A DNA stretch of 18,614 nucleotides from an uncultured archaeon (GTDB taxonomy: Archaea > Asgardarchaeota > Lokiarchaeia > Sigyniarchaeales > SOKP01): assembly GCA_964632315.1 (NCBI GenBank), contig CAZWEM010000064.1:1-18614 (forward strand), written 5' to 3'. A program made the position numbers and the translations under genes. How positions within the stretch are numbered: the stretch's first letter is position 1; each line of letters begins with the position of its first letter. Below, one piece after another: positions 1 through 18,614 of this stretch. Below the pieces are notes generated by a model. That model was not told the DNA's origin, ran no database searches, and worked only from the letters and a program-made list of their open reading frames with translations.

Positions 1-345
1 GTAATTAAGATTCAAGATGCAAGTGAAGCTTACGCTGCTTGTGGAGGGTGTATATTTGGTTTCTGGTTCATACACAAGCTTCAACCTTGGATTGATGGAC
101 TTAATGGGATCACTGGAAGATCTTACAATGTAGAAAGTTTCATGAGAGCGGGTAAAGAAATAGTTGAAATGAAGAGAATTTTTAACGTCAATTGTGGGAT
201 AACAAAAAAAGATGATAATTTCGGTACTAGGTTCTCAATTCCTCTGGAAAAAGGTGGGTCAAAAAAAAATGTCCCCCCCTTAGAGCTATTATTAGAGAAA
301 TACTATGAAATAAGAAATTGGGATGCTCAAGGTAAACTAAGTTAA
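1..345 (+). CDS. aor: Aldehyde:ferredoxin oxidoreductase family protein, C-terminal part (5'-truncated by the window edge)
   Basis: Frame 1 is open from base 1: VIKIQDASEAYAACGGCIFGFWF...LNGITGRSY...RAGKEIVEMKRIFNVNCGITKKDD...EKYYEIRNWDAQGK. This matches the AOR C-terminal pattern (QD...C.F, TG, R.FN...G....DD, YY..R.WD..G). The track ORF 142..345 is only its tail. Confidence 0.85.
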   Translation, partial: VIKIQDASEAYAACGGCIFGFWFIHKLQPWIDGLNGITGRSYNVESFMRAGKEIVEMKRIFNVNCGITKKDDNFGTRFSIPLEKGGSKKNVPPLELLLEKYYEIRNWDAQGKLS

Positions 346-1247
346 AAATCTTTGAATTTAAAATCTGAAAAAATCTTTTTTATTTCTTCCTTTTTTTCTT
401 TAGATAACCATTCAGAATGAATATATGATGGAGTTAATCCAATCTTTTTTGGTTTAGTTAACCAGAGGGGATTATAAGGTAGTAATCCGATCTTTTTAAT
501 ATTGAGGGAATTCAAATAACTTGCGAGCGCTCTTAAGTTATCTCTTGTATCAGTTATTGATGGAATTAAGGGTATTCTCGGAAGAACATGAATTGTACCA
601 TTGTTAATGAGAGATTCAAAATTCTTTAAAATCCTTTCATTAGATATACTACAATACATTTTATGATTTTCAAGATTGAAAAGCTTTAAATCAAAATATA
701 TGAGATCAGCATAAGGTAATATTAATTTTTCAAATTTTTTTCGATTATAAAATCCACTTGTTTCAATGCAACTATGTATTCTTTCCTTCCTTAATTCCTT
801 CAATAGGTCGTGAACATAGTTAATGTGATAAAGAGGCTCTCCTCCTGAAAGCGTAACCCCACCACCAGAATTATCATAAAATATCTTATCTTGTAGGATT
901 ATTTGCATGAGATCAGCTATGGAATATTGCTTTCCTACAAACTTTAGTGCATTATTTGGGCAAACATCTACACACATACCACATAAATTACACTTGGTAC
1001 GGTCTATCCGAAATTCATAGGTAAACCTTATAGAATTCTGATCACATGAGGAAATACACTTTCCACATTCAGAACAGACATCTTCATCAAAAGAAATCTC
1101 TAATGATGGTGATTTTGTCTCAGGATTTTGACACCATACACAAGAGAGAGGACAACCTTTAAAGAAAACTAAAGTTCTAATCCCTGGACCATCGTCAAGT
1201 GCATTACGTTTTATGTCCACTATGAGTGTTTTAGTCCTTGACATCAT
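342..1247 (-). CDS. Glycyl-radical enzyme activating enzyme (radical SAM) with a 2x[4Fe-4S] ferredoxin insert
   Basis: DGPGIRTLVFFKGCPLSCVWCQNPE (CxxxCxxC), ferredoxin motifs CSECGKCISSC and CNLCGMCVDVCP, GGVTLSGGEP, IETSG and LLPY. It lies directly downstream of the GRE. Its stop codon overlaps the AOR stop by 4 nt. Confidence 0.96.
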   Translation of the reverse strand: MMSRTKTLIVDIKRNALDDGPGIRTLVFFKGCPLSCVWCQNPETKSPSLEISFDEDVCSECGKCISSCDQNSIRFTYEFRIDRTKCNLCGMCVDVCPNNALKFVGKQYSIADLMQIILQDKIFYDNSGGGVTLSGGEPLYHINYVHDLLKELRKERIHSCIETSGFYNRKKFEKLILPYADLIYFDLKLFNLENHKMYCSISNERILKNFESLINNGTIHVLPRIPLIPSITDTRDNLRALASYLNSLNIKKIGLLPYNPLWLTKPKKIGLTPSYIHSEWLSKEKKEEIKKIFSDFKFKDF

Positions 1248-1283
1248 ATTAAAAATTAAAAAATAAAAAGATTGATTTTTGAA

Positions 1284-4247
1284 TCATCTTGCTTTATATT
1301 CATGCCGTTCGATAATCTCTAATTGCATGTTTTTATTGAGTTTGGTGAAGTAAGCATTGTATCCCGAGACTCTTACTAATAGCCACCTGTAATCAATAGG
1401 ATTCGCCATCGCATCTCTCAATGTATCAGAGGATATGACGTTAAATTGCCACTGCATTCCATTCAAGTCAAAAAAGCTTTGAACATAGCTCGTGAAAAGA
1501 TCGAGTGTTTCCCCATGACTATCTCCTGGATGAGGTACTAATTTCACATTAAAAGAGGCATTATTAGCCATTTTAAGGTAATCTAATGCTGCTACACTTT
1601 TAATACTTGGAAGTAGTATATCAGTAGTACCTGGTGCAGGTGTTAAACCAGGAGTTAAAGCTTTTCCTTTTTTGCGCCCCGATGGTAAAGCGCCCGTTAA
1701 CATACCAAAACCTGTATGGTAACTTATTGACCAGTAACCAACTAAATACTTTCCACTTCTATAATTTTCAGCTGAATTGTAAATATTATAACAAAAATCA
1801 ATTATATCTTGAGCCAATTCAACGGTACCATCTTCACCAGAGCCAAATTTGGGCACTTGCTCGATCTTATGTAGAATTGACTCGTATCCTTCAAAATCGT
1901 TATCAATGGCATCCTTTAAGGTGGAAAAATTAAACTCTTTTTTATCATAGATAAGATCTTTAATAACTAATAAACTATCAACTACATCGGTTAACGCAAC
2001 CAGAGCAACTCCGGAAGTATTGTAGATTGCTCCACCTTGAACGAGATCCTTAGCTTTTTCTAAGGGTCCTTCATAAAAACTGGATAAAAGAGGTGTTGGA
2101 TGAATATATTTATGTGATTCTCCTAGAAAATTATTGATTTCAATTGATTGTTCCGCTAAATATTTTAATTGTGCTTTATAAGCATTGAGAAAATCTTCGA
2201 AATTTACAAAATTTATTCTTACATCCCCAGTTTCAATACCTGTCTTTTCTCCAGTCAACGGTATTATTCCGTTATTTAATGCCATTTCTAAAGGAGCGAC
2301 CATATTTAAAAGCATGCAATTGGTATGACCGTAATGTTTTCCGACAATAGTAGGCTCGACGCATCCAGTTGCAGCCCAATTTCTAGCATCCTCTAATAAA
2401 AATCCTTCATGAACTAATGCTTCGATCATTGTTTGATCATTATGAATGCTCGGGGATGCTCCCATGTTCATATTCACTTCAGTTAAACGACGTAAATATT
2501 CTTTTGAATTTATCCCTGAATAATATCGAGCATTCATATTAGGGTCTTGAAATCCTAGCATTTCATTCGTTTTTAAGATGATATATGACATGTCATTCAC
2601 AGCGTTCTTTCCTTCCCTGTCAATTCCTCCTACTGTGACCGTGTCATCCGAAGAACTACCGCCAAATAATTTCCAACCTACATTAGGCATTAAGGGATCA
2701 TGATCATTGATTCTAACAAAGAGTGACCCTACTAGTTCAATTGCTTTTTTTATGACTTCTTCTTTTTCTTCCTCGTTTTTTGCTTGCTTAATCTCTTTCA
2801 AAAAGAATGGTTGGAGCATCTGATCTAATCTACCAATTGATAGTGCTGAGTTTGCATTCTCGCAATGTAAGCAAACAAAACTCGTCCAAATAGACTGAAT
2901 TGCTTCATAAAGTGTCTCTGCAGGTTTGGCGGGTACCTTTGCGCATATTCGGGAGATTTCTTCCAATTCCTCAATTCTTTTTGCTTGTTTTGGATCATTG
3001 GGATCTAAAGTCTTAACAATTTTCAAGGCTTCTTCGTTTAAATTATTCGAATATGTTAAGACACCATCTAAAGCGATTTGAATTGCTTTATAGAAATTTT
3101 TTTCCTCCATAGATTTGGCATTTTCTTCTAATTTTTCTGCCTTATTTTTCATACTATCTATTCCTTCATTTAGGATCGTGGGGAATCCAGGAACAGTATG
3201 CGAGATAGCGTTCGTCTTCATCATAAAATAGAAAACCCAGCCTTCCTCAAGTTTTTGGGATTTAGGATAGTTAAATTTGGTCCTACAATATTCTCTAACA
3301 CTACGTTCCATCCAATACGGAAACACTTCTAAACTCAAGATATCGGCATCTTTATCAGAAATATCGTTAGGATTGAGCTCTCTCTCGCCTATTGTTTTAA
3401 GCTCTGGCCAAATAGCTGTAGCGATTAATTCGGGGTACATAGGTATTCCAACTTCTTTTGAGGTCGTAGAACCAGCAATGAGATGATTATCATGAATAAT
3501 TGGTTTTTTATGAGTCATTATATAATTTACTGCTCCCGCTTGACGTAGTTCGGGATCAAAAGGGTTTCCATCCTTATCTACCTCGAATCCATTCTCTTTA
3601 TGAAACTCTGTCACTAACTTTGCCCGTTCTACGCATATTGCTGGCTTTAAAGCAAATCGCCTGTTTTTCAAATATTTTAAACGAGGAAAATCATCGAGTG
3701 TATATTTTGCTAAATACGGATCATCAAGACCTTCAACATTATCAACCTTTCTATTCAGGCTTTCATTCTGTAGTTTTCTACTCTTCTCTCCACTGTCAAT
3801 ATCTTCGATAGGGTATATTAACCGATTTTCAGGTCCCTTATAATCCTTAATCTTTGCTCCCATAACGAGGGATGTGAGATACGAAAACTTGGTGAGATAT
3901 GACATATTGCCTGTATAGCCCATCTCATTAGTTAAAAGATAATCAAGTGATTCTTCGGCACTCTTGTTATAAAGATTCGCTAAAGTTTCCTTATCTTTAT
4001 AATAGATCGTGATATTTGGGTCTTCAATTTTTCCATCAGCTACGGTCATTTTCCCATCTTTGAAGATTACATTTACATTGACCGCATCATCCTTCGTAGT
4101 AAATTGATATTTCGCATTAAAAGTGAACCCGGTTTTTTCATTGTGAATTTCTCGTCTCATTTTTCTTCGAGTATCAAATATCATTGCCAGTAGGTTTAGT
4201 TGTTCCTTGAAGTTTTCAATCTCTTTATCAACATCTAAAGCTTGCAT
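1284..4247 (-). CDS. Glycyl radical enzyme (non-PFL, eliminase-like GCVE type) with an N-terminal SCP2-like lipid-binding domain
   Basis: Gly-radical loop LLVRVSGYNAYF (RVSGY at 1359-1373), Cys loop WAATGCVEP (GCVE at 2355-2366), SIGRLDQ, PKFG, GALPSGR and QFNV. Start placed at ATG 4247 (MQALDVD..., 987 aa) because the track's GTG at 4286 lies inside the promoter inverted repeat. Confidence 0.93.
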   Translation of the reverse strand: MQALDVDKEIENFKEQLNLLAMIFDTRRKMRREIHNEKTGFTFNAKYQFTTKDDAVNVNVIFKDGKMTVADGKIEDPNITIYYKDKETLANLYNKSAEESLDYLLTNEMGYTGNMSYLTKFSYLTSLVMGAKIKDYKGPENRLIYPIEDIDSGEKSRKLQNESLNRKVDNVEGLDDPYLAKYTLDDFPRLKYLKNRRFALKPAICVERAKLVTEFHKENGFEVDKDGNPFDPELRQAGAVNYIMTHKKPIIHDNHLIAGSTTSKEVGIPMYPELIATAIWPELKTIGERELNPNDISDKDADILSLEVFPYWMERSVREYCRTKFNYPKSQKLEEGWVFYFMMKTNAISHTVPGFPTILNEGIDSMKNKAEKLEENAKSMEEKNFYKAIQIALDGVLTYSNNLNEEALKIVKTLDPNDPKQAKRIEELEEISRICAKVPAKPAETLYEAIQSIWTSFVCLHCENANSALSIGRLDQMLQPFFLKEIKQAKNEEEKEEVIKKAIELVGSLFVRINDHDPLMPNVGWKLFGGSSSDDTVTVGGIDREGKNAVNDMSYIILKTNEMLGFQDPNMNARYYSGINSKEYLRRLTEVNMNMGASPSIHNDQTMIEALVHEGFLLEDARNWAATGCVEPTIVGKHYGHTNCMLLNMVAPLEMALNNGIIPLTGEKTGIETGDVRINFVNFEDFLNAYKAQLKYLAEQSIEINNFLGESHKYIHPTPLLSSFYEGPLEKAKDLVQGGAIYNTSGVALVALTDVVDSLLVIKDLIYDKKEFNFSTLKDAIDNDFEGYESILHKIEQVPKFGSGEDGTVELAQDIIDFCYNIYNSAENYRSGKYLVGYWSISYHTGFGMLTGALPSGRKKGKALTPGLTPAPGTTDILLPSIKSVAALDYLKMANNASFNVKLVPHPGDSHGETLDLFTSYVQSFFDLNGMQWQFNVISSDTLRDAMANPIDYRWLLVRVSGYNAYFTKLNKNMQLEIIERHEYKAR

Positions 4248-4275
4248 AATTATTAACTCGCTAAATTTAACTAAG

Positions 4276-4302
4276 TAATATATCACATCTTATGATATAT
4301 TA
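4276..4302. promoter_or_regulatory. Perfect inverted repeat TAATATATCA-N7-TGATATATTA; probable operator in the divergent GRE / CrtI-like promoter
   Basis: Arms 4276-4285 and 4293-4302 are exact reverse complements. The right arm overlaps a BRE/TATA-like GAAAGGTTAATATA on the minus strand (about 4296-4309). Confidence 0.6.
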
Positions 4303-4400
4303 ACCTTTCAATTATCCAAATTAGGCATAAAACCATTGTAATTATAGGTAATATTAAATTTAACTTCAACATTGAAATAAATATATTATAATTAGGTAGT

Positions 4401-5975
4401 ATGATCATGAGCGAAAATGAACTAGATACGATTGATGATTCGTATGACGTAGTCATCATCGGTGCGGGAAATGGTGGACTTGCGGCAACTGCTTTTCTTG
4501 CTCAAAAAGGCTTGAAGGTATTAATGTTAGAACAACATAACTTACCAGGTGGTGTTGCAACGAGTTTTGTGAGGGGGCGATTTGAATTCGAAACTTCCTT
4601 ACATGAACTCGCAAGTTATGGTCCTGAGTCCAATAAGGGTAGCATTAGACGAATGTTTGAGGATATGTTCCAATTAGACACTGAATTTGTTCAAGTTCCT
4701 GAAGCATATCGTTTAATTGTAACTCATCCTGAAGAGAAAATGGATGTTTCTATTCCATTTGGAGTTGAAAACATGATTGATGCTATTGAAAAAGAAGTAC
4801 CAGGTAGTAGGGAGTCTGTTAGAAACTTTTTTAGGTTAGCAAAGGAGATAGGGGAAGCTTTTTCTTATATAGGATCAACTGGGGGAAATCCAGATCAAAC
4901 CTTATTGCTTAAAGAACACGCGAATTTTCTTAAGACTGCAGCCTATTCAGCACAAGAAGTTGAGGATGCGTTGGGCATCCCTAAAAGAGCCCAAGATATT
5001 TTAAATGGATATTGGGCATATTTAGGCCTACCCATAAGCAGAATTAATTTTACAATTTATGCTGCGATGGTTGATAATTATGCAGATTTAGGAGGTTGGA
5101 TACCAACAAATAGATCTCATGGATATACAACAGCATTTGATGAAAAGATTAGGGAGTTTGGTGGAAGAATAGAATATAACACAAGAGTAGATAAGATTCT
5201 TGTCGAGAATGGTAAAATAGTAGGAGTGGAAACCGTTAATGGAGACAAAATTAAGACCAGTTATGTAATATGTAACGCATCTCCAACATTAACATATAAT
5301 AAACTAATTTCTCCCAAATCAGAAGTTCCGGAAATAGCCTATAAAGATGTAAATGCACGCATTCATGGATTGACGGGGTTTGTTATTTATGTTGGATTAG
5401 ATGCTTCAGCTGAAGAGTTAGGATTAAATGAATATGGTTATTTTATCATGGATAGCATGAATACGGAAGAAGTATATGATTCGTGGACATCTCTTCAACC
5501 ACCTGAAGGTCTTGCTTGCGTGGTTCTTAACAATGCACTCCCCGATTGTTCCCCTCCTGGGACGTGTATCTTAGATATAACTACGCTTTTTAGACCAGAA
5601 GCTTGGGAGAATGTAAAACCAGAAGATTATTATAATATTAAGAATGAAATCGCCGAAAAACTTTTAATTAAGTTCGAGAAAGCTACGGGGGCACCTATAA
5701 GAGAGCACATTGAAGAAATAGAAATTGCGACCCCAGTTACTTTCGCACGCTATACAAGGCATTATAAAGGAATTTTTTATGGATACGAGCCAGAATCATG
5801 GGATTCTATTGTCCCTAGATTAATGAGCATGGGAAAGGATGTATACATTGAAGGTTTAGAATTTGCAGGAGGATTTAACAGGCGTCTACATGGATATAGC
5901 AGTTCCATGGGAGATGGACTAATTTCGGCTCAATTAACTTATGCTAAAATAATGAAGGAGCGTGAGAAAGCATGA
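4401..5975 (+). CDS. Phytoene desaturase (CrtI) / all-trans-retinol saturase family FAD-dependent oxidoreductase
   Basis: Rossmann motif DVVIIGAGNGG, LEQHNLPGG, FVRGRFEF, C-terminal IEIATPVTFARY and EGLEFAGG; 524 aa. The start could also be ATG 4407. Confidence 0.88.
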   Translation: MIMSENELDTIDDSYDVVIIGAGNGGLAATAFLAQKGLKVLMLEQHNLPGGVATSFVRGRFEFETSLHELASYGPESNKGSIRRMFEDMFQLDTEFVQVPEAYRLIVTHPEEKMDVSIPFGVENMIDAIEKEVPGSRESVRNFFRLAKEIGEAFSYIGSTGGNPDQTLLLKEHANFLKTAAYSAQEVEDALGIPKRAQDILNGYWAYLGLPISRINFTIYAAMVDNYADLGGWIPTNRSHGYTTAFDEKIREFGGRIEYNTRVDKILVENGKIVGVETVNGDKIKTSYVICNASPTLTYNKLISPKSEVPEIAYKDVNARIHGLTGFVIYVGLDASAEELGLNEYGYFIMDSMNTEEVYDSWTSLQPPEGLACVVLNNALPDCSPPGTCILDITTLFRPEAWENVKPEDYYNIKNEIAEKLLIKFEKATGAPIREHIEEIEIATPVTFARYTRHYKGIFYGYEPESWDSIVPRLMSMGKDVYIEGLEFAGGFNRRLHGYSSSMGDGLISAQLTYAKIMKEREKA

Positions 5976-7204
5976 ATAAAGAAAATGAAGAAAAATTAGA
6001 AGTGACTGTAAAAAGCAACACGAAAGATTTATTTGCTTTTACCAAATTAGTAGCTGAAAGACAAAAAAGAATTGAGCGAGCATCTAGTGAACCAATTACA
6101 AAAGATCCAATTAATGATTTAGCCAGAAAAATACATCCAGATGTTCAATACTTAGTGATTGACGAAATCAAGGTTGAAACGAAATCTACAAAAACTTTTA
6201 AGCTCGTCCCTGATCCTGATTCAAGTACTAAAGAATTAGCAATTTTTAGATCGGGACAATATTTATCTCTAAAGGTAAAGGTAAATGATGTCACCATAAC
6301 TCGCCCATATTCTATCGCTTCATCGCCTAAAGATGCACTAAACGGATTTTATGAATTAACGATTAAAAAAGAGGAGCATGGCTTTTTAACCAGTTATATT
6401 TGGGATAATTGGAAGGTTGGTGCCAAAATTGAAAGTTCTGGTCCCGAAGGTTTTTTTTATTATGACCCTCTAAGAGATTTTAAACATATTGTTGGCATTG
6501 CTGGAGGATCGGGGATAACTCCTTTTAAATCGATTGCGCTGTCAATTATTGAAGGAAATATTGATGCAAGGTTAACCGTTTTATATGGAAGCAGTGATGA
6601 AGATGATATTATTTATTACGATGAATTTCAAGCTTTAGAGAAAGATTATCCTGATAAATTTAAATTTATTCACGTTTTAAGTTGCGAGGTCGTGTCTCTT
6701 GAAGGTTGTGAAACAGGGTTCATAACAAGTGATTTGATTGAAAAATATTGTGATGTTAAAACCAGTTCTTTCTTTATATGCGGACCGCAAATCATGTATA
6801 ATTTTTTGGATAATGAGATGGCCAAATTTGAATTACCCCCTAAAAAGATTCGAAAGGAAGCATTCGGTGAAGTTAAAGATGTCCTTTCTATCCCTGGTTA
6901 TCCTCAAGAATTAGCCGAAAAGACTTTTAAGATAACCGTGCACGTTGGTAATTACAGTAAAGTTATCCCTGCAATCGCCACAGAATCAATTTTAGTAGCA
7001 TTAGAACGAGCCAATTTTGCACCTCCAGCAAAATGTCGTTCAGGAGAATGTGGTTTTTGTCGATCTAAGTTAATTTCTGGAGAAGTGTTCATAAGTCCAA
7101 TTTCAGATTGGAGGCGCAAAGCTGATAAGAAATTCAATTACTTCCATCCGTGTTCGTCATATCCAACTTCAGATATTGAAATTGTGATCCCACGGACACT
7201 ATAA
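5972..7204 (+). CDS. FAD/NAD(P)-binding ferredoxin reductase with a C-terminal plant-type [2Fe-2S] domain (PaaE/KshB/PDR-like architecture)
   Basis: FRSGQY, RPYS, GPEGFF, AGGSGITP, CGP, EAFG and CRSGECGFC...C. ATGA overlap with the upstream gene indicates translational coupling. Confidence 0.92.
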   Translation: MNKENEEKLEVTVKSNTKDLFAFTKLVAERQKRIERASSEPITKDPINDLARKIHPDVQYLVIDEIKVETKSTKTFKLVPDPDSSTKELAIFRSGQYLSLKVKVNDVTITRPYSIASSPKDALNGFYELTIKKEEHGFLTSYIWDNWKVGAKIESSGPEGFFYYDPLRDFKHIVGIAGGSGITPFKSIALSIIEGNIDARLTVLYGSSDEDDIIYYDEFQALEKDYPDKFKFIHVLSCEVVSLEGCETGFITSDLIEKYCDVKTSSFFICGPQIMYNFLDNEMAKFELPPKKIRKEAFGEVKDVLSIPGYPQELAEKTFKITVHVGNYSKVIPAIATESILVALERANFAPPAKCRSGECGFCRSKLISGEVFISPISDWRRKADKKFNYFHPCSSYPTSDIEIVIPRTL

Positions 7205-7275
7205 TTTTTTTTCCTTATTCTGAAAATTTAATTACCATCTCATCTTTAACTCTTTTAACGCATTTTAGTTTAGAC

Positions 7276-8727
7276 TTGGTAATATCAAAATTGGATATTC
7301 GAATCAAATATGGAATTTCTGCATTCATTGTAATTCTGTTTCAATCCGCAATAAAACTACTCGGAGTTATTCTAACTGGAAGTTTAAGTTTTTTATCAGA
7401 AACGGTCGATACTCTCACTGATATCTTCTTTGTATTAATTACATTGTATTCTTTGTATGTCAGCATAAAACCAGCAGATTACGAGCACATGTATGGACAT
7501 GCTAAAATTGATGATGTTGCTGCGATAGTTCAAGGAATTATATTGGTTAATATCTATGTATTTCTAATAATTAATGCTATTCAAACATTATTAAGAGGGG
7601 TAGAAGTCATAGAAAATGCTAGGTTAGGATTTGAACTACTCATTATTTCATTTTCCGTTAATATAGTTTTTTCTAGATTATTAATTTGGCAGGGAAAGAA
7701 GAAGAATAGTCTTACTCTTCAATTACAAGGATTAAACTTGTTTCAAGATTCACTTAGAGCGATCTTAGTAATTTTCAATTTCATTATTGTGATTTTTTTT
7801 AATTTCACTCTTTTAGATCCTATTTTTAGCATAATATTATCAGTTTGGATAATAATAAGCGCCATAAAAATCGCAATTGAGGGAATCAAAGAAGTGATTG
7901 ATGTAAATCCAATTGATGCAATGATTTTGGAAAATTTGAAACTGCAAATCTTTAATTTGGAACATGTGAACGGGGTAAAAGATCTTAAAGTAAGAGCATC
8001 AGGTCGAAACTTATTTCTAGAAGTTCACTTATCAGTAGAAGATCATATCTCAATAGTGCATGCGGATGAAATAATAAAATCAATACGAACAATGAGTGAA
8101 ACTTATTTCCCGAATTTTATAGTTGAAACCATAATTGAAATGAATCCTTTAAGTGGAGAAGCCTCGTTAAGTGGAGAAATAATTAATTTATTACATTCAA
8201 TTATGAGTGAATTTGAAGAAATTGTTGAATTTAAGGATGTAAATGTTTTTAGCATTGAGGATAGATATTTTTTGAGTTTAATTATTATTGTAGATAATGA
8301 TCTCACACTTGATCAAGCTCATAATGCCTCATCCAAATTAGAGGCTTTACTAAAAAAGCAGGTTCCACTTATTTCACGGGTTATAACTCATATAGATTCT
8401 GAAGTAAAAGTAAAAGAACCAGAGCAAATTGTATGCGAAGCAATTAGCAATGAAGATATGACTGAAATAAGAGAAATCATTGGAGATATATTAAAGAAAG
8501 ACCCTCATGCAAAAGGTTATCATGGATTAGAGTGCTGGAATGCTTTAAATAGATGCATATTAGAGCTACACGTTTTTTTTGATGGTTCTCTGAATATCAC
8601 TGACGTACATAATTACGTGAGTTTACTTGAAGAGGAAATAAGAGAACACGTGAAATTATTTAATTTAAATGACATCATCTTACATTCTGAGCCCGAAAAA
8701 GATCGCACGAATGGAGTGATCTTTTAA
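7276..8727 (+). CDS. Cation diffusion facilitator (FieF/YiiP-like) with three tandem C-terminal cytosolic domains
   Basis: Hydrophobic N-terminal domain with DTLTD, KPADYEHMYGHAK and NLFQD, then three repeats of the CDF dimerisation domain ending IEMNP, THID and LHSEP. TTG start. Confidence 0.9.
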   Translation: MVISKLDIRIKYGISAFIVILFQSAIKLLGVILTGSLSFLSETVDTLTDIFFVLITLYSLYVSIKPADYEHMYGHAKIDDVAAIVQGIILVNIYVFLIINAIQTLLRGVEVIENARLGFELLIISFSVNIVFSRLLIWQGKKKNSLTLQLQGLNLFQDSLRAILVIFNFIIVIFFNFTLLDPIFSIILSVWIIISAIKIAIEGIKEVIDVNPIDAMILENLKLQIFNLEHVNGVKDLKVRASGRNLFLEVHLSVEDHISIVHADEIIKSIRTMSETYFPNFIVETIIEMNPLSGEASLSGEIINLLHSIMSEFEEIVEFKDVNVFSIEDRYFLSLIIIVDNDLTLDQAHNASSKLEALLKKQVPLISRVITHIDSEVKVKEPEQIVCEAISNEDMTEIREIIGDILKKDPHAKGYHGLECWNALNRCILELHVFFDGSLNITDVHNYVSLLEEEIREHVKLFNLNDIILHSEPEKDRTNGVIF

Positions 8728-8756
8728 TATATAAAAAAGATTTGATAAAGATAAGG

Positions 8757-9860
8757 TTAAAAGTCAAATTTATATTGCCTTAATCCTAACTCTTTCTGCA
8801 TGGTCTTGATGTCATTTTGCAAGCTCTTATTTAATGGTATGCCCGCTTTTTTACGATTTTGTTCAGCCATATATTCTTTTTCTCCAGCAGTGTATATCTT
8901 TTTCTCATTAGGATCTAATTTAGCGCTCCTGAGACCTCGCATAATATTTCCAGCGGTTTTTATAAATTGATCTTTTCCTATAAACGCTTCAGTATTAATT
9001 GCTAAAAAGAAATGCCCAACTTTCAATCGTTTTTGACCGTTTTCTTCTATTCCAAGAGTATCGCGTAAAAAAATTCCATTCTGCAAGGCTGCGGATAATA
9101 ATTCTACGACCGTGGCATATCCGTAACCTTTATATCCAGCTGTTTCTTCTCCTTTACCTCCAAGAGGTAACAAAGCGGCTTTTCTTTGAAGCATATCAGA
9201 TAATATTTGATTTGGATCTGTTATGAATTCTCCATTATCATTTATAACTGTATTCTGTGGCATTGGTTTGTTAATTCTACTATTTGCTTCGACTTTTCCT
9301 CTCTGAATTATGCTTGTGGCACAATCAATTAGAAAGGGAAAGTTTTCATCTGTAGGTGCTCCAATTGTTAATGGATTAGTACCTAACATCGGTTCTACTC
9401 CGAATGTGGGTGGGATCGAAGGTCTTGCATTTGTGACTGCTAAACCAATCATCCCCTCTTTTATTGCCATTAAGGAATAATAACCAGCAATTCCGAAGTG
9501 GGTAGAATTTCTCACAGCTACAGCCCCTAAACCATACTTTTTAGCCTTTTCAATCGCATTTTCCATTGCCCTATGGGCAATAACATGGCCCATACCGCAA
9601 TTACCATCCCAAAGAGCTGTGGTTGGTCCGTCTTTAATAACATCAATTTTTGTATTTACTTCGTAAATACCTTGTTTTATCCTATCATAATACATTTTAC
9701 ATCTTTGAATTCCATGAGAATCTATTCCTCTTAAATCGGAGGTGATTAGCACATTAGCGATGATTTTTGCATCATCATTTGGTATTCCTAACCCAATAAA
9801 AACATCTTTCATGAAATTTTCAAGAATTTCTGCTTCTAAATATACAACCTCATCCGTCAT
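8757..9860 (-). CDS. Ldh_2 family (malate/L-lactate/L-sulfolactate dehydrogenase-like) oxidoreductase
   Basis: SDLRGIDSHG, NSTHFGIAGYY, GTNP, DCATS, GYKGYG, GHFFLAI and GEKE. Confidence 0.92.
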   Translation of the reverse strand: MTDEVVYLEAEILENFMKDVFIGLGIPNDDAKIIANVLITSDLRGIDSHGIQRCKMYYDRIKQGIYEVNTKIDVIKDGPTTALWDGNCGMGHVIAHRAMENAIEKAKKYGLGAVAVRNSTHFGIAGYYSLMAIKEGMIGLAVTNARPSIPPTFGVEPMLGTNPLTIGAPTDENFPFLIDCATSIIQRGKVEANSRINKPMPQNTVINDNGEFITDPNQILSDMLQRKAALLPLGGKGEETAGYKGYGYATVVELLSAALQNGIFLRDTLGIEENGQKRLKVGHFFLAINTEAFIGKDQFIKTAGNIMRGLRSAKLDPNEKKIYTAGEKEYMAEQNRKKAGIPLNKSLQNDIKTMQKELGLRQYKFDF

Positions 9861-9996
9861 AATAATATCTTCATATTCCTCTTGTATTTAATCACAATAA
9901 TCAATGCTACTTCTAAAGCTTTGAGCATGTATTATTCAAATATTATCGAATTTTTTGTATTCATTCTTGTTCTCAATACTCATGTTATTTAATGAT

Positions 9997-10146
9997 ATGA
10001 AAACTAAAGTGAGTGGTCGATTTTTTAGAGAAATCGAACTTGATTCTGAAGGGAATGATGAAGTAGTATACGTATTTCCAGATACCAAAGAATTCATCTC
10101 CATATTGAGAAGAGACTTGAATAAAAAGTTAATATCTGACACCTGA
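9997..10146 (+). CDS. Possible small hypothetical protein (49 aa, MKTKVSGRFFREIELDSEGNDEVVYVFPDTKEFISILRRDLNKKLISDT)
   Basis: Fills an otherwise empty intergenic gap and has protein-like composition from the ATG at 9997 (in frame with track ORF 9955..10146). No recognised motif. Confidence 0.4.
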   Translation: MKTKVSGRFFREIELDSEGNDEVVYVFPDTKEFISILRRDLNKKLISDT

Positions 10147-10252
10147 ATAAATTTGAGAATTATCAGGGGACAAAAATAGAAATACAAGGATTTTTAGATA
10201 GCTTCTTATTGATTTTTCAATTTAGAACAAGTTTGTGGAAAAAAAATTAAAT

Positions 10253-10888
10253 TTAAATTAAACGATTGAATAATTCAAATTTTTTGTTTAATCCTTCAAA
10301 AAGGAATTTTAGTGAAAGAGGAATACCCCAGATTAGTAATACGAAAAACATGCTCCATTCTAGTACGGCTTGGGGCATTATTGGAAACAAAAGTGCTACT
10401 GATATGTGTCCTAGCATCATAAAATATCCAAAATGTTTAGAAAAGATTTTTAATCGTAATATGAGGAATCCAAATATTATTTCAGCAAATAATAGAGATA
10501 CAAAAACTGTAATCGCAAAACTTATGTGTAAGATGTAAGAAAGGTCAACATTAAAAATTCCTACTAAAAAGAATGAGCCAGTCATGAGTTCCAACAGTGT
10601 AAATCCAAAGATTGAAAGAAAACTATATATTCGATTCTCTTTTGCTTTATGATGTATTTTTCGAAATAACTTGATAAAAAAGAAACTTAAAAATGAAGCT
10701 GAAACCATAAAAGTAACGTTAATTGCCATTGGATATTGTGTATAACGAATAGAGCCGAGTTCACTGATTGTGTTTACTAGCATGCTATAATCACTGAAAC
10801 CATAAGCTAGAAATAGCGATACAATTAATCCAAGCAAGAAAAGTGGAATCCCTATTACAGAAATGATGTTAACGATTGTTTTATTCAT
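10253..10888 (-). CDS. DUF998-like (Frag1/DRAM/Sfk1-related) multi-pass membrane protein
   Basis: About six hydrophobic segments, YS...NTISELG motif, VGIF...H and a C-terminal EW. Confidence 0.75.
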   Translation of the reverse strand: MNKTIVNIISVIGIPLFLLGLIVSLFLAYGFSDYSMLVNTISELGSIRYTQYPMAINVTFMVSASFLSFFFIKLFRKIHHKAKENRIYSFLSIFGFTLLELMTGSFFLVGIFNVDLSYILHISFAITVFVSLLFAEIIFGFLILRLKIFSKHFGYFMMLGHISVALLFPIMPQAVLEWSMFFVLLIWGIPLSLKFLFEGLNKKFELFNRLI

Positions 10889-10898
10889 GATTTTGATG

Positions 10899-10932
10899 TT
10901 AGAATTATCTCTAAAACTTAGAGAAATTCTAA
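10899..10932. promoter_or_regulatory. Near-perfect inverted repeat just upstream of the DUF998-like gene
   Basis: TTAGAATTATCTCTAA-AAC-TTAGAGAAATTCTAA gives 15 paired positions with one bulged A, 10 nt upstream of the ATG at 10888. Confidence 0.45.
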
Positions 10933-11259
10933 AAATGTATTAATTTTAATTATCTAATAAAGTAATGATATTTATGTTTATATTTATCTATAATAATCCG
11001 TCGCAATAATACAAGATATTCCGAAAAGCCAAATTTAAAAATTATAACCTCTGATATCTAAAGTATTATTCGATTAATCCAATAAGGAAGTGTAATAGTT
11101 GGAATTTATCATTATTAATTTCAAATGGCATTTTTCTTTACAATTTAAACTCAATTCTTTAAATTCATAATAATTTATTATCAAAGCTTAAATATTCCCA
11201 ATTTAAATTGAAATAGTGCTATTTTTAGACTTAATTATTTGATTAAGAGGTGATATATC

Positions 11260-11610
11260 ACGACAGAAGTTAAATCTGAAGAAAAAGGAACGGAAACTGA
11301 GTGCGGAGATTTGCCGACTATAAGTTCAATTTTTCCAAGAATGACGATAGCGCCTAATGATGATGAGAAAGAGTACTTGATTAACATACAATTGCCAGGA
11401 GCGGAAAAAGATGATATTAAATTGAAACTTGCGGAAGACATTATCCATGTAGAAGCTAAAGGTGATGGTATTGATTATTTAGGGGATTATTCGCTATGTT
11501 GTCCAATTAAGCCAGGAGAAACAACCGCCACATATAAAGAAGGCTTATTAAAAATACGCGCTCCTTATGCAGATACCTTGAAAGATACAGTTAATGTAGA
11601 GATTTCGTAG
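11260..11610 (+). CDS. Small heat-shock protein (Hsp20/alpha-crystallin family), probable non-canonical ACG start
   Basis: EYLINIQLPGAEKDDIKL...ATYKEGLLKIRAP and a C-terminal VEI motif. SD GAGGTGA at 11247-11253 lies 6 nt before an in-frame ACG at 11260, and an in-frame TGA at 11251 bounds the ORF. The track's TTG at 11311 has no comparable SD. Confidence 0.85.
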   Translation, partial: TTEVKSEEKGTETECGDLPTISSIFPRMTIAPNDDEKEYLINIQLPGAEKDDIKLKLAEDIIHVEAKGDGIDYLGDYSLCCPIKPGETTATYKEGLLKIRAPYADTLKDTVNVEIS

Positions 11611-11633
11611 TTTTCTTTACCTTTTTCTTTTTT
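11611..11633 (+). terminator. Oligo-T archaeal-type terminator after Hsp20
   Basis: TTTTCTTTACCTTTTTCTTTTTT immediately follows the stop codon. Confidence 0.5.
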
Positions 11634-11720
11634 AAAATCCACAATTTTTAAGTTTTAAAACCTAATTCAGGCTAAAATCTACGCAAATATTTATATATTA
11701 AATCGTCCTCAAATTTAATA

Positions 11721-12419
11721 GTGGACACAAAAAAGGCATTAATCGGAATCTTCATAGGAGCATTAGTGTTAACAAGCTTGATATTCATCAATCACTTTCT
11801 GATACTCTCAAGAATTTATTATCGGACGTCATATGATGGAAATGTTAAGAATCTTGAAGATATTATTGAAAAAAGTGAAATTTTTGATTATCAAAAGTAT
11901 TGTAAATGTCGAGATTATTTTGGAATAGTTCATAACGCTACTAATTATGATTACTTTTACCATATAGACAATGATTCTATCTCTAATTTGAAAGCTAAGA
12001 TCATGAATGATCACGAAAATTTTCATTTTTATCCTTTTTATGAGCATCACTTTACCTATTCATCTGGAGCAACAAATGAGTCTTTACTTTATTTCACCTA
12101 TAATAATAATTCCATCATAAAACTGGAAGATCAAGCCCACACGGAAGTATTTAGTGCTCATGAGAGGCATTATGAAAACAGTTCAACTTTTTGGGAGGAA
12201 ATTTGGTATCTGAATTTTACCTTGATTCCCTTCAGTTCTGGTTTAAACTCGATTATTCAATTAAATAATTCTATCTTGATCAAAATGAATTTACATTATG
12301 ATTATGATTATGCTTTTGGAGAATCTAACACATTAATTATTGAACAATTTTTATGCTTTAATTCAAATTATCAAATTATATTCGTTTATATTCCAAATAC
12401 AGCTTGGATAGTCGCCTAG
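11721..12419 (+). CDS. Hypothetical membrane-anchored, probably extracellular protein
   Basis: N-terminal KK plus a hydrophobic helix, then an Asn/Tyr/Phe-rich domain with several N-x-S/T sequons (NAT, NDS, NES, NNS, NSS, NFT). No family recognised. Confidence 0.7.
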   Translation: MDTKKALIGIFIGALVLTSLIFINHFLILSRIYYRTSYDGNVKNLEDIIEKSEIFDYQKYCKCRDYFGIVHNATNYDYFYHIDNDSISNLKAKIMNDHENFHFYPFYEHHFTYSSGATNESLLYFTYNNNSIIKLEDQAHTEVFSAHERHYENSSTFWEEIWYLNFTLIPFSSGLNSIIQLNNSILIKMNLHYDYDYAFGESNTLIIEQFLCFNSNYQIIFVYIPNTAWIVA

Positions 12420-12495
12420 AGAACCACTATTTTTAATTAAATTCTCTCTTTTTTCTCTCCAATAACCTTTTATTTTCTTAATCATTAAATTTCTT

Positions 12496-12797
12496 GAGCC
12501 TCTAGGGCAGGCTTGAAGCCCCATGCTGGGTGGATCGCAAAATGCTCTTAGCGAAAATTGCCTGTTTTGAGGTTTCATGAGTATTGTTATCCAATCTTAC
12601 ATTCCGGCGAAGCGCTCCCCATGATGGTGGGTGCTTGTGGTGTTGGTTTCTGTAGGGAAGCCATAAACCCGTAATTCCGAACCCGGCCAGGCCAGGGATG
12701 GAGCAGCCGTAAAGATAGGTGTTCACGCTTTATGGTAAGGGCGTGGAGGGGTGTATCTTATGGTCATAGCAATGGGATTGAAATCGAGAACCAGGTT
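12496..12797 (+). ncRNA. ffs: Archaeal signal recognition particle (7S) RNA
   Basis: GC-rich island of about 300 nt. Helix 8 CGGC-CAGG-CCA-GGGA-TGG-AGCA-GCCG (12684-12709) has the SRP54-binding symmetric loop and a GNRA tetraloop. Helix 6 TGGTTTCT-GTAG-GGAAGCCA (12644-12663) has a GNAR loop. Helix 5 pairings: 12582-12590/12766-12774, 12598-12605/12748-12755 and 12627-12636/12717-12726. A T-run follows at 12796-12800. Ends are approximate. Confidence 0.93.
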
Positions 12798-12815
12798 TTT
12801 AAATTCCTCTTAATC

Positions 12816-13421
12816 TTATTTTGTTGAGTAAATAAATCTTAGGAGTTTATCTTTGTCCTCTTCTGCGTAATCTATACCTATCCTCTTTTCTAAAGAAATT
12901 CGATACTGCTCCTTTTCTAATCCTTCTGCAAAATACAATTTTGAATCAGGGGAACAAGAATCTTTTCCGTTAAATAAATCTTTTGTAATGTTTAATGCCT
13001 GACAAAGCTTACTCGGTCCATCAACCAAGTTTTTAAAATTTTTCCCAACAAGGACATTCCTATTCTTTTTCATTAGATCAATGCCTTCAATTGGATAAAG
13101 TTGCCTGATAAAAACAGCACAAGGGATTCCAATTGGTTCGGTAATCACGTTTAGACAAAAGTTGATCCCATAAATGTAGTAAACATAAAGAGTACCAGGT
13201 TTCATATACATGATCTCGGTCTTTTTAGTTCTCTTTGCTCCAAAACAATGGCTTGCTTTATCCTTAACACCGAGATATGCTTCTACTTCTATGATTTTGC
13301 CCACCATTTTTCCTTCCTCGGTTTCTCTCACCAAAAATTTCCCTAATAATTGTTCCGCAACTAATCGAGTGTTATACTTAAAAAATGATCGAGGTAATCT
13401 CGTAAAATTTTCGGAAACCAT
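12816..13421 (-). CDS. mpg: DNA-3-methyladenine glycosylase (MPG/AAG family)
   Basis: LLGKFLV, IIEVEAYLG..DKASH, PGTLYVYYIYG..FCLNV, GPSKLCQAL and RIGI. Confidence 0.95.
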   Translation of the reverse strand: MVSENFTRLPRSFFKYNTRLVAEQLLGKFLVRETEEGKMVGKIIEVEAYLGVKDKASHCFGAKRTKKTEIMYMKPGTLYVYYIYGINFCLNVITEPIGIPCAVFIRQLYPIEGIDLMKKNRNVLVGKNFKNLVDGPSKLCQALNITKDLFNGKDSCSPDSKLYFAEGLEKEQYRISLEKRIGIDYAEEDKDKLLRFIYSTK

Positions 13422-13501
13422 AAAATTATACCTTTATTATACATACAAATTAATTATTATACTAATAAATTTTGAATAAAATATTAAGGGGATATAGAAC
13501 C

Positions 13502-14590
13502 ATGAAAGCACCTGAACGAATTTTAAAAACAATTAATCATGAAGAACCAGACAAAGTACCCGCATTCGAAAGCGCATTCACAAATAATACAATTATGGAG
13601 CATTACGGAATAGATCCTCGCACTGCGGGAGGTTATAAAGGGCTTTACGAATTTTCTCGAAGAGTAGGAATCGATCTAGTACTTAGTATCGGTAGCTTGT
13701 TTCCTAAAAAATTTCTTAAGAGGGGGCAGGGTTTTATCGATGAATATGGAAGGCATATGAAATTTGAGACCTATGAAGATGGAACTCAAATATTAGCATA
13801 TCATGGGGGGCACTTCAAAAATTTCGAAGATTATGAAAGTTGGGGACAACCAGACCCCAATAATCCAGCAAGATTAAAGCAATTTTTTGATGGGAGAGAA
13901 GTACAAAAACAATTGAACGATGAGGTATTTTCTATTCCCGCTGTTGGAGCATTGATGGAGTGTTCGTGGGAAGGTTTTGGCCTAGAAGCATTTTCGAGAA
14001 TCCTCAGAAATCCTAAACACACTCAAAAAGTATTCGATGATCGAGGTAAATTTACCTTGGAAGTAGTGAAGATAATGGCAGAAAATGAGGCTAAAATGGT
14101 TCTTTTATGGGATGATTACGGTTTCAAGAATGGTCTTTTCATGCGACCAGATTTATATCGAAAATACATATTTCCTTGGATTAAACGGATATGTGATGCT
14201 GCTCATAAACGAGATTGTAAAATATTGCTTCATTCAGATGGTGATTTAATTGAAATATTCGATGACATTATCAAATGTGGCGTAGATGCTTTAAATCCAA
14301 TTGAATCAACGACAGCTAATCCAGACTATGATATTTTTAAGTTAAATGAAAAATATGGAAAAAAAATTACTTTTGTGGGCAATTTGAGCCCAATAATGCT
14401 AGCAATTGGGGAAATTTCAGAAATTGAAAATTATGCCAAGCGATTAATTAGAGAATTAGCCCCTGGAGGAGGTTACATTTTTAGTTCCGGTCATAGTATC
14501 AATCCAGCAATCACGATTGATAGGTTTGAAGCAATGCAGAATATAAGGAGGAAATTTGGCAGCTACCCTATTAATGTTCCTAACAATTAA
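13502..14590 (+). CDS. Uroporphyrinogen decarboxylase / MtaA-CmuA methyltransferase family protein
   Basis: HEEPDKVP, DEYG, WDDYGFKNG, LHSDG, GVDALNPIE and GGGYIFSSGHSI. ATG at 13502 is preferred over the track's TTG at 13472. Confidence 0.85.
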   Translation: MKAPERILKTINHEEPDKVPAFESAFTNNTIMEHYGIDPRTAGGYKGLYEFSRRVGIDLVLSIGSLFPKKFLKRGQGFIDEYGRHMKFETYEDGTQILAYHGGHFKNFEDYESWGQPDPNNPARLKQFFDGREVQKQLNDEVFSIPAVGALMECSWEGFGLEAFSRILRNPKHTQKVFDDRGKFTLEVVKIMAENEAKMVLLWDDYGFKNGLFMRPDLYRKYIFPWIKRICDAAHKRDCKILLHSDGDLIEIFDDIIKCGVDALNPIESTTANPDYDIFKLNEKYGKKITFVGNLSPIMLAIGEISEIENYAKRLIRELAPGGGYIFSSGHSINPAITIDRFEAMQNIRRKFGSYPINVPNN

Positions 14591-14720
14591 TCGAAAATTT
14601 TCACATTGACTTCTAACTTGTTTACCATTTGTAATATCACTGGAATATATAAAACTATTTTAAAATGAAATTACGGTTTATTTAAAGAGATCTTAAATAC
14701 CTCAATAAATTAATTCATTT

Positions 14721-15536
14721 ATGTTTGAAGAAGTTAACCAAAGCAAGACTTTCCGTATTATTTTAGTCTTGATTTCAGATATCCTACTTACGATATTCAT
14801 AGTTTTTGTTGTTTTTACAAATATTTGGCTCGATCTGATTGAAATTCTAACATTAGGAATGATTAATGTCACTCTTATTGTAAATCTTGGATTGATAGCA
14901 ATTAATGGATCAATTATTTTTCTTAGAAATGAGATCAGACCTAAGGATGTTGGTCTTATCAAATCAAAAATATTACCTGCCATTATAATTATTGCAATTA
15001 TATGGGGGTTAATTCAACTTTTTGATCTGATCGTCATGCTTCTTCAGATTCAAACCATCCAAGTAAATCCCAGCTGGGAAATAAATGGAATTTTACCTTA
15101 TTTAGGTGATTTTGCTTCTCAAATCTTCGGAAACGCGTTATATGAAGAAATTATTTTCAGAGGGTTTTTAATCTCCCAATTTTATATTTTATTTAGGAAC
15201 AAGGTTAAAAACTCAAAAATTACATTACTACTAAGTCTTTTTGTTTCTCAGGGATTATTTGCTCTAAAACATATCCCTATTCGATTATTAGGAGGAGTTA
15301 TGGGAGTAGATTTAATACTAAATTTGTTATTATTATTAGGTTTAGGGCTAGTTTTTGCTATCATATACCTACGCACCAATAACTTGTTCATCACAATTGG
15401 GATCCATTCTCTTTATAATGTTTCGTTGTCGTTATTTAATGTGGAAGGAGTTTTTGGGTTGCTTATCCTTACTATAATCCTATTAATAGTTTGGCCAAAA
15501 ATTGAAACAAAATTTCTTTTTGAATTAAAGAAATAA
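14721..15536 (+). CDS. CPBP (CAAX/Abi) family intramembrane glutamic endopeptidase
   Basis: Multi-pass membrane protein with EEIIFRG, FALKH and HSLYN motifs. Confidence 0.92.
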   Translation: MFEEVNQSKTFRIILVLISDILLTIFIVFVVFTNIWLDLIEILTLGMINVTLIVNLGLIAINGSIIFLRNEIRPKDVGLIKSKILPAIIIIAIIWGLIQLFDLIVMLLQIQTIQVNPSWEINGILPYLGDFASQIFGNALYEEIIFRGFLISQFYILFRNKVKNSKITLLLSLFVSQGLFALKHIPIRLLGGVMGVDLILNLLLLLGLGLVFAIIYLRTNNLFITIGIHSLYNVSLSLFNVEGVFGLLILTIILLIVWPKIETKFLFELKK

Positions 15537-15623
15537 ATCTAACGTAAAAGATGTTCTATTTAAGCCGCTAATAAAAATTATAGCATTGTGTTCTTTTCTG
15601 ATTAGAATATGGCAGAAAGTTTC

Positions 15624-16454
15624 TCATTTTTCCTGATTTAAATTCTTAATAAGAAAGGAAACCAATTTTAAATTTGAGGCAAAGAATGGAAATCTCAAAT
15701 TGATTGAAAGTTCTCCATTAATCTCATCACCGTTAATAAACATCATTTTCCCACCTGCTTCTTGTAGAATCAAGAAACCTGCTGCGACATCTACTAATCG
15801 GTTTGAGTCTCTCAAATTTATGAATGCTTCCATGCTTCCCTTTGCAATTTGGCACAGAGTCAAAGCACTGCTTCCTAAAATCCTTACTCGATGAAATTGC
15901 TGCAAAATTGATCGAATATTGTCAATATTTTTGAACATGCTTTTTTTAGAGAGGTTTATCTCACAATAACATCGATCATTGATACCTAAATCTGAAACAT
16001 ATATTTCCTCTTCATTGAGATATGCACCTTCCCCTTTCACTGCCCAAAAAATATCCTTGGTGACTAAATCTAATACGACCGCTTTTTTTATACTATTCGC
16101 TGTACTACCAATCGCATAAGCTATGGAAACCGAACAATATGGAATACCTCTGGCTGCATTATTTGATCCATCAATCGGATCGACGATCAATACATTCTTG
16201 TTTTTCAATGCCAACTCCTTATTGCCAATGTACTTTTCGCCTATTTCTTCGCTTATGAGTAAGATGTTTATTGAAGCCTTTTCTAAAGTTTCAATTAGAA
16301 TTTTTTCAGCAAGTAAATCAATCTGCATCGAAATATCTCCACCTGCACCTCTTGAAAACTTCTGACTGGCTTTGCTAGTTCCTAAAATCGGATGTACCTC
16401 ATCATAAATATTGAGAGCTAATTGTTTTAAAAAATCTATCTCCAATTCCATCAA
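15624..16454 (-). CDS. suhB: Inositol monophosphatase / fructose-1,6-bisphosphatase (archaeal SuhB-type)
   Basis: GAGGD...IDLLAE, ISEE, VDPIDGSNN, RILGSSAL and RLVDVAAG. Confidence 0.92.
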   Translation of the reverse strand: MMELEIDFLKQLALNIYDEVHPILGTSKASQKFSRGAGGDISMQIDLLAEKILIETLEKASINILLISEEIGEKYIGNKELALKNKNVLIVDPIDGSNNAARGIPYCSVSIAYAIGSTANSIKKAVVLDLVTKDIFWAVKGEGAYLNEEEIYVSDLGINDRCYCEINLSKKSMFKNIDNIRSILQQFHRVRILGSSALTLCQIAKGSMEAFINLRDSNRLVDVAAGFLILQEAGGKMMFINGDEINGELSINLRFPFFASNLKLVSFLIKNLNQEK

Positions 16455-16513
16455 TAATCATTAAAAATTTTTATTCAAAAATAATTAAATGTGCTCCTTA
16501 AAAGTTTAATATT

Positions 16514-17245
16514 TTACTTTGGTGATTCTGTTTTTCGGTTTCTTTCGACAATCCATTGGTCTATAATCATTTCTTGAAATTCATCTTTATTTTTGACATC
16601 ATATTCACAATGAATTGTTGATTTTGGGACCCACAATTCTTGATCGGAATCAATAGCAATGAGTAATGCTTTTGGACTTTCTGCTTTAATTTTAGCGTTA
16701 ACATCAATAACCTCAACCGAAGTAGGATATACTGTTGTTTCGACTACTTTTAGTCCATCTCGTGAAGTTATATTTTCTGTAAATAAGCTATAATCTTCTG
16801 CTACTATAGGACTCCTTCCTTTTCCTCTAGATTTTGGTGGACTGCTAGTAGCAAATTCAATTTTCTCGATTAATAGATGTTCAATTAACAATTTCAGAAA
16901 ATGAACATTAGGGAAACGTAATTTTTTTTTGTAAGAACCCAATTGTACCAACAATACTTCTCGAGATTCATCCAACCAGCCAACTTGTATTTCACCTCTC
17001 CGATCTTTAAAAACGTGATACCCTCTCCAAATTGCACTTCTTTTATTTAGGACTTCTAAAATACAAATCATTTCTTCTACCAAAATTTTAACTGATTTTC
17101 CTTCCCCCTTAGATATTTGTTCCCATTCGCCCTCATCATTTCTATTAATGCAACTTAACAAGATGTAAGGTTCTTTTTTTGAACGACTAGAAATAATTAG
17201 ACTCGTTTTTCTTCCAAAAAAGGTTTTATCGTGAGAGTCTACCAT
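16514..17245 (-). CDS. Hypothetical two-domain protein; possible PC4/Whirly-like N-terminal domain and a small beta-rich C-terminal domain
   Basis: Long clean ORF. The N-terminal region has a strand-strand-strand-helix pattern (...GEWEQISKGEGKSVKILVEEMICILEVL), followed by a low-complexity linker and an ESPKALLI...ELWVPKS...IDQWI domain. The fold is inferred only. Confidence 0.75.
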   Translation of the reverse strand: MVDSHDKTFFGRKTSLIISSRSKKEPYILLSCINRNDEGEWEQISKGEGKSVKILVEEMICILEVLNKRSAIWRGYHVFKDRRGEIQVGWLDESREVLLVQLGSYKKKLRFPNVHFLKLLIEHLLIEKIEFATSSPPKSRGKGRSPIVAEDYSLFTENITSRDGLKVVETTVYPTSVEVIDVNAKIKAESPKALLIAIDSDQELWVPKSTIHCEYDVKNKDEFQEMIIDQWIVERNRKTESPK

Positions 17246-17289
17246 GCTTCAGTCTAAAATCAGTAAATTTAATTAGAATGAGGAATGAT

Positions 17290-17595
17290 TTATTGGAGCT
17301 CTATTTCGACCAATACCGTTTCGGGTATTTGTATTTTCATAATTAAATGCATGCTCCGCTCATTGGCGACTATATCAATTAATCTTTTATGAATGCGCAT
17401 TTCAAATTTAGCCCATTGATTAGTTCCTTGACCGCTTACATTTTTCATTACAGGGACTTTTAAATGCTTACTTGGGAGGGGAATTGGGCCATATTTCTTT
17501 ATTCCCTGGTTTTGACAAACGCTTTCTATTTGGTCGCAAACAGAACTCAGCGCCTCTAAGTTGGTCGAACTTAGTCTGATTCTCGCTTTTTGTAT
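17290..17595 (-). CDS. rpsJ: Ribosomal protein uS10 (S10p) homologue, divergent, apparent ATA start; not in the ORF track
   Basis: Manual translation: (M)QKARIRLSSTNLEALSSVCDQIESVCQNQGIKKYGPIPLPSKHLKVPVMKNVSGQGTNQWAKFEMRIHKRLIDIVANERSMHLIMKIQIPETVLVEIELQ*, 101 aa. KARIRL, GPIPLP, EMRIHKRLIDI and P..V.VEI are uS10 hallmarks. SD GGTGA at 17603-17607 lies 7 nt before the ATA. Confidence 0.93.
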   Translation of the reverse strand: MQKARIRLSSTNLEALSSVCDQIESVCQNQGIKKYGPIPLPSKHLKVPVMKNVSGQGTNQWAKFEMRIHKRLIDIVANERSMHLIMKIQIPETVLVEIELQ

Positions 17596-18061
17596 TTTTA
17601 GTTCACCATAAAATTCTACATTTTCTGTGTATTCTATTAAATACGGTATGAACGATAATAATTTGTAAAATAAATATTTTATCAGTCTATTGGTTTCACA
17701 TTGTAAAACATTTATTTCTATTATTTTCGATTTAAATCGTTAAGTTCTACATTATTTAATAAAATTGCTTTAAAACGCATATATTATCAAGATTTCATTA
17801 AGGTGTGCAAAAAACATAATAGAGTAACAAAACAACCGATTGACGATTTGATTATCCTTTAGCACCAATCGATATAAGCTAAAAAACGATTCTAATCATA
17901 CTCAAAGAATTGAATCATAAAATACTAAAATCTCAATAAGAATTATATCTAACTTTATAATAAAAATAAGAAAGTAATTTTAAATAAGAGGTAAATCATA
18001 CACTAATAACACTTTTAAAGTGTCATTTAAAAATTATAAAATATAAAAGAAGGTATAAATT

Positions 18062-18295
18062 ATGTCAAGATCAGCTGGAATCTTTGCTCTACTAATGGGA
18101 ATAATAGCTTTAATATTGGAACTAGTAATTAAGTTTGCATTCTCCTTTATTTATGCAGACATCGTCTTTTACATAATAGTCGCCCTTGCTATAATTGCCG
18201 GTATAGTTGGAATCGCACGTGATAGTTCAAAAAGCTATGCCTTGGGTGGTTTGATTCTGGGAATTATTGCATTAGTTTTATGGTTCGTGATATAA
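18062..18295 (+). CDS. Small membrane protein with three transmembrane segments (hypothetical)
   Basis: 77 aa with three hydrophobic helices; SD-like GAAGGT upstream; T-rich tract downstream. Confidence 0.8.
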   Translation: MSRSAGIFALLMGIIALILELVIKFAFSFIYADIVFYIIVALAIIAGIVGIARDSSKSYALGGLILGIIALVLWFVI

Positions 18296-18491
18296 TAATC
18301 ACAACATAAAAATTTAATTCATTTTTTTTCTAATTTTGCTTGATTTGATGAAGAACCAAAAAGTATCATCAATATTAATTTCCAAAACCTTTTGTATAAG
18401 TTCAATTTGTTCGCTTTTAAGCATTAATTGAAATTATCTTATTTTATTTCACTCCCAAAAATATAAAACTAATTAATTATAAGTCGTTCGT

Positions 18492-18614
18492 TTAAATAAT
18501 ATCTTTCTTTTTAGATTCTAATCTCTCTAACCTCTGTTCATAAACTTTCTCGAGTTTTAGCTTTCTGTTTAAAAATTTATTTGTTTCATTATCAATTAAT
18601 TCATTCAATTTTTT
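18492..18614 (-). CDS. C-terminal end of a gene entering from beyond the window (charged, coiled-coil-like)
   Basis: Open from the window edge: KKLNELIDNETNKFLNRKLKLEKVYEQRLERLESKKKDII*, with TAA at 18492-18494. Confidence 0.55.
   Translation of the reverse strand, partial: KKLNELIDNETNKFLNRKLKLEKVYEQRLERLESKKKDII

Follow-up and report, generated by a model that had tools for sequence, protein, structure and literature searches.

Genes for a glycyl radical enzyme (GRE), its activating enzyme, an aldehyde oxidoreductase (AOR), a CrtI-like flavoenzyme and a reductase lie next to one another in the Asgard archaeal DNA analysed here, which raises the question of whether they encode one co-regulated lipid pathway, as proposed in an earlier note, or several functional modules of separate origin.

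Organization of the locus

The window, i.e. the whole stretch that was analysed (18,614 nt), comes from contig CAZWEM010000064.1 of assembly GCA_964632315.1. Inspection of the ORFs, combined with Pfam and NCBIfam searches, located all five genes where the earlier note had placed them: (i) the C-terminal 114 aa of a tungsten-type aldehyde:ferredoxin oxidoreductase, the AOR (positions 1-345, + strand; Pfam AFOR_C, E = 1e-22), (ii) a GRE activating enzyme (activase; 342-1247, - strand), (iii) the GRE (1284-4247, - strand; PFL-like, E = 6e-160; Gly_radical, E = 5e-22), (iv) the first of the genome's three CrtI/CrtISO/RetSat-like FAD enzymes (4401-5975, + strand; NAD_binding_8 and Amino_oxidase), and (v) an FNR-type NAD(P)H reductase that ends in a plant-type [2Fe-2S] domain (5972-7204, + strand; FAD_binding_6, NAD_binding_1 and Fer2). 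As also claimed, the AOR gene converges on the activase gene, with an overlap of 4 nt, and the GRE and activase genes diverge from the CrtI-like and reductase genes across a spacer of 153 bp (4248-4400; 20% GC). A CDF cation-efflux gene (7276-8727, + strand) and a gene of the Ldh_2 dehydrogenase family (8757-9860, - strand) keep their synteny with the GRE cluster within the same genus, and probably do not belong to it.

Another contig, C21, overlaps the start of the window by an exact 55 nt and extends the locus upstream. The AOR gene begins on this contig, where its piece contains AFOR_N and AFOR_C domains; the joined protein is composed of 607 aa, and in the orthologue from locus L015 its two pieces correspond to residues 1-501 and 484-595. 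The join adds a second CrtI-like/reductase pair beyond the AOR, leaving the GRE with a pair on either side. Bracketing by two pairs is also found in genomes G174 and G267 and in locus L015, and a second, paralogous pair abuts the far side of the AOR in this genome, in those three cases and in loci L018 and L038.

The divergent spacer contains the perfect palindrome previously noticed there (4276-4302; TAATATATCA-N7-TGATATATTA), with two arms of 10 nt and a 7-nt loop. Its GRE-proximal arm is located 29-38 nt upstream of the GRE start codon. The palindrome occurs once in the 4.45-Mb genome, and is absent from all 17 orthologous CrtI/GRE spacers in which it was sought; when spacers of equal composition are shuffled or simulated by a Markov model, 3-4.5% of them contain an inverted repeat with arms of at least 10 nt. 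It is probable that this sequence represents one or two TATA-like boxes, and not a conserved operator.

The GRE and its activase

The true start of the GRE is the ATG at position 4247, which gives a protein of 987 aa, in agreement with the length of about 120 full-length homologues. The protein comprises, all on the - strand, an N-terminal SCP2-fold domain (residues 1 to ~130; positions 3858-4247), a linker (residues ~131-187; 3687-3857) and a catalytic barrel with the PFL-like and Gly_radical matches (residues 188-987; 1284-3686). The Pfam match of the N-terminus to SCP2 is below threshold (E = 0.017; 15.9 bits vs. 21.3). In AlphaFold2 modelling of residues 1-200, pLDDT reaches 85-92 across residues 10-90 and falls to 36-49 over residues 131-176 of the linker, the length of which is conserved among GRE homologues. 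A Foldseek search with the N-terminal model retrieved the UbiJ-SCP2, AF1534 SCP2, SdsA1 SCP2-like and human SCP-2L domains (E = 2e-5 to 1e-3, probability 1.00), the structure matches being 6h6p, 3bn8, 2cfu, 1ikt and 6z1w. The domain is conserved in 28 Asgard and bacterial members (47-89% identity). The modelled fold confirms the SCP2 label given to the GRE, although the Pfam match is weak. Since SCP2 domains also bind acyl-CoAs, it may be a thioester, and not a free lipid, that the GRE acts on.

The thiyl Cys629 and Glu631 (in GCVEP), the glycyl radical Gly962 (in RVSGY) and His350 are unchanged across 13 GRE members of both domains of life, and align to C433, E435, G763 and H164, respectively, of the B12-independent glycerol dehydratase of C. 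butyricum (1r8w); the loop FGGSSSDDTVTVGG (residues 528-541) is invariant in the alignment. Retention of this Cys-x-Glu plus His machinery supports the suggestion that the GRE is an aldehyde-forming eliminase. Polar residues that bind glycerol in the pocket of 1r8w are replaced (D447 by N643, S282 by A468 and Y339 by D534, with Y339/Q340 becoming D/D), so that the GRE may catalyse something other than a simple dehydration. The activase, whose gene starts 36 nt downstream of that of the GRE, is a radical SAM protein with a two-cluster ferredoxin insert (Radical_SAM and Fer4; TIGR02494, 298.4 bits against a cut-off of 174.35).

The nearest solved structure is that of A. fulgidus PflD/PFL2 (2f3o; E = 1e-112 over residues 200-981), followed by diol, hydroxyproline and glycerol dehydratases and CutC. 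PflD also has Ala at the position of S282, but it is a protein of 776 aa that lacks SCP2 and carries Asp at the D447 position, where the SCP2-GRE family has Asn. The function of 2f3o is itself unsettled. With 1r8w, the GRE 1,2-propanediol dehydratase 5i2a, CutC and HypD, the enzyme shares its barrel (E = 1e-105 to 1e-108), the Gly radical motif, the thiyl Cys, the Glu two residues later, the His164 equivalent, an adjacent cognate activase with a ferredoxin insert, and a predicted aldehyde product used by a neighbouring enzyme. It differs from them in its partners, which are a W-type AOR and beta-oxidation genes instead of a microcompartment or an alcohol/aldehyde dehydrogenase, and from all solved GREs in the ~190 N-terminal residues of SCP2 domain plus linker. 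Fusion of an SCP2-fold domain, of similar fold, to a catalytic domain is also seen in the alkylsulfatase SdsA1 (2cfu) and in peroxisomal MFE-2/SCPx, where it is thought to recruit the hydrophobic substrate; in these proteins, unlike the GRE, the SCP2 domain is C-terminal and the chemistry is that of a metallo-beta-lactamase sulfatase or of a dehydrogenase/hydratase/thiolase. A literature search on the SCP2-GRE family found no paper.

Genes associated with the GRE

We surveyed the neighbourhoods of 70 related loci, which represent Asgard archaea and four phyla of bacteria (counts are given per 71 loci). The recurring neighbours of the GRE are the activase (adjoining it in 39-41 loci), AOR, and genes of beta-oxidation, encoding enoyl-CoA hydratase, acyl-CoA dehydrogenase and acyl-CoA synthetase. 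An AOR gene is present within 10 kb of the GRE in 29 loci (22 archaeal and 7 bacterial), against a chance expectation of approximately 7% derived from the 15 AOR genes in the 4.45 Mb of the window's own genome, and the GRE/AOR neighbourhoods show at least six different gene orders. Twenty GRE-adjacent Asgard AORs constitute a single clade (SH-aLRT 100), into which the window AOR falls and outside which the 14 remaining AOR paralogues of this genome are all placed; the GRE-adjacent bacterial AORs lie in two further clades. As judged from the tree, AOR has joined the GRE at least three separate times, from different AOR clades, which strengthens the proposed AOR-GRE link as one recurring in both domains of life.

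Hydratase genes adjoin the GRE in 14 loci and long acyl-CoA dehydrogenase genes in four. In Desulfobacterales locus L062, genes for acyl-CoA synthetase, enoyl-CoA hydratase, AOR, acyl-CoA dehydrogenase and the SCP2-GRE follow one another on one strand. Such beta-oxidation operons around bacterial and some Asgard relatives independently back the idea of a fatty substrate. The two Desulfatibacillum loci (L049 and L058) contain no AOR, activase or beta-oxidation gene within 10 kb of the GRE. The assignment of the oxygen-sensitive GRE, the activase and the AOR to a functional core, predicted to convert a hydrophobic alcohol via the aldehyde to an acid, is well supported, and together the three appear to provide an uncharacterised anaerobic entry to the breakdown of fatty acids.

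The CrtI-like/reductase pair

The CrtI-like protein resembles retinol saturase and CrtISO in that its best NCBIfam match is carotenoid isomerase (E = 1e-33) and its AlphaFold2 model (pLDDT 86) is nearest to carotenoid desaturases, namely gamma-carotenoid desaturase 4rep (E = 6e-29, TM 0.76/0.81) and then CrtI 4dgk. It differs from both in scoring far under the family cut-offs (117 vs. 587 bits and 85 vs. 238) and in having no carotenoid genes near its gene. Retinol saturase and CrtISO depend on reduced flavin or hydrogenate a C=C bond; a dedicated reductase partner is not known for either. In the window, the reductase gene overlaps the end of the CrtI-like gene by 4 nt (ATGA), and its product contains the motifs RPYS, GGSGITP and C-X4-C-X2-C-X29-C. 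The reductase gene always stands behind the CrtI-like gene, in all three pairs of this genome and in nine further loci.

Two of the three pairs of this genome lie within 13 kb of its single SCP2-GRE; they are old paralogues (53% identity) at different positions, and both have been kept beside the core in several genomes. The third is flanked by genes for a long-chain acyl-CoA ligase, for two hydratases and for a FadH-like reductase. Elsewhere, a pair adjoins an acyl-CoA synthetase gene (Syntrophomonas), a lipase-type hydrolase gene (G147) or, in genus g2, is located among phosphate-transport genes. Two of the five bacterial SCP2-GRE genomes searched also contain the pair, namely Bacteriovoracaceae G305, where identity with the CrtI-like copies of the window is 53-55%, and Syntrophomonas G304, where it is 34%.

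In Castellaniella defragrans, the limonene dehydrogenase CtmAB, the [2Fe-2S] ferredoxin CtmE and the NADH:ferredoxin reductase CtmF offer a precedent for a CrtI-family enzyme fed by a 2Fe-2S/NADH-reductase chain in anaerobic isoprenoid breakdown (PMC4109377). The apparent likeness to the window pair is one of family (COG1233, phytoene dehydrogenase) and chain; the window encodes a single CrtI-like subunit instead of an A/B heteromer, and its ferredoxin and reductase are fused as one FNR-type protein. The Ctm system requires a high-potential acceptor (PMC12583861), which is unsuited to a fermentative Asgard archaeon; the CrtI-like protein is therefore more likely to reduce or isomerise its substrate than to oxidise it.

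One pathway or separate modules

One alternative is that the GRE is a hydrocarbon-activating alkyl- or benzylsuccinate synthase. Asgard GREs were annotated as Ass/Bss in the Hermodarchaeota paper on the basis of identities of 29-33% together with the presence of one catalytic Cys (PMC8163825), and the SCP2-GRE family is present in the alkane/alkene degrader Desulfatibacillum. However, the GRE is far nearer to eliminases (E = 1e-112 to 1e-102) than to MasD (6e-59) or TutD (2e-50), it keeps the eliminase Glu and the His164 equivalent, small-subunit gene clusters do not recur among the 71 loci, and its partner is an AOR, not succinyl-CoA transferase/mutase genes; a succinate synthase is very improbable.

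The pathway envisaged in the earlier note runs from the shared spacer: the GRE would strip a head group or ether, with (de)saturation of the polyprenyl chain left to the pair and oxidation of the aldehyde to the AOR, and lipid scavenging in anoxic sediment would be the purpose. The divergent arrangement is indeed kept in 17 loci and in at least 11 genomes of the window's genus, but on the GRE tree the adjacency is restricted to a single clade, in essence this genus, where it arose once and was lost in a nested AlaRS-GRE-activase-AOR sub-clade as well as in L022 and L065. Unrelated CDF, Ldh_2, MPG and URO-D genes are equally syntenic with the cluster, and the co-conservation of CDF and Ldh_2 shows that CrtI/GRE adjacency is ordinary synteny by descent; G264 retains the Ldh_2-CDF-reductase-CrtI block with a fucosidase gene in place of the GRE. 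AOR recurs near the SCP2-GRE, whereas the pair does so in the window's genus alone, CrtI-like and reductase genes being absent within 10 kb of the GRE from all 22 bacterial loci and all 15 further Asgard loci examined. The lipid or acyl-CoA contexts of each module elsewhere, the second pair abutting the AOR, and the presence of the pair in 21 of 24 genomes with the GRE vs. 13 of 45 without it in the window's family (odds ratio ~17, a figure inflated by kinship and uncorrected for phylogeny) speak weakly for co-regulation, against which stand the unconserved palindrome and a cluster without any isoprenoid-specific gene. A single co-regulated pathway including the flavoenzymes is possible but unproven, and we regard it as unlikely. 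The observations counting against it, along with genus g2, which carries pair and GRE module on different contigs, would suit pairs that are unrelated to the GRE/AOR core and stand near it through gene order inherited in one genus. This is a doubtful reading too, given the two pairs near the only SCP2-GRE of the genome, their age and different positions beside the core, the co-occurrence within the family, and the pairs of G305 and G304. On balance, we lean towards a locus built of separately inherited modules that share a fatty-substrate theme, not one fixed pathway.

Proposed mechanism

The identities of the genes, their folds and catalytic residues, the neighbourhood counts and the trees are observations; for the type of GRE reaction, the direction of electron flow and any substrate common to these separately inherited modules, we infer the following scheme. 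The activase would place the glycyl radical on Gly962, and the SCP2 domain would hold a water-insoluble, hydroxyl-bearing molecule and offer it to the barrel. Cys629 would take hydrogen from the carbinol carbon, while Glu631 deprotonates the hydroxyl and His350 protonates the leaving group (OH, OR or amine) on the adjacent carbon; this 1,2-elimination would yield an aldehyde. The dedicated AOR would then oxidise the aldehyde to a carboxylic acid with reduction of ferredoxin, and in relatives the co-encoded acyl-CoA synthetase, acyl-CoA dehydrogenase and enoyl-CoA hydratase may feed the acid into beta-oxidation. If the GRE cleaves ether lipids, and only then, there is a parallel with alkylglycerol monooxygenase (AGMO), which converts glyceryl ether lipids to fatty aldehyde/alcohol but is a di-iron membrane enzyme that requires O2 and tetrahydrobiopterin and has no sequence or mechanistic relation to the GRE.

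The second module is predicted to be a two-protein flavoenzyme. Electrons from NAD(P)H would pass through the FNR/[2Fe-2S] protein to the FAD bound by the CrtI-like protein, and the most likely reaction of the latter is reduction or isomerisation of a C=C bond within an acyl or isoprenoid chain. Modules of both kinds stand side by side in the genus of the window, where they may share a lipid pool.

Gene organization of the locus

The window is AT-rich (28-36% GC), and ORF and domain searches confirmed that its left 7.2 kb carries all five genes that the earlier note had recognized there. These encode (i) the C-terminal 114 aa of an aldehyde:ferredoxin oxidoreductase (AOR), containing the AFOR_C domain (positions 1-345, plus strand), (ii) the activase of a glycyl radical enzyme (GRE) (342-1247, minus strand), (iii) the GRE itself, with an N-terminal SCP2 domain (1284-4247, minus strand), (iv) a CrtI-like flavoenzyme (4401-5975, plus strand) and (v) an FNR-type reductase with a C-terminal plant-type [2Fe-2S] domain (5972-7204, plus strand). 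The AOR and activase genes converge with a 4-nt overlap, and an overlap of 4 nt is also shared by the CrtI-like and reductase genes. The GRE ORF identified by the ORF finder reaches a GTG codon at 4286. Because the alignment of approximately 120 full-length homologs (982-1000 aa) begins at the ATG at 4247, we assigned the GRE a length of 987 aa and the divergent spacer a length of 153 bp.

The final 55 nt of another contig of the same genome, C21 (G000:C21:63995-64049), are identical to positions 1-55 of the window. The two contigs are therefore adjacent in the genome, and the AOR gene has been split by the assembly only. When aligned with a single ortholog, the AOR pieces encoded in C21 (511 aa) and in the window (114 aa) cover its residues 1-501 and 484-595, and the joined protein of 607 aa contains both AFOR_N and AFOR_C domains. 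Through the join, the plus-strand order upstream is a FAD_binding_4 protein, a DUF1848 protein, a 243-aa ORF, a second CrtI-like gene, a second reductase gene, a radical SAM/SPASM protein and the complete AOR; these are followed by the activase and the GRE, read from the opposite direction, and then by the first CrtI-like gene and its reductase. The GRE core is thus flanked by CrtI-like/reductase pairs on both sides.

The radical SAM gene located between the second reductase and the AOR was considered as a possible tungsten-cofactor maturase. Since it scores only 64 bits against TIGR04317 (cut-off of 380) and its best match is the uncharacterized PTO1314 family, we gave it no assignment. The FAD_binding_4 protein (569 aa, distantly GlcD-like), the DUF1848 protein and the 243-aa ORF always precede the second pair (locus L084, i.e. 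G000:C21, 4902-8442), and 11-14 Asgard loci have the same set downstream of their GRE core. In a Desulfosudaceae locus, too, the SCP2-GRE gene has a DUF1848 gene 0.7 kb downstream (L052:13651-14640). To the right of the first pair, the window encodes a long (483 aa) CDF cation-efflux protein (7276-8727) whose transmembrane domain is followed by three ZT_dimer stretches; members of the CDF family do not usually have a cytoplasmic tail repeated in this way.

Classification of the SCP2-GRE

The protein belongs to the GRE superfamily, with a PFL-like barrel (PF02901, 534 bits) and, at the C terminus, a glycine-radical domain (PF01228, 79 bits). It contains the radical motif RVSGY, of the RVxG type, with an invariant G962, and an invariant C629, which aligns with the thiyl cysteine C433 of glycerol dehydratase (structure 1r8w). 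Its cognate radical-SAM activase, scoring above the TIGR02494 cut-off, is encoded 36 nt downstream. Two residues after the catalytic cysteine (GCVE) there is an invariant E631, corresponding to E435 of 1r8w, at the general-base position of GRE 1,2-eliminases. The invariant H350 aligns with H164 of glycerol dehydratase, which we take, from published computational work, to be the proton donor to the leaving group. The conservation of this Cys/Glu/His set indicates that the machinery for radical 1,2-elimination beside a hydroxyl is intact. Other positions of the 1r8w pocket are replaced: D447 by N643, S282 by A468, H281 by S467, and Y339/Q340 by D534/D535, so the part of the pocket that accommodates a small polar diol is not intact. 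Lacking the diol-binding residues S282 and D447 in particular, the protein cannot be classed strictly as a glycerol or propanediol dehydratase. Both D534 and D535 are part of a loop, FGGSSSDDTVTVGG, whose sequence stays the same all the way from Asgard archaea to Desulfatibacillum.

The barrel is most similar to that of PflD of A. fulgidus (2f3o), followed by propanediol, hydroxyproline and glycerol dehydratases and CutC. The scores nevertheless fall short of the NCBIfam eliminase cut-offs (PFL2-3, 535 bits vs 678; HypD, 436 vs 1100; CutC, 424 vs 1050). From these comparisons, the SCP2-GRE is predicted to work like a GRE eliminase, yet it is placed outside every characterized eliminase family. 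An alternative is offered by a study of Hermodarchaeota, in which Asgard GREs were read, on weak grounds, as alkyl- or benzylsuccinate synthases (Ass/Bss) (PMC8163825). Pyruvate formate-lyase and the X-succinate synthases are far weaker matches to the barrel than the eliminases (MasD, E = 6e-59 and TutD, 2e-50 vs 1e-112 to 1e-102), the active site is of the eliminase kind, and no recurrent small-subunit gene cluster was found across 71 loci. An X-succinate synthase (Ass, Bss or Mas) was rejected for these reasons, and the Ass/Bss interpretation is not supported for the SCP2-GRE family by the present data.

The N-terminal region, residues 1-187 of which are covered by no solved GRE structure, matches the Pfam SCP2 profile (PF02036) below the gathering score (15.9 bits vs 21.3). 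An AlphaFold2 model, built with 28 family members as input, is confident over residues 10-130, and the top Foldseek matches to it are all SCP2 folds: UbiJ-SCP2, AF1534, the SCP2-like domain of the alkylsulfatase SdsA1 and human SCP-2L (probability of 1.00 to UbiJ-SCP2, AF1534 and SCP-2L; TM relative to the target of 0.62-0.70). The domain is therefore predicted to adopt the alpha/beta SCP2 fold. In SdsA1, the domain that it resembles recruits the substrate.

The SCP2-GRE family (about 987 aa) is common to Asgard archaea, Desulfobacterota, Syntrophomonadaceae, Spirochaetota and Bdellovibrionota. In a GRE tree of loci L009-L078, the Asgard members constitute one clade (SH-aLRT 97) inside a grade of Desulfobacterota and other bacteria; this topology, rooted via a long outgroup branch, suggests transfer from bacteria to Asgard archaea. 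A second, distant GRE subfamily of approximately 980-1015 aa, whose N-terminal domain is only 35-39% identical, occurs in the same phylum (G237:C115:6972-7529, G165:C17:334461-335012, G192:C10:25783-26373, G264:C112:80196-80756 and others), in some genomes together with the close type. The genome of the window itself is well stocked with these enzymes, encoding about 8 GRE paralogs, 15 AORs and about 18 enoyl-CoA hydratases. One GRE paralog (C19:26989-28944) also lies beside hydratase genes, and one of these hydratase genes appears to be split (C19:25874-26389 and 26459-26683).

Genes recurrently linked with the SCP2-GRE

We also analyzed 70 related loci from species-representative genomes. 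The 48 Asgard loci carry Promethearchaeota/Loki, Hod, Hermod, Thor, Odin, Freya and Jord labels, and the 22 bacterial loci come from Desulfobacterales, Desulfosudaceae, Desulfatibacillum, Syntrophomonadaceae, Bacteriovoracaceae, Spirochaetales and others. A total of 922 ORFs were called and clustered, with tblastn as a cross-check. Near the SCP2-GRE gene we identified an activase (39-41 loci), an AOR (29 loci; 22 archaeal and 7 bacterial), an enoyl-CoA hydratase (14 loci; 4 archaeal and 10 bacterial), an acyl-CoA synthetase (5 loci) and TetR regulators (4 loci); in 4 bacterial loci, a 602-aa acyl-CoA dehydrogenase is encoded directly upstream of the GRE. In one Desulfobacterales locus (L062), the synthetase, hydratase, AOR, dehydrogenase and SCP2-GRE are all encoded on one strand. 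Four bacterial loci also contain a gene for a protein of approximately 207 aa with no Pfam match (L039:9174-9797, L046:2318-2947, L062:13039-13668 and L050:22530-22949).

With 15 AOR genes in the genome of the window, the chance of finding one within 10 kb is approximately 7%. In the AOR tree, all 20 of the 20 Asgard GRE-adjacent AORs form one clade (SH-aLRT 100), which comprises both convergent and co-directional arrangements and leaves out the 14 other AOR paralogs of this genome. The GRE-adjacent bacterial AORs are placed in two further clades, and the AOR has thus been recruited beside the GRE at least three times. This independent recruitment is the strongest evidence in this analysis for an aldehyde as the GRE product: recurrent AOR neighbors indirectly point to the formation of an aldehyde or ketone via elimination.

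The CrtI-like/reductase pair and its association with the GRE

The CrtI-like protein contains a GAGNGG motif, an N-terminal FAD-binding fold and the overall CrtI fold. Its AlphaFold2 model (pLDDT 86) is most similar to 4rep (E = 6e-29; TM 0.76/0.81), followed by 4dgk (E = 2e-20). It is far below every NCBIfam cut-off (crtI_fam, 85.5 bits vs 238.1; carot_isom, 116.9 vs 586.9), no carotenoid-pathway gene was found among the annotated neighbors in the window and the related loci, and its close kin constitute a large Asgard expansion. The reductase has the domains FAD_binding_6, NAD_binding_1 and Fer2 and the motifs RPYS, GGSGITP and C-X4-C-X2-C-X29-C, which place it in the class of PaaE, Hcr and PDR-like enzymes (RxYS, GGxGxxP and four-Cys motifs); it remains below every NCBIfam equivalog cut-off (PaaE, 140 bits vs 421).

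The reductase gene follows the CrtI-like gene without exception, in all three copies in this genome and in 9 more loci, among them one from Bacteriovoracaceae (53% and 48% identity) and one from Syntrophomonas. The Syntrophomonas pair adjoins an acyl-CoA synthetase gene, and the third pair of the window's genome (contig C1) is located amid genes for a long-chain acyl-CoA ligase, two enoyl-CoA hydratases, an MFS transporter and a FadH-like reductase. In a Promethearchaeota MAG (L042:6365-7628), the reductase beside a CrtI-like gene is found in two ORFs (250 and 228 aa), due to either a frameshift or an assembly error. A third-type CrtI-like gene (G064:C150:32844-34340) contains one in-frame TGA.

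The divergent arrangement of GRE and pair had led to the proposal, in the earlier note, of a single co-regulated lipid/isoprenoid pathway controlled from the shared spacer, which contains the palindrome TAATATATCA-N7-TGATATATTA (4276-4302). This sequence occurs once in the genome and was not found in any of the 17 orthologous spacers; a palindrome of this kind would arise by chance in 3-4.5% of 153-bp spacers with 20% GC. A conserved operator was rejected on these grounds, the palindrome being unique in the genome, only mildly improbable and missing from the orthologous spacers. The arm closer to the GRE is 29-38 nt upstream of its ATG, a distance at which the archaeal TATA box of a leaderless or short-leader transcript would be expected, and we infer that the two arms may be back-to-back TATA-like elements.

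In the GRE tree, every locus with the pair falls within one 24-row clade; the pair has been lost in a nested sub-clade with the arrangement AlaRS, GRE, activase, AOR, and also in L022 and L065. Since CDF, Ldh_2, MPG and URO-D genes are conserved alongside within this clade, the CrtI/GRE adjacency is ordinary synteny. In another genome of the window's genus (G264), the Ldh_2-CDF-reductase-CrtI block is retained, with a fucosidase gene at the GRE position. A survey of 301 genomes of the phylum detected a close SCP2-GRE in 28 genomes, while close types of the CrtI-like protein, with at least 50% identity, were present in 36. Both GRE and pair were found in 21 genomes, the GRE only in 7, the pair only in 15 and neither in 258; the corresponding numbers for the 69 genomes of the window's family are 21, 3, 13 and 32. 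The co-occurrence is real, with counts that ignore kinship and serve as a description, not as a statistical test. Adjacency was observed in 11 genomes, each of which belongs to the window's genus. The sister genus (g2) has both modules on separate contigs, the pair being located among phosphate-transport genes, and neither a CrtI-like nor a reductase gene was found within 10 kb at any bacterial locus or at the 15 other Asgard loci. A CrtI-like match in a Desulfosudaceae genome (G302) shows 29% identity only; it was taken to be on another contig, because it would run across the genes for the GRE and the acyl-CoA dehydrogenase if its contig C1 were that of L046. The recurrent neighbors anticipated for SCP2-GRE homologs were borne out for the AOR and, for the pair, confined to the window's genus. 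Modules sharing a theme fit the data better than a fixed pathway. The striking divergent arrangement should be regarded as genus-level synteny and not as a conserved operon design.

Proposed chemistry and candidate substrates

The observed protein identities, folds, catalytic residues, gene order, neighbor statistics and trees can be accommodated by the following route. The SCP2 domain would bind a hydrophobic substrate, the GRE would catalyze a 1,2-elimination yielding an aldehyde, the AOR would oxidize this aldehyde to an acid, and the acid would enter beta-oxidation. The flavoenzyme pair may perform NAD(P)H-driven C=C reduction or isomerization. The closest precedent for the pair is the limonene dehydrogenase CtmABEF, which combines a CrtI-family enzyme with a 2Fe-2S/NADH-reductase chain (PMC4109377). 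The Ctm-type enzyme requires a high-potential acceptor (PMC12583861), which makes reduction the likelier direction for the pair described here. This always-coupled pair represents a second uncharacterized system and may serve anaerobes in reducing C=C bonds of lipids.

The data are consistent with long-chain 1,2-diols, alkyl- or dialkylglycerols and amino-alcohol lipids as candidate substrates. Phosphoesterase genes adjoin the GRE in several loci (HAD in L039; metallophosphoesterase in L049 and L058), a hint that a hydroxyl on a phospholipid backbone may be unmasked. The most far-reaching interpretation, which we consider improbable, makes the SCP2-GRE an ether-lipid lyase that works independently of oxygen. 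Acting on an alkylglycerol, or on a dialkylglycerol (archaeol, for instance), it would abstract a hydrogen at the free carbinol and expel the alkoxy or hydroxyl group next to it; the resulting aldehyde would pass via the AOR to beta-oxidation, and in the window's Asgard genus the flanking pairs would saturate or isomerize isoprenoid or acyl chains. Given the two invariant aspartates of the pocket, an amino-alcohol lipid (sphingoid base) may just as well be the substrate. If ether-lipid cleavage is the true activity, the enzyme would be an anaerobic counterpart of alkylglycerol monooxygenase and part of a membrane-lipid recycling route for sediment archaea and sulfate reducers.

To our knowledge, no characterized GRE eliminase acts on a lipid; the known substrates are small and polar. 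Our literature searches revealed no description of a GRE fused to SCP2 or of one with an ether lipid, alkylglycerol or archaeol as its substrate, nothing on this family in work on Desulfatibacillum GREs and Asgard CrtI-like genes, and no oxygen-free enzyme for the breakdown of ether lipids, long-chain diols or sphingoid bases; the only alkylglycerol-cleaving enzyme in the literature searched requires O2. The SCP2-GRE, repeatedly linked with AOR and beta-oxidation genes, is thus a concrete candidate for oxygen-free lipid breakdown in anoxic sediments. One member of the family is encoded by the cultured strain Desulfatibacillum alkenivorans DSM 16219, which makes the question of lipid chemistry directly testable.

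Follow-up and report, generated by a model that had tools for sequence, protein, structure and literature searches.

A glycyl radical enzyme gene and its neighbours

The stretch of DNA analysed here (hereafter the window; 18,614 nucleotides from an uncultured archaeon) carries on its minus strand an open reading frame of 1000 open codons (1284-4286), within which we place a coding sequence at 1284..4247 (987 aa plus stop; ATG at 4245-4247). The 987-aa product of the ATG at 4247 agrees with its homologues in N-terminus and in length. The protein is a glycyl radical enzyme (GRE) of the PFL2/dehydratase-like branch, and we will hereafter refer to it, with its N-terminal SCP2-like domain, as SCP2-GRE. 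A sequence-only reading of this DNA had described a 987-aa GRE with an N-terminal extension of about 150 aa; the length was borne out, but the extension had been drawn too short, since the PFL-like match starts at residue 190 (Pfam) and thus leaves about 185 residues ahead of the GRE core.

Downstream of SCP2-GRE, after a spacing of 36 bp, lies a gene for a GRE-activating radical SAM enzyme of 301 aa with a ferredoxin-type insert (342..1247, minus strand). Its TIGR02494 score, 298 bits where the cut-off stands at 174, identifies it as the cognate radical SAM activase, and an activase occupies the +1 position of the GRE in 33 related loci. The gaps on the two sides of the window GRE measure 36 bp and 153 bp. 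A tungsten-type aldehyde:ferredoxin oxidoreductase (AOR; 1..345, plus strand; AFOR_C E 1e-22) is convergent with this pair; the contig end leaves only its last 114 aa. Divergent from the GRE, a CrtI/carotenoid-isomerase-like FAD enzyme (4401-5975, plus strand) is paired with an FNR-like FAD/NAD/2Fe-2S reductase (5972-7204, plus strand), the pair spanning 4401..7204.

An N-terminal domain with an SCP2 fold

Residues 1-130 (3858..4247, minus strand) were assigned to an SCP2-fold domain from Pfam matches in relatives, an AlphaFold2 (AF2) model and Foldseek comparisons. At the level of sequence a feature search of the domain revealed weak SCP2 likeness only, and the window copy scored below threshold against Pfam SCP2 (PF02036; 16.5 bits, cut-off 21.3, E 0.011), while 20 of 22 GRE-family members matched the same Pfam entry (E<=1; best E 7.5e-6). 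A profile built from the first 200 residues found no match among PDB sequences, so that a comparison of folds was required. In the AF2 model of the N-terminal region (pLDDT 82-92 across residues 1-90) the secondary structure elements follow the order H-H-E-E-E-E-H-H-E-H, which is that of SCP2, with the N-terminal helices, five-stranded sheet, helix D and C-terminal helix of the alpha/beta SCP2 fold all in place.

Searched against the PDB with Foldseek, the model gave nearly exclusively SCP2-fold proteins among its first 45 matches (E to 3e-5; TM by target 0.6-0.7, up to 0.70), headed by UbiJ-SCP2, AF1534, the SCP2-like C-domain of the alkylsulfatase SdsA1 and MFE-2 SCP2L, and including insect SCP2. 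An outlier with no lipid-carrier role was the GNAT acetyltransferase 2ozg, which aligned to part of the model. The SdsA1/PisA1 C-domain, MFE-2 SCP2L and UbiJ share the fold of the N-domain (Foldseek E 3e-5 to 5e-4) and also a likeness in logic, in that a lipid-holding domain is tied to a catalytic module; they differ in sequence (11-17% identity) and in arrangement, the domain of SCP2-GRE being the N-terminus of a radical enzyme. The sequence-only reading had placed an SCP2-like segment at nt ~3860-4215 (residues ~11-130) and had proposed AlphaFold and Foldseek as the check. The N-terminus does model as an SCP2 fold, and the Pfam matches in relatives, AF2 topology and Foldseek agree on that segment. 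It is thus almost certain that this GRE bears a true SCP2 domain. No GRE with an SCP2-type domain is described in the literature that we searched, which also yielded nothing pertinent on GREs and ether lipids. We also observed a stand-alone SCP2-like relative on a 774-bp contig. Small ORFs beside a sister-family GRE (locus L074) are not SCP2-like.

The catalytic core and its active site

The core comprises a PFL-like barrel (PF02901, residues 190-848; 1704..3680, minus strand; Pfam E 6e-160) and a glycine radical domain (PF01228, residues 865-968; 1344..1655, minus strand; Pfam E 5e-22), and thus, with an RVxG motif, a catalytic Cys and an activase, SCP2-GRE shows the marks of the GRE superfamily. 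The radical-bearing motif RVSGY contains Gly962 (1362-1364, minus strand), invariant in 113 homologues. Equally invariant in these homologues is the single-Cys GCVEP loop, whose Cys629-Val-Glu631 (CXE; 2355..2363, minus strand) was located by alignment, Cys629 falling opposite Cys433 of glycerol dehydratase (GD). His350, in the motif NAISH (3198..3200, minus strand), aligns with the general acid His164 of GD and is likewise invariant in all 113. The roles of the CXE motif and of His164, which protonates the leaving hydroxyl, have been described for GD (PMC13450708). The strand GGSSSDDT carries the invariant pair Asp534-Asp535 (2643..2648, minus strand), at the position of Tyr339/Gln340 in GD, of Phe344 in propanediol dehydratase (PD) as counted on the alignment, and of what we take to be Phe395 in CutC.

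The single-Cys GCVE loop had been read earlier as setting the protein apart from pyruvate formate-lyase (PFL) with its Cys-Cys pair, and this was confirmed: we rejected PFL proper on the single Cys and on a TIGR01255 score of 127 bits, where 994 would be required. The accompanying claim that GCVE is typical of GRE 1,2-eliminases held in part. The CXE motif is present, but it is also found in GRE isomerases and in HPAD, so the motif is necessary, not sufficient, for the eliminase class.

Scores against the NCBIfam equivalogs fell short of the cut-offs for HypD (436 against 1100), CutC (423 against 1050), HpsG (366 against 1000) and HpfG (359 against 1000), as did that for the subfamily TIGR01774 (535 against 678). 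The best PDB relatives were Archaeoglobus fulgidus PflD, HpyG, PD, HypD, GD and CutC (345-381 bits), with MasD (203 bits), TutD (175) and PFL (96) behind them; the closest similarity is therefore not to BSS/MASS alpha subunits, as would be expected of an X-succinate synthase. With GD and PD (GRE C-O eliminases; 1R8W, 5I2A), SCP2-GRE has in common the barrel and glycine domain (358-367 bits), the Cys-x-Glu loop, the general acid His164/His166 and a dedicated ferredoxin-type activase next to it, and its product too is likely an aldehyde. It differs in the ~185 additional N-terminal residues that include the SCP2 domain and in the substrate contacts, where GD His281 is replaced by Ser, Ser282 by Ala, Tyr339 by Asp, Asp447 by Asn, Tyr640 by Trp and Ser642 by Ile. 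The sequence-only reading had staked itself on the enzyme standing apart from known small-substrate GREs, and on this it survives: every NCBIfam equivalog cut-off was missed, and the residues with which GD contacts its substrate are replaced.

The best PDB sequence match, A. fulgidus PflD (2F3O; 381 bits), is likewise archaeal and uncharacterised, its function being disputed. It shares with SCP2-GRE the His, the CXE and an Ala at the position of GD Ser282, but it has 776 aa without an SCP2 domain, carries Asn/Gln in place of Asp534/Asp535 and keeps the equivalent of Asp447. A June 2026 review assigns no function to any archaeal PFL-like GRE. The pocket set Asp534, Asp535, His638, His641, Asn643, Trp839 and Ile841 is unique to the family and invariant in the 113 homologues. 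Many pocket residues are polar (Asp534, Asp535, His638, His641, Asn643, His844), and a pocket so rich in them also fits a small polar substrate.

Predicted docking of the SCP2 domain on the barrel

Between the SCP2 domain and the barrel lie a flexible linker (residues ~131-160; 3768..3857, minus strand), of low confidence in both AF2 models, and a conserved arm at the N-terminus of the core (residues ~161-185; 3693..3767, minus strand), delimited from conservation and the AF2 models. Over residues 161-190 the block-mean pLDDT rose from 37-62 in the isolated N-terminal model to 91-93 in the full-length model (pTM = 0.85). When the SCP2 domain and the barrel were predicted as a complex, the ipSAE was 0.85, against 0.00 for the best of 3 controls. 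Of 80 solved complexes 58 attain this value, and of 110 mismatched pairs 2 do so, counts that are only approximate for this docking because the alignments used here were our own. The docking runs share at least 73% of their contacts, with a partner pLDDT of at least 80.

In the predicted interface, helix D, strand 5 and the C-terminal helix of the SCP2 domain pack against core residues 277-339, which precede the His350-bearing strand. The SCP2-side contacts (Glu33, Asn36, Phe43, Leu105, Asn107, Gly113, Thr119, Ser122 and Tyr123) are all among the invariant columns of the domain. Further predicted contacts fall at 521-526 (before Asp534/535), at 664-665 (after the Cys loop) and at Leu850 (after Trp839/Ile841), and these three sites are loops flanking active-site segments. 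The models thus predict an SCP2 domain that is held fixed on the catalytic barrel.

Distribution and gene neighbourhood

The SCP2-GRE family (~988 aa) is patchily distributed across Asgard archaea and Thermodesulfobacteriota. Its cultured carriers are Desulfatibacillum alkenivorans DSM 16219 and D. aliphaticivorans (assembly GCA_000429905.1), and members are also found in Hermodarchaeota (P0011, P0050). Across the family, Asgard archaea and Desulfatibacillum included, the proteins are 60-90% identical, and, per the tree, Asgard archaea appear to have acquired SCP2-GRE from sulfate reducers. The gene is accessory: in the phylum 18 of 201 sampled genomes carry it, in the taxonomic family 32 of 81 (genome G000 included) and, among the other members of its genus, 15 of 27.

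Gene context was surveyed in 61 species-level loci and the window. An AOR lies at most 3 genes from the GRE in 21 loci, in Asgard archaea and Desulfobacterota alike; the Asgard and bacterial locus AORs are only 33-35% identical (28-32% to paralogues), so that orthology across the two domains is not clear. A crotonase adjoins the GRE in 15 loci, and these GRE-adjacent crotonases are 40-46% identical between archaea and bacteria, against 23-29% to a non-adjacent crotonase. The crotonases of this kind in the genome of the window itself adjoin another GRE, without SCP2, rather than SCP2-GRE. In 6 bacterial loci the gene immediately preceding the GRE encodes a FadE5/DmdC-like acyl-CoA dehydrogenase (ACAD), and in one locus (L003) the stop of a 602-aa ACAD (8200-10008) overlaps the GRE start (10001). 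Acyl-CoA ligase, thioesterase and TetR genes are present at sister-family loci, and MaoC is also found among the neighbours of lipid/acyl-CoA type. For the crotonase, ACAD and AOR no NCBIfam model supplied a specific name. In several loci, including that of Desulfatibacillum, the GRE stands alone. HiPIP-like small-subunit genes were not conserved beside the GRE among the neighbour clusters, which cover ORFs of 90 aa and more. Together, the neighbours (AOR, crotonase, ACAD, acyl-CoA ligase and TetR) fit an aldehyde product and lipid/acyl-CoA metabolism.

The CrtI-like and FNR-like pair occupies positions -1/-2 in 17 Loki-type loci. We considered it as a functional partner of the GRE and set it down as possible synteny only, since the Loki-type genomes concerned are close relatives and the pair is always part of a more extended conserved stretch in them (cation efflux, Ldh_2). 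A second copy of the pair occurs downstream in two loci (L020 and L030), and the pair may yet be a partner.

Proposed activity and its alternatives

The best reading of SCP2-GRE is a lipid-handling eliminase that makes an aldehyde, to which we give a probability of about 0.55. Taken separately, a hydrophobic or lipid substrate is probable, and an elimination yielding an aldehyde only slightly less so. In the proposed mechanism the substrate would be amphiphilic, its hydrophobic tail held by the SCP2 domain, which would thereby present the hydroxylated head to the active site. There, the Cys629 thiyl radical would take a hydrogen from the carbinol carbon, Glu631 would deprotonate the hydroxyl, and His350 would protonate the oxygen leaving group (water or alkoxide) on the adjacent carbon. 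The aldehyde could then be oxidized to the acid by the neighbouring tungsten AOR, and the acid, as its CoA thioester, may pass to the co-inherited crotonase and, in bacteria, also to the FadE5/DmdC-like ACAD.

As to the substrate, a long-chain 1,2-diol or monoacylglycerol-type diol is one tentative candidate. An alkylglycerol or other glycerol-ether lipid, whose cleavage is chemically plausible, is a somewhat weaker one. The sequence-only reading had likewise named alkyl or phytanyl glycerol ethers and long-chain diols as candidates. Weaker again, and doubtful as it stands, is the specific proposal that SCP2-GRE is the first lipid-acting GRE, an O2-independent dehydratase/ether lyase for glycerol-ether lipids (1-O-alkylglycerols or archaeol-type). 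By this route the SCP2 domain would hold the chain, and the free-carbinol radical would expel the adjacent hydroxyl or alkoxide to give a 3-alkoxypropanal-type aldehyde. AOR would convert this to the acid, and after CoA activation the DmdC-like ACAD and crotonase would free the alkyl chain as an alcohol, a last step likened to that of DmdC/DmdD on 3-methylthiopropionyl-CoA. A precedent is offered by E. coli YbiW and PflD (272-320 bits), GRE isomerases acting on anhydro-sugar phosphates, whose cyclic ether they open; here a CXE GRE breaks an ether C-O bond beside a carbinol radical. They differ in having soluble sugar-phosphate substrates, no lipid-binding domain and an isomer as product instead of an elimination.

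Several alternatives were weighed against a lipid-handling eliminase. The SCP2-like domain may be a structural cap or gate on the channel, like the BSS-beta plug, with a small polar substrate (a diol, amino alcohol or sugar derivative) beneath it, a reading that we regard as possible though clearly the lesser one. The docking predicted as fixed, through invariant residues, would suit it, as would a pocket of mostly polar or charged residues and the partial alignment of the GNAT acetyltransferase 2ozg. SCP2-like folds have a structural role in some GNAT-type enzymes, and accessory elements governing channel access are known in GREs. However, in archaea and bacteria alike the genes near the GRE are of lipid/acyl-CoA type (crotonase, ACAD, acyl-CoA ligase, thioesterase, MaoC, TetR), and genuine lipid binders (UbiJ, MFE-2 SCP2L, insect SCP2) are among the nearest folds, as is the domain by which alkylsulfatases recruit their substrate. 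SCP2 domains also bind acyl-CoAs, so the radical chemistry of the GRE could instead be directed at an acyl-CoA that bears a hydroxyl or some other functional group, as one step of an altered beta-oxidation. The bacterial loci in which crotonase and ACAD immediately precede the GRE in one operon, with the ACAD overlap in L003, are consistent with this, as are the acyl-CoA ligase and thioesterase at sister-family loci and the fused SCP2 of eukaryotic beta-oxidation enzymes (MFE-2 SCP2L being among the fold matches). We nevertheless hold a CoA-thioester substrate to be unlikely: the AOR association points towards a free aldehyde, the pockets of GREs are small and buried, and the 2026 review describes no GRE of the eliminase, isomerase or decarboxylase class whose thiyl radical attacks a CoA ester.

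Fumarate addition to hydrocarbons, as by alkyl- or benzyl-succinate synthases, would have the SCP2 domain hold an alkane, for which a domain for hydrophobic ligands would be suited. Two carriers, D. alkenivorans and D. aliphaticivorans, are alkane/alkene degraders, hydrocarbon-rich sediments also contain the family, and Hermodarchaeota, where members exist, have had GREs labelled Ass/Bss at 29-33% identity (PMC8163825). Yet MasD and TutD trail the eliminases and isomerases (203 and 175 bits against 345-381), the gaps of 36 and 153 bp leave no space for the HiPIP-like subunit genes that all solved X-succinate synthases have, and the neighbour clusters recurring in at least 4 loci contain neither a methylalkylsuccinyl-CoA mutase nor a carboxyltransferase. 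The Glu and His acid/base pair of dehydratases is moreover retained, and the AOR neighbour would go unexplained, all of which makes this activity improbable. Least probable of all is a role in membrane-lipid biosynthesis or remodelling, such as ether-lipid formation, instead of catabolism. Mono- and dialkyl glycerol ethers are among the lipids of Desulfatibacillum (PMC5552659, PMC11150832), and Ger, the enzyme known to form such ethers, shows specificity for sn-1 (PMC13159169), which leaves room for other steps; DUF2229, the Pfam domain taken here to stand in for Ger/PlsA-type enzymes, is found in the window's genome. Against this stand the accessory distribution of the gene in phylum, family and genus and the catabolic partners AOR, crotonase and ACAD. 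DUF2229 occurs in 71 of 81 family genomes and the GRE in 32 of 81, and the two do not track each other; we discarded co-occurrence with Ger/PlsA-type synthases as a functional clue since the proxy is near-ubiquitous and thus uninformative.

Significance

As modelled, SCP2-GRE would have a lipid-carrier domain docked on a barrel whose active site is of the eliminase type. To our knowledge, all characterised GREs act on small soluble molecules or hydrocarbons, and if the substrate is a lipid, GRE chemistry would be extended to lipid substrates. Should that substrate be a lipid diol or glycerol ether, the enzyme would bear on the anoxic breakdown of inert lipids in sediments, and the 'alkyl/benzylsuccinate synthase' label on Asgard GREs would be corrected. 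If the ether-lipid route is true, it would provide an anaerobic recycling route for the ether lipids of sediments.

A glycyl radical enzyme with an N-terminal SCP2 fold

The minus-strand open frame at 1284-4286 runs for 1000 codons without a stop, and from its ATG at 4245-4247 it encodes a 987-aa protein (1284-4247) whose length and N-terminus are identical to those of database homologues and which can be aligned from residue 1 with 21 relatives. Pfam placed a PFL-like domain at residues 190-848 (E 6e-160) and a Gly_radical domain at residues 865-968, which together with the open frame bears out the 987-aa glycyl radical enzyme (GRE) proposed in a sequence-only reading of this DNA. The ORF 36 bp 3' of this gene (342-1247, minus strand) encodes a 301-aa GRE activase with a ferredoxin-type insert (TIGR02494, 298 bits; cut-off 174). 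Elsewhere in the window, a 483-aa cation-diffusion-facilitator transporter (7276-8727, plus strand) matched ZT_dimer in three stretches rather than the usual one. No tRNA or Rfam match was found anywhere in the window, and more than 1 kb at its right end (17450-18614) also lacks any ORF above 77 aa; GC content at 17001-18000 is ~30%.

The same reading had called the N-terminus SCP2-like. The window's copy scored 16.5 bits against Pfam SCP2, below the cut-off of 21.3; 20 of 22 family members matched this model (best E 7.5e-6), and two among the 22 matched the related alkylsulfatase C-domain. An AlphaFold2 model of residues 1-200 (pLDDT 82-92 across residues 1-90) displayed the SCP2 topology, in which a pair of helices leads into four strands, two short helices precede the fifth strand, and a long helix forms the C-terminal end. 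Foldseek against the PDB returned SCP2-fold proteins almost exclusively among the first 45 matches listed, including UbiJ-SCP2 (E 3e-5), A. fulgidus AF1534, insect and yeast SCP2, the SCP2-like domains of the alkylsulfatases SdsA1 and PisA1, and human MFE-2 SCP2L (TM by target 0.67-0.70). Since an N-terminal sequence profile found no match among PDB sequences, the likeness consists of fold and a weak profile, at 11-17% identity. Together, the Pfam, AlphaFold2 and Foldseek results agree with the earlier assignment and establish, at the level of predicted structure, an SCP2 fold for the N-terminal domain of this enzyme (SCP2-GRE); we infer that the domain binds lipid.

The catalytic core and its relation to known GREs

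The nearest solved relatives of the core were A. fulgidus PflD (381 bits), HpyG (8ID1; 379) and propanediol dehydratase (366), followed by HypD (361), glycerol dehydratase (GD; 358) and CutC (345), with far lower scores for the X-succinate synthases MasD (203) and TutD (175) and for PFL (96). SCP2-GRE fell widely short of every NCBIfam equivalog cut-off and also missed the PFL2-3 subfamily model (535 against 678); it does not group with the known small-substrate GREs, in line with the earlier proposal.

We mapped active-site residues onto GD by alignment. Cys433, Glu435 and His164 of GD are kept as Cys629, Glu631 and His350, whereas His281, Ser282, Tyr339, Gln340, Asp447, Tyr640 and Ser642 are replaced by Ser467, Ala468, Asp534, Asp535, Asn643, Trp839 and Ile841, respectively. 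These positions are invariant or nearly so across 113 homologues of 950-1010 aa, which points to a single conserved and distinctive function. According to a 2026 review, the substrate hydroxyl receives a hydrogen bond from the CXE glutamate in every eliminase, His164 of GD protonates the leaving hydroxyl, and CXE-type chemistry in E. coli YbiW and PflD breaks the C-O bond of a cyclic ether (PMC13450708). The CXE loop had been read as typical of eliminases; the motif is indeed kept (Cys629, Glu631), but GRE isomerases and HPAD have CXE as well (PMC13450708), so it is not particular to eliminases.

Predicted docking of the SCP2 domain on the core

While the isolated N-terminal model was of low confidence at residues 131-185, a full-length AlphaFold2 model (pTM 0.85) raised residues 161-190 to pLDDT 91-93 and left only ~131-160 weak, and the true linker would therefore be ~30 residues. 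We then predicted the complex of the SCP2 domain (1-135) with the core (186-987), each with its own family alignment. The score was 0.85 (best of three controls, 0.00). Of 80 solved complexes 58 score this high, as do 2 of 110 mismatched pairs, counts that are a rough guide because our own alignments were used. Runs shared at least 73% of contacts, with partner pLDDT of at least 80. The SCP2 domain contributes residues 32-43 and 97-130 to the predicted interface, among them the invariant Glu33, Asn36, Phe43, Leu105, Asn107, Gly113, Thr119, Ser122 and Tyr123; GNMSYLTKF, read earlier as an SCP2 signature, forms part of this interface. The core contributes 277-339, N-terminal to the His350-bearing strand, and loops next to further segments of the active site: 521-526 ahead of Asp534/535, 664-665 following the Cys loop, and Leu850 beyond Trp839/Ile841. 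The model fits a location of the SCP2 domain at an opening of the catalytic barrel.

Distribution and gene neighbourhood

The clusters of ~988 aa that a protein search retrieved at 62-94% identity number more than 120 and come from Loki-, Thor-, Hermod-, Frey- and Promethearchaeota, Desulfatibacillum and Desulfomonilia. GTDB species representatives contain 61 loci with the N-domain, ~45 of them Asgard; the others are in Thermodesulfobacteriota (Desulfobacterales, Desulfosudaceae, Desulfatibacillum alkenivorans DSM 16219), two Bacteriovoracaceae MAGs and one Pseudomonadota MAG. The gene is accessory, being present in 18 of 201 genomes sampled across the phylum, 32 of 81 in the window's taxonomic family (its own genome included) and 15 of 27 other genomes of its genus. 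In a quick maximum-likelihood tree rooted on two sister subfamilies on long branches, all 37 Asgard rows branched as a single clade (SH-aLRT 98) from within the bacterial ones, which suggests that the gene passed once between Desulfobacterota and Asgard archaea.

A profile search over 1.8 billion representatives found remote fusions at 47% (P0142), 46% (P0128), 43.5% (P0213) and 33% (P0188) identity, and many stand-alone N-domain proteins. P0188 (985 aa, metagenomic) has GGAMQP for TGCVEP and GISGY for RVSGY, thus retaining neither the catalytic Cys nor the Glu; it could be a paralogue that is inactive or regulatory. Dozens of the ~150-aa stand-alone proteins (P0135-P0271) matched the N-domain profile at E 1e-8 to 1e-18, many with 30-50 additional N-terminal residues; a Pfam scan of two (P0141, P0145) gave no match.

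We then clustered and annotated ORFs over the fetched loci (L-numbers) and the window, 67 of them with the GRE. The activase follows SCP2-GRE directly in 33 loci. A tungsten-type aldehyde:ferredoxin oxidoreductase (AOR; AFOR_N plus AFOR_C, ~600 aa) lies within three genes in 21, and in the window a C-terminus truncated at the contig end is found at 1-345 (plus strand). This association recurs in Asgard and bacterial genomes (L047, L056, L062, L063), the two groups' AORs being just 33-35% identical, which does not establish their common descent. A crotonase adjoins SCP2-GRE in 15 loci; archaeal and bacterial GRE-adjacent crotonases are 40-46% identical, against 23-29% to another crotonase of the same locus, and on these identities are one co-travelling subgroup. 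The closest orthologues of these crotonases in the window's own genome are two genes (69% and 63% identity; L073:10289-11143 and 12863-13732, both minus strand) that flank a second GRE of 799 aa, GCVEP-type and without SCP2 (L073:13969-16368, plus strand, within C19:13000-32900; 29% identical to SCP2-GRE). This crotonase subgroup may work with GREs of more than one family.

Six bacterial loci carry a 602-aa acyl-CoA dehydrogenase (ACAD, with an Acyl-CoA_dh_C domain) immediately upstream, its stop overlapping the SCP2-GRE start in L003; among PDB entries this ACAD best matches FadE5-type enzymes and 6IJC, which we take to be DmdC. In an uncultured Desulfobacterales MAG (L063), two SCP2-GRE genes enclose crotonase, AOR and this ACAD on one strand, the fullest version of the putative pathway cluster. 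Further neighbours are a MaoC dehydratase, an SDR and TetR regulators, and sister-family loci hold an acyl-CoA ligase, a 4HBT thioesterase, TetR and a VTT/DedA membrane protein (L076:4932-5549, groundwater). The VTT/DedA family, linked to lipid flipping, also occurs near SCP2-GRE in an Asgard locus (L005:7005-7829). A Desulfomonilia MAG (L007) has a linalool dehydratase/isomerase-family gene (2619-4541), a GMC oxidoreductase and a glycerol kinase/G3P dehydrogenase pair within 10 kb of its TetR-GRE-activase unit. The CrtI-like and FNR-like pair divergent from SCP2-GRE in the window is kept in 17 loci, all 17 within a more extended syntenic region that close relatives share; L020 and L030 have a second pair downstream of AOR, on the other side of the GRE-activase-AOR unit.

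Proposed mechanism and alternatives

We give somewhat better than even odds (about 0.55) to a mechanism in which the SCP2 domain would hold the tail of an amphiphilic substrate, the thiyl radical would abstract hydrogen from the carbinol carbon, and an oxygen leaving group would be lost from the adjacent carbon, driven by Glu631 and His350. The aldehyde set free would be oxidised by AOR and the resulting acid further converted in CoA-ester form. The substrate could be a long-chain 1,2-diol, a monoacyl- or monoalkyl-glycerol or an archaeol-type ether. GD-like dehydration of an alkylglycerol would give a 3-alkoxypropanal, from which AOR, CoA ligase, the DmdC-like ACAD and crotonase might free the chain as an alcohol, in parallel with the action of DmdC and DmdD on 3-methylthiopropionyl-CoA. 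Desulfatibacillum produces alkylglycerol ethers (PMC5552659, PMC11150832). DUF2229, which we used to stand for Ger-type ether synthases, occurs in nearly all genomes of the window's taxonomic family and does not track SCP2-GRE presence.

Asgard GREs have been labelled X-succinate synthases (PMC8163825), an identity that the low similarity scores, lack of small-subunit genes beside the GRE in the window, retained acid/base pair and AOR context make us disfavour here. A biosynthetic membrane role is unlikely given the patchy distribution. The SCP2 domain might instead have a structural role alone, capping an enzyme for a small polar substrate, as the polar pocket would allow, or the substrate may itself be a CoA ester, in line with the operon partners. 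Full-text literature searches that paired GREs with SCP2, sterol carriers or ether lipids returned nothing relevant. The 2026 review, in which a lipid-binding domain is nowhere mentioned, states that none of the archaeal PFL-like GREs has a known function (PMC13450708). SCP2-GRE is probably an eliminase-type GRE with a new domain architecture, and its substrate class is probably new too.
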